Origin: Candidatus Latescibacterota bacterium
Lineage (GTDB): Bacteria; Latescibacterota; CBDEFO01
DNA length: 64,000 bases
Direction of reading: 5' to 3'
Assembly (NCBI GenBank): GCA_965248755.1
Contig: OZ252149.1
Span: forward strand, 3,200,001 to 3,264,000
Position numbers and translations under genes: made by a program. Of this stretch, positions 1 through 64,000 are shown in pieces (position 1 is the stretch's first letter; every line of letters begins with the position of its first letter). Below the pieces are notes generated by a model. That model was given only the letters and a program-made list of their open reading frames with translations, was not told the origin of the DNA and made no database searches.

Positions 1-547
1 AAGTCCCGGCGTCAGGGCTAGGGCCGCCGAAGCTCTCGGGAAATTGGAGGACGAAAGGGCTATAGACACCCTCATTAAAGCCGCCTCTGATACGACCGAG
101 GAAGTCCGTGCCAAGGCGATAGAAGCTCTGGGTGGATGCAGGAGCGATACGGCATACCACGTGGTTATCAGCGCCCTGGACGATCGCAGCACAGAGGTCC
201 AAGTTATGGCTATGGTGGCCCTCGACCGCTATAAATATGAAGACGTCCTCGAAAAGATAATACAACTGGCTGGATCTGACTCGGCTCGCGTCCGCTTCGT
301 GGCAGTCCAGGCGCTTGGAAAGATTAAGACAAGAAACGATAGAGCCATCTTGACCCTGGTGCGCGCACTTGGAGATCCCTTTCAAAGTGTCAGAATAAGT
401 GCCGCCAAAAGCCTTGCAAAGATAGGCAACAAGGGAGCTATAGAACCCCTTGAAAGATTCTACTCTCGCGGAACCATCGAAGAGCGCCGCGCAGCAAGCT
501 ACGCCCTCGAAAAGATAGCTGGAAAAAAATACGTCCTCGAAAATTAG
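1..547 (+). CDS. HEAT/PBS-lyase repeat protein, 5' end outside window
   Basis: Repeated VRxxAxxALG motifs; frame is open from position 2. Confidence 0.85.
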   Translation, partial: SPGVRARAAEALGKLEDERAIDTLIKAASDTTEEVRAKAIEALGGCRSDTAYHVVISALDDRSTEVQVMAMVALDRYKYEDVLEKIIQLAGSDSARVRFVAVQALGKIKTRNDRAILTLVRALGDPFQSVRISAAKSLAKIGNKGAIEPLERFYSRGTIEERRAASYALEKIAGKKYVLEN

Positions 548-596
548 GAGACAGTAGACAGGGACCACCTCTCCTCCCTGAATGCTGTCCACTTAG

Positions 597-734
597 CCCG
601 AATTATTCACAAAAAAGGGCCGTGTATTAATTAAGGGATTGTATTATATTATAGTTATGCCGTTTAACCACCTTCGGAGTCATTGCTTCGCCTTCGGCTC
701 GCAATGACTCCACCAAGTTTATGAATTATTCGGG
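597..734. mobile_element. MITE copy 1 (short form)
   Basis: TIRs CCCGAATTATTCA / TGAATTATTCGGG; TTAG direct repeat at 593-596 and 735-738; homologous to the copies at 35456 and 43666. Confidence 0.8.
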
Positions 735-755
735 TTAGGGAGGAGAAAATAAAAA

Positions 756-2453
756 GTGCATAACGACATGGAAATCGCTAGGTCTGTAAAACTTAAACCC
801 ATAGAAGAGATAGCCGATTATATAGGGCTTTGTCAGGACGACCTCGAACTTTATGGAAAGTACAAAGCTAAAATTTCCTTAAGCGTTCTGGACAGGCTCA
901 AAGACGCCCCTGTCGGAAAATATGTCAATGTGACAGCTATAACTCCCACTCCCTTTGGAGAGGGCAAGACGGTGGTCACTATAGGCCTTTCTATGGCTCT
1001 GAACAAGATCGGCAAAAAGGCCATATCTGCTATAAGACAGCCCTCTATGGGGCCCACATTTGGCATAAAGGGAGGGGGGTCTGGCGGCGGCTATGCTCAG
1101 GTGATCCCCCCAGAAGACGTAAATTTACATCTGACAGGTGACATTCACGCTGTCACAGCCGCTCACAACCTCCTTGCCGCCTGCCTTGATAACGTCCTTA
1201 CCAAAGGAAATCAGTTAAATATTGACCCCTTTAATATCACATGGAACAGAGTCCTGGACATCAACGATAGAGCGCTAAGAAGGATCGTTATAGGCCTCGG
1301 TGGTAAGACGTTCGGTGGAGTCCCAAGAGAAGCCGGATTCGATTTGACCGCAGCCTCTGAGGTTATGGCTATACTCGCATTGGCGTCCGGTCTTAAAGAC
1401 CTAAGAGAACGCATCGGAAAGGTAGTCGTAGCCCTCGATAACGACAAAAAGACTGTAACTGCTGAAGAGATAGGATGCGCCGGAGCTATGGCGGCCCTCC
1501 TAAAAGAGGCCATCAAGCCTAACCTCCTGCAGACTACCCAGAACACCCCCTGCCTTGTCCATGCTGGCCCTTTTGCCAACATAGCCCATGGCAACAGCTC
1601 CATCCTTGCGGACAAGATCGGACTTAAATGTGCCGATTACCTGGTGACAGAGAGCGGATTCGGAGCCGACCTCGGATTTGAGAAGTTCTGCGACATCAAA
1701 TGCCGCTGCAGCGGTCACCTCCCAGATGCCGCTGTCCTTGTCACAACGGTCAGAGCACTTAAAATGCACAGCGCAGATTTCAAAGTATCCCCCGGAAAGC
1801 CTCTTGACAGCCGATTCTTCGAGGAGAACCTGGACGCTACAGAGCGCGGTGCCGTCAATATGATCAAGCAGATAGAGAATATCAAAACGTTTGGAATTCC
1901 CGCCGTAGTCGCCATAAACAGATTTGAGGCAGACACAAAGGCCGAAATAGATCTGGTAAAAAGAATAGCCCAAGAATCGGGAGCACAAGCCGCAGTCGTA
2001 TGCGACGTATGGGCCAAAGGCGGCGAGGGAGGGGGAGAGCTTGCCGAAGCCGTAATGTCTGTCTGTCAAACTCCTAAAGATTTTAGATTCCTATACCCTC
2101 TGGATATGTCGATAAAAGATAAGATAGAAACTATAGCTAAAAAGATCTACGGAGCCTTGGGTGTAGAGTACACTTCACTCGCCAGTAGGCAAATTACGCG
2201 CTACAGTGAAAGTGGTTTTGCACATCTTCCTGTGTGTATGGCAAAGACGCACCTTTCTCTATCGGACGATCACAGAGCACTCGGAAGGCCTGAGGGCTTC
2301 ACCGTTATGGTCAGAGAGGTCAGAGTATCCGCAGGAGCTGGATTCATCTATCCCATCTTGGGGGAGATAAGCACTATGCCGGGGCTTCCTACCCTGCCCG
2401 CGGCAAACAGGATAGATATTGACGAAGATGGACAGATAGTCGGACTTTCGTAG
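756..2453 (+). CDS. fhs: formate--tetrahydrofolate ligase
   Basis: TPFGEGKT, GIKGG, HAGPFANIAHG and CMAKT motifs; 565 aa. Confidence 0.97.
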   Translation: MHNDMEIARSVKLKPIEEIADYIGLCQDDLELYGKYKAKISLSVLDRLKDAPVGKYVNVTAITPTPFGEGKTVVTIGLSMALNKIGKKAISAIRQPSMGPTFGIKGGGSGGGYAQVIPPEDVNLHLTGDIHAVTAAHNLLAACLDNVLTKGNQLNIDPFNITWNRVLDINDRALRRIVIGLGGKTFGGVPREAGFDLTAASEVMAILALASGLKDLRERIGKVVVALDNDKKTVTAEEIGCAGAMAALLKEAIKPNLLQTTQNTPCLVHAGPFANIAHGNSSILADKIGLKCADYLVTESGFGADLGFEKFCDIKCRCSGHLPDAAVLVTTVRALKMHSADFKVSPGKPLDSRFFEENLDATERGAVNMIKQIENIKTFGIPAVVAINRFEADTKAEIDLVKRIAQESGAQAAVVCDVWAKGGEGGGELAEAVMSVCQTPKDFRFLYPLDMSIKDKIETIAKKIYGALGVEYTSLASRQITRYSESGFAHLPVCMAKTHLSLSDDHRALGRPEGFTVMVREVRVSAGAGFIYPILGEISTMPGLPTLPAANRIDIDEDGQIVGLS

Positions 2454-2625
2454 TAAAAGAATGTAGGGGCGAAGTATCCATATCAGACAGGAATGTCTGA
2501 CCCACCATACTTTTTTTGGAAGAGGTTACCTCGTCCAGCAGTCAAAAGAGATATTCACCTCTGTTCAGTAAACAGGGAGAGGATGCCCTGACCTGTTGTC
2601 CACCTGGCGAGGAAAGAAACAAAAA

Positions 2626-3516
2626 ATGTCAGCCAAGATAATCGACGGAAAAGCAATAGCCGCAGAAGTTGAAAAAAAAGTCAGCGGCGGGGTCGAAGAG
2701 CTTAAGGCATCTTGTGGAGTGACCCCTGGACTCGGTGTCATCCTTGTGGGAGACAACCCCGCTTCGCACATCTATGTCAAAAACAAAGCCAAAAAGTCCT
2801 CCGAAGTCCGCATACGCTCCCAGGTCATCAATATCCCCGCTGACTCGTCCCAAGACCAGGTAATAGACCATATCGAAAAGCTCAACGCGGACGAAAATAT
2901 CCACGGTATTCTCGTTCAATCTCCGCTCCCCGAACACCTTGACGAGGACTATCTTATGTCCCTGATCGACCTGAAAAAGGATGTGGATGGCTTCCATCCC
3001 GTAAACGTGGGACTTTTGGTTATGGGCAGCCCCCGCTTTGTTCCCGCAACTCCGTTAGGCGTGATGGAGATGTTAAGACACGAAGGTGTGGACCCGTCCG
3101 GAAGACACGCGGTCGTAGTTGGAAGGAGCAAGATCGTCGGAAAGCCGATGGTCAACCTCCTCGTCCAGAAGGCCGAAGGCGCCAATGCCACCGTAACTGT
3201 CTGCCACACAGGCACAAAAAACCTGGGCTACCACACCAGACAGGCGGATATCCTCATCGTGGCAGCGGGCAGACCCAGAATGATCGCCGCAGATATGGTC
3301 TCGGAGGGAACTGTGGTGATAGACGTCGGCATAAACAGCGTGAAAGACCCGTCCAGAAAGAGCGGTTACAGGCTCGTTGGAGATGTCAACTTCGAAAGCG
3401 TCAAAGATAAGGCGAGCGCCATATCTCCCGTTCCCGGCGGGGTAGGACCTATGACCATCGCTATGCTGTTGAGCAATACGCTCAAAGCGGCGCAGATGGC
3501 GTGCGAACCACAATAA
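2626..3516 (+). CDS. folD: methylenetetrahydrofolate dehydrogenase/cyclohydrolase
   Basis: KDVDGFHP, GRSKIVGKP and PVPGGVGPMT motifs. Confidence 0.97.
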   Translation: MSAKIIDGKAIAAEVEKKVSGGVEELKASCGVTPGLGVILVGDNPASHIYVKNKAKKSSEVRIRSQVINIPADSSQDQVIDHIEKLNADENIHGILVQSPLPEHLDEDYLMSLIDLKKDVDGFHPVNVGLLVMGSPRFVPATPLGVMEMLRHEGVDPSGRHAVVVGRSKIVGKPMVNLLVQKAEGANATVTVCHTGTKNLGYHTRQADILIVAAGRPRMIAADMVSEGTVVIDVGINSVKDPSRKSGYRLVGDVNFESVKDKASAISPVPGGVGPMTIAMLLSNTLKAAQMACEPQ

Positions 3517-3591
3517 CGAAAGTGGGCCCCAAAGCGTGACTTGGGCACTGCGTGCGTTGCTGTTACTCTTTCGTGCAGGGGAGGCATCAAG

Positions 3592-3639
3592 CCCCGATCC
3601 CCCCCGATAGGTTCAATCGGGGGTAGACTCAATCGGGGG
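3592..3639. repeat. nested copies of the CCCCGAT..ATCGGGG micro-hairpin
   Basis: ccccgatcc[cccccgataggttcaatcggggg]tagactcaatcggggg. Confidence 0.8.
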
Positions 3640-3884
3640 CAAGCCACAAATAGTATCCTGATGTAGTGAAGATGAAGAGTAATTTGACGAGATGTGACAG
3701 GAGTGTGCGCAGGCGGCTTCGGCAACCAGCCACAGAGGCCTACCACTGAAAGTGACGTTCTGTTGGCAGCGGCAAGACGTTATGTGCAAGGCATGAAAAA
3801 CGAGCTTATTGCCCCGGCGCCAATACGAGTTTAGGAAAGTCAATTGAGAGTCTATTATCCTCGAGACAACAAAGGGGTGCTATC

Positions 3885-4892
3885 ATGCTAACGATCGGTC
3901 CCGGTGCAGATCCTTATTTCGCATATAAAATTCACCATGTGGAGCGAGCTAGAGTGGCCTGGATTCTGTCCGAGGAATTCGGGATCTACGAGGCTTTGCG
4001 TGCAGGACCGGCGACCGTTGCTGAGGTGAGTCGGCAGATCGGTTTACAGGAACGTCCTGCGGCAGTCTTACTGGCGGCCAATGCCTGTTTAGGGGTATTA
4101 GGCATTCAGGATAAGAAATACTTTATCTACGACATCATGCGAGAACTGGTATTAGAGGGAGGGAGGGCTCGAACCACTCCTCGGCAGCCCGATCCCGAGA
4201 AGGATTGGTGGTATAAGACAATGAAGCAGGCGCTCCTGACCAACGAACTCGTGCCGGAAGCTCTGCCGCCGTGGCTGGCTAACCCCAATAGTGAAGTTGA
4301 CACCGAAGCTTTTGCTCCAGAGCGTCACGGATGGCGCATCCTATGGGGAGAATCCCTGGCGGCTGTGTTCGACTTCAGTCCGTTTCACTTGGTAGCTGAT
4401 CTGGGTGGCGCAACAGGAGGAGTACTGGTCGGTCTCATGGGTAAGTACCCGCACCTGAAGGGCGTCGTGGTGGATTTGCCATATAGCAGAAAGACAGCGG
4501 AAGCCGCAATCCGAAAGAACAGTGCGGAGGGACGAGTAAGCTTTCATGCGGCTGATTTCTTCGAAGATCCGCTGCCGCCGGGGGTGGATGCTTTTTTCAT
4601 GTCACATGTGATTCACGACTGGGATGACGAGCACTGTGTAAATCTGCTGCGACGGTGTTGTCAAGCATAGCCCAAGGGATCGCCGGTGCTCGTACAGGAG
4701 TTTCTGCTCAATGAGGACAAGAGCGGCAGTTTGATCGGCGTGTTCCAGTGGTTCGGCCTGATATATGGCACCATCGGGGATCAGCGGAATGCTGAGGAGA
4801 TCGAGATGCTGATGGAAAAAGCTGGTTTCCACGAGATGGAGTGCAGACCAATCGATCACGAGCAATCGGTGGTGATCGGATGGAAAAAGTAA
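3885..4892 (+). pseudogene. O-methyltransferase (methyltransf_2) with an in-frame TAG at 4668-4670
   Basis: DLGGATG, DFFED and SHVIHDWDD motifs; same frame continues to 4892 after the amber codon. Confidence 0.8.
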
Positions 4893-5060
4893 GCCAGAAT
4901 ATCAAGGTATCTATGATAGGTCTCTCTGATCGTTGCGTTACCGTTATCCCTTAGGCCCGGAGGGGGTCGAAGAACTTTTTGAACAAAGAGCTCGTTTAAC
5001 GGACGCAGAGCTGTAGCTACAGTTACGTAATCTGCGCATTGAAGGGGGAAGATAAGGATT

Positions 5061-5901
5061 ATGAGTGCAGAAGCTATGGTTAGAAAAGGCGTTTACGCAG
5101 GTCTGTTCATGGTCGCGCTTGCCACTTTGATGTACGAAACCCTCCTTACGGGCATCTTCAGTGTGACCATGTGGTATCACTACGCGTTTATGGCTATATC
5201 TATGGCCATGTTTGGGATGACGGTGGGTGCAATATTAGTCTATCTACTTCCCGGCTATTTCACTTGCGAACGGGCAAAGTATCATCTTACTCTTAATTCC
5301 CTGTTGTTCGCGGTATCGATCGTTCTCAGCTTCTTGGTGCATCTGAGTATCCCGTTTGACATCCACAGATCGATTGTGGGCTTGTTCCTCATTGCTTTGA
5401 CATATGTGGTAATATCAATCCCCTTCGTATTCAGCGGGATCTGTGTCTGTCTGGCACTGACCAAATTCCCGCGACAGGTGAGCAAACTATACGCTGCTGA
5501 CCTTGCAGGTGCAGCGATCGGATGTATAGTGCTGATATACACTCTCAGGATTACCGATGGTCCAACAGCGGTGATAGTAGTAGCCTTTCTTGCCAGTGTC
5601 GGCACAGTTTTTTTCTCTGCAGATGCAGGCCTTGAGAAGCTGAGGAAAGTTGCCCCTATTTGCAGCCTCTTATATGCCTTCTTTTCGGTTGTTCACACAG
5701 TCCTTGCGATCAAGCAGATGCCCTTACTCCGGTTGATATGGGTGAAAGGCAGGCTTGAACCTCGACCTCTTTATGAGAAGTGGAATTCATTCTCACGTAT
5801 TAAGGTTTACGCTGATCCGGATGGATTAAGAGGCCCTTTGGCTGGGGTCTTAGTTCCACTTATCCTTCCCACCGGAAAGTCGATCAGCTATATATGAATA
5901 T
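5061..5901 (+). pseudogene. membrane protein (N-terminal TM part of a spermidine-synthase-like fusion), truncated by ISL3
   Basis: Many TM helices, LYAADLAGAA and WNSFSRI motifs; probable frameshift near 5830; ISL3 end at 5902. Confidence 0.65.
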
Positions 5902-6590
5902 GGGTCTTCTCCAAAAAGTGTAGTTATTGACGGAAGTAGTTTTTTGAGAATTTAATATTGAAAGGAATCCGTCGTTTCCTGTATAGTTTATGGTACTAAG
6001 GGTAAACAAAACAGGAGGGGGACAGGATGCCTATCGATATCAGAGCAGAATGGCCTAATCTGCCAAAGGTAAGAGTTAGTCGTGTAGTTATTCATAGTGA
6101 CAGCACCGAAATTTATGTGGATCGAGATGCTCCTTTGGACTTTACTTGCTCTGGCTGTGGCCAGACATCCTTCTGGAGTTGGGATTGTCGGTGATCCGGG
6201 ATTAGAGATCTGTCAGTTTTTGAATTTAAGGCTTATCTGGTCATAGATAAATATCGCAGCAATTGTCTAGTCTGCGGGGTGAAGATTGAAAGACTTGACT
6301 TTGTTGATTCTTATTGCCGATGCACTACCAGGTTTGAGGAACTTGCAGCCAGACTCTGCCGAGTAACCAGCCTAAAGCAAGTAGCCGAACTCCTTGAGTT
6401 AGACTGGAAGACGGTCAAAGAAATTGACAAGAAGTTCCTGGAAAAACAGTTCTCCATTCCAGACTACGACGGCTTAAGGATTCTACTAGTAGATGAGATA
6501 GCTTCCCATAAAGGCCATAACTACTTTACGGTCGTTATGGACCTAGAGCAAACCCGGGTAGTCTGGATCGGAAAAGGTCGAACTCAAGGG
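5902..6590 (+). mobile_element. ISL3-family remnant (5' part, transposase with internal TGA at 6192)
   Basis: GGGTCTT terminus; ATG 6027; zinc finger CSGCG..CLVCG, HTH and VDEIA..GHNY motifs. Confidence 0.8.
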
Positions 6591-6884
6591 CGAAAGAGAG
6601 CGACAATCAGCAATCAAGTACGAGCTCCGGATATCCAACTGTGCCTGGACATAGGAAATCACATTATCTCCGTAACAGGAGGCAGGAAGCCTGTAGACTA
6701 TGCCGATATATTTACGTCCTTATTAGGAATAGACGCAATAGATAAGAATTTATCCGAGGTGCTGAACGAGATGACGCGCTTTAGGAATCGCCTGGTTCAT
6801 CTACGCTGGGAGTTGGATGTAGAAGCTGTACACAGCATCCTTCAAGACGATCTGACAGACCTGGATCTCTCTCACAAAAAATAG
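6590..6884 (+). pseudogene. HepT/DUF86 ribonuclease remnant fused to the ISL3 fragment
   Basis: CLDIGNHII..YADIF..FRNRLVH (HEPN Rx4H motif). Confidence 0.7.
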
Positions 6885-6936
6885 CCCTTTTCATTGAAAA
6901 AATAGGACTTACTGATTGGCCGATGGGAGAATACAA

Positions 6937-8280
6937 ATGGATTACGTTCCACACGCAGAAGAAGATGTAGCGCATATGATCCAGGAGTTGGGCATAAGCT
7001 CCCTGGACCAGCTCTTTGAGACGATACCGCAGGAGCTCAGGATAGGAAAATTAGATATTCCTCCTCCTATGTCCGAGATGGACGTAAGGAGATTTATGCG
7101 AGGGCTCGAAGACCAGATGAGGCGTGTAAAGCCCGATCTGTCCTTTGCAGGAGGGGGAGCCTACGAGCACTACATCCCCAGCGTGGTCGGGCACATAATC
7201 TCAAGGAGCGAGTTCTACAGCGCTTATACTCCATACCAGGCCGAGATCAGTCAGGGTACGCTGCAGACAATATTTGAGTTCCAGACTATGATCTGCGAGC
7301 TGACCAAGATGGAGGTAGCCAACGCATCTATGTACGACGGCGCATCTGCCGCTGCCCAATCGGTTCTGATGGCCCTGAGCATCAAGCCCAGAGCCAAAAG
7401 GGTCCTCCTTCAAAAGAGCCTACATCCCTTCTACCGAAGTGCAGTAGATACCTATCTTCAAGGTCTAGGTGTGGAAGTCGTAAGTGTGCCTTGGAAGCAG
7501 GACGGTTCTGTCGATCTGGATGCCCTCGGCGATTCAACGGTAGAGGACACTGCGTGTGTACTGATTCAGAATCCCAATTTCTTCGGGTGCTTGGAGCCGA
7601 TGCATCGGATCAAAGAGATAGTAAAGGAGGCAGACGCTCTCTTTGCCGCTTCTGTGAATCCCATCTCGCTTGGCGTTATAGCTCCGCCGGGCGAATACGG
7701 GGCCGACATCGCCACAGGCGAAGGACAGCCCTTAGGCGTTCCCCTCTCGTTTGGAGGACCCTATTTAGGGTTCTTCGCCTCCCTGGAGAAATACATAAGG
7801 CGTATGCCCGGAAGGATAGCGGGACGGACAGAGGACGTAAATGGCAAGCAGGGATATGTCCTGACCTTCCAGACCAGGGAACAGCACATAAGGCGCGAAA
7901 GGGCTACCTCCAACATCTGCACAAATCAGGCGCTCTGCGCCCTTGCATCAGGGGTCTATATATCTTCTTTAGGACCCCAGGGTCTGGTGGAGATTGCAGA
8001 ATTGAACTGGCAAAGGAGCCACGCCTGTGCCCAAAGGTTGTCCCAGATAGAGGGACTGAAGTTGAGGTTCTCTGCTCCTTTCTTCAACGAATTTGTGGTA
8101 TCGTGTCCGTCTCCTGCATCACATATTCTACCGAAATTGAGAGCAAAGGGGATCGAAGCGGGCATAGACCTGGGGAGATTCTTCCCGGATATGGAGGACG
8201 CTATCTTAGTTTGCGCAACCGAGACAAAGACCGAAGACGATCTTGATCGATTAGCTCAAGAGTGGAGGGAGATACTATAG
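6937..8280 (+). CDS. gcvPA: glycine dehydrogenase subunit 1
   Basis: YTPYQAEISQG, NASMYDG and TREQHIRRERATSNICT motifs. Confidence 0.96.
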   Translation: MDYVPHAEEDVAHMIQELGISSLDQLFETIPQELRIGKLDIPPPMSEMDVRRFMRGLEDQMRRVKPDLSFAGGGAYEHYIPSVVGHIISRSEFYSAYTPYQAEISQGTLQTIFEFQTMICELTKMEVANASMYDGASAAAQSVLMALSIKPRAKRVLLQKSLHPFYRSAVDTYLQGLGVEVVSVPWKQDGSVDLDALGDSTVEDTACVLIQNPNFFGCLEPMHRIKEIVKEADALFAASVNPISLGVIAPPGEYGADIATGEGQPLGVPLSFGGPYLGFFASLEKYIRRMPGRIAGRTEDVNGKQGYVLTFQTREQHIRRERATSNICTNQALCALASGVYISSLGPQGLVEIAELNWQRSHACAQRLSQIEGLKLRFSAPFFNEFVVSCPSPASHILPKLRAKGIEAGIDLGRFFPDMEDAILVCATETKTEDDLDRLAQEWREIL

Positions 8281-9810
8281 GTGGAGACTACCATATTTGA
8301 AAAAGGAAGAGCCGGGCGCCGCTCGGCAGTCCCGCCCAAACTTAATAGGGACGGAACGGGCAGTGGCTCGGCAAGCAACCCCGAAGTGCACTCTCTAGAG
8401 TCTATTCCCGAAGATATGAGGAGAAAATCGCCTCTCTGTCTCCCGGAGGTAAACGAACTTGAACTCGTAAGGCACTATACCAAGGTCTCCCAACTCAATC
8501 ACAGCATAGATACGGGTTTTTATCCCCTCGGCTCGTGTACGATGAAGTACAACCCCAAGATCAACGATGAGATAGCAAGGCTCGCGGGCTTTGCGGAAGC
8601 TCATCCTATGTGGCCGGAGAGCCTCTGTCAGCCCCTCCTGCAGATATGCTGGGAGTTGGAAGAGTTGTTGTGTCAGATTACGGGCGTCTCTAATTTTTCT
8701 CTTCAGCCATCGGCAGGGGCGCACGGAGAGCTCACCGGGATGCTCATAATAAGGGCTTACCATATAGAAGCGGGGCAGAATAAGACCACCGTCCTTATAC
8801 CTGATTCTGCACACGGGACTAATCCCTCAAGCGCGGCTATGTGCGGTTACAGGGTTAAGGAGGTAAAGTCTAACAAAAGGGGGATGGTGGATTTAGACGA
8901 TCTGAAGCGTGCCTGCGATTCTGATAGTGCAGCGCTGATGCTCACCAATCCCAACACGCTCGGCATATTTGAGGAGGATATATTAGAGATCGCCGATATA
9001 GTCCACAGCAAAGGCGGTCTCTTATACTACGACGGGGCCAACTTGAACGCCCTCCTGGGGAAGTGCCGCCCGGGGGATATGGGCTTCGACGTAGTCCATC
9101 TCAACCTCCATAAATCCTTCTCCACACCTCACGGTGGGGGAGGCCCCGGAGCTGGCCCTGTGGGCGTCAAATCGGAACTTGAGAGGTTTCTGCCCGTCCC
9201 CAGAATTGTCAACTATGCCGCGGCAACTCAGCAAGAAGATAAGTTCCATCTCGATTTCGACCGTCCCTCAACGATAGGGAAGGTGGGCACTTTTTACGGC
9301 AATATTGGAGTCCTCATCAGGGCATACGTCTACATAAGGATGCTCGGATATGAGGGTCTCAAAAGGACAGGTGAAGCTGCAGTCTTAAATGCCAATTATC
9401 TGTTCAAGAAGATGAAAGGCCACTTCGACAGGAAGCTAAATCTGAATCACGAGGACATAGAATACGATACTCAGCCTATGCACGAGTTTGTCCTGTCCGC
9501 AGCAAGGCAGAAAAGAGAAAAGGGCGCCACTGCGCTGCACATCGCCAAGAGGATTATGGACTACGGCTATCATCCGCCCACAGTCTATTTCCCACTGATC
9601 GTCAGAGAGGCGATGATGATCGAACCTACAGAGACAGAGACGCTTGAGACTCTGGACGCTTTTGCAGAGGCTATGATCAAGATAGCCCAGGAAGTGGAAA
9701 GTGATCCCGAATTGGTGAGGTCTGCTCCGCACAATGCTCCCATAGGAAGGCTGGATGACACCAAGGCTGTAAAGGAACCTGTTGTGAGATGGAAGCCAAA
9801 AGATGACTAA
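8281..9810 (+). CDS. gcvPB: glycine dehydrogenase subunit 2
   Basis: PLGSCTMKYNP, SAHGTNP and HLNLHKSFSTPHGGGGPG motifs. Confidence 0.96.
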   Translation: METTIFEKGRAGRRSAVPPKLNRDGTGSGSASNPEVHSLESIPEDMRRKSPLCLPEVNELELVRHYTKVSQLNHSIDTGFYPLGSCTMKYNPKINDEIARLAGFAEAHPMWPESLCQPLLQICWELEELLCQITGVSNFSLQPSAGAHGELTGMLIIRAYHIEAGQNKTTVLIPDSAHGTNPSSAAMCGYRVKEVKSNKRGMVDLDDLKRACDSDSAALMLTNPNTLGIFEEDILEIADIVHSKGGLLYYDGANLNALLGKCRPGDMGFDVVHLNLHKSFSTPHGGGGPGAGPVGVKSELERFLPVPRIVNYAAATQQEDKFHLDFDRPSTIGKVGTFYGNIGVLIRAYVYIRMLGYEGLKRTGEAAVLNANYLFKKMKGHFDRKLNLNHEDIEYDTQPMHEFVLSAARQKREKGATALHIAKRIMDYGYHPPTVYFPLIVREAMMIEPTETETLETLDAFAEAMIKIAQEVESDPELVRSAPHNAPIGRLDDTKAVKEPVVRWKPKDD

Positions 9811-9915
9811 TTCTGTAACTCTCAACACAGATGTTTACAGCTTTTAGATCTACGATGTATTACACACAGTTTTTCTGCTCTTGCTGTGGAAAGGTAGGTT
9901 TTTAAAGTCGTGCAA

Positions 9916-10001
9916 CAGTTTCATCTAAACGAGGTACAAGATTTTCGAGGTTTCGCAGCAGTTTCATCTAAACGAGGTACAAGATTTTCGAGGTTTCGCA
10001 G
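9916..10001. repeat. perfect 43-bp tandem duplication
   Basis: cagtttcatctaaacgaggtacaagattttcgaggtttcgcag occurs at 9916-9958 and 9959-10001. Confidence 0.95.
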
Positions 10002-10039
10002 CTGAAAACAAGCCTGTTGAAATCAAGCAGATAAAGGTA

Positions 10040-11074
10040 TTGACAAGGGCCATGTTGACCTCAGACGTACCACAGTTTCATAGTTATGTAAAACAAATAT
10101 TTAGTGTTTATTTCAGAGACATGAAGATTAGCTCAGGTCTGGTTTACCAGTTCCTGATAATTATCCACAAGGATCTGAGCGCAGATTTGTATCTGAACGG
10201 CCCTCCAATTGTTTTAACCACGCGTCCTAAGAAAGCAGTTTCGGAGGGCGAAATCATATATCTTACTGATGTTGCAGACGTACTGAAACTAGGTTTCGAA
10301 GATGTAACCCTTTCAGAAACAGACAAAGTAATTTGCTGCTTCAAGGTTGATTGGAAGTTTGCGCTACTTTTTGATTTTCGGGCCAACGGGAAGTTGGATG
10401 TTGATAAAATCTATACTGAACTGGCCTCGTTGTATCGGTACCTATCCTTTCAAGGTGTGTACGAAGCATTTGAACCACGAGCACAGTATGAAGAAATCAA
10501 GAAGCGCGGATGGTTTCCGTTCGTAGAAATCTTGGATGAATATGATAGCTTGATTAAGGTTTATGATGATAAGTTTGCTTTTGAGGGAAAACTGAGTGAA
10601 CTCTTGAATAGGTTTGACAAGGATCGAATTAACAAGATTACCGGAAGATGGTGGGCACACAAAGCATTCAAAGAAAAGGAAAAGATGTTGAAGGCCGGCA
10701 TTAATGCGTTTTTGCGGGGAGATGATGAAGGCTACATACAAAGCATCAAAACTCTGTATACCGAAATAGAGGGAATTCTTCTCTTTCATTATTTTCGTGA
10801 AACGGGAAAGGGATCGATGAAGATGTCGGACTTGCTTGATTATGTTTTGCAGAAAGGTCGTGTTAAATCGGGTTCGGATCAATCTTTCTTTTTCCCTCTA
10901 AAGTTCTTCGAATATCTAAGAGATGTGCTTTTTGCTGACTTCGATTTGGAAAGTCAGAAAACTGATATTTCTCGACACACTGTGTCTCACGGTGTTGCAG
11001 ATGTTGGTGACTACACAAAGGAACGTGCTGTTCAGGCAATTCTTATTCTGGATCAAATATACTTCTATTTATAA
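10040..11074 (+). CDS. hypothetical protein with a C-terminal HEPN-like Rx4H motif; 5' end probably disrupted
   Basis: SRHTVSHG near the C-terminus; AT-rich; likely original GTG start at 9910. Confidence 0.55.
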   Translation: MTRAMLTSDVPQFHSYVKQIFSVYFRDMKISSGLVYQFLIIIHKDLSADLYLNGPPIVLTTRPKKAVSEGEIIYLTDVADVLKLGFEDVTLSETDKVICCFKVDWKFALLFDFRANGKLDVDKIYTELASLYRYLSFQGVYEAFEPRAQYEEIKKRGWFPFVEILDEYDSLIKVYDDKFAFEGKLSELLNRFDKDRINKITGRWWAHKAFKEKEKMLKAGINAFLRGDDEGYIQSIKTLYTEIEGILLFHYFRETGKGSMKMSDLLDYVLQKGRVKSGSDQSFFFPLKFFEYLRDVLFADFDLESQKTDISRHTVSHGVADVGDYTKERAVQAILILDQIYFYL

Positions 11075-11165
11075 CCCTATGTCCTTGCACAAAGACTTCT
11101 GTATTTTACGTCCTCCCAGCAACAATACATGTCAGCTGTACTGCTTCCCAGGAAAGCGACACCAA

Positions 11166-12029
11166 TTAAGCAACCTGGGGTAGTAGATAAAATTGTTTTC
11201 TCCACTCTTTTGGGGTCTTATATCCCAGGGATGAATGAAGCCTGTTCTTGTTGTAATTATCGATCCACTGAGATATGATCTTCTCAGCCTGTTCAAAGGA
11301 TTCAAACTTGTGAAGCCAAACACACTCTTGCTTGAGGGTCCTGAAAAAACGCTCTACAACACCGTTCCAATCGGGTTTACCACTTGGTATGTATTCCTGA
11401 CGAATTCCCCAATATTCGGTACTGGCCAAATAGGCCCGAGCCAAAAAGATGGAACCATTGTCAGAGCGCAAAGTGAGACCCTGGGGGACAGCCTCCTTGG
11501 AAGTGTATCGAGAGATCACGGCCCGATCCAGGGCATCTGTGGCCTCCAGTGCCCTCCCTTTTCGACTAAAACGATACCCAGGAACCTCCCGGCTTCCGTT
11601 GTCCACCACCGCAATAAGAGGACACCAACCATCTTTTCCACAGTAAATCTTTGTCAAGTCACTCGACCACAAACTGTCGGGACTATCCACCACAGAACGC
11701 TTCTGGGCAACCTGTGGCCCCTTTCTCCCGGGACGATTCCACAGCTTACACTGCCACCCCTTAAGCTTCATTATCCTATGAACCTTCTTAACGTTGACAC
11801 ATTCCCCTTCCTTGAAACGAAGATGCGCCCAAACCCGCCTGTGACCAAATGCCTCTTCTTGGTCCAGTATCCCTCGAATACGAAAAGCAAGCTCCTCATC
11901 TATCACAGGCTCTTTAACAGAAGAACTGACACCTCTATCCCTAAACCTATACAGAGTCGAACGATGCAAACCCAAAGCCAAAGCTACCACCTTGCGGGAA
12001 TAGCCTCGACCCAAAAACCGCCCACTCAA
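11166..12029 (-). CDS. IS3 transposase OrfB (rve/DDE)
   Basis: WSSDLT, RSDNG, ERFFRTLKQE and YNKNRLHSSLGY motifs. Confidence 0.93.
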   Translation of the reverse strand: MSGRFLGRGYSRKVVALALGLHRSTLYRFRDRGVSSSVKEPVIDEELAFRIRGILDQEEAFGHRRVWAHLRFKEGECVNVKKVHRIMKLKGWQCKLWNRPGRKGPQVAQKRSVVDSPDSLWSSDLTKIYCGKDGWCPLIAVVDNGSREVPGYRFSRKGRALEATDALDRAVISRYTSKEAVPQGLTLRSDNGSIFLARAYLASTEYWGIRQEYIPSGKPDWNGVVERFFRTLKQECVWLHKFESFEQAEKIISQWIDNYNKNRLHSSLGYKTPKEWRKQFYLLPQVA

Positions 12030-12355
12030 GGCAACCGCTTCGTTTTTTTTAGACGGGCTACCTCTTCGAGTATCTCCAACTGGAGCGTCAACTGCCCTAC
12101 CTTGCGCTCCAACCGGCTAACCTCTCGCTCCTTCGGATCCTTGCGACCACGCCGAGACTTCAGACTCTCCTGGCCCCCTTCTAAGAAACTATCACGCCAA
12201 GCATACGCCTGCGACTGGCTAATTCCATTCTTACGACACACCTCAGATAGATCTGCTCCTCTCAAAAGAGCCAACACAATCTCTCCCTTACGGGTCGCCG
12301 TCCAGCGCTTACCATCTTTCACTTCGGGGCTCGACACCTTGACCTCCCTTCTCAA
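12026..12355 (-). CDS. IS3 OrfA (HTH); A8 slippery run at 12043-12050
   Basis: HTH plus leucine-zipper-like C-terminus; a -1 shift at the A run enters the OrfB frame. Confidence 0.88.
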   Translation of the reverse strand: MRREVKVSSPEVKDGKRWTATRKGEIVLALLRGADLSEVCRKNGISQSQAYAWRDSFLEGGQESLKSRRGRKDPKEREVSRLERKVGQLTLQLEILEEVARLKKTKRLP

Positions 12356-12516
12356 ACCCCAATTTGCGAAATATTTGTCGCTCTGTCAAGGGGAGCGGTA
12401 TGCAGCTCAACTCCTCTGCTTCCAGCTACTCCAGTCGTCCCACAATCTCTCGAAGCCTACATCCGTAAGTGGGGGCTTCGCCAACTTCCGTGTCATCTCA
12501 AGAAGCGAAAACGTTG

Positions 12517-12545
12517 TTGACAGTGTGAATTCCTTTGTGTATAAT
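12517..12545 (+). promoter_or_regulatory. consensus sigma70 promoter of the toxin-antitoxin operon
   Basis: TTGACA-N17-TATAAT. Confidence 0.8.
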
Positions 12546-12574
12546 TTATGTGTAATAATTAAGGAGGTGGCTCT

Positions 12575-12829
12575 ATGGCGAATGATAATAAGAGAAGACG
12601 CATAGATATCTCATTGCCGGAGAAAACTATCAAACTGATTGACCGGATCTGGCCGCAAGAGGGGTTCAGGTCTCGCAGCGCATTCATAGATGAGGCAGCG
12701 CAACGATATACAATACGAATGCAAAAGGCGAATGTTAAACGCAGTTTGAGAGCTGGCTATCGGGCTCGCGCCGAGCGGGATCTGGAGGTGGTGGGGGAGT
12801 GGGAAGCAGCGAACACTGGGGTTCTGTAG
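12575..12829 (+). CDS. ribbon-helix-helix antitoxin (CopG/EndoAI-like)
   Basis: RIDISLP..SRSAFI motif; directly upstream of the MazF-type toxin. Confidence 0.85.
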   Translation: MANDNKRRRIDISLPEKTIKLIDRIWPQEGFRSRSAFIDEAAQRYTIRMQKANVKRSLRAGYRARAERDLEVVGEWEAANTGVL

Positions 12830-12861
12830 GACAGAGCAGACAGAAAGATAGGGAATAATCG

Positions 12862-13212
12862 ATGGCCTATCCTAAACGTGGGTCTGTGTACCTGGTGAAC
12901 CTCGACCCCACGATTGGGTCAGAGATCAAAAAGACTCGGCCTGCTGTTATTATCCAAAATGATGTCGGCAATCAGTACAGCCCTGTAACTATCGTGGCGC
13001 CGATTACCAGCGGCGAAAGAGCTGCCTATACCGGAGAAGTGGAAGTGAAAGCCCCAGAAGAGAATCTTGGAATTAATTCGCTAATCTTACTAAGTCAAAT
13101 TCGCGCCATTGATAAAGATCGGCTGGTTAAATACCTGGGCAGCCTGGACTCAGATACCATGCGGAGGGTCGATCGAGCAATCTTCATAAGCCTGGGTTTG
13201 ATTCCAACATAA
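12862..13212 (+). CDS. mazF: PemK/MazF family endoribonuclease toxin
   Basis: DPTIGSEIKKTRPAVIIQND and QIRAIDKDRL motifs. Confidence 0.92.
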   Translation: MAYPKRGSVYLVNLDPTIGSEIKKTRPAVIIQNDVGNQYSPVTIVAPITSGERAAYTGEVEVKAPEENLGINSLILLSQIRAIDKDRLVKYLGSLDSDTMRRVDRAIFISLGLIPT

Positions 13213-13345
13213 AGCGTTTGAGAAACTGATAAGGTGTATGAAGTGAACCCATTTTTCTGAGCATGAAATCGGACAAGTTAAGCAAGTGTTTCGCGGTGGT
13301 TTCAGCGACTACCAAAGAGGATTTTCCTTTTCATGGGGATCGAAC

Positions 13346-14851
13346 TTATGCCCTTCTTTTCGATATGGCCTTTTCGTAGAGCTGGATGTACTTCTTGGCG
13401 GAGGATTCCCACGAGAAATCTTTTGACATAGCGCTTTGCATTATGTTTTTCCACGCATCCTTATTCTGATAAGTCCCGACAGCCCTAAATATTGCCTCCA
13501 ACATCGCATCGGGAGAGTAGTCGCTGAAGACAAAGCCAGTGCCCTTTCCTGTCTTTTGATCGTAATCGTCTATCGTATCGGCGAGTCCTCCTGTCCTCCT
13601 GACTATAGGAATCGTGCCGTATTTGAGGCTGTAGAGCTGGTTCAAGCCGCACGGTTCAAATCTGGACGGCATCAAAAACATATCGGATCCGGCCTCTATC
13701 AGGTGAGCTAATCTATTGTCGAAGGCCAGATTTACTTTGATCTTCTCTGGGTACTCCTTCTCAAGCTTTTGCAGCATGTCGTGGTACTTCTTCTGCCCTG
13801 TCCCGAGGACTATCACCTGCAAATCCTGCGACATCATCTTATCGGCGGCTTTTTCTATAAGATCGAATCCCTTCTGATCCGCAAGTCTGGATATTATTCC
13901 GATAAGTGGCACGTCTTCCTTTAAGATCGGCAAGCCGTTCTGCTTTAACAGTTCCTCTTTATTTTTCCTCTTTCCCGAAAGATCGTCCGGCGCATAGTTG
14001 AAAGGTATCAGTTGATCTACGGCTGGATTCCAGATAGAGTAGTCGATCCCGTTCACTATCCCGTGCAGATCTTCAGACCTGTCCTTAAGCAAGCCCTCCA
14101 GACCGTAGCCGAACTCCTCTGCCGTTTGAATCTCTTCTGAATAGCGTCGGCTTACGGTGTTCAAGACATCGGCATAGACTATGCCCGCCTTCATAAAGTT
14201 GAACTTTCCCCAGAACTCGAAAGGACTCAGGGGATAGAACGCGTCCTCTGGAAAGCCAGTAAGCGACAGCGCTTTTTTCGGATAGATCCCCTGATATTGG
14301 AGATTGTGAATGGTGTAGAGAGTTGAGATATCCCTGTAGAACTGGTTATCGCTGTAAAGGGTTTTGAGATACGCCGGTATCAATCCCGTCTGGTAATCGT
14401 TGCAGTGAATAACATCGGGCTTCCAGTCCAGAGCCTCGATGAAGGACAGAAGGGCGCGCATAAAGAATATATATCTTTCGTGGTTATCTCTATAACCCTC
14501 CCCAGTCTTGGGATCGTTGTAAATGCCCTTTCTGGAGAAGTACTCCGTGTTTTCGATGAAATACGTCTCCACACAAGAGCCGGGCAATTGTGCCTTCCAA
14601 AGGGAAGCAGACGTGTGTTTAGAACCCATAGATATCTTAGTATCAGGGATCTCATCAACTTTAGAAAGCTCGAGCTCCTCATCGTCGATAGAACCGTACT
14701 TAGGTATGAAGACGATTATTTCCGCACCTGACACCTTCAAGGCCTTCGGGAGCGCGCCTGCCACATCCGCAAGCCCTCCTGCCTTCGCAAAGGGAGCCGC
14801 CTCAGCGGAGGCGAAGCAGACTCTCAGTGATGTCTTCTCTGCATGTTCCAT
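13346..14851 (-). CDS. glgA: glycogen synthase
   Basis: KAGGLADV, HCNDYQ and PSRFEPCGLNQ motifs. Confidence 0.95.
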   Translation of the reverse strand: MEHAEKTSLRVCFASAEAAPFAKAGGLADVAGALPKALKVSGAEIIVFIPKYGSIDDEELELSKVDEIPDTKISMGSKHTSASLWKAQLPGSCVETYFIENTEYFSRKGIYNDPKTGEGYRDNHERYIFFMRALLSFIEALDWKPDVIHCNDYQTGLIPAYLKTLYSDNQFYRDISTLYTIHNLQYQGIYPKKALSLTGFPEDAFYPLSPFEFWGKFNFMKAGIVYADVLNTVSRRYSEEIQTAEEFGYGLEGLLKDRSEDLHGIVNGIDYSIWNPAVDQLIPFNYAPDDLSGKRKNKEELLKQNGLPILKEDVPLIGIISRLADQKGFDLIEKAADKMMSQDLQVIVLGTGQKKYHDMLQKLEKEYPEKIKVNLAFDNRLAHLIEAGSDMFLMPSRFEPCGLNQLYSLKYGTIPIVRRTGGLADTIDDYDQKTGKGTGFVFSDYSPDAMLEAIFRAVGTYQNKDAWKNIMQSAMSKDFSWESSAKKYIQLYEKAISKRRA

Positions 14852-15050
14852 ATGGTATTGTGGCTAAAATAGGAAAGACAGTGGCAGGCTACTTGATCTT
14901 CGAATGAATCTATCGGAGTTTGAATATAGCTGGTCTGCTTGAGTTAGGTGCTAAGCACCGCAGTCACACGAGGATGCCCCATGCTCACCTGTATATTGCA
15001 CAATTTGCCGCGGCTATGCAAGTTTAGGTGGATGGGACCGATGTTCCGTC

Positions 15051-16043
15051 TTATGAGTATAAATGAGCCACATAATCCGCGTAGCCGTTGTACAACTGCG
15101 TAGGTATGAAATCGTAGCTGACCCTTTTGTTAGAGATAAAACGTTCTTCCGCCTGGGACCACCGGGGGTGTGGCACATTCGGATTGACATTGGCCCAGAA
15201 GTCGTACTCCCGAGGGACTAATGTATTCCAGAAAGTTGCGGGCTTATAGTCAGTAAACTCAATGCGTACGATCGACTTGATGCTCTTAAAGCCGTACTTC
15301 CAGGGTACGACCAGCCGGATGGGTGCGCCGTGCTGTTTGGGCAGTTCGTGGCCATAGATGCCTGTCGCAAGCAGCGTCAACTCGTTCATTGCCTCTTCCA
15401 TAGTTAGCGCTTCCTCGTAAGGCCAGGGATATGCGGGGCGATTCCACTGTCCATCCGCCTCACGTGGATTGAGGAAGGTAGTCATTTTGACATACCTGGC
15501 GGAAGATAGGGGTTCTACCTCCTTAATAAGGGCCGTCATAGGAAAACCTGTCCACGGCAGGGCCATAGACCATGCTTCCACACAACGGAGGCGATAGAGC
15601 CGCTCTTCCAATGGCATATTACGGATGAGATCGTCGATATCATAAGTCTTCGGGTTATTGACCTTCCCCGTCACTTCGACCTTCCAGGGATCGATAGTAA
15701 ACTTGTCTATCTTTCTCCATACAGACTTATCAAAGGAAAATTCGTAGAAGTTATTGTACTGAGCGGCCAGGTTTTCTAAGGTCAGGGGGCGATCCAGCGT
15801 ATAGACCTCGTTATGAGGCGCAGGATAGAGACTCTCTTCGACCTCGGAAGAGCCCTCTTCTTCTGTGGAGCTACCGGGGGATTCTACAAACGGTTCAAAA
15901 CTACTTTCGCTGCTGCACCCCGTCCACAGTCCCGCAGCACCCAGACTCGTAATCCCCATGGCCTTGAGAAAACGCCGCCTATTTATGTAGACATCTTCCG
16001 GTGTGGCTTCTCTTTCTGGAATCTCCCAGCCTCTTCGTGGCAT
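15051..16043 (-). CDS. msrP: protein-methionine-sulfoxide reductase catalytic subunit
   Basis: Tat motif RRRFLK; NNFYEF, LRCVEAW and PWKYGFKSIKSI motifs. Confidence 0.93.
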   Translation of the reverse strand: MPRRGWEIPEREATPEDVYINRRRFLKAMGITSLGAAGLWTGCSSESSFEPFVESPGSSTEEEGSSEVEESLYPAPHNEVYTLDRPLTLENLAAQYNNFYEFSFDKSVWRKIDKFTIDPWKVEVTGKVNNPKTYDIDDLIRNMPLEERLYRLRCVEAWSMALPWTGFPMTALIKEVEPLSSARYVKMTTFLNPREADGQWNRPAYPWPYEEALTMEEAMNELTLLATGIYGHELPKQHGAPIRLVVPWKYGFKSIKSIVRIEFTDYKPATFWNTLVPREYDFWANVNPNVPHPRWSQAEERFISNKRVSYDFIPTQLYNGYADYVAHLYS

Positions 16044-16347
16044 GTTGCACTCCTTTTATATGATCTCAGCTGCTGTGGCTGATGCAGATTAAGATGCAGA
16101 TTAAGGTGTAAAAGTATCAAAAACGCATCTTCTCATTTGGCGATGATCTCCCCAAAAGATAAGATACCTGGAATGGCGAAAGGTTGCATTTTCTTTGCAT
16201 TCCTGACATGTTGAGAGACTTTGAAGACACCAGATAAGCAGGTCATTCCCGAATGTGTTTCTGCCGCCGTTTGCGAAGCAAATGGGAAAGCTTTGGACGA
16301 TTCGAGGCAATTAATGCGGGCTACAGGATAAGACCGGACGCTTAATC

Positions 16348-17244
16348 TTACCTCTTAAGAGCCACCCCCAGCGACATGGTGCTCCCTGCGGTTGTGTTGC
16401 AGCCGGATGCAGTATGGACGATTTCCAAACTTAGCTCGACGTTATCTCTTAAGAGATATGTCACGCCGGGCGACAGTTTCAGGATATTCTGGTCCCCGAT
16501 CAGATTGGCCTGTCCCATCGCTCCGCACGTACCGAGTGTTCTCACACCCGTTACCAGCCCTTTTATTAGAAAGCGATTTACAGCAAGACCCACCTCCAGG
16601 GCATAGAAAATTTCATTGCTGAACGGGCCGCCCCGGATCCGGTAGCCGAACTCTCCGGTCGAGTATCCTGGAACGGGATAAAAGGACCGTCCTAAGAGGA
16701 GGCGGATATCTGTATCCACTTTGGTGGTGCCCAGGGGTACACGGGTGTCGTCATCTACTTCGTACCCCGTAGGGAATTTGCCACCCAGGGCAATCGAAGT
16801 GACAAGGGGCTGGTTCATCAATCCCCGTCGAAGTCTCACTTCCAGATCGCTGAAACCGGTGACTCTCTCTGTCCCGATACCAGTTTCCCGGCCGCTCAAG
16901 TCTGTAAAGGTGCGGGAATCGGAGAGTCGCTTGTAGGGCATCGTAGCTACAAGGGTCAGATGGTCCAGAACCCCGTATTCCAGATATGCCGATAAATTAA
17001 GGTCCTTCAGTGTCCCCATCCCCGGCTTTGGAACCTCATGTCCACCTGAATCGAGGTTATCCGTTGATTTCAGGTAATTTGTTGCAATCTTGAAGTAGTA
17101 GCCGTTCTTCTGCTGAGTCCACGCCCCGGCAAACGCCGGAGAACTGAATGACAGCCACACTGCACAGATATAAGAAACGAGAAGAAATCGATTAACTATA
17201 ATACGGTTCACCTCCTCTGGTTTAGGATATTCTCCTTCATTCAA
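16348..17244 (-). CDS. exported, probable outer-membrane beta-barrel-like protein
   Basis: Signal peptide ending AFA-GAW; YLEYG motif; alternating beta pattern. Confidence 0.55.
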   Translation of the reverse strand: MNEGEYPKPEEVNRIIVNRFLLVSYICAVWLSFSSPAFAGAWTQQKNGYYFKIATNYLKSTDNLDSGGHEVPKPGMGTLKDLNLSAYLEYGVLDHLTLVATMPYKRLSDSRTFTDLSGRETGIGTERVTGFSDLEVRLRRGLMNQPLVTSIALGGKFPTGYEVDDDTRVPLGTTKVDTDIRLLLGRSFYPVPGYSTGEFGYRIRGGPFSNEIFYALEVGLAVNRFLIKGLVTGVRTLGTCGAMGQANLIGDQNILKLSPGVTYLLRDNVELSLEIVHTASGCNTTAGSTMSLGVALKR

Positions 17245-17264
17245 AATATAATCAAAAGATGCCT

Positions 17265-17870
17265 CTAAGACGGAAGCAAAAAGCCAAGAACTGCAATGTA
17301 GATCGGACCGATTATCTTATTTATAAGTCCCAAAAATAGAGCTGCAAAGATTATCAACATCCCGTACCGCTCCAGACGGGCATATGACGCCGCAAGATCT
17401 TGGGGCAGTAGCCCCATCAGTATCTTGGATCCGTCCAGAGGCGGGATCGGCATAAGATTAAAGACCGCAAGTATGACGTTGATGGCACATGCGTAGAAGA
17501 GGATTTGAGACAGAAAGGCATTTCCGTATCCGATCTGGCCGATAAGAATAGCTGAGACCACCGCCATTCCGATATTAGATGCCGGGCCTGCCGCTGCCAC
17601 CAGCATCATATCCTTTTCTCTGTTGCGCAGATTATACGGGTTCACAGGCACGGGCTTTGCCCATCCGAAGAGAACTCCCGCATTTGATATGACCAGCACC
17701 AGCGGCAGAATTATCGTTCCTACTATATCTATGTGCGGTACCGGATTTAGCGTTAGCCTCCCCGCATCTCTTGCAGTCGTATCTCCTCTCAGAAGAGCCA
17801 CGTAACCGTGCGCAAATTCGTGTACTACCACAGAAAAGAAAAGGACTGTAAGCTTGAACGCCATTTCCAT
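17265..17870 (-). CDS. site-2 protease (M50)
   Basis: HEFAH and FNLMPIPPLDG motifs. Confidence 0.92.
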   Translation of the reverse strand: MEMAFKLTVLFFSVVVHEFAHGYVALLRGDTTARDAGRLTLNPVPHIDIVGTIILPLVLVISNAGVLFGWAKPVPVNPYNLRNREKDMMLVAAAGPASNIGMAVVSAILIGQIGYGNAFLSQILFYACAINVILAVFNLMPIPPLDGSKILMGLLPQDLAASYARLERYGMLIIFAALFLGLINKIIGPIYIAVLGFLLPS

Positions 17871-18024
17871 TTGCTACATCCTCAAAATTAGCAATGTTGC
17901 CAAAAGTAGCACCGCCGGTTACATACACATCACCGACGCCTATTATACTCGATCCAACCTTATTGAGAAAATACAAAAAGGCGGGAACAAAATCAAGGAA
18001 AATGTCCACGTCAGGCTTTCATTA

Positions 18025-18053
18025 TTGACATAAAGGGAGAAATTGAATATATT
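18025..18053 (+). promoter_or_regulatory. putative sigma70 promoter
   Basis: TTGACA-N17-TATATT. Confidence 0.5.
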
Positions 18054-18131
18054 TGGGGTTGTAAAACAGAGGTGTCAATGTTTCTAGATACCACATCAAG
18101 GAATGGCACTAAAATTCAGCGATAAAGGAAT

Positions 18132-18229
18132 GTAGGGGCAGGGTTCCCCTGCCCTTGGGGCGAGTAGTCCCCGATCCCCGATAGATCCCCGATAGAAGCA
18201 ATCAGGGATCTATCGGGGATCGCCCCTAC
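18132..18229. repeat. GTAG-type REP doublet containing three nested micro-hairpins
   Basis: GTAGGGGC...GCCCCTAC ends; three ccccgat starts at 18169-18222. Confidence 0.75.
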
Positions 18230-18327
18230 ACGATGTTGGATCAGTATTAGATAACCTTGACGGTATACCAGACTTAGTGCCATCTCACAATGTGATGTCT
18301 ATATATCCTTTAACTTTAGGAAACTCT

Positions 18328-19383
18328 ATGGACAGGGATCGTCTGATTCGGCTGATAGAAAGCTTAGTTATGGCTCATTCTCCGAGCGGGAATGAAAAAG
18401 AGGTAGATAGTCTCATAATTGAGGAGTTCAGAACCCTTTCCAACGATGTCTGGCAGGATCAGGCGGGCAATATAGTGGCTCTCTTAAGGGGAAGATCATC
18501 AGAAGGGGCTATATGCCTGACGGGTCACAAGGACGAGATTGGGATGATCGTGAGTGGAATAGATGAAGATGCCGCTTTGATCGTCAAAAATGTCGGGGGG
18601 GCCTACCCCTGGGTCTACGGCGAAGGCGTTGTGGACGTGCTCGGGGATAATCGTACCATAAGCGGAGTGCTCTCAGCGGGATCCAGGCATACTCTGTCAG
18701 AACATATGTCGGATCTTAAGATGGGAGAAAAAGGGCTGTCCTGGGATATGGTGTGGATCGAAACCAAGATGAAAAAAGAGGAATTAGAAAAAGCAGGGGT
18801 GCATGTGGGAACCAAAGTAGTGGTGGGAAAACACAGGAAGCGTCCCTTTGTGATGGGAGATTATATATGCGGCTACGGTTTAGATTGTAAGGGAGCTGTG
18901 ACGATTTTAGTGGGAATCATGGAGAATCTAAAAGGAGAGGACTTCCCAGTTGACGTGTATCTTGCGGCAAGTTCATCTGAGGAGATAGGCGCAATAGGAG
19001 CTGTCTACAGCGCCAGGACCCTACCTATAGACGAGATAATAGCTGTGGAAGTTGGGCCTGTCCTAGAGGAGTGCGGGACGACAAATAGCCCTCATCCTAT
19101 CCTGTTGTACCAGGACAGGCATGTCGTCTATAGCGAGAGGATCAACGCCAGTTTAGCAAAAGTGGCGGAGGGTTTGGGGCTAAGCGTTCAAAGGGCGTGT
19201 GTCTCATCTTTCGGCAGTGACGCCAGCTATGCTAACAAGTACGGTGCTGCAGCTGCGGCCGCCTGCGTATGCTATCCCACTGAAAATACGCATGGATATG
19301 AAATATGCTCCATAGAGGGAATTCTGAACGTTGGGTGGCTCTTATCGGAGTACCTCAAAAAGGCAGTAGATAGCAAACAGTAG
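18328..19383 (+). CDS. M42 family metallopeptidase
   Basis: SPSGNE, GHKDEIG, SEEIG and FGSDA motifs. Confidence 0.88.
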   Translation: MDRDRLIRLIESLVMAHSPSGNEKEVDSLIIEEFRTLSNDVWQDQAGNIVALLRGRSSEGAICLTGHKDEIGMIVSGIDEDAALIVKNVGGAYPWVYGEGVVDVLGDNRTISGVLSAGSRHTLSEHMSDLKMGEKGLSWDMVWIETKMKKEELEKAGVHVGTKVVVGKHRKRPFVMGDYICGYGLDCKGAVTILVGIMENLKGEDFPVDVYLAASSSEEIGAIGAVYSARTLPIDEIIAVEVGPVLEECGTTNSPHPILLYQDRHVVYSERINASLAKVAEGLGLSVQRACVSSFGSDASYANKYGAAAAAACVCYPTENTHGYEICSIEGILNVGWLLSEYLKKAVDSKQ

Positions 19384-19560
19384 CCCCCGATTGAATCTAT
19401 CGGGCGTAGACAGGGCACTGCCTCCCATCCCATGAGTCCCCGATAGGTTCAATCGGGATTCGGAGTTTCATCCCCTCGCAATGACCTAAGGTTGAAACCA
19501 ATCAATGTCATTGCGCGCAAAGCGAAGCAATCTCGTAGTCAGTCAGATAGGAGATACAGA

Positions 19561-20406
19561 GTGAACAAGGACAGGATCAGAGTGGCTTTTCAGGGGGAGT
19601 TAGGGGCTTACAGCGAGCTTGCAGCAAGAGAGTTCTTCAAAAGGGACATAGATCTACTCCCCTGTCCGACCTTCAATATGGTCTTTGAGTCCACACAGGA
19701 GGGAAGTTGTGAATACGGGATGATCCCGATTGAAAACTCGCTGACCGGGAGCATACATCAAAACTACGACATGTTGATGAACTACAGTCTGGTGATCGCC
19801 GGGGAGATAATGCTAAGAATAAGCCATAATCTGATTGTAAACAAGGGAGTCAGGCTCAAAGATGTCAAGAAAGTATATTCCCATCCGCAGGCGCTGTCGC
19901 AGTGTGAGGACTTTATTGGCAGCTTGAAAGGGGCAGAGGCTCTGCAGGTCTACGATACGGCGGGGGCTGCAAAGATGATCAAAGAGGATCGTTCCACTGA
20001 CGCTGCGGCGATAGCGAGCGTTCAGGCAGCGGCAGGTTACGACCTGGAGATACTAAAGACTGGCATAGAGAGCAACCAACAGAACTTCACCAGGTTCCTT
20101 GTAGTGTCGAAAGAGGAGATCCAGGATAGGCACGATCCGAAGACCTCTATCGTCTTTTCAATAGAAAGTGTCCCCGGGGCTCTGTTTAAGAGCTTAGGCG
20201 TGTTTGCACTGCGGGATGTTAATCTCCTAAAGATAGAGTCGCGCCCCTTGAAAGGTAAGCTGTGGGAGTACCTGTTTTATCTGGATTTTGACGGAGATGT
20301 AAAAGACGGAAGATGCTCAAAGGCTTTAGGTCACCTAAAGGAGATTGCGGGATTTGTAAAGGTATTAGGTTCTTATCAAAAGGGACGGACGGTAGGTTCC
20401 GCGTAG
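19561..20406 (+). CDS. pheA: prephenate dehydratase
   Basis: GAYSE, PIENS, SHPQAL, NFTRF and KIESRP motifs. Confidence 0.94.
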   Translation: MNKDRIRVAFQGELGAYSELAAREFFKRDIDLLPCPTFNMVFESTQEGSCEYGMIPIENSLTGSIHQNYDMLMNYSLVIAGEIMLRISHNLIVNKGVRLKDVKKVYSHPQALSQCEDFIGSLKGAEALQVYDTAGAAKMIKEDRSTDAAAIASVQAAAGYDLEILKTGIESNQQNFTRFLVVSKEEIQDRHDPKTSIVFSIESVPGALFKSLGVFALRDVNLLKIESRPLKGKLWEYLFYLDFDGDVKDGRCSKALGHLKEIAGFVKVLGSYQKGRTVGSA

Positions 20407-20413
20407 ATAACAG

Positions 20414-20989
20414 ATGAACATGTCGGCAAAATGGAAGGTCCGAATAGGGGTAAAGATAGGAAAGCTGAAACTGCGGACCTGGAAGAGGAAGCAGGTGTGC
20501 GTAAACAGAGCTGTGGGATCGGCAAGGATAATCATGATTTGCCTTCCCTTTGGAATAGAAGAAGCTCGGAGGGCATATAGGGTCGCCAGGGACCTTTCCG
20601 ACAGCTTATCTTTCTCAAGCATGGTAATTCTGGGGAGGCGAAGCGAAGTGGAGTTTCTGCCAGAGGATGCATCTCTGGAGAGATCTGTCCTCTATTTAGA
20701 GGATGATCTCGGTTTCTTCCTCCTTCCCAGGGGAGACCTCAGACAGAAGGTGCGACAGGAGAATGTAGACATCTCCCTCGATTTTCACAGGGATTTCTGT
20801 CTCACCACGGCGTATCTTTGTGCTGCCAGCAGGGCTGATGTGAAGGTGGGATTCAAGAGCCAGAGCAGCAGCGCCTTTTTCAATGTGGAGTATGTTCCCA
20901 AGGATAACGGCAAAGGGACAGAGGAGATTTACAGGGACCTGGCCGAGGTGATCTATCTTATGTGTGCCGGCAAACGGAACGCTAAGTAA
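20414..20989 (+). CDS. hypothetical protein
   Basis: 191-aa ORF in an operon with pheA; DISLDF..SRADVKVGF resembles a GT9-like segment. Confidence 0.6.
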   Translation: MNMSAKWKVRIGVKIGKLKLRTWKRKQVCVNRAVGSARIIMICLPFGIEEARRAYRVARDLSDSLSFSSMVILGRRSEVEFLPEDASLERSVLYLEDDLGFFLLPRGDLRQKVRQENVDISLDFHRDFCLTTAYLCAASRADVKVGFKSQSSSAFFNVEYVPKDNGKGTEEIYRDLAEVIYLMCAGKRNAK

Positions 20990-21205
20990 CCAGACAGTAA
21001 ACAGGGCAAGCCTGTGCATGCCTTGAGGTTGCTTCCCTCCGATCCCCTCCGAGATAGACTCAATCGGGAGCGCTCGCAATGACACTGGGGGTGTTTTGCA
21101 ATGACGTTGTCTGCCCGGACCCTGTCATCACAGGGTCACTCGTCCCGATTCAACCTGTCATAGATCTACTCTGCCCTGTCTACTATTTTGGCACGATACT
21201 AAGAT

Positions 21206-22243
21206 ATGAAAATATTGGTCATCAGAACAAGCTCATTAGGGGACGTAGTGTTAGCTTCAGCGGTGATAGAGGCTTTGAAGGAAAGCTACCCTTCCTCTGA
21301 ACTGTTTATGCTGTTGAAAGAAGAGTACCAGGGGCTCTTTGAAGGGGATCCCAGGTTATCAGGGATCATAACTCCAGATCCTGCCAGGGGTATAAGGGGA
21401 TTATGTTCTCTTGTGTCCGATATGAACGATATGGGTTTAGATGTGATAGTGGACCTGCAGGGGAATATGAGAAGCTTTCTAATAAGGCGTCTAACCAGGG
21501 CTGACATTAAGTTGAGATACAAAAAACGGCGGCTTCAAAGAATGATTATGGTGTACGCAAAGTGGATTCCTGTGAGTCATAAATCTATGTTGGAGATGTA
21601 CTTAGAGACATTGAGAAAATTAGGGTTAATGAAGCACGGATGGGTTCCCCGGTTGTTCGTGGATAAAGGATCCCAAGAACTGGTCAGTTCCTTGCTATCC
21701 AATGACGGTGTAGATTCAGATGACACAGTAGTAGGGATAAGTCCTGGGTCAAGATGGGAGACGAAGAGGTGGACGTCCGATGGGTTTGCGTATGTGGCGG
21801 ATCGGCTCCTTGAGCATGATAGGATAAAGGTAGCGATGTTGGGGAACCAAAACGATACGGACTTTGTGAATGAAATATTGTCAAAGATGGATAGAAAACC
21901 GGCAGTGTGTGCGGGGAAAGTAGATATGAGGGGTTTGGCGGCTCTGATAGAAAGGTGCAGTGTTTTGTTGACCAACGACAGCGGGCCTATGCACATAGCT
22001 TCGGCATTGGGGGTTCCCGTCGTGGCAATCTTTGGGCCGACCCATCCCAGGTTGGGATTTGCCCCGGTAGGAGAGAAGGATATAACCGTAAGTCTGGACG
22101 TTCCGTGCAGTCCGTGCAGTCTCCACGGGGAGAAGAAATGCAGAATGGAAAGGCGCTTCTGTATGGAGGACATATCCAAGGAGAGGGTTTTAGAGAAGAT
22201 AGAAAGCGTCGTGTCAAAGTTCAGCCGGGTTGAAGGTTTATGA
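21206..22243 (+). CDS. GT9 lipopolysaccharide heptosyltransferase (WaaF-like)
   Basis: SSLGDVV, TKRW, NDSGPMHIA and FGPT motifs. Confidence 0.9.
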   Translation: MKILVIRTSSLGDVVLASAVIEALKESYPSSELFMLLKEEYQGLFEGDPRLSGIITPDPARGIRGLCSLVSDMNDMGLDVIVDLQGNMRSFLIRRLTRADIKLRYKKRRLQRMIMVYAKWIPVSHKSMLEMYLETLRKLGLMKHGWVPRLFVDKGSQELVSSLLSNDGVDSDDTVVGISPGSRWETKRWTSDGFAYVADRLLEHDRIKVAMLGNQNDTDFVNEILSKMDRKPAVCAGKVDMRGLAALIERCSVLLTNDSGPMHIASALGVPVVAIFGPTHPRLGFAPVGEKDITVSLDVPCSPCSLHGEKKCRMERRFCMEDISKERVLEKIESVVSKFSRVEGL

Positions 22244-23388
22244 GGATAGGGATAGATTTTATATCTGCGTTAGGACGCGGGGGCAATGGGGTCTATACGA
22301 GCCAGTTGGTCCAGGGGCTCTCCCACCTGGATTCGGATAATACCTACTATCTCTACACGCGAGTTAGGAAGAAATATAGACAGATAAGACCGGTAATGAG
22401 AGGAAATTTTATTTATAAAGCCATTTATCTTCATCATCTTACTTTTGGAGATCTGTTAGAAGGATTTTGCAAAGGGCTAAACGACAGGATATTGTCTCTG
22501 TCCTTAAAATCGGACCCTGTGGAGATCTTTCACTGTACCAATCCCGTTAATTTTCCGAAGATTCCTCTTGAAAATGCGGTTGTAACAATTCACGATCTCG
22601 CCTATCTAAGGAGGAATAAGTGGGTCAGCGATGGGTCCATCAGGTTTTATGAGGAAAATATCGAACGCATACTGCGAAGTTCCATGGCCATCATAGCGGA
22701 TTCCCAGAGCACGAAAGATGACATTTTAGATAATTTCAGTGTATCTGAAGAGAAGGTCAAGGTTGTTCCACTGGCAGCAAGCGAGGTCTTCCGACCCCTT
22801 GAGCCGGACAGATCCCTGATCCATAACAAGGGCCTCTTTAAGGATTATGTCCTGTACGTAGGGGATCTTCAGCCAAGGAAAAATTTAAGGCATCTTTTGG
22901 AGGCATACGCTATGCTCCCATTGAGATTAAAAGATAACTTTGACATAACTTTTGTGGGGAATCCAAGAAATGAGGAGTCTTTAAACGAGCTGAAAAGTTC
23001 TGTCGATGACCTCGGGATAGAAAAGAACGTAAAGCTGTTAGGCTACGTGGACCTCCAATCCTTGGTTAATATATACAACGGAGCATCCCTTTTTGTATAT
23101 CCGTCGCTTCTTGAAGGGTTTGGCATACCTGTCCTGGAGGCTCTAAGCTGTGGGCTGCCTACGATTACTTCGAACGTATCTTCGATGCCTGAAGTGGTGG
23201 GGGACGCCGCTATCCTGATCGATCCGTATAGTGTGGAGGAGATCGCACAAGCTATGGAAAGTCTTTTGTATAATGAGAGTCTCAAAGAGGAGTACACAAA
23301 GAGGGCTTTAAAGAGGGCAAAACTATTCAGTTGGGAGAAGACGGCTCGGGAGACATTGAACGTGTATCGGGAGTCTTCAAAGGTCTGA
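22240..23388 (+). CDS. GT4 glycosyltransferase
   Basis: TIHDL, PRKN and EGFGIPVLEA motifs. Confidence 0.92.
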   Translation: MRIGIDFISALGRGGNGVYTSQLVQGLSHLDSDNTYYLYTRVRKKYRQIRPVMRGNFIYKAIYLHHLTFGDLLEGFCKGLNDRILSLSLKSDPVEIFHCTNPVNFPKIPLENAVVTIHDLAYLRRNKWVSDGSIRFYEENIERILRSSMAIIADSQSTKDDILDNFSVSEEKVKVVPLAASEVFRPLEPDRSLIHNKGLFKDYVLYVGDLQPRKNLRHLLEAYAMLPLRLKDNFDITFVGNPRNEESLNELKSSVDDLGIEKNVKLLGYVDLQSLVNIYNGASLFVYPSLLEGFGIPVLEALSCGLPTITSNVSSMPEVVGDAAILIDPYSVEEIAQAMESLLYNESLKEEYTKRALKRAKLFSWEKTARETLNVYRESSKV

Positions 23389-23556
23389 CAGGTCGAAGGC
23401 CTTTTTATGAGAATAGAGCAGCATTATTTAATAAACATGTTGGGTAATCAGTGATTTAGTTAAAGAACTTATTACGCAACGCGTCTATTCAGCAATAGTT
23501 CACAACTTGGGTTAACTTATCCAATTTCGTGTCCAGTACAATGGGTACATCTCAGA

Positions 23557-24295
23557 ATGCAGTGTTTGATTTGTAATAGCTCAACTAATCGGATATTCTA
23601 TGCAAAGGTTTTAAACAAGTATCGAATTCAATACTTCTACTGCAGCAATTGTGGTTTTCTTCACGCAGAAACACCGTACTGGTTGGATGAAGCTTACAAA
23701 AGCCCCATTGCTGATGCAGATACAGGTTTGGTTTCCAGAAACATAGCCATTTCAAAAAAGTTAGCCTGTATACTTTATTTTATCTTTGATAAAAAGGGTA
23801 AGTATTTGGACGTTGGTGGCGGCTATGGAATGTTGGCAAGACTCATGAGAGATATCGGTTTTGATTTCTACTGGTCGGATATTTATTACGAGAATCTTCT
23901 TGCAAAAGGGTTTGAGTCAGATACGACTTCACCACCATTTACCGCAATAACCTGTTTTGAAGTGTTGGAACATGTTATCAATCCCATTGAATTCATTAAT
24001 GCTTCATCAAAAGAAGCTGGAACATCAACAATTATTTTTTCAACTGAACTATTTGAAGGGAGTCCACCAAGACCAGAAGATTTGGTGGTACTATAGTTTC
24101 AATAGTGGGCAACATATCTCGTTTGTTCAGCGCAGAACCCTTGAATTTCTGGGAAGGAGGTTGTCCCTTGCTTTTCATTCGAACGGTCGTAGTTTTCACA
24201 TGATAACTGATCGTAGTATTAAACCTGAAATCTTCAGACTTTTGGCGAGTCGTTTTTCATCCTGGATATTTAAATATGTTCGAAAGAATATGTAA
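23557..24295 (+). pseudogene. class I SAM methyltransferase, frameshifted near 24080
   Basis: N-terminal CxxC pairs, LDVGGGYG and FEVLEH motifs; the WWYY..GQHISF continuation is in another frame. Confidence 0.75.
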
Positions 24296-24705
24296 TCTAT
24301 GACAACTTCTGATAATAGACCTATTGCGTAATAGTAGAGGGAGTTTTTATAAGCCAAAAGAACTTAAAGGCTTAAAGTGAAATATGAGACTAATTTCAAA
24401 ATCCCTCCCACGTTCTTGTTCTATAATGACTTTTCAAAACCATTTGTTATTGTGCGATAGATGTAGATTAACATGGACCTTTCTTCCTTTGAGTTTCACT
24501 TACCAGTCTGTTTTTCTTCTGAAGAAAAGATAAATGTCAAATAATCTCGGCTTGATTATGAGGTGGACCCATCTTTCTGGACACGGAATTGAACAAATTA
24601 GGCAGGCTTTTCGTAACTTTGTGCTTCATAGGGATAATTAGAGTCTTAACGAGAAGTACCCAAAGATATTGTCGGACATCTTCAGATGTTAAAGAGAAGG
24701 CTTTC

Positions 24706-25584
24706 ATGAAAATAGCACAGTGTATATACAACCGCTTGCCTGTAAAGAAGTACGGCGGGGCCCAAAGGGTGGTAACCTGGTTGAGCAACGCCCTTGCCGA
24801 TATGGTATGTAAGATATATCTTTTGGCTCCAAAGGGCGAGGTAATTCACATCAAGCAGGGACACAAAATAGAGGATCTGTTGCCGTTGGACGTGGACGTG
24901 GTTCACCTCCATTTCAACGTGGAGGAGGAGTTCACGAAGCCGGTCGTAGTAACGATGCACGGAGTTACATCACCCGAATTTAAACATCACAAAAACACGA
25001 TTTTCTTGAGCAGATCTCACGCTCAGAGATACAGCAGCGGACATTTTGTCTACAACGGCATAGACCCGAACGAATACATCTTCAGCGATAAGAAGGACGA
25101 TTATTTCCTATTCCTGTCCAAGGTCTCCAGGAGCAGCAAGGGCGTAGATACAGCTATTGAGTTAGCCAGAAAGATGAAGTTCAAGTTTATAATAGCAGGG
25201 GGCAGGAAGTTCTGCTTGGACAGAAACATAAGCTCCCTCGGAGAGGTGGAAGGAGAGCAGAAGGCCCAGCTCCTTGCCAAAGCAAGAGCGCTGATCTTTC
25301 CGATCAGATGGGGTGAGCCCTTCGGCCTTGTGACCACAGAGGCTCTGCTAAGTGGCACACCTGTAATTACCACCAGGATGGGCGCTATGCCGGAGATAGT
25401 AACTCAGGACGTGGGCTTTATGTGCGACAGCTTCGAGGAGATGAAAAGCGCGATTCAGAACGTGGATAGCATCGATCCGCATAAGTGCAGAGAGAGAGTG
25501 TTGGAGCACTTCACGTCAGACATAATTTCGAAAAAGTACCTGGATTACTATCACAGGGTTGTAGAGACAGGTTCAATAGACTAA
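24706..25584 (+). CDS. GT4 glycosyltransferase
   Basis: YGGAQRV, VYNGID and EPFGLVTTEA motifs. Confidence 0.88.
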   Translation: MKIAQCIYNRLPVKKYGGAQRVVTWLSNALADMVCKIYLLAPKGEVIHIKQGHKIEDLLPLDVDVVHLHFNVEEEFTKPVVVTMHGVTSPEFKHHKNTIFLSRSHAQRYSSGHFVYNGIDPNEYIFSDKKDDYFLFLSKVSRSSKGVDTAIELARKMKFKFIIAGGRKFCLDRNISSLGEVEGEQKAQLLAKARALIFPIRWGEPFGLVTTEALLSGTPVITTRMGAMPEIVTQDVGFMCDSFEEMKSAIQNVDSIDPHKCRERVLEHFTSDIISKKYLDYYHRVVETGSID

Positions 25585-25595
25585 AGGGTGGGAAT

Positions 25596-26186
25596 ATGGA
25601 TTGGTTAGACATCCAGATATTCTATCTTCTTAATGTTGCGCTTCAGAACCCCCTGTTTGATGTGTTAATGCCTTTACTAACGAAGCGGGAGAATTGGTTT
25701 ATCCCATTGGGGGCCGTCTGGTTGTTGTTGATATTCAAGGGAGGGACAAAGGGAAGGGAGGTAGCGATATTGGCGGTAGTCATAATTACAATCTCAGATC
25801 AACTCACCAGCAGCCTCATAAAGCCTTTGGTCGGGAGGATTAGGCCCTGCAACGTTTTGGGAAGCGTTCATTTTTGGATCTCGTCCGAAGGTTGGATATA
25901 TACACCCCCTGTCGTCTCTCAGATACTGAAGGGTTCGTTCTCGTTTCCGTCGGGGCATGCGGCAAATATATTCGCCGGTGCGCTGCTATTTTCTTACTAC
26001 TACCGCCGCGTGACTGTTCCGTCCCTTATCATAGCTTCCTCTGTCGCATACTCAAGAGTCTATGTCGGTGTGCACTATCCCTCAGATATTTTAGGAGGCG
26101 CCATAATAGGTTCGCTATGTTCATACACCGTTATATGGATGTGGTGTAGAATTAAGGCTAGAATTGGGCGGGATAGCATCGAGTAA
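25596..26186 (+). CDS. PAP2 family phosphatase
   Basis: KPLVGRIRP, SFPSGH and SRVYVGVHYPSD motifs. Confidence 0.92.
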   Translation: MDWLDIQIFYLLNVALQNPLFDVLMPLLTKRENWFIPLGAVWLLLIFKGGTKGREVAILAVVIITISDQLTSSLIKPLVGRIRPCNVLGSVHFWISSEGWIYTPPVVSQILKGSFSFPSGHAANIFAGALLFSYYYRRVTVPSLIIASSVAYSRVYVGVHYPSDILGGAIIGSLCSYTVIWMWCRIKARIGRDSIE

Positions 26187-26239
26187 CGCTATTGTGAACT
26201 TCGTGTTCCTGAATTAGCACACAGAGAGGATGATTCAAA

Positions 26240-28555
26240 GTGAATAGATTACGGAAAGGCTCCTTCAGTTTAGTTCGGAGCAGAAGGGAAGCCTCTGTCC
26301 CCGATCCAGTCAATCGGGGACCTGTCTGCTGTCTACTGTCCACTGTCTGCTGCTATTTAGCCGTCGCTGCCTTGAGCGTAATGATAAGCTGCAGCTCAGG
26401 TGACGGCACAAATGTAAGAGAGAATTCCAGGCAGTCAGAAGGTGCTCAGCACGTAAACCGCCTGGCTGGATCTTCCAGCGCCTATTTAAAGAGCGCAGCG
26501 CATCAGCCGGTCAACTGGTATCCATGGGACCAAGAGGCCTTCCAGGCAGCAAAGGAACTGGACCGACCCATTCTTCTGGACATAGGAGCCGTCTGGTGTC
26601 ACTGGTGCCACGTGATGGACAGGGAGACCTACGAAAATGAGGAGATTGCAGAGATCATAAATGAGTATTTTATACCCGTCAAGGTGGACATGGACGAAAG
26701 GCCCGACGTGGACAGGAGATATCAGGGGGCAGTAAGAGCGATAACGGGAGGAGGAGGATGGCCCCTTACGGCGTTTTTGACTCCTGAGGGAAAGCTCTTC
26801 TTCGGCGGAACGTATTTTCCCCCTTCAGACAGATTGGGAAGGCCAGGTATGAGGAGCCTTCTGCCGAATATCGCACAGATGTACAAAGATGATAGAGATC
26901 AAGTCCTGCAGGGGGCGGACAGAATATATAGACATTTAGAGACTCTCGGAGATTTGCAGATTAAGACGGGGGAACTGTCGGAAAGCTTGGTGGATTCCCT
27001 GGCCTTTGCTGTGAATCAGGCGTTTGATGACACGTACGGGGGATTCGGACAAGGGAATGGTCCCAAATTCCCCAACTCAGGGGCAATGGAATTGGCTATG
27101 TTGGAGTATTTTAAGAACCAAGATGATCAGATGCTCCAGATAGCCCTCAAGACCCTCAAGGCGATGGCAAAGGGGGGAATACGGGATCACATAGGCGGGG
27201 GATTTCACAGATATTCGGTAGACCGTAAGTGGAACGTCCCGCACTTTGAGAAAATGTCCTACGTGAACGCCGGACTCCTGAAGAACTACTTGCACGCGTA
27301 TCAGATAAGCGGTGACGAGTACTTCAAACAGATAGCAGAAGGTATTATAGAATATGTTGACAGAGTTCTGTCCGATCGGGAAAATGGCGGCTTTTACGGA
27401 CATCAAGATGCGGACGTGAGTTTGGAGGACGACGGGGATTATTTCACGTGGACTCAAAAGGAAATAGAAAACGCATTGAGCGATAATGAGCCAAAGGCCT
27501 TGATTCTCCACTACGGAGTCAGGGAGATTCCTCACGATCTTGAGAGCGCGCCGGACAGAAACGTTCTGTACGAAGCCTTGCCCCTTGAAGAGGTGGCATC
27601 AAAGTTAGCTGTGTCCCTGGCCGAAGCCGATAGGCTCATAGAAAGCGGCAAAGAGAGGCTCCTTGAAATCAGGAATAAGCGGAAGCCTCCCTTTGTGGAT
27701 AAGAATATTTTCTCAAATTACAACGGTATGATGATTTCAGCCTATCTTGAGGCCTACAGGGTCCTGGGCAGGGACGATATAAGGGATTTTGCGCTGAGGA
27801 GCCTTTCGTTCGTGCTGGAAAAGTCCTACACGCCCCCAAAGGGCGTAAGGCACGTCTATTTAGACGGGAAGGCGAGGGTCGAAGGGCTCCTGGAAGATCA
27901 GGTGTGGATGGCTTGCGCTCTCTTAGACGCCTTTGAAGTGACGGGGGATTTCCAGCATCTGGAGATGGCTATGGACCTTATGGACTATTCTCATCGGGAA
28001 TTCTGGGACGGTGAACATGGAGGCTTTTGGGATTCAAATCCCTCCCAAGAGGCTTTGGGATTGTTGAAGATGAAGCGCAAGGCCTTTGAAGATTCACCAT
28101 ATCCTGCGGCAAACTCCATAGCGGCCATGGTTCTGGACAGGATATACTATCTGACCGATGAGGATAAGTACAGGTCCTGGGCGCAAAAGACGCTTGAGGC
28201 ATTCGCGGGGGCTGCTGCGGTCTATGGGACCTTTGCCTCATCGTATGCCTTAGCTGTGGATTATCATCTGAACCATCCAGCTCAGGCTGTGGTAGTGGGC
28301 AAGAAGGACGACGGTCGTACTTTGGAGCTTATGAGGGCAGGCCACAAGACCTACAGGCCGGGAAAGATAGTGATCAACTACGACCCTTTTGAGGTTAAGG
28401 ACAAGAAGTTCCCTGAGACTGTGGCTCTGATAGTCAAATACGCCGATATAGAGTCGGGTCCGAAGGCTTATATATGCGCTGGAACGGCCTGCGCTCCGCC
28501 TACTGATGAGCCCAAGCGCGTGTCAAAGTTACTCAGGACGTTCGGGATGATTTAA
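26240..28555 (+). CDS. thioredoxin-domain protein, DUF255/YyaL (SSP411) family
   Basis: WCHWCHVM, GGWPLT, GGGFHRYSVD and PHFEKM motifs; possible lipobox MISC; start uncertain. Confidence 0.9.
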   Translation: MNRLRKGSFSLVRSRREASVPDPVNRGPVCCLLSTVCCYLAVAALSVMISCSSGDGTNVRENSRQSEGAQHVNRLAGSSSAYLKSAAHQPVNWYPWDQEAFQAAKELDRPILLDIGAVWCHWCHVMDRETYENEEIAEIINEYFIPVKVDMDERPDVDRRYQGAVRAITGGGGWPLTAFLTPEGKLFFGGTYFPPSDRLGRPGMRSLLPNIAQMYKDDRDQVLQGADRIYRHLETLGDLQIKTGELSESLVDSLAFAVNQAFDDTYGGFGQGNGPKFPNSGAMELAMLEYFKNQDDQMLQIALKTLKAMAKGGIRDHIGGGFHRYSVDRKWNVPHFEKMSYVNAGLLKNYLHAYQISGDEYFKQIAEGIIEYVDRVLSDRENGGFYGHQDADVSLEDDGDYFTWTQKEIENALSDNEPKALILHYGVREIPHDLESAPDRNVLYEALPLEEVASKLAVSLAEADRLIESGKERLLEIRNKRKPPFVDKNIFSNYNGMMISAYLEAYRVLGRDDIRDFALRSLSFVLEKSYTPPKGVRHVYLDGKARVEGLLEDQVWMACALLDAFEVTGDFQHLEMAMDLMDYSHREFWDGEHGGFWDSNPSQEALGLLKMKRKAFEDSPYPAANSIAAMVLDRIYYLTDEDKYRSWAQKTLEAFAGAAAVYGTFASSYALAVDYHLNHPAQAVVVGKKDDGRTLELMRAGHKTYRPGKIVINYDPFEVKDKKFPETVALIVKYADIESGPKAYICAGTACAPPTDEPKRVSKLLRTFGMI

Positions 28556-28704
28556 AGTGGTGTCGAACCGGCGAATCTCTCTTAGTTGTAAAGTGATTCT
28601 TGTCTGTTCCCGCACAGTCTATCCCTGACAACGGCACATTGGTAAGCAAAGATCGTTTCAACTACGGAATTGAGGTTGCTTCCCCCCGAAGTAATCTCAT
28701 AGGT

Positions 28705-28737
28705 AAGGGGATTACAGAAATCAACTGTAATCCCCTT
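28705..28737. terminator. 13-bp-stem hairpin between convergent genes
   Basis: aaggggattacag-N7-ctgtaatcccctt followed by a T-rich tract. Confidence 0.6.
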
Positions 28738-28809
28738 TGTTTATCATTCTTATGTCTATTAAAGGTCTAACGCAGAGTGCTCGTAAGGAGGACAGAGGCA
28801 AGCTCTTCC

Positions 28810-29031
28810 TTATTCACTCTTCCTTTCTTTCCCTTTCAAAAGAGCTATAGGTATAATAACGCAGTATCCGGTTATCAGCACAATAGGAGCCGCTGTCAAC
28901 GACCAAAACCCTTCAGCCGGAGGAATACTCAGTAAGATATATCCAACGATTATTGTTGCAATGCCAATTAAGAGGAAGGTCCAGTTTATAGGAAAGGAAG
29001 ATTCAGTAGTTTTCCGAGATCTTTTATTCAT
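28810..29031 (-). CDS. small 2-TM membrane protein (DUF3098-like)
   Basis: SLTAAPIVLITGY motif; GGAGG RBS. Confidence 0.65.
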   Translation of the reverse strand: MNKRSRKTTESSFPINWTFLLIGIATIIVGYILLSIPPAEGFWSLTAAPIVLITGYCVIIPIALLKGKERKSE

Positions 29032-29175
29032 GTACTGCTACCTCCGCGCTGATTTTATGTATAAGTTAATGCCAACACATCTCTCTGTCAAGGGAATTTC
29101 GAAAAAGATAGGCAACACAGACATCTCCTCAGCAGACTCGACAATAAAGTGTTTTGCAATTCTCCAATGTTTTGC

Positions 29176-29227
29176 TTGACATCTGTACTAATGCATGCTA
29201 TTATTATGTACAGTGATATATGAACAG
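29176..29227 (+). promoter_or_regulatory. sigma70 promoter overlapping a putative operator shared with 43247-43298
   Basis: TTGACA-N17-TATTAT; 32/45 identity with the reverse complement of 43247-43291. Confidence 0.6.
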
Positions 29228-29278
29228 CGTAAATTTGTCTTCATTATTTAACGATATGCATCAGAGAAGGTGTTATAA

Positions 29279-29605
29279 ATGGCTCTTCCGGCCTTGAAAA
29301 GGACAGATCACAGAAGAGATCGCTCTGACCCACGTGATTTCGAGGTTACGTACTCGATTGAGGTCTTAAGCTCCCAATTTTGCGAGGTGGTAGATGCAGT
29401 CAAAGCAAGATTCCATCCATCGACAGAGGAGATTATAAACCGGCGTCATCCTGAGATAATAGATAGAATAGCACAGGCCCAAGAAAGGATAGATAGGGAG
29501 GCGCAGCGCCTTCAGGGTGGAAAAGGAAATATAGATAGGTGGAGGGAGGCTTTGAGGAATTACGAGGACATATGGATCTCAGTGATTGATCTACCCACAT
29601 ACTAA
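29279..29605 (+). CDS. hypothetical helical protein
   Basis: 108-aa ORF with promoter and RBS. Confidence 0.6.
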   Translation: MALPALKRTDHRRDRSDPRDFEVTYSIEVLSSQFCEVVDAVKARFHPSTEEIINRRHPEIIDRIAQAQERIDREAQRLQGGKGNIDRWREALRNYEDIWISVIDLPTY

Positions 29606-29884
29606 AGGAGTCGAGAAAGACGCAAGCCCAAAAAAAATCATCAGGACTCGATGCGCTTCATTGATACTAATCCTCCCTGGACATCGATGAGTGATATAGT
29701 TCCAGTTTCTTCACCCCCGAAACTGAATTCCATCCTTGACTTTACCGGCCTTTTATGTTAGTAGGTGCAAGAATACCGTCAGTTTCTTGATAGGAATAGA
29801 GATTTTCTAAATTTTTTGTGCGGATTTCCTTGTCCAGTTGGGTCTGTACTTATAGAAGAGGTTTTGACAGGGGATTTTTCGTAT

Positions 29885-30402
29885 ATGGAAGATTTGAAAT
29901 CACTCATCATTTGCGCACAAGCGGGCGACCTGGACGCTTTCGGTGCGATCGTACAACGTTTTCAAGACATGGCCGTGGGCTATGCATACTCGATTCTGGG
30001 TGACTTTCATCTGGTTGAGGATGCGGCGTAGGAGGCATTTATCGGAGCCTGGAGTAACTTGCATCAGCTTCGCGAACCTGATGCCTTCCCGGGCTGGTTT
30101 CGCAAGATTATCTTCAAACACTGCGACCGTCTCACACGGGGGATGCGCATTGAGATCGTTCCACTGGAAGCGGAGGTCTTAATGTCTTCAGAGGCGAAAG
30201 ATCCTGCAGAGGCTGTGCTTGAAGGGGAGATGAGGGACGCGGTCTTAGCAGCAATTGGGGCACTGCCAGAAATCCAGCGGATGGTCACAACGCTCTTCTA
30301 TATTAATGCCTATTCACAGAATGAAAATGCCGAATTCATGGAGATCCCCCAACGACAGTCGATCACCGGCTTCGCGCCTCCCGGAAGCGGCTGAAGGAAA
30401 AG
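29885..30402 (+). pseudogene. ECF sigma-70 domain, originally fused to the ankyrin ORF; amber at 30029 and frameshift at about 30346-30351
   Basis: GDLDAF..EDAA*EAF..AFPGWF and RLRASRKRL, the latter in frame with the ORF at 30403. Confidence 0.8.
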
Positions 30403-32085
30403 ATGATATATATGGCGAAAGACACTCTGTATGAAGAGGCCCCGTCGCGGGCTGAGAAGTTTGCCAAGAAGGTCGAACGTATGATTAGACCGCTGGCACT
30501 CAAGACCATCGAGTTTAGCCTGTTTGGAAAGGGTGCAGGGACAGATATATGGGAAATGCTCTGCGCAGCACTGAAGGGCGATTTGCAGACGATCCAGCAA
30601 CTCGTAGAGAAGAACCCCGACCTGGTGGAATGCCAATATAATTATACGCAGCCGATACACTTTGCCGTCAGAGAGGGCCACGTTGACGTGGTGAGCTACC
30701 TGCTTGAGCGCGGCGCCAATCCCTCCTATCGCACCTACTTCTATGGAGACTCGCTGTTGACCATGGCCCTCGACCGTGGCCATGATGCAGTTGTCCAGAT
30801 CCTCGAGGAAGCACTGCGGAAGCGGGACCAAGGGTTCTCATCCCAGGCTGCAGAGCTGATCGAAGCAGTGTCTGGTAGAGATTATGCGAATATCAGAGCG
30901 ATCCTTGGAGAATCACCCCAACTGGTGAATGCAAGTGATCTGAACGGGGAAACTCCGCTGCATCGGGCCGTCAAAATTGATGATTTCTACATGATCCGCT
31001 ACCTGATCGACAAGGGGGCGGATGTCAATGCCCAGCGCAGTGACGGGTTCAAACCCATCCACCTGGCGTTTTACCGCAACAACTATTGGGTGCGGAAAGA
31101 CAATTTGCTAATGGTGGGCTATCTGCTGGCTAAAGGTGCAGAGTATAACATTAATACTGCCGCGGCGCTGGGTGATCTCCAGCAGGTGCGAGAATTCCTG
31201 GAAGCCGATGCCTCTCTGGCAAACTTCAACGACTCTTGCAGAAAAAGGCCGATATCCGCAGCCGCAGAACGAGGGTACGCGGAGATCGTCAAGTTGCTTT
31301 TAGAACACGGGGCCGATCCCAATGAACCTGAGGCACAGGCTCCTAAAGGATATGCCCTCTGGGCTGCCGTAAGGGCTAATCAAATCGACATCGCCCGGAC
31401 ACTGCTCGAACACGGGGCCGATCCCAATGCCCACGTCGAATCATCTGGCCCTCCCCTGGAGCACGCCGAAGGCGACATGTACGAACTGCTCCGCGCGCAT
31501 GGAGCCGATGAGCCTCATCCCTTTTTCACTGCTGTATTAGATCACGATGTGGCTGCCGCCGAACAACTGCTCAAAGAAAATCCAGACCTCGTGAACCGGG
31601 ACGACTTACTCTGGGGTGAAGGCGTTATGACTTTGCCAGCTAAGCGGGCACAGTTCGACATGCTAAAGCTTCTCCGGCGCTACGGGGCTAGAGTGCCCGA
31701 TGTGAGCAAATGGGGCCAGTCCTACTATTTCAAGCACTACGATGTGGCCAAGTTTCTCCTTGAAAACGGCATGAATCCCAACCACAGGAACTGGCTTCAG
31801 ATCACGCTACTCCATGATATGGCGGCTGCCGGAAATATGGACAAGGCCAAACTTTTGCTCGATTGTGGTGCTGACATCAACCCCAGGGACGAGGAATATT
31901 GCTCCACACCACTCGGTTTTGCCGCCCGATGGGGCCGAAAGGAACTGGTCGAGTTCCTGCTCGAACGCGGCGCCGCAACAAACCTACCCGACGACGAGCC
32001 GTGGGCCACACCTCTGGCTTGGGCAGAAAAGAACGTCCACACCGAGATCGCTGAGATCCTGCGAAAGCACGGTGCTAACCGTTAG
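30403..32085 (+). CDS. ankyrin repeat protein (C-terminal part of the ECF fusion)
   Basis: Many TPLH/LLxxGA(D/N)xN repeats. Confidence 0.85.
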   Translation: MIYMAKDTLYEEAPSRAEKFAKKVERMIRPLALKTIEFSLFGKGAGTDIWEMLCAALKGDLQTIQQLVEKNPDLVECQYNYTQPIHFAVREGHVDVVSYLLERGANPSYRTYFYGDSLLTMALDRGHDAVVQILEEALRKRDQGFSSQAAELIEAVSGRDYANIRAILGESPQLVNASDLNGETPLHRAVKIDDFYMIRYLIDKGADVNAQRSDGFKPIHLAFYRNNYWVRKDNLLMVGYLLAKGAEYNINTAAALGDLQQVREFLEADASLANFNDSCRKRPISAAAERGYAEIVKLLLEHGADPNEPEAQAPKGYALWAAVRANQIDIARTLLEHGADPNAHVESSGPPLEHAEGDMYELLRAHGADEPHPFFTAVLDHDVAAAEQLLKENPDLVNRDDLLWGEGVMTLPAKRAQFDMLKLLRRYGARVPDVSKWGQSYYFKHYDVAKFLLENGMNPNHRNWLQITLLHDMAAAGNMDKAKLLLDCGADINPRDEEYCSTPLGFAARWGRKELVEFLLERGAATNLPDDEPWATPLAWAEKNVHTEIAEILRKHGANR

Positions 32086-32118
32086 ATGTTCCTTCTGCAG
32101 GGTGCTAACAATCACTTA

Positions 32119-33574
32119 TTAGCCTTTTATAAGTATCCACACATACCACAATCCGACTCCAATATATATCGCCGTGACTATAAACATCATAGTCCTGACT
32201 GCCCAGTTTGGCTTCACCCATGCGGGGAAGGCTTTAGGCAACATATAGATGTTCAGATATATCAGAGCGGGACAGTATATGCCCATCGAGAGGAAGGCGA
32301 TCACCCTCTATATGATTATCAGGGCCCCGGGCTGTGCAAGGAGCATGGTTATGGCAGTCAGGACGGTAAAGAGGACTACGAACATGTAGTACCACGTCCT
32401 GAAGTGGAATCTTTTGGCCCACTGGAAGTTGGAGAAGAAGTAGTCCGCCTGTATTCTGGAATACCCATCTGTAAGTTGAAGCCACGCATCGCACAGGAAG
32501 ACGGCAGCTACTACGAGGAAGATGGCCTTGCCGATTGGTCCCCAGGCGACCTCGAAGAAGGCCTATTGAACTACAGCTATCTGCCAGCCCTCAGGCACTT
32601 TGCCTTCGGGCATAAGGAGCGCCCATGCGAGCCAGCACATAAATACCGTAGTTATAAGGTTTAGAATAACTCCTAGTCCATTCTCAAACGATAGGTATCT
32701 GACAAAGCCTCGGTAGTTCTTCCTGTTCTCCTGCGTATCGGAAAAGGCGTACCCTGTGGAGGGTATAGATTCTGCCTCCCCTGTGATAGGACTTGTGACC
32801 CTGCCTATGTATTTACCCATTCCCACGCCCTTATCCCTCATCCAGTAGGCGAAGAAGAACTGTCCAAATCCCCCGGCTCCTGCAAAGGCTATAGCTGTGA
32901 TGATCACATTTGTATCTGCCGCTTCCCAGTTGTCGGGGACATAAAAGTAGGGTTTTATGAGCGCACTGAAGAACTCTCCACCAACCGCCAAGACCTTGGA
33001 TTGCAGAACGGCCGCAATGACTCCACCGATGAGTTATGACTACGATAGCTATGGTGAATCTTTCTATTACCTTATAGACCACTTTTCTAAAGAAGAGCGC
33101 AATGAGATACACAGCTATAGTGAGGTATCCCCAAAAGAGGGATTGTCCCCTTTGAGACCATTCCGAAGGCAGCCCGGTAAGCTCAGCAAGGGCGGTGCCA
33201 CCAGCGGAGGCGTACGCCCCGAACCAGACGTTTTCTATGAAGATGCCGATCCAGATCAACGTGGCGTACCACTTGCCTATCCTGCTGAATCCCGCCATCA
33301 TCGTCTCGCCTGTGGCAGCGGTGTACCTTATGATCTCCAAATTGACCCAGAATTGGAGAAGAGAAGCGGGGATCAGGAGTCCCAGAAATGCCGCGCCGTA
33401 TTTAGCGGTAAGGTATGGCCACCATATAAGCTCTCCGCTACCCTGGGCCAGTCGTGCCCACACGATTCCAGGGCCTAAATAGGAAAATAACCCCATAGAC
33501 ATCGGGACAGGGAGTATCTTGAGCGGACCTGTTTTTCAGAGTGTTATTTCACCTCTGTTCTCTTGTTGCGGCAT
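32119..33574 (-). pseudogene. Nramp-like membrane transporter with several lesions
   Basis: LGPG..GSGELIWWP..ATGE motif; TGA at 33536, TAG at 32563 and frameshifts. Confidence 0.75.
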
Positions 33575-33575
33575 T

Positions 33576-34103
33576 TTATCTCCTTAATTTAATCCAATCC
33601 AAGAGAGCCTGCTCGGTGCTCTTGAAGGCTATCTGATCCCAGGGCACATTAGCAGGCTGGAACTTTCCGATCTCCAGACACTCAGGCCCTGCTTCGATAT
33701 TGCCTCCTACAGCTTCAGCAATATAAACGATAACGACAACTGGATTGTTGGGATAGGAGTACACTCCTAAAAGAGACGTTATCCGAACGTCTATATTTGC
33801 TTCTTCCTTCGTCTCTCTGATTGCGGAGGTTTCGGTACCTTCTCCTCTGTCGACGTATCCTCCGGGGAACGTCCACTTTCCCAGCACAGGTTCTATACCG
33901 CGCCTTACCAGGATAATTTCTCCGTCATCCTCAACGAGGGCGCACGACGCGACCTTGGGATCAAGGTAGACTGTGCCACCGCAGAGCTTGCAGACGGGTC
34001 GTTCTACCCCCGCTATCGTCCCTTTTTGCATCTTCCCTCCGCATTCGGGGCAAAAATTGTATTGGCTTATCATATACTTTGCCTTGAGATAACATTTAGA
34101 CAT
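33576..34103 (-). CDS. NUDIX hydrolase with zinc ribbon
   Basis: FCPECG..CKLCG and GGYVDRGE..RETKEE motifs. Confidence 0.9.
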   Translation of the reverse strand: MSKCYLKAKYMISQYNFCPECGGKMQKGTIAGVERPVCKLCGGTVYLDPKVASCALVEDDGEIILVRRGIEPVLGKWTFPGGYVDRGEGTETSAIRETKEEANIDVRITSLLGVYSYPNNPVVVIVYIAEAVGGNIEAGPECLEIGKFQPANVPWDQIAFKSTEQALLDWIKLRR

Positions 34104-34260
34104 TAAGGGTTATTAACCATAAAGCAGAAGAGATTGGTTCCGCTTCGCGTCTTTTCGGAGTTTTGGCACCTCACATTAAGGAAGAGAGCATCAGCCTTTA
34201 GTCATTGCAAGCGCTACCGATTGAACCCCCGATAGAATCATTCGGGGGCGGGCCTCGCCC

Positions 34261-35316
34261 CTACGTTCCATCTACTAATGTTGATCGGAGTATCTCCACC
34301 TGAAGTCTCATATTCTTCAGCGCTCTTTCGCCAGCTGAGGGAATTTCTAGCTCTTCTGTTGTGACAGAATTTACGAAATCAAAGATCAGCATGTGCAAAA
34401 GGTCGTCGAATACCTCATCCTTTCCCCCATAATTCAAGACTGATTTATAGACTCCGCCCACATCTTTCGTTCCTATGTCCACGATGAATCCGTTGACGCC
34501 GAACTTTCTCCTGAGTTCGCCATCTGTTCTATTTCTGAGCATACTCTTTCTGAGCATAATCTCAACAGAACAGCGCCACGGGATGGTCGCATGATTCGCG
34601 GTGGTCGCACCACCTTGAGGTCCGACCCAGTCAAAGTTTGTGATATTCTCAGTCTTTCTTACCGTACTTCTTAGCGTCTGCGGATCTATCTTGCCGTCGG
34701 ACATGAGCGTCAGCAAAAGGCTCAAAGCATGCGGCATAAGGTCAACGAGTATATCTTCATAACTGCAGTTTACAGTGTCGCCCCTTGACTCTAATTCTAC
34801 ATAGAATCTTTCTATATTTTCAAGGTTTCCCATTTCTCTTTCATATATCTCTTTATAGTTTCGGGGAAGAGCGACATATTGTGTGGAAACGCCTACAGTC
34901 AAAGCTTTTTCCTCTGCTGATCTTACCATCTCCTCTCCGTCTGAGAGTATCTGTTCAAACGACTTGTTCCGATCCCAGGTCAGCGGTTTTTCACAGAGGA
35001 CACAAGCCCCAGCTTCCAGGCTCTTGAGAGTATGTTCTTTATGTAGACGATAGGGAGAACAGACCCCTACTATATCCGGTTTCTGGTCATTTAACATCTC
35101 ATCTACATCCCAGTAAGCCACTCCCTGGAAGCCGAAGAGATCATGGAGTACGGACGCCGTATTCTGTGTCCTCCTTCGGGATGTACCCACAAAGGCGACC
35201 ACATCACATCCGACCAAGTTGTACCACTTTGCGTGGTGCTTTCCAATTCCCCTTGCCCCTACTATGGCTACTTTAGTCTTCAATTGTATCACCTTGTTGA
35301 AAATCGTATGCTGCAA
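34261..35316 (-). CDS. Gfo/Idh/MocA oxidoreductase
   Basis: IVGARGIG and VLCEKPL motifs. Confidence 0.85.
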   Translation of the reverse strand: MQHTIFNKVIQLKTKVAIVGARGIGKHHAKWYNLVGCDVVAFVGTSRRRTQNTASVLHDLFGFQGVAYWDVDEMLNDQKPDIVGVCSPYRLHKEHTLKSLEAGACVLCEKPLTWDRNKSFEQILSDGEEMVRSAEEKALTVGVSTQYVALPRNYKEIYEREMGNLENIERFYVELESRGDTVNCSYEDILVDLMPHALSLLLTLMSDGKIDPQTLRSTVRKTENITNFDWVGPQGGATTANHATIPWRCSVEIMLRKSMLRNRTDGELRRKFGVNGFIVDIGTKDVGGVYKSVLNYGGKDEVFDDLLHMLIFDFVNSVTTEELEIPSAGERALKNMRLQVEILRSTLVDGT

Positions 35317-35455
35317 TCAAAAAGGTCAGAAGAATATAGCAAAAACCTGCTTTCAGTCAAGAAATTATTTGGCAGAGTTACAAAGTTCCTGTGGGGAGCA
35401 AAAAAGTAGTTGTATCATCCCCACATTATTGCTATCTTGATCGTAATACACTTAA

Positions 35456-35686
35456 CCCGAATAATTCACAAAAAAGGCCGTGTATTAATTAAGGGATTGT
35501 ATTATATTATAGTTATGCGGTTTAACCACCTTCGGTGTCATTGCGAGCCGAAGGCGAAGCAATCCCCCCGATAGATTTAATCGGGGGTTACTGTGGTAGA
35601 TGTAATACTCTCCGTCTCTCATAGAAGACCACTATAAGACCTTGAGATTGCTTCCCCGATAGACTCAATCGGGGTTTGGCAATGAC
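35456..35686. mobile_element. MITE copy 2 (right TIR missing) containing two micro-hairpins
   Basis: TTAA-CCCGAATAATTCA left end; collinear with 43666-43888. Confidence 0.72.
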
Positions 35687-35723
35687 AGCTACCTACTCTT
35701 TCCTAATCTACAGGGAGATGCTA

Positions 35724-36437
35724 ATGGATCTTAAAGGTAGAATTGTTATAATAACCGGAGGGACGGGCAATTTGGGAAAGGCGGTAACTGAGGCCTTCTT
35801 AGATTCTGGAGCGAAAACTGTAGTGACATATATCATAGATGAAGAGGCAGTGGATTTGCGTTCTAATCTTGAGCATATGGAAAATCATCCTATGATTGTG
35901 AAGGTGGATGTCCTATCGCCGGAAAGTCTACTGGAGATAGTAGAAGAGGTCCTGGATAAGTTCGGGAGGATAGATGCACTTGTGCATTTAGTGGGGGGCT
36001 TCAGAGGGGATAATCCTGTGGTAGAGATGTCACAGGACGATTGGGATAGTATGTTGAATCTGAATCTGAAGTCGGCCTTCCTGTGCGCAAATGCAGTTTT
36101 ACCGGCAATGATAGGGCAAGAAAGCGGCAGGATCACGATGATTTCGTCTAAAGCGGCAGAACAGCCATTTGTCGGAGCTTCGGCTTACTCTGTGGCTAAG
36201 GCGGGAATTATAACGTTGGTCAGAACCATAGCTGATGAGGTAAAAGACAGCGGCATTACCGCAAACTGCGTTATGCCCAGCATTATAGACACAGAGCAGA
36301 ATAGAAGATCTATGCCGAAGGCCGATTTCGACAAGTGGGTCAAACCGGAAGACCTCGCTCGTGTTCTCCTGTTCTTGTCATCAGACGCATCGAAAGACAT
36401 AAATGGCGCTTCGATCCCCGTCTACGGGAGGGTCTGA
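35724..36437 (+). CDS. short-chain dehydrogenase/reductase
   Basis: TGGTGNLG and YSVAK motifs. Confidence 0.92.
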   Translation: MDLKGRIVIITGGTGNLGKAVTEAFLDSGAKTVVTYIIDEEAVDLRSNLEHMENHPMIVKVDVLSPESLLEIVEEVLDKFGRIDALVHLVGGFRGDNPVVEMSQDDWDSMLNLNLKSAFLCANAVLPAMIGQESGRITMISSKAAEQPFVGASAYSVAKAGIITLVRTIADEVKDSGITANCVMPSIIDTEQNRRSMPKADFDKWVKPEDLARVLLFLSSDASKDINGASIPVYGRV

Positions 36438-36463
36438 CAAGATAAGTAGACAGTAGTCAGTAG

Positions 36464-36486
36464 CCCCCGATAGGTTCAATCGGGGG
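36464..36486. repeat. 23-bp micro-hairpin flanked by TAG on both sides
   Basis: cagTAG[cccccgataggttcaatcggggg]TAGacaggg; compare the empty site cagtagacaggg at about 36523. Confidence 0.85.
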
Positions 36487-36575
36487 TAGACAGGGAAAGG
36501 CAAGGGCAGACGTGCCCGGAAGACAGTAGACAGGGCAACTCCTCCCACCCCGGTATGCTGACGAGGAACAGCACG

Positions 36576-37577
36576 TTAATCTTGAAACGCCTCTGAATCG
36601 GACAACGAACCTGAAATATCCAGATCTGGCATTGAGGTTGAGTTTCGCTCCCTCAGTATGTCTCGTCCCGATCTAACCGCTCGGTATCCGAATCGCTCTC
36701 GCAGAGAATCGACTGCTCCTTGAAAGCGCTCCTTTTTTTCAGTTTCGTTATCCCACAAGCTCAACTGGCGGGCTGCAGGGCTCAGGTTGCCGGCACCTAC
36801 ACCCAAGAGTCGCACAGCCTGTCCTGGACTCCAGAGCTTTTCAAAGAGACCCATCGCCTCACTGTAAATCCTAAAGTCCAGATCGGTCGGCTCTCTCAAT
36901 GCAACTTGCCGCGTTAAGGTGGTAAAATCGGGCCAGCGCAACTTCAACGTGACTTTGCGGCAACTTACGCCCTTCCACCTAAGTCTCCTTCCCACTACCT
37001 CAGACAAGACAAAGAGAGTTCCCTGGAGTACATCCCTGTCAGGAACGTCGTGTGAGAAGGTTGTCTCCTTGCTCATAGACTTTTCTTCCCTTGTGGTTTC
37101 AACAGGGCTGTCGTCGATGCCTCGTGCATAGAGCGCTAACCTCCAACCGTTCACCCCAAAACGCCGACCGAAGTATTCCTCAGGCCATCTGGCAAGATCC
37201 CCTATGGTGCTGAACCCAAGTTTTCGCAGGTAACGGGCTGTTTTTGTTCCGACCCCCCACAGCGCACTGATTGGAAGAGGTGCAAGGAAGGCCGCCTCCT
37301 GACCAGGCGGCACCACCGTAATGGCATTGGGTGGTTCGACCATTCCCTGCGGACCGTTCGTCTGAACCGATGCTTTACCGACATTGTTAGCGATCTTTGT
37401 AACTATCTTGTTGGTAGCAGCGCCCAATGAACATGGTAATCCAATGTTGTCCCGGATTGAGGTCTGTAATTTCCGAGCTAACACTCCTGCCGGCTCTGCG
37501 CTATGTGATAAATCCAGAAACGCTTCATCTACCGAAAATTTCTCAACAACTGGCGTCAATGCATACAGATGCTCAAT
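36576..37577 (-). pseudogene. dinB: DNA polymerase IV, 3' part
   Basis: FSVDEAFLD, LWGVG, KSMSKETTF and VRLLGV motifs; rejoins in frame with 41836-42107. Confidence 0.9.
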
Positions 37578-39203
37578 CCCCCATTCGCCATATTAGACCC
37601 GAAAAATGGTTGTCAAAGTCGCCAGAACATGTTATATTACAATAAATAAGACTCATAAATGGCGGATAAATATTGATCATCCAGAGGGTGAAAGAATGAA
37701 AGTAGGTTTTGATGGAGGAATAAAGCTTGAATTTCATGGTGCAAAGGTGACATCAAACGGTGGACTTCTTGCGTATCGTGACCTTGATTACGCACTGGGA
37801 TTATTTGATTCGGTATCAGCGGTTTTTACCGATAAACGCACAGGCCGTAATATCCAACATGATATATCTACTCTCCTGCGTCAATCGATATACAGCCGTC
37901 TTGCAGGATATGAAGATGTAAATGACGCCGAGCGATTATCCGTTGATCCCGTCATGCGAGCGATTACCGGAAAGAAGGACAAAGGCAGGCAAGCTGCCAG
38001 CTCCAACACGATAGGACGTTTTGAAACTGATATACTGACTCAGCATGACAATCTCAGAAACTTGTCAGATATCAATGGCAAGTGGGTTCAAAAAGCGATG
38101 AGTAAAACACAGCATCAACGAATCATTCTGGACATGGACAGTTCGGAGAGTCCGGTACATGGCCAGCAGGAAGGATCAGCTTACAACGGTCATTTCGGAT
38201 GTACCTGTTTTCATCCAGTGTTCTGCTTCAATCAGTTCGGGGATTGTGAAGGAGTCCTACTTCGCTCTGGTAATGTTCACAGTGCTGATCGTTGGAAGGA
38301 AGTTCTGGAACCGATCGTCAAGAGATACGAGAGCAAGAAGAATAGGAAATACTTTCGAGGCGATGCTGCATTCGCAAAGCCTGAGATTTATGATTATCTG
38401 GAGGGAAACGGCTATTTGTATGCCATTCGGTTTCCCGCAAATGAGATACTCTATGAAAAGATACGATACCTGCTGACTCGGCCAGTTGGACGACCGCCGA
38501 GGAAACCGATTGTATCGTTATATGAATTTCAATATAAAGCGGCCAGTTGGGATCAATCGAGGCGAGTGGTCGCCAAGGTTGAATGGCACCAAGGGGAGTT
38601 ATTCCCAAGAGTGGGATTTATCGTGACCAACATGAGCGCCAAGCCAGAAGGCGTGGTACACTTCTACAATGGCCGTGGCAGAGCTGAGCAGTGGATTAAG
38701 GAGGGCAAGTATGCTCTGAACTGGACCCGACTCTCATGCAAGCGTTTCGTCTCCAATCAGGTGAGGCTCTGGCTGTTTGTTCTGGCTTACAACTTGGGCA
38801 ACTTCCTGCGACGTTTTGTTCTTCCGAAGAAAATCAAACACTGGTCACTACGCAGCCTCCTCGTGAAATTTATCAAAATCGGAGCGAAGATTGTCAGACA
38901 CAGCGGATATATTACGTTTCAAATGGCTGAGGTTGGGATAGACAAGAGGTTATTTGCCGAAATATTATCCCGGATTGAACGATTGCGATGTTATTCTGTT
39001 TAAACTGCCACATTTTTTTGTGAGTCGATGGAGAGGTGTCTCTAATTGGAGGATTTAAACACAAAGAAAGTGATAATTCAGAGGAAAATACTATTTTAAT
39101 TGAAAAAAGTACTTGTTGAAAAATGTAAAAGTGGTAATATTAATTCAGAAACAAGAATGTATCGAAATATAATCCCTCATGAATGTGATATGGGGAATGT
39201 CGG
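37578..39203 (+). mobile_element. IS1380-family insertion sequence
   Basis: IRL CCCCCATTCGCCATAT and IRR (reverse complement) CCGACATTCCCCATAT, 13/16 match; intact transposase. Confidence 0.92.
37606..39003 (+). CDS. IS1380 transposase (start uncertain)
   Basis: AGYEDVND, LDMDSS, RGDAAF and YNGRGRAEQWIKEGK motifs. Confidence 0.94.
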   Translation: MVVKVARTCYITINKTHKWRINIDHPEGERMKVGFDGGIKLEFHGAKVTSNGGLLAYRDLDYALGLFDSVSAVFTDKRTGRNIQHDISTLLRQSIYSRLAGYEDVNDAERLSVDPVMRAITGKKDKGRQAASSNTIGRFETDILTQHDNLRNLSDINGKWVQKAMSKTQHQRIILDMDSSESPVHGQQEGSAYNGHFGCTCFHPVFCFNQFGDCEGVLLRSGNVHSADRWKEVLEPIVKRYESKKNRKYFRGDAAFAKPEIYDYLEGNGYLYAIRFPANEILYEKIRYLLTRPVGRPPRKPIVSLYEFQYKAASWDQSRRVVAKVEWHQGELFPRVGFIVTNMSAKPEGVVHFYNGRGRAEQWIKEGKYALNWTRLSCKRFVSNQVRLWLFVLAYNLGNFLRRFVLPKKIKHWSLRSLLVKFIKIGAKIVRHSGYITFQMAEVGIDKRLFAEILSRIERLRCYSV

Positions 39204-39654
39204 TTGTACTCTATCTTGAATTTATAAAAACTCAAAAAAGTTTTGGATGTTTTGTCTCTCTCACGTATCTATAATACGACAGTGATATAAATTTCTCATA
39301 AAGTATTTGTAAAATAGTTGACAAATACTAAATATATGTAAAATAAATAAGATATGTCATCAAAGAAAGCTTGACAAAGCTTGGGAATTGTACTATACGT
39401 ATAACAGTTACTAACATTATCCTGATTAAGCAAAGAACTTGATGACTTCTATGCGGTGTCTTTCACGAATTCTACGTAACAGCTATAGGTAGTCCTAATT
39501 TGTTTGCTGAAAAGATACTGCTATTAACTTAAAGAACTTTCATGCCGGAAGGGGAAATAGTTTCAGGCAAAGGAAAGGAGGGAGCGAAACATCAGAAAAG
39601 AGCTCCTGTATAGCAGTTGATGGCATTGTTCTTGTAAGGAGGTGATGAAACAAA

Positions 39655-40287
39655 ATGAGAGGACGAGCAGTGAAACCTTCCACGGTTCTGGCTACGATAA
39701 CTTTCGTTATCTTGGGTATCGCTGCACAAATACACGCCCAGGTGTCCGCCCCAATTATCACTAATTACGTCAGAGCGGTTGCAGTCGAACCCGGAGGGAA
39801 CGCGGTCTATGTGGGTTTATACATTGCAAGGCGTATGGTCCGATTCGCATCAGAGGACGTGGGAAACGCCGACCCGCGCTCTTTGACCATAGCGATAGCC
39901 GCCAAGGACGCCTTTGACTTTCTCGGCTCCCCCGAGGGTGAACTTGCGCTCGCTCAAGCGGCAGTCTACCTTGCCACAGCCCCTAAGAGCAATTCTGTAT
40001 ACTCCGCATATCAGATGGCCCAGGAAGACGTCCAAAAAAGTCCCTCTTTGCCCGTCCCTCTCCACATTCGCAACGCCCCTACGCAACTTATGAAAGAACT
40101 CGGATACGGAAAGGGCTACAAATACGCCCACGATTCTGAGGAAAGCTACATAGCTCAGGAATATCTGCCCGACAATCTGGCAGGTGCCAAGTACTACTAC
40201 CCCACAGAACACGGATACGAAAAGAAGATAACGGAAATGATGAAATGGTGGGAGAGCCTTAAGCAGTCAGTAGACAGGAGTCAGTAG
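39655..40287 (+). CDS. chimeric ORF: secreted-protein N-terminus fused to the RarA/MgsA C-terminal domain
   Basis: Signal-peptide-like N-terminus; from 39816 LYIARRMVRFASEDVGNADP..PKSN..HIRNAPT..GYKYAHD. Confidence 0.75.
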   Translation: MRGRAVKPSTVLATITFVILGIAAQIHAQVSAPIITNYVRAVAVEPGGNAVYVGLYIARRMVRFASEDVGNADPRSLTIAIAAKDAFDFLGSPEGELALAQAAVYLATAPKSNSVYSAYQMAQEDVQKSPSLPVPLHIRNAPTQLMKELGYGKGYKYAHDSEESYIAQEYLPDNLAGAKYYYPTEHGYEKKITEMMKWWESLKQSVDRSQ

Positions 40288-40467
40288 CCCCCGATTGAAT
40301 CTATCGGGGCTAGACAGGGCACCGCCTACCATCCCCCTTTCCTAAGAAGACATCAGTTTTTCCTCTTCAACTTTCGCAGGAAATTGTAGGGGCGAGGTCC
40401 CCTCGCGCCAAGGACTGGGTCTCCCAGCCCCTACGAAACGTTGCTTGGAACAGGAGCACGAGGTAAA

Positions 40468-41523
40468 TTGCTCGTATCCGAATTCGACTACTATCTGCCG
40501 CAAGGACTCATCGCTCAATATCCCTTAGTGGAGCGGGGCGAATCCAGACTGATCGTCGTGGACAGGCAGCGCAAAAGCATAGATCACAGGCACTTCAAGG
40601 ATATAGTGGACTACATAAATCCAGGTGATTGTCTCGTCATCAACGATATAAAGGTCCTCCTGGCTCGGCTGATAGGAAAGAGAGTTGTCACAGGGGGCAA
40701 GATCGAAATTCTACTTCTGAAGAGATTGTCGGAATCTCCGCCCACCTGGTCGGTACTGGCAAAGCCAGGAAGGTTAGCCAGATTGAACGCTCAATTTGCC
40801 TTCGGGGAGAAAGATAACGCTCTAACTGGGGAAATTGTGGAGATCCAGCCGGACGGAATCAGGACTATGCGATTTGAATGTACAGGATCGTTTGAGCAGA
40901 AATTAGCTCAAATTGGACAGGTCCCGCTCCCTCCTTACATAAAAAGATCCTCTCCTTATGATCAGGACTTTCAAAGATACCAGACCGTCTACGCAAAAGT
41001 GGAGGGAGCAATCGCTGCTCCTACTGCCGGACTGCACTTCACAGATCATATCCTCGATAGAATAAGAAACAAGGGCGCATCTGTAGTCCCCCTAACCCTG
41101 CACGTTGGACTCGGTACGTTTGCACCCGTGAAGACAGAAAGAGTGGAAGACCACACGATGCACGAAGAGAAGTACCAGGTCTTGGAAGACGCCGCAACTA
41201 TTATCAATCGTAGAAAGGGAAAGGTCTTCGCCGTGGGTACGACTGTGCTCAGGACGCTGGAGTCAACATCCCACTGTGACGGATCTGTCCACCCCGGATC
41301 AGGAGAGACGGACTTATTTATCTATCCGGGCTATAAGTTTAAGGTCGCAGACGCTCTCTTGACGAACTTTCACCTCCCCAAGACCACTCTCCTTATGCTA
41401 GTCTGCGCCTTTGGTGGTGCGACCACTCCGTGTGGAAAAGATCTTATTTTCAAGGCCTACGAGGAGGCTATAGAGGAAAGATATAGATTTTACTCCTACG
41501 GAGACGCCATGCTGATCGTGTGA
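40468..41523 (+). CDS. queA: S-adenosylmethionine:tRNA ribosyltransferase-isomerase
   Basis: PLPPYI, YQTVYA, AAPTAGLHF, TNFHLP and YSYGDAM motifs. Confidence 0.96.
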   Translation: MLVSEFDYYLPQGLIAQYPLVERGESRLIVVDRQRKSIDHRHFKDIVDYINPGDCLVINDIKVLLARLIGKRVVTGGKIEILLLKRLSESPPTWSVLAKPGRLARLNAQFAFGEKDNALTGEIVEIQPDGIRTMRFECTGSFEQKLAQIGQVPLPPYIKRSSPYDQDFQRYQTVYAKVEGAIAAPTAGLHFTDHILDRIRNKGASVVPLTLHVGLGTFAPVKTERVEDHTMHEEKYQVLEDAATIINRRKGKVFAVGTTVLRTLESTSHCDGSVHPGSGETDLFIYPGYKFKVADALLTNFHLPKTTLLMLVCAFGGATTPCGKDLIFKAYEEAIEERYRFYSYGDAMLIV

Positions 41524-41526
41524 TCG

Positions 41527-41835
41527 CTACCCTGTCTTTCCGAAGTTGTCCAGAAAGATCACAAAGTCGGACAGTCCGATCTCTCCATTACCATCTAAAT
41601 CAAATTTAGGATCCCAATTAGCCGAATCAGTCGTTGTCCCGAAAGCATCCAAGAAGAGGACAAAATCTGAAAGACCTACTTCCTTGTTCCCGTCAAAATC
41701 TCCTATAAGCGAAGTGGAAGAAGGCTGGTTGGCCTGCCCTAATGTCGGCTCAGCGACTACCCAGTCTGACGATTGATGGGGGAAGTTCCCATCTCCTACA
41801 TACTGAATAGACTGTCCGGTCGGAACACTTGTGGG
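41527..41835 (-). pseudogene. 3' fragment of a gene ending in a dockerin/EF-hand-like domain
   Basis: Open 102-codon frame with no start: GDFDGNKEVGLSDF...FDLDGNGEIGLSDF..FGKTG*; begins exactly at the unit boundary. Confidence 0.8.
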
Positions 41836-42107
41836 TCAATACACTGTTCGGAGGCTTTCCCATATACCAGGTGTCGCCGGGGGACAATTACTAACTCAGG
41901 ACACAGTTTGACCGCTTGAGCCATCGGTATCCCTGAGCCTATACCGAACTTTCGAGCTGCATACGAGCAGGAAGCTACTATCCCTCGACTATCAGGTTGC
42001 GCACCTACAGCGAAGGCTACACCCTTAAGGGACGGATCGCGCTGCTCTTCCACGGCGCAGAAAAAGGCATCCAGGTCAAAGTGTAATATTTTACGATACA
42101 TAGGCAT
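41836..42107 (-). pseudogene. dinB: DNA polymerase IV, 5' part
   Basis: ILHFDLDAFF, SYAARKFG and AVKLCP motifs. Confidence 0.9.
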
Positions 42108-42817
42108 TTACAGGAAAAACTTACTGAACAACTTCCGATTCTTCCCCCGGACGATACAAACTTCCCTGAGGATATCAATCACAAAATTACCTGCTGGCAG
42201 GTTCTCTTTACCCTATAAGACCAGATCCCTAGGGAGCATATCTTTGCCTCAGAAGGTAGTAAGATTTTTCACCGATCCTCATTTTTGTCAAACTACTCCC
42301 CTGAGCGGCTGCCTTTTCCTGCTCCTGATAGATTCAATTGGGGGCGCTCGCAATGACAATAGTATGTGCTCATAAGGATGTTGCTTGGTTTGTACTTTTA
42401 GTCATTGCGAGGGGGTTCTCCCCGAAGCAATCTCGGAAGGGGGGAGGAAGCGCCCTCTATCTACAGTCTACTGGGCAAAACGTTTGTCCCTATATACATC
42501 TGTTGTAGGGGCAGACCCGTGTGTCTGACCTTGGGGCTACCACTTCGTGGCTTGTGGCTCTCCAACAAAGCGCCCATGGCGCCTCGCCCCTACATACTGC
42601 CTGCTGTTCCTACGAACATCCGTTCGTAGGAACAGCAGTTGAGGCATTTGCAGCAAGATCCGTTCCTGACCATTTTCGCCCCGCACTCGTAGCAGGCAGG
42701 GGCGTCGGCCAGAGTCAGTAACACCTACTTTTCCCGCATCTCAACCTCTTTCATCGTCATCCCGTTTTCTCGGCGTGAGAGATCGGGTGCCGTATTCTTC
42801 CCGTTATCGCCCGGCTT

Positions 42818-43183
42818 CTAATCTTCTTGGGGCAGGAACTTTTTCCCCAACCATCTGAAGATATAATCTATAATAGACTCTGCCATTGGGATGTCAGGGT
42901 TGTTAGTAAAGCCCGCAGGATCAAAGCGCATGTGGCTGAACTTGTCCACCAACATCTTCAAAGGAACCCCGTACTGAAGCGCTATTGAGATCGCCGTAGC
43001 AAAGGAAGTCATAAGACCCGATACTACGGAGCCCTCCTTTGCTCCCAGTAAGAATATCTCCCCGGGAGATCCGTCCTCGTACATCCCCACAGTGATGTAC
43101 CCTTCGTATCCGCCCACACTGAACTTGTGCGTGATCGCATTCCGCTCGTGGGGAAGCTTCCTCCTGATATGAGCGTACTCCAT
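42818..43183 (-). CDS. stand-alone TSCPD domain (as at the C-terminus of class II ribonucleotide reductase)
   Basis: RRKLP..THKF..EGYITVG..PGEIF..KEGS..SIIDYIFRWL; own GGAGG RBS. Confidence 0.82.
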   Translation of the reverse strand: MEYAHIRRKLPHERNAITHKFSVGGYEGYITVGMYEDGSPGEIFLLGAKEGSVVSGLMTSFATAISIALQYGVPLKMLVDKFSHMRFDPAGFTNNPDIPMAESIIDYIFRWLGKKFLPQED

Positions 43184-43246
43184 AGTTACCTCCTTCTCCT
43201 CTTTTATCCTCCGCTTCGAAAGGAAGCTATGTCAATTACTACGTCA

Positions 43247-43298
43247 CTGATCAGCATATACTGTACATAACAATAGTATTCAACAGTTCAGCTGTAAA
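43247..43298 (-). promoter_or_regulatory. promoter/operator homologous to 29176-29227
   Basis: TTTACA-N17-TATTGT with the same CTGWAC..GTACAG..TGAWCAG pattern. Confidence 0.55.
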
Positions 43299-43665
43299 GA
43301 AAAAAATGAAGAAACTCTAAAAAAATCTATTGGGAATTCCGATGAGGTGAAGGTAACTTTCCCAATTCAAAAGAAATCGGCGACAGAGTCCCAAAGACAC
43401 TCTCCACTCACGGATGAGCACCGTCTGATATGGCGTGGGCTTTCTCCGCCCGATAAGCAGAGGGAAAGATTGCTTCGGTGGATTTTATCCACCTCGCAAT
43501 GACCTAAGTCGGGCCCTGTCATTGCGAGCGCTCCCGAATGAATCCCCGATTGATTCTACCCCCGATTGAATCTATCGGGGGGGATCGGGAGGAACCGATC
43601 TCGGTGATACAATGCAGCGGCGAGGTTCTCTCGCCCTTGGGCCGAGAGACTTAGCAGTATGTTAA

Positions 43666-43914
43666 CCCGAATAGTTTACAAAAAAAGGTTGTGTATTAAT
43701 TAAGGGATTGTATTATATTATAGTTATGTCGTTTAACCATCTTCGGTGTCATTGCGAGCCGTAGGCGAAGCAATCTCGATTCTGTGGTAGATGTAATACT
43801 CTCCGGCTCTCATAGGAGACCACTATAAAACCTTGAGATTGCTTCCCCGATTGATTCTATCGGGGACCGCTTTGCTCCTCGCAATGACTCCACCAAGTTT
43901 ATGAATTAATCGGG
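43666..43914. mobile_element. MITE copy 3 (long form)
   Basis: CCCGAATAGTTTA / TGAATTAATCGGG ends; TTAA direct repeat at 43662-43665 and 43915-43918. Confidence 0.82.
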
Positions 43915-44039
43915 TTAAATAGAATTTGGTATTACATTTGATTTAAGTTGCTTTTATAGAAGCTTCGAGCTTGCCTGATGTGGGAAAACTTTCCCAGATA
44001 ATACGACCGTTCGGAATCACAGGCACTTAGAAATCTTCA

Positions 44040-44068
44040 TTGACATCTAACATTTTTCTTTGTATCTT
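44040..44068 (+). promoter_or_regulatory. putative sigma70 promoter
   Basis: TTGACA-N17-TATCTT. Confidence 0.5.
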
Positions 44069-44288
44069 CCTAATCCATCGGTCTATTAAGTTTGGGCGAT
44101 CTGAAAAGGAGAATAACCCGAGGGCGTTGGGGGTAAGGTTCTTTTGAGGCAGCGATCAAAGAGTACCGTTGGCAATAGTTCTTCAGATCTGCGCAGCAGA
44201 TGTCAACTAAAGGATTCGACCAACTCCACATGCCTCCTGACGACACAGCGTCTTGACAGCATGGGAGAGAGGATTAAGAGGAGATGCT

Positions 44289-44972
44289 ATGTGCGGACGA
44301 TTTTCACTGGCAACGGACACTATTGATGTGATGGAGGCTTTTCCCGAATTTGTGATGCCAGACGAGTTTAAGCCCAGATACAACATCGCCCCATCTCAGA
44401 ATGTGGCTGTAGTTGCAAATACCGGCCAGAACAATGTGGAAGATTTCACATGGGGCTTGATCCCATCCTGGGCGAAGGATCCCAAAATCGGCTATCGTAT
44501 GATCAACGCTCGCTCTGAAACTCTATCTGAGAAGTCGTCCTTCCGAACTGCCTATCTGCGACGCCGTTGCTTAATCCTGGCAGACGGATTCTACGAATGG
44601 CGCCAGGAGCCGGGGAGCAAGACCAAAGTGCCGATTTACATTCGATTGAAGTGTGGCACTCCCTTTGGCTTTGCAGGGCTATGGGAAATGTGGCGACCAA
44701 GAGACGATGCTTCTCTCCTTTCGTGTACGATTATCACAACCGAACCCAATCAGATGATGGAACAGATTCATAACCGTATGCCGGCTATCCTGAAGCCAGA
44801 AGCTTACGAGAGCTGGCTCGACCCTCAGGAGCGACGTCCCGATGAGCTGGACGAACTTCTCCGCCCGTATCCCGCTGAGGACATGACCGCTTATTCTGTG
44901 TCACGCTTTGTCAATAATCCGCGGAACGATTCGCCTGAATGCATCGCGCCGGCAGATGGAGAAAAGTTTTAG
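44289..44972 (+). CDS. SOS response-associated peptidase (SRAP/YedK, abasic-site protein)
   Basis: N-terminal MCGRF; RYNIAP, INARSE, GFYEW and IHNRMP motifs. Confidence 0.94.
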   Translation: MCGRFSLATDTIDVMEAFPEFVMPDEFKPRYNIAPSQNVAVVANTGQNNVEDFTWGLIPSWAKDPKIGYRMINARSETLSEKSSFRTAYLRRRCLILADGFYEWRQEPGSKTKVPIYIRLKCGTPFGFAGLWEMWRPRDDASLLSCTIITTEPNQMMEQIHNRMPAILKPEAYESWLDPQERRPDELDELLRPYPAEDMTAYSVSRFVNNPRNDSPECIAPADGEKF

Positions 44973-45057
44973 CGTCTCGCCCAAGTGACAGACATCTGAA
45001 AAAGGATCAGGACGACTCTGCGATCCTGTCCGGTCAGCACGTTGCGTAGAAAAACAT

Positions 45058-46158
45058 ATGACAGAAGGGAATTCATCAACCGAAGCTAACGGATGGCTCA
45101 AGCAGAGGGATCTCTTCATAGGCGGCCAGGAGGGATACCATACTTATAGGATCCCCGCCCTTGTGGTCTCCGCTGTGGGGACTATACTCGCCTTTTGCGA
45201 GGGAAGAAAGTACGGAAGGGGCGATGCGGGAAAGATCGATCTCCTGTTGAAGCGGAGTTTCGACAGCGGGAAGACGTGGCAGGATACGCAGCTTGTCGTC
45301 TCCGAGGGCGATATGACATGCGGCAATCCGTGTCCGGTCGTAGATCGAAGCAACGGCACGATCTGGCTGCCCTTCTGCAAGAACCTGGGGGATGGGCCTG
45401 AGAGCATGATTGTCGAAGGCAAAGCGCCGCGCACGGTCTGGATTACCAAGAGCGCGGACGACGGTGAAACATGGGCTGAACCACAGGAGATCACCCAGGA
45501 TGTGAAAGACAACTCCTGGACGTGGTATGCGACGGGACCCGGACATGGAATTCAACTTGAAAATGGGAGGCTGGTGATCCCCTGCGACCACATCGTGGGG
45601 GTGAATTTCAATCGCAATGATCCTTATCATTCGCACATAATCTACAGCGATGACCACGGTGAAAGTTGGAAGGTCGGCGGAATTGTGGATGAGGGCACGA
45701 ACGAATCTGCAGTTGTCCAGACCGCCGACGGCGCTGTGTATATCAATTGTCGCAACTACAGAGGCGGCAAGAGGCGCGCATACGCATGGAGCTACGACAA
45801 CGGCCAGACATTCTCAAAGTTAGACTGGGATGAGACACTGGTTGAGCCGATGTGCCAGGGCAGCTTAGCTCGCCTGGCACAGGTGGGCCGCCACGACCAG
45901 AATCACGTTCTCTTTTCTAATCCTGCCAGCACAGAAAGGGAGAAGATGACGGTCAGGGTCAGCTACGATGAGTGCCGGACCTGGTCCGTCTCCAGGTTGC
46001 TCTGCGAGGGTCCTTCTGCATATTCAGACCTGGCTGTTTCCCCCGATATAAGCATCTGCTGTCTTTACGAAGCAGGCAAAGAGCATCCCTACGAGAAGCT
46101 GACCTTATCGCAGTTCGATATTGAATGGCTCACTCGTGGGGAAGATCATCTCCTATAG
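45058..46158 (+). CDS. sialidase (GH33-like)
   Basis: YRIP motif; Asp-boxes SFDSGKTW, SADDGETW, SDDHGESW. Confidence 0.9.
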   Translation: MTEGNSSTEANGWLKQRDLFIGGQEGYHTYRIPALVVSAVGTILAFCEGRKYGRGDAGKIDLLLKRSFDSGKTWQDTQLVVSEGDMTCGNPCPVVDRSNGTIWLPFCKNLGDGPESMIVEGKAPRTVWITKSADDGETWAEPQEITQDVKDNSWTWYATGPGHGIQLENGRLVIPCDHIVGVNFNRNDPYHSHIIYSDDHGESWKVGGIVDEGTNESAVVQTADGAVYINCRNYRGGKRRAYAWSYDNGQTFSKLDWDETLVEPMCQGSLARLAQVGRHDQNHVLFSNPASTEREKMTVRVSYDECRTWSVSRLLCEGPSAYSDLAVSPDISICCLYEAGKEHPYEKLTLSQFDIEWLTRGEDHLL

Positions 46159-46236
46159 CCTTACTGAATTAAATGTAGTGCTGGGGAACCCAGCCCTACG
46201 AACATCCATATCGACTCAAAAAGGAGGAGGATAAGA

Positions 46237-46683
46237 ATGCCGGAAGACATCCTGAAAAAGGTGACAAAGAGGGTGGAGGAATATTTAGAGGGGACTCACG
46301 GGGATGAGTTTGAAAAGTTCGAGGACGGCAGGTATATTATCATGGTGGGGACCACCGTGGTTCAACTCCTTGTGAGGGCCTGGCACAAAGATGACGCTAT
46401 AGTGGACTGCTTCAGCTTCCTGGTCTATGAAGCAACTATAACGGAGGATCTGATGCGTTATCTCCTCAACGAGAACGCAAACATCCACTTTGGAGCCTTC
46501 TCGCTGACTTTTGACGATACCATAAAGTTTAGCCATTCGATAGCTGGGGTGAACATGGATCAAAACGAGTTTGAGGCTACGATCAAGACTGTAGCTCAAA
46601 TCGCAGATCACTACGATGTGGAGATAATTAAGATGGCAGGGGGCAAAACAGCTCAGGAGGCCCTTAATGAAGGTTTATTGTAA
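46237..46683 (+). CDS. YbjN/T3SS-chaperone-like domain protein
   Basis: LLNENANIHFGAF..VAQIADHYD pattern. Confidence 0.65.
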   Translation: MPEDILKKVTKRVEEYLEGTHGDEFEKFEDGRYIIMVGTTVVQLLVRAWHKDDAIVDCFSFLVYEATITEDLMRYLLNENANIHFGAFSLTFDDTIKFSHSIAGVNMDQNEFEATIKTVAQIADHYDVEIIKMAGGKTAQEALNEGLL

Positions 46684-46982
46684 AGAAGTAGGCAGTATAG
46701 GAAGGTAGACAGTAGTCACTGGGCAGTAGACTGGGCACCGCCTCTCCCCAAACCGTCATTGCGAAGCGCAGTGGACGCTTTGTTAGGGAGGATGAAGTCG
46801 AGGGGGAAAAGCACAAAGTGTCCGCTTTGCCGGGGTAGCGCTAGCCGCGCGGTGGGCGAAGGGATCTCAGGAATATTCAGCAGAGATTGGACAAGCAGGG
46901 GAGGATTCCCTATCCTTTCTTCTTACTGCCTGGTCCGATTATTTTCTTATCCCATGGGGGCAGAACATAAGGAGACCCGGAC

Positions 46983-47375
46983 ATGGAAATTTCCTGCACA
47001 GGCTTACATCACTGCTCTATCGTAGTGACGGATTTAGAAAGGGCATCGCGGTTTTACTCACAGGTATTAGGTTTAGAGGAGATACCCACACCCTCTACGT
47101 TCGACTTTGAAGTGGTCTGGTTTCAGGTGGGGGAAGAGCATATCCATCTCATGCCGAAAGATCGTGTAGATACGATCTCTCCCCGTCATTTAGCGTTGCA
47201 AGTGGAGGACGCTAAGAACGCACGGAATGTCTTTCGAGAGAAAGGAGTAGAAGTGCAAGAGACGGTTCCAATCCCGGGAGCCGACCGTTTCTTCGTCTCA
47301 GACCCCGACGGCAACAGGATCGAGATCGTTCAGTGGTTCAAGCCCTGGCCCCAGGGGGAAGAGGATAACAAGTAG
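46983..47375 (+). CDS. VOC/glyoxalase family protein
   Basis: LHHCSI..FYSQVLGL..DPDGNRIE. Confidence 0.9.
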   Translation: MEISCTGLHHCSIVVTDLERASRFYSQVLGLEEIPTPSTFDFEVVWFQVGEEHIHLMPKDRVDTISPRHLALQVEDAKNARNVFREKGVEVQETVPIPGADRFFVSDPDGNRIEIVQWFKPWPQGEEDNK

Positions 47376-47537
47376 AAAGACAGCAGTCAGTGGATTCCTC
47401 TCCTTGCTTGAGTCCCCGATTCAGCCCCCAAGAGATTCAATTGGGGGTCGGGGGAGCGAAGCAATCTCGTAGAAGATAAAGAGGGAATATCCACCTTCCA
47501 GTCAATTGTTTTCGATCCCGATATTGTGAGATCTCTC

Positions 47538-48233
47538 ATGAAAGAGTTTCACGTCATCAGACTGGGCACTATATCGTTTGACGACGCGTATAAAATTCAG
47601 CAAGGAATTGTCCGAAGCAGGATAGCGAATCCCGATAACTCCAGCGACTCTTTGATCCTGTGCGAGCACAACTCCGTGATCACTCTGGGACATAGAGGCA
47701 AAGATAGAAATGTCCTGGTTCCGAAGGAGGTACTGGACTTGAAAGGGATACCTCTCTGCCGGACTGACAGAGGTGGGGATGCGACCTATCACGGTCCGGG
47801 GCAACTGGTGGGCTATCCTATCTTGCGTTTGGAAGATGAGGAAAGGGATCTGCACCTCTATCTGAGAAAGATAGAAGAGGCTGTCATGCTATCTCTGAGC
47901 CGATTTGGAATCGCAGGAAAAAGGAAAGAGGGATTGACGGGTGTGTGGGTGGTCGAAGGTCGGCGGAGTGAGGATAAAAAGATATGCTCTATAGGGGTCG
48001 GCGTCAAAAAGTGGGTGACCTTTCATGGTTTTGCCCTGAACGTGAAAAAGGAGTCCTTAGAGGGGTTTAAGTACATTAACCCCTGCGGAATAGACGCATG
48101 CGATGCCATTTCGATGGAGCAACTTTCACCCAGCGTCAATATGCAGGACGCAGAGGACAGCGTGATCGAAAATTTAGGGAAAGTATTTAAGAGGGATAAG
48201 ATGGAACTTCTATCCCCTGAAGGATCTCATTAG
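47538..48233 (+). CDS. lipB: lipoyl(octanoyl) transferase
   Basis: RGGDATYHGPGQLVGYPI, KICSIG, HGFALN and INPCG motifs. Confidence 0.94.
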   Translation: MKEFHVIRLGTISFDDAYKIQQGIVRSRIANPDNSSDSLILCEHNSVITLGHRGKDRNVLVPKEVLDLKGIPLCRTDRGGDATYHGPGQLVGYPILRLEDEERDLHLYLRKIEEAVMLSLSRFGIAGKRKEGLTGVWVVEGRRSEDKKICSIGVGVKKWVTFHGFALNVKKESLEGFKYINPCGIDACDAISMEQLSPSVNMQDAEDSVIENLGKVFKRDKMELLSPEGSH

Positions 48234-49029
48234 TCAACTTGCCTTCAAATACAATCACAGCATCGCCCTCTAAGAAGATGTTCTTGGCCTTGTCATTTTC
48301 GACGTTGTAGTCTACCTTCAAGGTCCCTCCGCTCTGCGTTATCACATCCACGGGCGGAGCCACATCTTTCACAAGTCCCGCTACGACAGCGGCGGCGACT
48401 GCGCCAGTCCCGCATGCGAGTGTCTCGTCCTCCACGCCCCTTTCGTAGGTTCTGACCCTGATCCGATCCGGAGAAAGGATATGAACAAAATTAGCGTTTG
48501 TGCCCTTCGGCTGGAATCTTTCGTGATATCTGATCTCTTTTCCCAGATTGAAGACATCTGCCGATTCCACGTCTTCTAAAAAGATGACCGCGTGAGGGAC
48601 GCCCGTATTGGCGAAGCTTGCGTCCACCCTGCCGATGCCAAGCTCCAGTTTGAAGTTTAGTTCAATATCAAAGGGATCCACCATGGCCAGCTTCACATTC
48701 TCTCCCTTTACCTCTGCGCCATATTGCCCAGCCGCTGTCTCAAAAGTCATCTTCTGGGGAGCTATGCCTTGCAGATAGGCATATCGGGAGACGCATCTTG
48801 CTCCGTTGCCGCACATCTCAGCTTCTCCTCCGTCAGCGTTGTAATAGAGCATTTTAAAGTCGAAAGATAGGCTATCCTCGACAAAAAGAACGCCGTCTGC
48901 TCCTACCCCTAATCGCCGCTGGCAGATCCTCCTTACAAACACTTCCCGATCCTCTGGAAGGTTACCGTCGCGGTTGTCAAAGACGATGAAATCGTTTCCG
49001 GCTCCGCTCATTTTAACAAAATTTATCAT
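48187..49029 (-). CDS. dapF: diaminopimelate epimerase
   Basis: GAGNDF, EMCGNG and ERGVEDETLACGTG motifs. Confidence 0.95.
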   Translation of the reverse strand: MINFVKMSGAGNDFIVFDNRDGNLPEDREVFVRRICQRRLGVGADGVLFVEDSLSFDFKMLYYNADGGEAEMCGNGARCVSRYAYLQGIAPQKMTFETAAGQYGAEVKGENVKLAMVDPFDIELNFKLELGIGRVDASFANTGVPHAVIFLEDVESADVFNLGKEIRYHERFQPKGTNANFVHILSPDRIRVRTYERGVEDETLACGTGAVAAAVVAGLVKDVAPPVDVITQSGGTLKVDYNVENDKAKNIFLEGDAVIVFEGKLTNEILQGIEVPSYPS

Positions 49030-50276
49030 ATCTCTATAATCCTTTCCCCCCTTATGAGATCAGAATACGTCTCTCTCTCTTTTATGATCTCGAAACTCCC
49101 ATCTACGGTCATAACCTCAGGCGGACGAGGGCGGCAGTTGTAGTTTGAGGACATACAGAAGCCGTACGCCCCCGCGCTCATGAATGCCATAAGATCTCCG
49201 CTTTTGAACGGCGGCACCTCTCTGTCTTTTGCTAAAAAGTCCCCCGATTCGCATATAGGGCCTACGACATCGGCTACGACCTTTTCTCTGTGAGATCTTT
49301 CCAGGGGAAGGATGTCGTGGTAAGAGTCGTAGAAGCTGGGGCGAATAAGGTCATTTATGCCGGCGTCCACGATTACGAATGTCTTTTCTTCGCTCCTCTT
49401 TACATAAAGAACTTTGGACACCAGGACTCCTACATTTCCTACCATTGACCTTCCCGGTTCGAAGATTATTGTGCATCCAGTCTTTGAAAGGAGCGGTACG
49501 ATGGCTTCGGCAAGTTCTAAGGGCTCGGGTGGCTCCTCGTCCTTGTACCTGATGCCGAGTCCCCCCCCGATGTCTATGTACTGGATGTCTATCCCCAGGT
49601 CCCTGATACTGTCCACCATCTCAACGAGACGTTCTACACTTTCGACAAAGGGGGCTACAGTCGTTATCTGAGAACCGATATGTGAATCTATCCCTATGAC
49701 ATCCAGATTCGGCAGGCTCCGGGACATCTTGAAGCTTTCGAGAGCCTCTGAATGAGGAATGCCAAATTTGCTCTGCCTCAATCCTGTAGATATATAAGGA
49801 TGAGTCTCAGGATCGACATCGGGATTTATCCTGAGCGAAACGGGGGCCTTCAGACCCATCTTTCCCGCTATCTTGTCTATCTCCTTTAACTCTGCGGTGG
49901 ACTCCACGTTGAAGGCCAGTATCCCTGCACCCAGAGCATATTCTATCTCCTCGGTGCTCTTGCCGACTCCCGAATAGACGATCTTTTCCGGTGTAAATCC
50001 CGCCTTGAGCGCTCTGTAGAGTTCCCCACCGGAGACTATGTCGGCGCCCAGACCCCTTTTCGCCAAAATGCGGAGCAGCGTTAAGTTCCAGTTGGCCTTT
50101 ACTGAGTAGCACGTTATGTGATCTATATCTTTGAAGGCCCCGTCTATGTTCTGAGCGTGTCTTATAAGGGTTTGGGAACTGTAAAGATATAGTGGAGTTC
50201 CCACTTCTTGGGCTATCCCTTTGATGCTCACATCGTCGCAGAACAGTTCGTTTCCTTTGTACTGGAAGTAGTGCAT
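49026..50276 (-). CDS. lysA: diaminopimelate decarboxylase
   Basis: YSVKAN, HIGSQ, EPGR and GPICESGD motifs. Confidence 0.96.
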   Translation of the reverse strand: MHYFQYKGNELFCDDVSIKGIAQEVGTPLYLYSSQTLIRHAQNIDGAFKDIDHITCYSVKANWNLTLLRILAKRGLGADIVSGGELYRALKAGFTPEKIVYSGVGKSTEEIEYALGAGILAFNVESTAELKEIDKIAGKMGLKAPVSLRINPDVDPETHPYISTGLRQSKFGIPHSEALESFKMSRSLPNLDVIGIDSHIGSQITTVAPFVESVERLVEMVDSIRDLGIDIQYIDIGGGLGIRYKDEEPPEPLELAEAIVPLLSKTGCTIIFEPGRSMVGNVGVLVSKVLYVKRSEEKTFVIVDAGINDLIRPSFYDSYHDILPLERSHREKVVADVVGPICESGDFLAKDREVPPFKSGDLMAFMSAGAYGFCMSSNYNCRPRPPEVMTVDGSFEIIKERETYSDLIRGERIIEI

Positions 50277-50383
50277 GGATTTCTCCAAAATTTGGGCAAT
50301 ATGAGTTACAACTCTGGATCACTTATAAATATACATAGATTCGGGGTATACGGACAAGGGGAAAATTGAAGACCTGCAGAAAA

Positions 50384-50578
50384 TTACCTATTATCGTCAA
50401 AAAGATCCAACTGATTCAACTTCTCCTGATCTTTCTTTATCTTTTCTTTCTGATATAGCTTCTCCGCTAATTCGCCCAGAATAAAGAACTTGGGGGGATT
50501 ATCTGTATCTTCCACCGGCTGAGGCGCAGGGAGACCCATCTTTGCCATGTTCTCTCTGATCTTTTCCCATTTGTCCAT
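50384..50578 (-). CDS. small hypothetical protein
   Basis: 64-aa ORF ending in a QLDLF clamp-binding-like motif. Confidence 0.45.
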   Translation of the reverse strand: MDKWEKIRENMAKMGLPAPQPVEDTDNPPKFFILGELAEKLYQKEKIKKDQEKLNQLDLFDDNR

Positions 50579-50753
50579 AAGTTGTGCTCTGACTAACTAC
50601 TTTCTACTTGAGGGGGCAAAGAGGCAAGGCATTGCCCCCGTCTAAATAAAGGGCGAGTTAACCTCGCCCCTACATCCTGTCTACTGTTTCTGGTTTTGAC
50701 TTCCCCTGCCCTCGATTGAATCTATCGGGGGATCGGGGGCCTGTCTACTGCCC

Positions 50754-51695
50754 TTATGATTTGTTCACAACGTACATTCCCGCCGCAACTAAGAGCGCTC
50801 CAGCCGCAAGGTCCCACGTTATCTTCTCTGACAGAAAAAGGGCGCTAAAGATCACTCCAAATATGGGAGTCAGAAAGAAGAAGACTACTATCTTGCTCGG
50901 ACTCTTGCGCTTCAAGAGAATGTGCCACAGCACAAAACAGAACCCGGCTACGATGACGCCCTGGTACAAATGTGAAAGGACAACTGTGGGAGTAAAATTG
51001 TAGCCTTCGACTCCCTCTGTGTAGAGGCTGAGAAGAGAGAAGAGGATAAGGCCGAATATCATCTGCCACGCCAGGAACCTATAGACATGCACATACTGCA
51101 TTATCCTCTTGCCGAACACAGCCCTGAACGCTAAAAGTAGCCCGCTTACGAGCACAATAGAATCGCCTAAGAGGTTTCTCGACTCTCCAAGTTCCAAGCT
51201 GCGCCTGAAGATAGACGCCACGCCGCAGAAGGACAGGACGATCCCGATGAGTTTTTTTACGTTTAATCTATCTCCCGGAATCAGGAAGTGAGCTAAGATG
51301 GATACGAAGAAGATATGTGTATTTATCAAGACCGTCGAATGGGCTGCGGTCGTCAGGTGTGTCCCCCAATTTAGAGCCACGATCTGAGCTGTAAAGAGCA
51401 GAGTTATCCATAGAATCGGTTTTACCTCGTTCCTTTTCATTCTCAGGGGCACACCCGTAAAGGCGCACCACAAGGCTATGGAAATCGCTCCTATGGCAAA
51501 TCTTATCGCCCCCATACCGATTGGGGGAGCCCCCTTTAGTCCGAATTTCATAGCCACAGGGTGCCCGCCCCACAACAAAGCTAAAAGTATAAGGGCGGCA
51601 CCGGACTTGAAATCCACGCCCTCAACCGGCATCGTTTCAGTCTTGACTTTGGATTCGGTTTCTCCTATTTGTGATTGGGGTTCTGATTCTGACAA
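50754..51695 (-). CDS. DMT/EamA transporter
   Basis: About 10 TM helices; duplicated EamA pattern. Confidence 0.88.
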   Translation of the reverse strand: MSESEPQSQIGETESKVKTETMPVEGVDFKSGAALILLALLWGGHPVAMKFGLKGAPPIGMGAIRFAIGAISIALWCAFTGVPLRMKRNEVKPILWITLLFTAQIVALNWGTHLTTAAHSTVLINTHIFFVSILAHFLIPGDRLNVKKLIGIVLSFCGVASIFRRSLELGESRNLLGDSIVLVSGLLLAFRAVFGKRIMQYVHVYRFLAWQMIFGLILFSLLSLYTEGVEGYNFTPTVVLSHLYQGVIVAGFCFVLWHILLKRKSPSKIVVFFFLTPIFGVIFSALFLSEKITWDLAAGALLVAAGMYVVNKS

Positions 51696-51769
51696 TAAGG
51701 CGTCCTTATTGTGTAACGCAATGATGTGTCCTGATACATCGAAAAAAATAAGCTATAACTCGTTCAAGG

Positions 51770-52050
51770 TCAAGACAGACTCGATAGCTTTGCGGTCTGT
51801 TCATTCAGGTATTCCTTCACAAGCCCGAAAAGCAATTCTATCATTCGCTTGTTGCCGAGCATACGGCGCTTATCCTTGTCTGCATCTTTTGTTAGCATAT
51901 ATTCCTTATATCTCCGATTATCAAACGCAAAGAGGATAGACACCCTGTCTATTCCAAAATGCTCTGCAACCGCAAATGTGGCGGACGTTTCCATATCCAC
52001 CGCCGTGAACCCTTTTCTATAGCAATTCTCGACTTCCTTCTTCCCTTCAG
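51770..52050 (-). pseudogene. nucleoside phosphorylase C-terminal remnant
   Basis: AVDMETSATFAVA motif; no N-terminal part. Confidence 0.6.
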
Positions 52051-52108
52051 CCGAAGGTGAATCGAAGCTAACCTCTTATATCTGAACCATCACGTATATC
52101 TTTCTATT

Positions 52109-52576
52109 TCAGTCGGGCGAAGCCGTGAGAAGTTTTAGACGCTGATTTAGTTCCCATAATGCGGTCTTGTTGCCGTCCCATTTCAGGAGTTCTACAGCAT
52201 GTTCGTACGTAAGCCATTTATAGTCAATGTGTTCACAAGAAAGTGTTATCTTACATTCCGACGCTTCTACACCGAAACAGTACTCGGGGATCACGAACAC
52301 TTCATCGCCCCACAGATGGCTATCCCCGAAGCATGCAACCGGTATCGATGAGACTGTGTCCAAAGCGATGAAGAGGGACTTGGTAGGTAGGCCAATTTCC
52401 TCCCATGTCTCCCGTTTTGCCGCCTCTAAAGGCGTTTCGTCATCTTCACCACCTCCTGCAATACCTTGCCAGACATTTGGGTCGGAGTCGGATCTACTAA
52501 ATATTGCATATTCAATTTCACCATACCGATGGAATCGGTAGGGCAAGACTAGGACTTGAAAAGGTGCACGAGTCAT
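52109..52576 (-). CDS. NUDIX pyrophosphatase
   Basis: WQGIAGGGE..AAKRETWEE and EHIDYKW motifs. Confidence 0.88.
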   Translation of the reverse strand: MTRAPFQVLVLPYRFHRYGEIEYAIFSRSDSDPNVWQGIAGGGEDDETPLEAAKRETWEEIGLPTKSLFIALDTVSSIPVACFGDSHLWGDEVFVIPEYCFGVEASECKITLSCEHIDYKWLTYEHAVELLKWDGNKTALWELNQRLKLLTASPD

Positions 52577-52795
52577 TAGCTATCCTCTTTAGCGTATGGC
52601 AGTCCACACTTGCGATGCGAAGTGAAAAGACAGCGGAGTGGCCAATAGATGCCCTACACCGCGCTGTCTGGCTATTCCCCTTGACATCAGTATTCGATTA
52701 ATAGAGGATACATCGTATCCACTCGACTGCTCCCAGCGTTCAACAAGGTTAGCTTGATCAAGTAACTGTATTCCGAGAACTTGGGTCTCGATGTG

Positions 52796-53428
52796 TTAAA
52801 AAGTGCCTTCAGGAGGATCGAAATACGGCATTGATTTCTCATCGCGAAGAAGATTAAGGACAAAAGGAACTCTTAGATAATGACCTGGTGAAAGGGGTGG
52901 CAAACCGTCTTCACTAAAAAAACCGACATCTGTCGTCTCTGAAGTTGTTGATGGCGAAGGGTTTTCGCATTCTACGAGAAACACAGCATGATACATCTGA
53001 ACTTTAATCCGACTCTTCCACTTTCGAGAGTCGAAAACACCAATCAACTTTGTAACATATCCTCTTAGCTGTGTCTCTTCCCAAAGCTCACGTTGGGCTG
53101 CCTCAGCTAATGTTTCGCCTACCTCTGTGAGCCCTCCAGGAATCGCCCAAAGCCCGTTGTCCTGTCTCCTGACGAGCAAAAGTTGGTTGTCATGGAGCAC
53201 AGCAGCCTCAGCCCCTGCCAATGGACTGACATGGAACATGTTATTTTGAAACTTCTCCAATACCTCTTCTGATGATCGGTGCTCTATTGCTCCAAACAAT
53301 CGCGCACTAGCAGAAAGAATTCTTTCATATCTATCCAGATCATATTCATTTTTTGAATAATTCAGACCAAGATTGGCAATAGCCCGCAATTCATCAGCAA
53401 TCTGATACAGCTCCTCGGTTGATTTCAT
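52796..53428 (-). CDS. NUDIX hydrolase with Nudix_N domain
   Basis: [14 protein letters not shown] and [13 protein letters not shown] motifs. Confidence 0.88.
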
Positions 53429-53485
53429 AAGATTACCTTGTTTTTCCCTACGCTCTTGCTGTTCAACTCGCCACAGTACAGGACG

Positions 53486-54001
53486 TCAATACTCGATTAT
53501 AGAGGATACATGGTAGCCACTCAACTTCTCTTTTCCCTTTAAGAAGGTAAGCTCGATCAGGATCCTTATGCCGACGATTTCGGCTTTGAGCTGTTCGATG
53601 AGCTTGCAGGTCGCCTCCATCGTCCCTCCGGTCGCCAGAAGGTCGTCTACTATAAGCACCTTCTGGCCCTCTTTTATGCTGTCTTGATGAATCTCGACCG
53701 CATCTGTTCCGTACTCCAGGGCGTACTCCTCTTTCAGCGCATCTGCGGGGAGTTTGCCGGGCTTTCGGACGGGGACGAAGGCCGCTCCGAGTTTGTAAGC
53801 CACCGCCGAGCCGAAGATGAACCCTCTGGACTCGATGCCGACTACAATGTCAACTTTGGCTTCTCGAAACGGCTCCGTAAGCTGATCAATTGCGTCCTTG
53901 AAGGCCTCTTGATCCTTTAAGAGAGTAGTAATATCCTTGAATACGATCCCTTTCTTGGGAAAATCTGGAACGTCTCTGATATAGTTTTTTAATTCTTTCA
54001 A
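53486..54001 (-). CDS. apt: adenine phosphoribosyltransferase
   Basis: PDFPKKGIVFKDIT, LEYG and VDDLLATGGT motifs. Confidence 0.96.
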   Translation of the reverse strand: MKELKNYIRDVPDFPKKGIVFKDITTLLKDQEAFKDAIDQLTEPFREAKVDIVVGIESRGFIFGSAVAYKLGAAFVPVRKPGKLPADALKEEYALEYGTDAVEIHQDSIKEGQKVLIVDDLLATGGTMEATCKLIEQLKAEIVGIRILIELTFLKGKEKLSGYHVSSIIEY

Positions 54002-54070
54002 TATGAATTCTCCCCTGACTTGAAATTCCAGATAAGTGTCTTAAGCTCTTCGCATTTCAAACAGAAACAC

Positions 54071-54185
54071 GCGCCTGTGCTCGGAGGACGGAGATCGCCT
54101 CAATGGGACCAAGGCCTCCGGTGAAAATACCAAATTCCTCCGACAGCAGGTTAGTCCCGACGCCCTCAACATCAAACTGGGGCAT
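54071..54185 (-). ncRNA. candidate structured RNA with a possible pseudoknot, upstream of apt
   Basis: Several nested complementary segments; G-U pairs favour the minus strand; family not recognised. Confidence 0.4.
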
Positions 54186-54232
54186 TCGCCTTATTAGACC
54201 CAACCAAAGCCGATCGGTTTTTCACTTCCTTT

Positions 54233-54517
54233 TCAATATCTGACTTCAAAGTTTTTGTATTTCCCCGAATATTCTCTCCATTTTGTCCCAACGGCCGTCA
54301 CCTTGGCGGAGATTGGTCCCCTTTTCATATCTTCCAGGAAATCGTTCAGGAGTCCTATTTCCCCCTCCACTTCCACCTCGACCCTCCCGTCAGGCAAATT
54401 CCTGACGTATCCGACCAGATCGTACCTGTACGCTATTGCCTGAGCGAAGAATCGAAATCCGACTTGCTGAACTACTCCGCTTACAACGGCGTGGAGGTTT
54501 GCTCTGTTTTGGGACAT
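54233..54517 (-). CDS. acyP: acylphosphatase
   Basis: SGVVQQVGFR, GYVRNLPDGRVE and GP..AKV motifs. Confidence 0.88.
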   Translation of the reverse strand: MSQNRANLHAVVSGVVQQVGFRFFAQAIAYRYDLVGYVRNLPDGRVEVEVEGEIGLLNDFLEDMKRGPISAKVTAVGTKWREYSGKYKNFEVRY

Positions 54518-54583
54518 GTCGCTTGTGTCTTCTTTTATGTATTTCCAAACGATAGCCTGTATTGGAGGTAGACCTTGCCCGCC

Positions 54584-55651
54584 TTAATCCGGCACAAAAC
54601 TTGTAGAGCTGTCCACTGCCATGACAAACTCGGCCAGTAGTGTGGCACAGTTTTCGGCGTCCTTGAAGGCTAAAAGCTCTACAGGGGTGTGCATGTATCT
54701 CAAAGGTACGCTCACAAGGCCGGCGGCGACTCCTGCCCGCGCAAGCTGAATGGCGTTAGCATCTGTGCCTGTTCCCCTGGGCTCTCCCTCAAGCTGATAG
54801 GGTATTTTCTTGTCTTCGGCTATTTGAACCAGGAGATCGAACACCACGGGATTTATGTTGGCTCCTCTTGAAATCGAGGGTCCTCCGCCTATCTTGACAT
54901 CGCCGATTCTCCTTTTGTCCACGTCAGGTTGATCCGTCGCATGCGTCACATCTACGGCTATTCCCACAGTTGGATTAACGCCGTATGCGCTCGTTGTGGC
55001 GCCCCTTAATCCTATCTCCTCCTGAACCGTAGCCACCGAAAAGAGGGCCGCCCTCGGCCTTTGTCTTTTGTCCGCCACTATCCTCATAGCCTCTGCTACT
55101 ACGAAGGCCCCTGCTTTATCGTCGAACGCCCTTGAGATAGCTTTACCGTTCCTCAACTCCTCGAAGTTTGAATCGTAGGTTATGGGATCGCCTATAGAGA
55201 CTACGGATTCCGTCTCCTGCTTGTCCTCTGCTCCGATGTCTATCCACAGCTCGTGAATCTTGGAGGCCTTCTTCCTCTCATCGTCCTCCATAAGGTGCAC
55301 GGCCTTTCTTCCGATGACGCCTAATACAGGTCCATTCTTCGTGTGGATGCGAACTTTTCTGCCCGGAATGAGCGTATAGTCGAACCCTCCGATAGTTGAA
55401 AAGTGGATGTAGCCCTCGTCGTTGATGTACACAACCATAAAGCCCAACTCATCAATGTGCCCCGCGAGCATTATCCTGGGTTCTCCGTTGGGGTTGTATG
55501 AGGCGATGGTGTTCCCGTGAAGGTCTACCTTTATCTCGTCTGCGTAGCCCTCCACCTCCCTTTTCCAGATCCTCCTGACGGGTCCCTCAAAGCCCGAAGG
55601 GCTTGGAGCCTCCACGAGTGCTTTGAGAAAGTCCAAAGACGACTTGCGCAT
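54584..55651 (-). CDS. M42 family aminopeptidase
   Basis: SPSGFE, GHIDELG, DDKAG, QEEIG, GTDA and RYMHTP motifs. Confidence 0.92.
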   Translation of the reverse strand: MRKSSLDFLKALVEAPSPSGFEGPVRRIWKREVEGYADEIKVDLHGNTIASYNPNGEPRIMLAGHIDELGFMVVYINDEGYIHFSTIGGFDYTLIPGRKVRIHTKNGPVLGVIGRKAVHLMEDDERKKASKIHELWIDIGAEDKQETESVVSIGDPITYDSNFEELRNGKAISRAFDDKAGAFVVAEAMRIVADKRQRPRAALFSVATVQEEIGLRGATTSAYGVNPTVGIAVDVTHATDQPDVDKRRIGDVKIGGGPSISRGANINPVVFDLLVQIAEDKKIPYQLEGEPRGTGTDANAIQLARAGVAAGLVSVPLRYMHTPVELLAFKDAENCATLLAEFVMAVDSSTSFVPD

Positions 55652-55706
55652 GTTTTCCTCCTATTCGTAGTTCATCAGATGTAGGGGCAGGGATACCCAG
55701 TCTACT

Positions 55707-55773
55707 GAACAGACAAGAATGTCTGTTCTACCAACATATATAAAAAGGTGGGTCAGACATTGCTGTCTGACAA
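55707..55773. repeat. 67-bp REP-doublet; inverted copy at 61029-61095
   Basis: 66/67 identity with the reverse complement of 61029-61095. Confidence 0.9.
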
Positions 55774-55843
55774 AGCAAACTCACGGGAGGGGAAGCGGTT
55801 CCCTGCTCCCGATAGCTTCGATCGGGGTTCGGTCAACTGTCAA

Positions 55844-56917
55844 TCATGTGCTGTCTACTTGTTTCATAAGTTCGTCTTCGCTGTAAATTAAAGCTTTAGC
55901 AAACGCTCCGTCGCCTCTGTATCCATCCATGTGATCGCCTGCTGAGTAGTAGATAGTAACGATCGTTCCGTCGTTATTTCGAACCGAAGTCGGATAGCCG
56001 CAGTCTCTCCCTGGACGGGTGTCGTCGATGATCAACTTCCTCTCATAATCCCACGTACGCCCTCCGTCCTTAGAGATTATCGCGTTGGCACCGTAGGGTT
56101 CATTTCGCTGGCCGTACACCAACAGAACGTATCCGTTCTTCAAAAGCGTCATATCCCCCGGATGCTCCTGTGGCCCTGTAATCCTGGTTGGTTTTGTCCA
56201 CGTATAGCCAGCGTCGCCTGATCGGACTATCTGCAGACCTCCTCCACCCTCCTGGCCTCTGATAGCCCCTATTATGTCTCCATCTGGCAATCTCAAAAAC
56301 GAGGCCTCGCTCAAATCGGCCGCCACCAGGGAAGGATCGCTCCATGTCTGACCCTCATCCTTTGAGCGCAGAAGATAGGAGCAACATCCGGTCTTAGAAT
56401 TTTCCTCACCATCTATAACCCCCGTCATATCCCCATACATCGGCATAAGCAGCGTCCCGTCGTCCAGCGTCAGCATCCTCCCAAAAGGGGATCTGGAGTT
56501 CAGCGGCTCGTAGCTCAAAGGGTACGCCTCTTCCCACGTCTCCCCTCTATCGTGGGACCGGGTTAGGTATGTATCCACCGAGCCTTCTCCCGGTTGATAC
56601 TTTCCGTCAGGGGTGTAACAGCCCTGAACGTGGTACCCCAGGACCACGACGCCGTTCACGCTTAATCCCACCGATGGATTTCGATCGTCTCTCTGGCTGT
56701 CAACGATCCCCACAGGGAGTGACCATCTTTCACCGCTGTCGTCTGACCACAGGGAGTCCAGTCTGCCTTCGATCCCTATGTGTCCTGCCCCATCCCTCAA
56801 GACGACAACGATCCTCCCGTCCGGAAAGGAGATGGCTACGGGGAAGTACCCCTGTTCCCTTACGACAAATTTCTCCTTTGAGCCTTCAAGTTTTCTGAGG
56901 TCGATTGTCCCTACCAT
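55844..56917 (-). CDS. BNR/Asp-box sialidase-like protein
   Basis: SDDSGERW, SHDRGETW, SKDEGQTW, SKDGGRTW and DCGYP motifs. Confidence 0.85.
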   Translation of the reverse strand: MVGTIDLRKLEGSKEKFVVREQGYFPVAISFPDGRIVVVLRDGAGHIGIEGRLDSLWSDDSGERWSLPVGIVDSQRDDRNPSVGLSVNGVVVLGYHVQGCYTPDGKYQPGEGSVDTYLTRSHDRGETWEEAYPLSYEPLNSRSPFGRMLTLDDGTLLMPMYGDMTGVIDGEENSKTGCCSYLLRSKDEGQTWSDPSLVAADLSEASFLRLPDGDIIGAIRGQEGGGGLQIVRSGDAGYTWTKPTRITGPQEHPGDMTLLKNGYVLLVYGQRNEPYGANAIISKDGGRTWDYERKLIIDDTRPGRDCGYPTSVRNNDGTIVTIYYSAGDHMDGYRGDGAFAKALIYSEDELMKQVDST

Positions 56918-57012
56918 GTTTTAGTTCTCAAGTTAATAGGAAGTTATGTGTACGGCGATGAAGTTTAGCAAGTGGCTCATGTTTGAAAACAGGTGAAATT
57001 TGTTCGGGACTT

Positions 57013-57570
57013 TTAGACTCCTTCAATCCCTTGCTGCCTCAAGTATGTTCGTATGTGTTCCTCTCTCCGTAATCCTTTAAATAAAACGGCTTCGTAGATG
57101 TGATAGCCGCTTAATACAGGGGTACGACCCTCCGGGGTCAACAGGGAGTGTTTGATTTCAATTATCAGTCGTCGCGTCTCCTCATCCAGCGCTCGACGTA
57201 TCCGTTCCATCCAGGCCCGATTCTTTTCAAGATATTCTGTGTCCGTAGCCCATATGTCTATTTTCCACCGTGTGGTGCATGTAGTTTTGCGCACCCCCCA
57301 GTAAAGGCCATTGGGCAGTCCTTCCTCATGCTGCCGAAGAAAGTTGTTAAACTTGAGTGAAAGCACGCCGTCAATCGTTGCAATCTCTTTGCCCATCTTG
57401 AAAAAGTCATCGGTTGAAAAAGGATATGGCTCCAACACCATGTAGATATCAATGTCTGGCCAGGCCATTACGTTAATCGCGTAGCTTCCCGTGTACGACA
57501 CGCGTCCGTAAGACCGAAGGATCGCATCTATCCCTCGGTCACAAATGAGCTGGTCTGCCTCTTGATGCAA
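57013..57570 (-). CDS. hypothetical protein with a nucleotidyltransferase-like motif; start uncertain
   Basis: TGSYAINVMAWPDIDI and WKIDIW. Confidence 0.6.
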   Translation of the reverse strand: MHQEADQLICDRGIDAILRSYGRVSYTGSYAINVMAWPDIDIYMVLEPYPFSTDDFFKMGKEIATIDGVLSLKFNNFLRQHEEGLPNGLYWGVRKTTCTTRWKIDIWATDTEYLEKNRAWMERIRRALDEETRRLIIEIKHSLLTPEGRTPVLSGYHIYEAVLFKGLRREEHIRTYLRQQGIEGV

Positions 57571-57600
57571 CTTGGCTGCTATCTCAAGAGCGTCCGTGTT

Positions 57601-58617
57601 TCAGTCTCCATCTTGGTTTTCAGACCATTTTTTCCAGGGTTCGTGCAGCTTCATCATCTGCCCCCACGTCTGACCGACTGGCTTCTCAAGTATCATGGGC
57701 CGGATGAAGGCCGCTGCCTTTTCCAAGCCCTCCTGTATCTCCATGTACTCACTCTCCATTTCGAGAGAGAGTATCCCGTCGTAGCCCAAGAAGCGCAGCG
57801 TAGCTATGACCTGGCGCCAGGTTTGCTCGTCGTGACCCCAGCCGGGTATAGTGAATGTCCAGGAACGTTCCTCGAAGTTGTCCTTGCTGGTGGAGTCGAA
57901 CAAGCCGCGCAGCTTGGCGTTGGGCTCGTGGATGAGGGTGTCCTTGAGGTGGACATTCTGAATCAGGTCTCCAAGATAGTGCATCGCCTCAAATGGATCT
58001 ATTCCCTGGATCCACATGTGCGAAATATCGAAGTTGCAGGCCACGACCGGGCCAAGCTCGTCTCGCAGCTTTTTCAGCTGGATCGGAGTGTGGATCATGT
58101 CGTTGATCTGCATCTCGAAGCACAGGGTTACGCCGTGATCTGAGGCGATCTTGCCGTGTTCCTTCCAGTACGGGATCAGGCGCTTCTCCCACTGCCAGTC
58201 GAGTGCGTCGCGGTAGAACGGAAATTCCATGTTGACGATCCAGGCCGGCAGGCTGTCTCCCTCGGCGCCTTCGGGAAGCCCTGCCACCAGCGCCATCCTC
58301 CGGACCCCAACTTGCTCCATCAGCTGGCAGGCCTGGCGAAATTGACGCGAATATTCGGCGGCGATCTCCGCATCCGGCGCCAGCGGTGCACCGTGCCCAC
58401 TAAACGAGTAGAGCTCGAGGCCGTGACTGGCGTAAACATCGAGCCACCGGTCCAGCTCACCCCGGTCCGCCAGCAGCTTGTCCACGTCGCAGTATCTCTT
58501 GGCAGTCGGACCCGTAGCACCGACTTCGACCGCACTTACCCCGATTGCCTGGCAGAACCTCAGGCCTTCTTCACGCTCGAAGTTCATGATAAAATGTGTA
58601 TTGATTCCAAGTTTCAC
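57601..58617 (-). CDS. sugar phosphate isomerase/epimerase (TIM barrel)
   Basis: CFEM, NFDISH, VHLKD and LSLEME motifs. Confidence 0.9.
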   Translation of the reverse strand: MKLGINTHFIMNFEREEGLRFCQAIGVSAVEVGATGPTAKRYCDVDKLLADRGELDRWLDVYASHGLELYSFSGHGAPLAPDAEIAAEYSRQFRQACQLMEQVGVRRMALVAGLPEGAEGDSLPAWIVNMEFPFYRDALDWQWEKRLIPYWKEHGKIASDHGVTLCFEMQINDMIHTPIQLKKLRDELGPVVACNFDISHMWIQGIDPFEAMHYLGDLIQNVHLKDTLIHEPNAKLRGLFDSTSKDNFEERSWTFTIPGWGHDEQTWRQVIATLRFLGYDGILSLEMESEYMEIQEGLEKAAAFIRPMILEKPVGQTWGQMMKLHEPWKKWSENQDGD

Positions 58618-59369
58618 TCAGACCTCCCTGGCTTGCAATGAAATTCTACAAGGCCTCCTACCGTTTCATAGCTGGAAGGTTCCAGAACGACAATGGTCGG
58701 TCGGCCATCTTCTGCCCTGGGCAGCGGGAAAGACACCGTGTGGTGACAGGCGAGGAAGACCGGGTCGCTCAAGCGGCGATTGAGGAACGCATCCAGGTAG
58801 GTCATGCCGCCGGCATCTTCCCCGCCCAGGGGCGGTAACGCATAGTGCATAGGCACGATCCAGGTCGGCTTCAGAAACTGGATCATCGGATCCAGTTCGT
58901 CCAGTTTGACGGTGAACTTCTCGCCGACAATGGCCATCAAGACATCGCACCTGCCCATCCACGGCGCCAGCTCCTCATTGCTCAGCCCGAATCCCAGGTC
59001 TCCCATGTGTGCAAACCACAAGCCGCCGGCTTTGAAGGCGTACAAGGCATTGTCGTCTGGGCCCTCTGGATGATCCGGAATCTCCGCTGCAGGGATCGCC
59101 ACCAACGGTTCGCCGTTGATAGTTGCCGCAGTCTTGCCAGTGGCTACGTCCAGCGCGTTGATTACCTGGGGGCGTCCCCTGACCAGGCCGACGTGATCAT
59201 GGGACGAGTCAGTAAGTGAACTGACGATAACGGTTTCCGCCTCAAGGCGAAACCCATCGTCGGGAAGTTTTGTATTCGCATGCGAGAATGGGTCCATGAC
59301 AATCGAGGGCTTGCCATCTTCCCACAGCCGAAAACATGCATGACCTACAAATTCGAGTTGAACGGACAT
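58614..59369 (-). CDS. MBL-fold metallo-hydrolase
   Basis: GHACF, MDPF, HMGDLG and VPMHY motifs. Confidence 0.85.
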   Translation of the reverse strand: MSVQLEFVGHACFRLWEDGKPSIVMDPFSHANTKLPDDGFRLEAETVIVSSLTDSSHDHVGLVRGRPQVINALDVATGKTAATINGEPLVAIPAAEIPDHPEGPDDNALYAFKAGGLWFAHMGDLGFGLSNEELAPWMGRCDVLMAIVGEKFTVKLDELDPMIQFLKPTWIVPMHYALPPLGGEDAGGMTYLDAFLNRRLSDPVFLACHHTVSFPLPRAEDGRPTIVVLEPSSYETVGGLVEFHCKPGRSE

Positions 59370-59501
59370 ACTTAATCCCCCTTTCTTTCCCGGCAAAGTT
59401 GGAAAAATTCAGCGATCTTCCTGTTCCTTGGGCCAATCGGTTTCACAAGTGTGAATGATCCCCGCTCCCCGATTGAATCTATCGGGGATTCATGCCAGGT
59501 T

Positions 59502-60305
59502 TTAGTTGCCTTTCCCTTTCTGTTGAAAGCTTCTCAGGGTTTCACTCAGGATCCTGCGTTTGATGTTGACATCCACACCCACGAAAAAGACCCGTACACC
59601 CAGATCGTGGTAAAACTCCGCCTGCTCAGGGCTGGATAGAGTCATGGTCGTAATTTTTCCTGCACCCGAAGCTGCGCTGATCACGCGCTCTATCCTGGGA
59701 GCCAGATATGCCTCTGCTTCGTCTCCGAAGATCCCAAGGCTGGCCGACCAGTCATTGGGTCCCACGGAAATCATATCTACTTCCTCGACAGCGAGGATTG
59801 CGTTGAGTGCTTCGTACCCCTCATCGCTTTCGACCATCGCCATCAGGTGTGTCGCTTCGTTTACCTGCCGCAGGGCTTGCTGGGGATTCTCATCGAGTGT
59901 AAACCCAATGCCAGCGCTGGAGCTGGAGATTCCGCGTGCGCCCACTGGCGGATACTTGCCTAGGTGAGCAAAATGTATGGCCTGTTGGACATCCCTCACA
60001 TCGGGCAGGGAAAGGATCTGAATCCCGCCGTCCAGCAGAATCTGTACATGGGTGCGCGACAGTTCAGGTATGCGCACCAGCGAGACCATACCCAGGTGGG
60101 CGATCGAGCGACCCAGTCGAATCGCTTCAACCGCCGGTTGTGGACTATGTTCCAGGTCGAGCCAGATGATGTGGTAGCCCACCTGGGCCATTAGTTCGAT
60201 GTCAGTGAGGGTGGCGTCGCGGCAGATCACGCCGTATAGCCGCTCGTGCTGGCTTAGAAGTTGACCAAGTCGATCAATCACAAGAATCAGGCGCAGAACT
60301 CCCAA
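59502..60305 (-). CDS. HpcH/HpaI aldolase family protein; start uncertain
   Basis: LDLEH, KYPPVGARG, MVES and VGPND motifs. Confidence 0.85.
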   Translation of the reverse strand: MGVLRLILVIDRLGQLLSQHERLYGVICRDATLTDIELMAQVGYHIIWLDLEHSPQPAVEAIRLGRSIAHLGMVSLVRIPELSRTHVQILLDGGIQILSLPDVRDVQQAIHFAHLGKYPPVGARGISSSSAGIGFTLDENPQQALRQVNEATHLMAMVESDEGYEALNAILAVEEVDMISVGPNDWSASLGIFGDEAEAYLAPRIERVISAASGAGKITTMTLSSPEQAEFYHDLGVRVFFVGVDVNIKRRILSETLRSFQQKGKGN

Positions 60306-60582
60306 CCCTGGGAGAAATGCGCCCTCTCTCCTATCTATTTAAGTGCAGACCGAAAATCTCCCACTACAATCACGTAGCTTCTGGTGTAAGACACACCTGA
60401 GACAGAAGGATTCCTTCTAGCCGTAGGTCATAGTGAGCTGGTCTGTCTCTTCATTTAACTTGGATGCAATCTCAACAGCATATAGCTTTCAGTGTCTGTT
60501 TTGATTTTGCCAGAGTTATTTTTTTCTGGTATGTTTTCTGGGATCTTATCTGGCTCTTCACGCATGGGCAAGCTATGTATTA

Positions 60583-60984
60583 TCATTCCTCATCAGGTGT
60601 AAGATGCTGATACAGATCGTGGATAAGCTGATCGAATTCGCCCGTCTGGCTTTCCTCCCAGAGCCGGGCTAATGTCTCTGTTTCGCTCATGTCCATTCCC
60701 ACAGACGGATGAAAGGGGTCGCCCATAGTCGGTTCAGCTAAGTCATCCGCAAATGCCTCGTCCAGCAGCTTCTCATCTTCGGGCGATAACCTCCTTATTT
60801 CGACTCCTTCGTCATCTTGGGCATCGTACTTCCAATGCACAGCGTAAAGCCCTGGCCCCGCCTCCTCAAAATCGATGGTTATCTTCTCATCCCACGCGGC
60901 GACCGCAAAAAATCTCTTCTTGATGCGCTCTGGCAACTTTTCCACGTTCAGATACGATTTTATGGTGATTTCGTATAGATCCAT
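60583..60984 (-). CDS. acidic hypothetical protein
   Basis: 133-aa ORF. Confidence 0.55.
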   Translation of the reverse strand: MDLYEITIKSYLNVEKLPERIKKRFFAVAAWDEKITIDFEEAGPGLYAVHWKYDAQDDEGVEIRRLSPEDEKLLDEAFADDLAEPTMGDPFHPSVGMDMSETETLARLWEESQTGEFDQLIHDLYQHLTPDEE

Positions 60985-61028
60985 ATTCAGTAAGTAGATG
61001 GCAGACAGGGTACCTCACTTAGAAGGAA

Positions 61029-61095
61029 TTGTCAGACAGGAATGTCTGACCCACCTTTTTATATATGTTGGTAGAACAGACATTCTTGTCTGTTC
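61029..61095. repeat. 67-bp REP-doublet (inverted copy of 55707-55773)
   Basis: Direct sequence comparison. Confidence 0.9.
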
Positions 61096-61329
61096 TTATC
61101 TGTTCTATTTGGATCTCTATAATCCTATTTTGACCCTATACTTCACACTCACTTCAAGAACTAAACATAACTCTACAGATGGGAAAATCCAAATATAAAA
61201 TTGCATTCCTCAATTTTCAGTTGACTTTGCTTCGAGCGTTTCTTAAATTCTTCGAGAACCGAGAAGAGAGAGGACTTACGTTCTTTTCTAATGCTATCAA
61301 TCTTTGAGGAAAGAGAGGAGGACATAGAA

Positions 61330-62127
61330 ATGTCCGCAGAAAAAAAGAGGATAGGCATAATTGGATATGGACAGATCGGCTCCTACGTTTACGAACAGAT
61401 CACCCAAAGACCGGAAATGGGGCTTGAGATAGCATTTGTCTATAACCGATCTCCCGAACGAGTCAAAAATCTTCCTGATGAGGTCATCTTGGATGAGCTG
61501 GAAGATTTTGAAAAGACCAATCCCGATCTGGTTGTGGAGTTGGCACACTCTGACATCACCAGAGAATACGGCCAGATGATATTAGAGAGCACAGATTACT
61601 TAATACTCTCTGTAACAGTTATGGCTGACAGAGAACTTGAGGAGCATCTTCTTAAAGTATGCCAGAAAAATGGCACTTGCCTTTACATTCCACACGGAGG
61701 AGTAATCGGATTAGATACGATAAATGAAGGGCGAGAGGTGTGGGATGAAGTCAGGGGACTGATGAGGAAGAACCCCAAAAATCTGGACTTCAGCAGAACT
61801 GATATTGACTCCGATAGCATTACATCAACGACAGTCTTATACGAGGGTCCCGTAAGGGATATATGTCCCAAGTTTCCCAGAAATGTGAACACTCTGGCTG
61901 CGCTTGCGTTGGGAGGGATAGGATTCGATCGGACGCAGGCGACCTTGATCGCAGATCCTTCTCTGGACGTGGCCATCGTCGAGGTGTACGCTTACAGCGA
62001 TGAGGTCAAGTGCGAGATAAAGCGGATAGAGCCGATCAAGGGTGTCACCGGAACGTTCATATTGACTTCTACTTTGCAGACGATAAAAAGGGTCGAGGTG
62101 GCAAAAAGCGGTATTCAGATCTGTTAG
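61330..62127 (+). CDS. aspartate dehydrogenase-like protein (NadX/DUF108)
   Basis: IIGYGQIG, VVELA, GLD, RKNP and FPRNVN motifs. Confidence 0.8.
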   Translation: MSAEKKRIGIIGYGQIGSYVYEQITQRPEMGLEIAFVYNRSPERVKNLPDEVILDELEDFEKTNPDLVVELAHSDITREYGQMILESTDYLILSVTVMADRELEEHLLKVCQKNGTCLYIPHGGVIGLDTINEGREVWDEVRGLMRKNPKNLDFSRTDIDSDSITSTTVLYEGPVRDICPKFPRNVNTLAALALGGIGFDRTQATLIADPSLDVAIVEVYAYSDEVKCEIKRIEPIKGVTGTFILTSTLQTIKRVEVAKSGIQIC

Positions 62128-63677
62128 AGGACCGGTCCGAGTATCCACGGGTTGAATTCCTCTTCACCGACTCCGTTTAGTTCGCTCTTGGTCCTCTTGC
62201 CTGATGCGACTTCTATTATCTCGTTGAGTATTATATGTCCTGCGTCTCGAACGTTCACTCCTTCGAGTACAACTCCGGCGTTTATGTCCATATCGTCTAT
62301 CATGTGATTATAGAGTCTTGAGTTGGTTGCTATCTTAATGGACGGTGAGGGTTTAAACCCAAAGACAGAGCCTCTTCCCGTCGTAAAGGTCACTATGTTA
62401 GCGCCTCCTGCTACCATCCCTGTGACAGAGACAGGATCGAAGCCGGGGGTATCCATTACGACGAAGCCTTTCTGTGTGACCTGCTCAGCGTAGAGGTAAA
62501 CTGCGTTCAGAGGAGTGGTGCCGCCCTTTGCTATGGCTCCGAGAGATTTTTCGTAGATAGTGGTGATCCCGCCTTCTTTATTTCCCGGTGCGGGGTTGTT
62601 GTTGATCTCCGCTCCGAGGATTGACGTGTAATGCTCCCACCATTTGATCCTTTCGACGAGCTTCCTGCCGACCTTTTCGTTTCTTGCCCTCTTGATCAGC
62701 AGGTGTTCTGCGCCGTATATCTCCGGCGTTTCTGCAAGAATGACTGTGCCTCTGTATCTTACCAGTTCGTCCGCTGCAGCGCCTAAGGCTGGATTTGCGG
62801 TGATGCCGGAGTAGGCGTCGCTCCCACCGCACTCAGTGGCGAGCACGAGTTTGGATATAGGCTGCTCTGTTCTTCTTGCGCGGTCGGCTTCGGGAAGGAG
62901 TTCAAGTATGGCTTTACTTGCGTTTTCGATAGTCTTTCTAATTCCTCCGCTCTCCTGAATTGTGATGATTTTGGGGTATCGCTTTTGGGGAGACTCTATC
63001 TGTAAGAGTCCCTGGGATTCTACGAGGTCTTTTGCCTGGTTCGATTCGCACCCGAGCCCGACTATTATATAGCCTGCGACGTTAGGATGTCTGGCAAATC
63101 CGGCAAGTGTCCTTTGAAGCTGTTGATGATCCTCGCCGCCGATTTTCAATGCACAGCCGTTTTTGTGCGTGATGGGTATCACGCCGTCCACGTTCGGATA
63201 GTCTTTCAGTATTTCGTCCGTAAAGCGGTCACAGATGTAGCGGGATGTAGAGCTTGAACAGTTGACTGTAGAGGTGACCGCGAGGTAGTTTCTGGTTCCG
63301 ACCTTTCCGTCCTCCCTTTTGTAGCCCATGAAGGTCCTCATGTCCTCTTGTGGATAGAAGTCATCGGGAGCGATCTCTGTGGCGTATTCGTAGGATTGGT
63401 CAAGCTCCTGGACTTCCAGGTTGTGAGTGTGGACGTGGTCGCCTCTATAGATGCTCTCTGTTGCAAATCCTATTATCTGTCCGTACTTCCTGACCGGGCT
63501 GCCTCTGGAGATATCGCTAAGGGCTACCTTGTGTCCGGGCAAAATGTTGACTTTGGGGACGATATTTTTTCCGTCGTATTTAAGCGTCGCTTCAGGGGTG
63601 ATGAGTTCTTTTGCGACAGCTACGTCGTCTCCCTCTTTAAGGATAATGGCTTTTTCTATAAGATCGTAGGACGACAT
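62124..63677 (-). CDS. uxaA: altronate/galactarate dehydratase family protein
   Basis: SAF domain; GTRNY, GLGCE, CGGSD, PGNKEGG and FTTGRG motifs. Confidence 0.88.
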   Translation of the reverse strand: MSSYDLIEKAIILKEGDDVAVAKELITPEATLKYDGKNIVPKVNILPGHKVALSDISRGSPVRKYGQIIGFATESIYRGDHVHTHNLEVQELDQSYEYATEIAPDDFYPQEDMRTFMGYKREDGKVGTRNYLAVTSTVNCSSSTSRYICDRFTDEILKDYPNVDGVIPITHKNGCALKIGGEDHQQLQRTLAGFARHPNVAGYIIVGLGCESNQAKDLVESQGLLQIESPQKRYPKIITIQESGGIRKTIENASKAILELLPEADRARRTEQPISKLVLATECGGSDAYSGITANPALGAAADELVRYRGTVILAETPEIYGAEHLLIKRARNEKVGRKLVERIKWWEHYTSILGAEINNNPAPGNKEGGITTIYEKSLGAIAKGGTTPLNAVYLYAEQVTQKGFVVMDTPGFDPVSVTGMVAGGANIVTFTTGRGSVFGFKPSPSIKIATNSRLYNHMIDDMDINAGVVLEGVNVRDAGHIILNEIIEVASGKRTKSELNGVGEEEFNPWILGPVL

Positions 63678-63719
63678 TCTTTTTATTCTCCTTATGTCAA
63701 TCTATTGACAGATGTCTAA

Positions 63720-64000
63720 TTACCAACGAATATTCTTAATGGCGTCTCGGGACTGATTTATATAAAGCCACCATTTATCCAGCCAAGGTGGATGTATCCC
63801 CTTGGCATGAGCGGATTCAACCAAGATTGCACGGATGCTTCTTAATTCATGGCTGATCGGATTATCGGATTCCGGCCCTTTGAAACGAAGATTGTCGGCT
63901 GCAAGGAGATCTAGGATCGTTTCAATTCTAGGAGCTAAGAGACTTCCTGTCGGCGTCTGCACAGCCGCATAATGCAGCCACTTCGCATTGGGATAGGGCT
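63720..64000 (-). CDS. 3' end of a hypothetical protein (possibly DUF4037-like)
   Basis: Frame open to the window edge: PYPNAKWL.. Confidence 0.45.
   Translation of the reverse strand, partial: PYPNAKWLHYAAVQTPTGSLLAPRIETILDLLAADNLRFKGPESDNPISHELRSIRAILVESAHAKGIHPPWLDKWWLYINQSRDAIKNIRW

What the first reader, a model, noticed from the sequence alone, without database searches (positions are those of the whole stretch)
37573..41840. IS1380 transposition unit apparently built by two successive one-ended captures, inserted in dinB
Seen: the IS (37578-39203) has no direct repeat at its own right end. TCAAT flanks the larger 37578-41835 segment instead. Deleting that segment plus one TCAAT gives YGKASEQCIEHLYALTPVVEKFSVDEAFLD, an in-frame DinB of normal spacing. 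The cargo has an internal junction at 39815/39816. Both that junction and the unit end finish in TGTGGG; the true IRR ends TGTCGG, and the 16-mer at 39800-39815 matches the IRR at 9/16. Known: ISEcp1 (IS1380 family) mobilises adjacent DNA using degenerate right ends and makes 5-bp duplications. Inferred history: capture 1 took 39204-39815 and jumped into rarA; capture 2 took the rarA 3' end, queA and a dockerin-gene tail and jumped into dinB. This would be a snowballing element carrying housekeeping DNA.
Basis: partly seen in the sequence, partly recalled or inferred. Interest (0 to 1): 0.85.

Follow-up and report, generated by a model that had tools for sequence, protein, structure and literature searches.

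The report
Jumping gene that hoards neighbouring DNA
A bacterial jumping gene often overshoots its own right end and carries the neighbouring DNA along; here it did so twice in a row and broke two DNA-repair genes, a known behaviour whose family tree is unusually well preserved in this one chromosome.

Summary
Confirmed and extended. The 4,258-bp unit (37578-41835) is flanked by TCAAT, and removing it restores a 422-aa DinB. Its donor is on the same chromosome: an identical copy in which IS+612 bp splits the only rarA at TTTAT, with queA and the dockerin-like gene native. The probable first donor is a copy whose flanks later changed (inferred). A same-genus genome has intact dinB and rarA.

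This is routine for this IS1247-like IS1380 element. 26 of 47 near-identical copies carry 58-5,734 bp of cargo, from 19 distinct captures, 5 of them second-round. 18 of 19 donors persist intact. The ends do not share TGTGGG; they share T at -6 (19/19) and A/T at -7.

The mechanism is known (ISEcp1 transposition units, ISPme1 modules), and a two-step case is published (PMC4609946). What is unusual is the preserved genome-wide genealogy, which bears on the open questions of donor fate and end choice (PMC9330008). The scan had not reported this before.

The parts
36576..37577 (-). 3' part of dinB (DNA polymerase IV), interrupted near codon 89-91
   Evidence: IMS, IMS_HHH, IMS_C; empty site gives 422 aa; 91% identical to intact G001 DinB
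37573..37577 (+). left target-site duplication TCAAT
37578..39203 (+). IS1380-family insertion sequence, 1,626 bp, 47 full copies at >=99.8% in the genome
   Evidence: transposase 55% identical to IS1247/ISKpn23, 25.5% to ISEcp1
37578..37593 (+). left inverted repeat (IRL), used exactly in all 47 copies
   Evidence: 13/16 match to IRR; no copy carries left-side cargo
37672..39003 (+). DDE transposase; the IS1247 start Met aligns with an ATT at 37672, next ATG at 37696
   Evidence: PF13701 DDE_Tnp_1_4 E=6e-128, profile 5-434/435; start alignment
39188..39203 (+). true right inverted repeat (IRR), skipped by this unit
39204..39815 (+). cargo 1 (612 bp): upstream region and first 54 codons of a secreted BNR/Vps10-type beta-propeller gene from a paralogue family
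39800..39815 (+). alternative right end used in capture 1
   Evidence: followed by TTTAT duplication at the donor G000:3849774; 9/16 to IRR
39816..39820 (+). TTTAT: relic right-hand duplication of the earlier insertion in rarA
   Evidence: matches the left flank of the donor copy and the single TTTAT in intact G001 rarA
39655..40287 (+). chimeric 210-aa ORF: N-terminal 54 aa of the propeller gene (apparent signal peptide, by eye) fused in frame to the RarA/MgsA C-terminal domain
   Evidence: MgsA_C E=2.6e-59; junction
39816..41835 (+). cargo 2 (2,020 bp) copied from the rarA-queA locus
   Evidence: 100% identical to G000:3852012-3854031
40154..40169 (+). another alternative right end, used by the sister unit at G000:1891550 (IS+966 bp, duplication CTTTA) and skipped by this unit
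40441..41523 (+). complete queA, one of two identical copies in the genome
   Evidence: PF02547 E=1.3e-125
41527..41835 (-). 3' tail of a 244-aa secreted protein with a dockerin-like repeated motif; whole gene intact at the donor
   Evidence: no Pfam dockerin hit
41820..41835 (+). alternative right end used in capture 2
   Evidence: identity with the donor stops exactly here; T at -6, G at -2
41836..41840 (+). right target-site duplication TCAAT
41836..42107 (-). 5' part of dinB
   Evidence: IMS E=2.8e-22

Best explanation
An IS1247-like IS1380 element in a recent burst transposes using its exact left end plus either its true right end or a weak look-alike up to about 6 kb downstream (one-ended transposition). 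This creates transposition units with 5-bp (rarely 4- or 6-bp) target duplications. Shown: a unit of IS+612 bp inserted in rarA; from there two larger units jumped on, IS+966 bp to G000:1891550 and IS+2,632 bp into dinB (this window), leaving the rarA donor intact. Inferred: the 612 bp were picked up when the IS sat in the AT-rich upstream region of a secreted-propeller gene beside flgB, most likely the copy now at G000:834366, whose left flank was later deleted into fliI and whose right flank was replaced by a paralogue after 189 bp. Inferred mechanism: transposase anchored on IRL pairs with a downstream site that needs little more than A/T-T at -7/-6 and G/C at -2. The unit is copied out, or is cut from one sister chromosome and inserted in the other, so that the surviving chromosome keeps donor and daughter.
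For: Exact duplication and restored reading frames at both steps. 4,258 bp identical to the donor, with identity ending exactly at the duplication. The three units share a minority IS allele at position 854, found in 5 of 47 copies. Intact dinB and rarA in G001, and empty dinB joints in runs of two other studies. Genome-wide, 25 of 26 cargo-bearing copies have the duplication exactly where identity to the donor ends. T at -6 in 19 of 19 ends (p=5.5e-12, one of 24 positions tested), shared with both true IRs and with IS1247's IRs. 18 of 19 donors still hold the full cargo. G001 shows the empty TTGTA site about 585 bp from flgB; G000 lacks flgB and fliG and has fliI cut at the 834366 copy. Family behaviour described in PMC9330008 and PMC12589106 (passages).
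Against: The source of cargo 1 is not in the genome at full identity: the 834366 copy matches for 189 bp only, lacks the expected left TTGTA, and carries the majority allele at 854. Two unrelated copies also carry the minority 854 allele and the 121 allele does not follow the genealogy, so gene conversion or polishing noise blurs the SNP evidence. The outer junctions are bridged by only 26 and 30 letters in contigs of what may be the source sample. Donor retention cannot separate copy-out from cut-and-paste between sister chromosomes. No transposition was assayed.
Confidence: 0.9

Rival explanations
1. The unit is an assembly artefact made by joining repeats (47 IS copies) wrongly.
For: The genome is repeat-rich and its contig has an untrimmed 7.2-kb end overlap. 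The outer junctions fall just short of the 31-letter bridging rule.
Against: A misjoin would not create a 5-bp duplication that restores dinB in frame, nor do so at 25 of 26 units. The internal junction is bridged in X1 and X2, and contig depth steps (11, 32, 18.5, 8) are compatible with 1, 3, 2 and 1 copies, although the tool warns that depth is no copy number.
Confidence: 0.02
2. The cargo was duplicated by homologous recombination or gene conversion between IS copies, or as a composite transposon with a second IS.
For: Four of 47 copies have lost their duplication and show adjacent deletions or swapped flanks; IS alleles are mixed among families.
Against: There is no second IS or any homology at the distal end. 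Recombination does not make a target duplication or a conserved base at -6.
Confidence: 0.03
3. Same two-step history, but cargo 1 came from a different, now lost locus (or from another cell), not from the copy at G000:834366.
For: No paralogue in G000 matches the 54-aa start better than 85%; the best match over the last 200 bp is a G001 paralogue at 93%.
Against: 834366 starts with the same 189 bp at the same nucleotide, and lies in the interval syntenic with the G001 locus that has a gene of the cargo-1 type at that place.
Confidence: 0.2
4. Transposition is conservative (cut-and-paste) and donors survive only because the daughter landed on the sister chromosome or the gap was repaired; there is no copy-out step.
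For: Established logic for cut-and-paste DDE elements (own knowledge); all observed chromosomes are survivors; no tandem IRR-IRL junction appears among the flanks of the 47 copies.
Against: 18 of 19 donors are intact and none shows a healed empty site that I could recognise (not searched systematically); a replicative route was suggested for ISPme1 (PMC9330008 passage).
Confidence: 0.35

Closest known systems
IS1247 / ISKpn23 (IS1380 family) and IS1247a- and ISPme1-driven transposable modules (TMos)
   Same: 55% identical transposase over the full length; 16-bp IRs matching 13/16 in both, with A-T at -7/-6; 5-bp duplication (PMC3281130 table); capture of variable lengths at the 3' end (PMC9330008).
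   Different: A distinct element (<60% identity to anything in PLSDB), 47 copies in one chromosome, cargo is ordinary chromosomal DNA with no evident selected gene, and donors and daughters are all visible. The ISPme1 primary paper was not held.
ISEcp1 (ISEc9) transposition units, in particular ISEcp1-blaOXA-181 in K. pneumoniae MS6671 (PMC4609946)
   Same: One-ended transposition with alternative right ends and 5-bp duplications. The Fig. 2 legend describes a unit that re-transposed with 37 bp of the gene it had entered, the donor staying in place. Gain and loss of cargo on re-transposition is also in PMC12589106.
   Different: Only 25.5% transposase identity. Second-round cargo here is 88-3,404 bp and includes whole genes. 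For ISEcp1B a 3'-terminal G was suggested as crucial (PMC12116815 passage); here a terminal G occurs in only 10 of 19 ends while T at -6 is invariant.
IS91/ISCR rolling-circle one-ended capture
   Same: A single element picks up downstream DNA by missing its terminus (PMC9330008).
   Different: HUH/tyrosine transposase and no target duplication; this element has a DDE transposase and duplications.

Membership tests
IS1380 family | single DDE_Tnp_1_4-type transposase of about 430-460 aa | tested here: met
   PF13701 E=6e-128 over 5-434/435; best plasmid hits annotated IS1380/IS1247 at 55-58%
IS1380 family | about 1.65 kb with short imperfect terminal IRs beginning CC | tested here: met
   1,626 bp, IRs 13/16, versus IS1247 1,671 bp, 13/16
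IS1380 family | 4-5 bp target duplication | tested here: met
   43 of 47 copies: 39 perfect 5-bp, one 5-bp with a mismatch, two 6-bp, one 4-bp
ISEcp1-type transposition unit / TMo | one IS copy plus downstream DNA of variable length, bounded by IRL and an alternative right end, duplication outside | tested here: met
   25 units with distal duplication, 19 distinct ends
ISEcp1-type transposition unit / TMo | alternative ends resemble the true IR | tested here: met
   mean 6.3/16 versus 4.05 background; signal confined to -7, -6 and weakly -3 to -1
ISEcp1-type transposition unit / TMo | outward-facing promoter near IRR driving cargo | tested here: inconclusive
   one 10/12 sigma70-like site at 39144-39173 (+), but 13 sites in the region against 7.6 expected; no RNA holder listed
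ISEcp1-type transposition unit / TMo | demonstrated transposase-dependent mobility | not testable with these tools
   genomic inference only
ISEcp1 itself (same element) | near-identical transposase | tested here: not met
   25.5% identity

The most novel reading that the evidence does not exclude
This element has in effect no fixed right end. Its transposase needs only IRL plus a two-base core (A/T-T at -7/-6), picks the partner end by something other than likeness to IRR (a perfect 11-base IRR tail was passed over by all three captures from one donor), and copies rather than cuts. It would then be an iterating engine of small segmental duplication that has already duplicated at least 12 whole genes, made a chimeric gene and spawned a new standard form (IS+186 bp, 8 direct insertions), and this chromosome would be a natural experiment answering how IS1380 units choose ends and whether donors survive.
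Probability: 0.3. Interest if true: 0.7.

Novelty: new member of a known kind. Interest (0 to 1): 0.48.

Why it matters
IS1380 elements are the family that spread CTX-M, CMY and OXA-181 genes, yet a 2022 review states that their transposition pathway is unknown and that donor fate has not been examined for ISEcp1 (PMC9330008, passage). Clinical examples are few per genome and filtered by drug selection. This chromosome gives 19 apparently unselected captures with base-exact ends and 18 surviving donors. It yields testable rules: IRL is always exact, capture is on the right side only, the invariant base is T at -6, median cargo is 1.2 kb, and targets are AT-rich. It also shows the cost and reach of the process in an uncultured bacterium: the only rarA and one dinB broken, queA and other whole genes duplicated.

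Tried and rejected
TGTGGG as the end signal: rejected, only 2 of 19 ends have it. TCTAT at +608 of the 834366 copy as a target duplication: rejected, the propeller gene reads on through it. First-acceptable-site scanning: not supported; a median of 8 equal-or-better sites lie upstream of the end used, 26 for this unit (leave-one-out matrix). The consensus WTVBVSN fits 18 of 19 ends but was derived from them and occurs at 2.8% of positions, so it is descriptive only. Local hopping: not seen, donor-daughter distances are 135-2,104 kb (the parent of the 186-bp family is assumed). A reciprocal partner for the 834366 flanks (left TTGTA or right TCTAT): none among the 47. FliF profile search: no match in either G000 or G001, so uninformative. 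The same behaviour in G001: not testable, its best relative of the IS is 86% and partial. Expression: no RNA holder listed. Papers not held: Partridge 2018 review, Bartosik 2008, Poirel 2005, so their lists of alternative ends were not seen. Six literature searches listed no genome-wide genealogy of IS1380 units; most subscription papers are outside this library. No supplements were read.
Full report
Observation. The window is G000:C1:3200001-3264000 of a single 4.54-Mb contig with a 7.2-kb end overlap, i.e. apparently circular. TCAAT flanks 37578-41835, the IS (37578-39203) has no duplication of its own, and the empty site gives a 422-aa DinB. Pfam confirms the parts: DDE_Tnp_1_4 transposase, MgsA_C, Queuosine_synth and the two IMS halves. 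The same-genus genome G001 has intact dinB (422 aa) and rarA (446 aa). Contigs of two runs from other studies join across the unit, showing empty dinB in relatives.

Capture 2 is shown. All 4,258 bp recur at 100% at G000:3849774-3854031. There the IS is preceded by TTTAT, TTTAT recurs 612 bp past the IRR, and the empty site gives a full RarA frame; beyond the point where identity ends, the 244-aa dockerin-like gene continues intact. So the rarA copy is the donor and the window copy the daughter. A sister unit at G000:1891550 took 966 bp from the same donor, with duplication CTTTA. These three copies share a minority allele at IS position 854, present in 5 of 47 copies; two of the five are unrelated, and the allele at 121 does not track the families, so this is modest support. 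The donor's rarA is the only one in the genome; a second dinB is intact at 1089532-1090710; queA is now present twice.

Capture 1 is shown as a unit, inferred as to source. The TTTAT duplication in rarA proves that IS+612 bp arrived as one piece. The 612 bp are the upstream region and first 54 codons of a secreted BNR/Vps10-type propeller gene of a paralogue family, but no full-length gene with this sequence is left in G000 (best 85% at protein level). A fourth copy, G000:834366, has the same first 189 bp and then a paralogue. It lies in the interval syntenic with a G001 locus where a cargo-1-type gene and the empty TTGTA site sit about 585 bp from flgB. In G000 its left flank is a truncated fliI, and flgB and fliG are missing. 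The simplest reading is that this is the first donor, later altered on both sides. That is inference.

The unit is one of many. Of 48 full-length matches, 47 are >=99.8% identical and one 93% copy was left out. Of the 47, 18 are simple insertions with their own duplication, 25 are units whose duplication lies exactly where identity to a donor ends, and 4 have none, one of these carrying 1,258 bp of cargo. The 26 cargo-bearing copies come from 19 distinct ends, 58-5,734 bp, median 1,243; one end (+186) was used in 8 direct insertions. Five captures are second-round: +3237578 (this one), -1891550, -3743374, +3008331 and +2711395. No copy carries left-side cargo. In 18 of 19 captures the donor still holds the whole cargo; the exception is capture 1 above. 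Reading frames lying wholly within the cargoes include queA, a periplasmic binding protein, an SDR, a PfkB kinase, a PQQ dehydrogenase, a methyltransferase, two signalling genes, a Gfo/Idh/MocA oxidoreductase, a phage integrase, a phosphorylase and one 454-aa unknown: 12 in all, from this unit and the 8 other cargoes fetched. G001 has no close copy of the IS (best 86%, partial), so the burst is recent.

End recognition. The 19 ends were placed by duplication or, in one case, by the divergence point, not by motif. T at -6 is present in 19 of 19 (p=5.5e-12, 24 positions examined), A at -7 in 16 (T in the other 3), G or C at -2 in 18, terminal G in only 10; nothing is conserved beyond -12. Both true IRs, and both IRs of IS1247, have A-T at -7/-6. 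In a leave-one-out matrix the real ends rank in the top 0.6% of positions at the median, yet a median of 8 equal-or-better sites are skipped. A perfect copy of the last 11 IRR bases lies 329 bp past the donor at -921841 and none of its three captures (98, 321, 397) used it; three events are too few for more than a hint. Targets are AT-rich (T at position 2 in 35 of 43, A at position 4 in 28 of 43).

Artefact check. The in-frame restorations at 25 of 26 units are the stronger argument against misassembly.

Comparison with what is known. The transposase is 55% identical to IS1247/ISKpn23 and 25.5% to ISEcp1. One-ended capture by IS1380 members is described as ISEcp1 transposition units and ISPme1/IS1247a modules (PMC9330008, PMC3281130, PMC12589106; passages). 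Serial capture is in print: an ISEcp1-blaOXA-181 unit re-transposed twice with 37 bp of its host gene (PMC4609946, Fig. 2 legend). PMC9330008 says the pathway is unknown and donor fate unexamined for ISEcp1, with a replicative route suggested for ISPme1. PMC12116815 cites a terminal G as crucial for ISEcp1B, which does not hold for this element. PMC13423793 only confirms that ISKpn23 mobilises adjacent DNA. The primary mechanistic papers were not held. Six searches listed no comparable whole-chromosome genealogy, which does not show that none exists.

Verdict. Real, correctly read, and a new member of a known kind. The single unit is ordinary for the family. The value lies in the census around it: many apparently unselected captures, surviving donors and a sharp minimal end rule that can be tested directly. 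Donor survival is compatible with copy-out transposition but also with cut-and-paste between sister chromosomes, so it narrows the open question without settling it.

Noticed in passing
G000:C1:2701227-2718160: Two different units of this IS (cargo 186 and 4,662 bp) sit at the same nucleotide (duplication CTGAC) of two copies of another ~1.27-kb repeat with 69 near-full copies, 7.9 kb apart and inverted; a hot spot or an unexplained rearrangement.
   Followed up: partly
window 39655-40287: Capture 1 made an in-frame fusion of an apparent signal peptide region to the RarA C-terminal domain, behind the propeller gene's own upstream region; present in two full copies and one truncated copy.
   Followed up: partly
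G000:C1:806000-842000 (L003): A large flagellar operon lacks its first genes: fliI is cut at the IS copy 834366, and flgB and fliG are not found in G000; G001 has the operon broken differently.
   Followed up: partly
G000:C1:836449, 1610060, 2645487, 2657941, 3383497: A family of secreted BNR/Vps10 propeller genes, several with a shared AT-rich upstream region of up to ~450 bp; the copies look mosaic, suggesting gene conversion.
   Followed up: partly
window 37672-37698: The start Met of IS1247 transposase aligns with an ATT codon here; 10 of 47 copies change the next ATG (37696) to ATC, so the true start may be non-canonical.
   Followed up: partly
G000:C1:3746991-3753026: A unit with 2,780 bp of cargo has a second copy of the same IS inserted inside it, with a 4-bp duplication.
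   Followed up: yes
G000:C1:3959959 and 3782900: Two copies lack duplications; at 3959959 about 500 bp present in G001 are missing next to the IS, i.e. an adjacent deletion.
   Followed up: partly
G000:C1:1-7206 and 4533530-4540735: Untrimmed circular overlap of the contig ends (99.9%), containing part of one IS copy.
   Followed up: yes
window 35600-35675, 36507-36551, 40265-40434, 42400-42640: Short intergenic palindromic repeats that recur dozens of times in G000 and G001.
   Followed up: no
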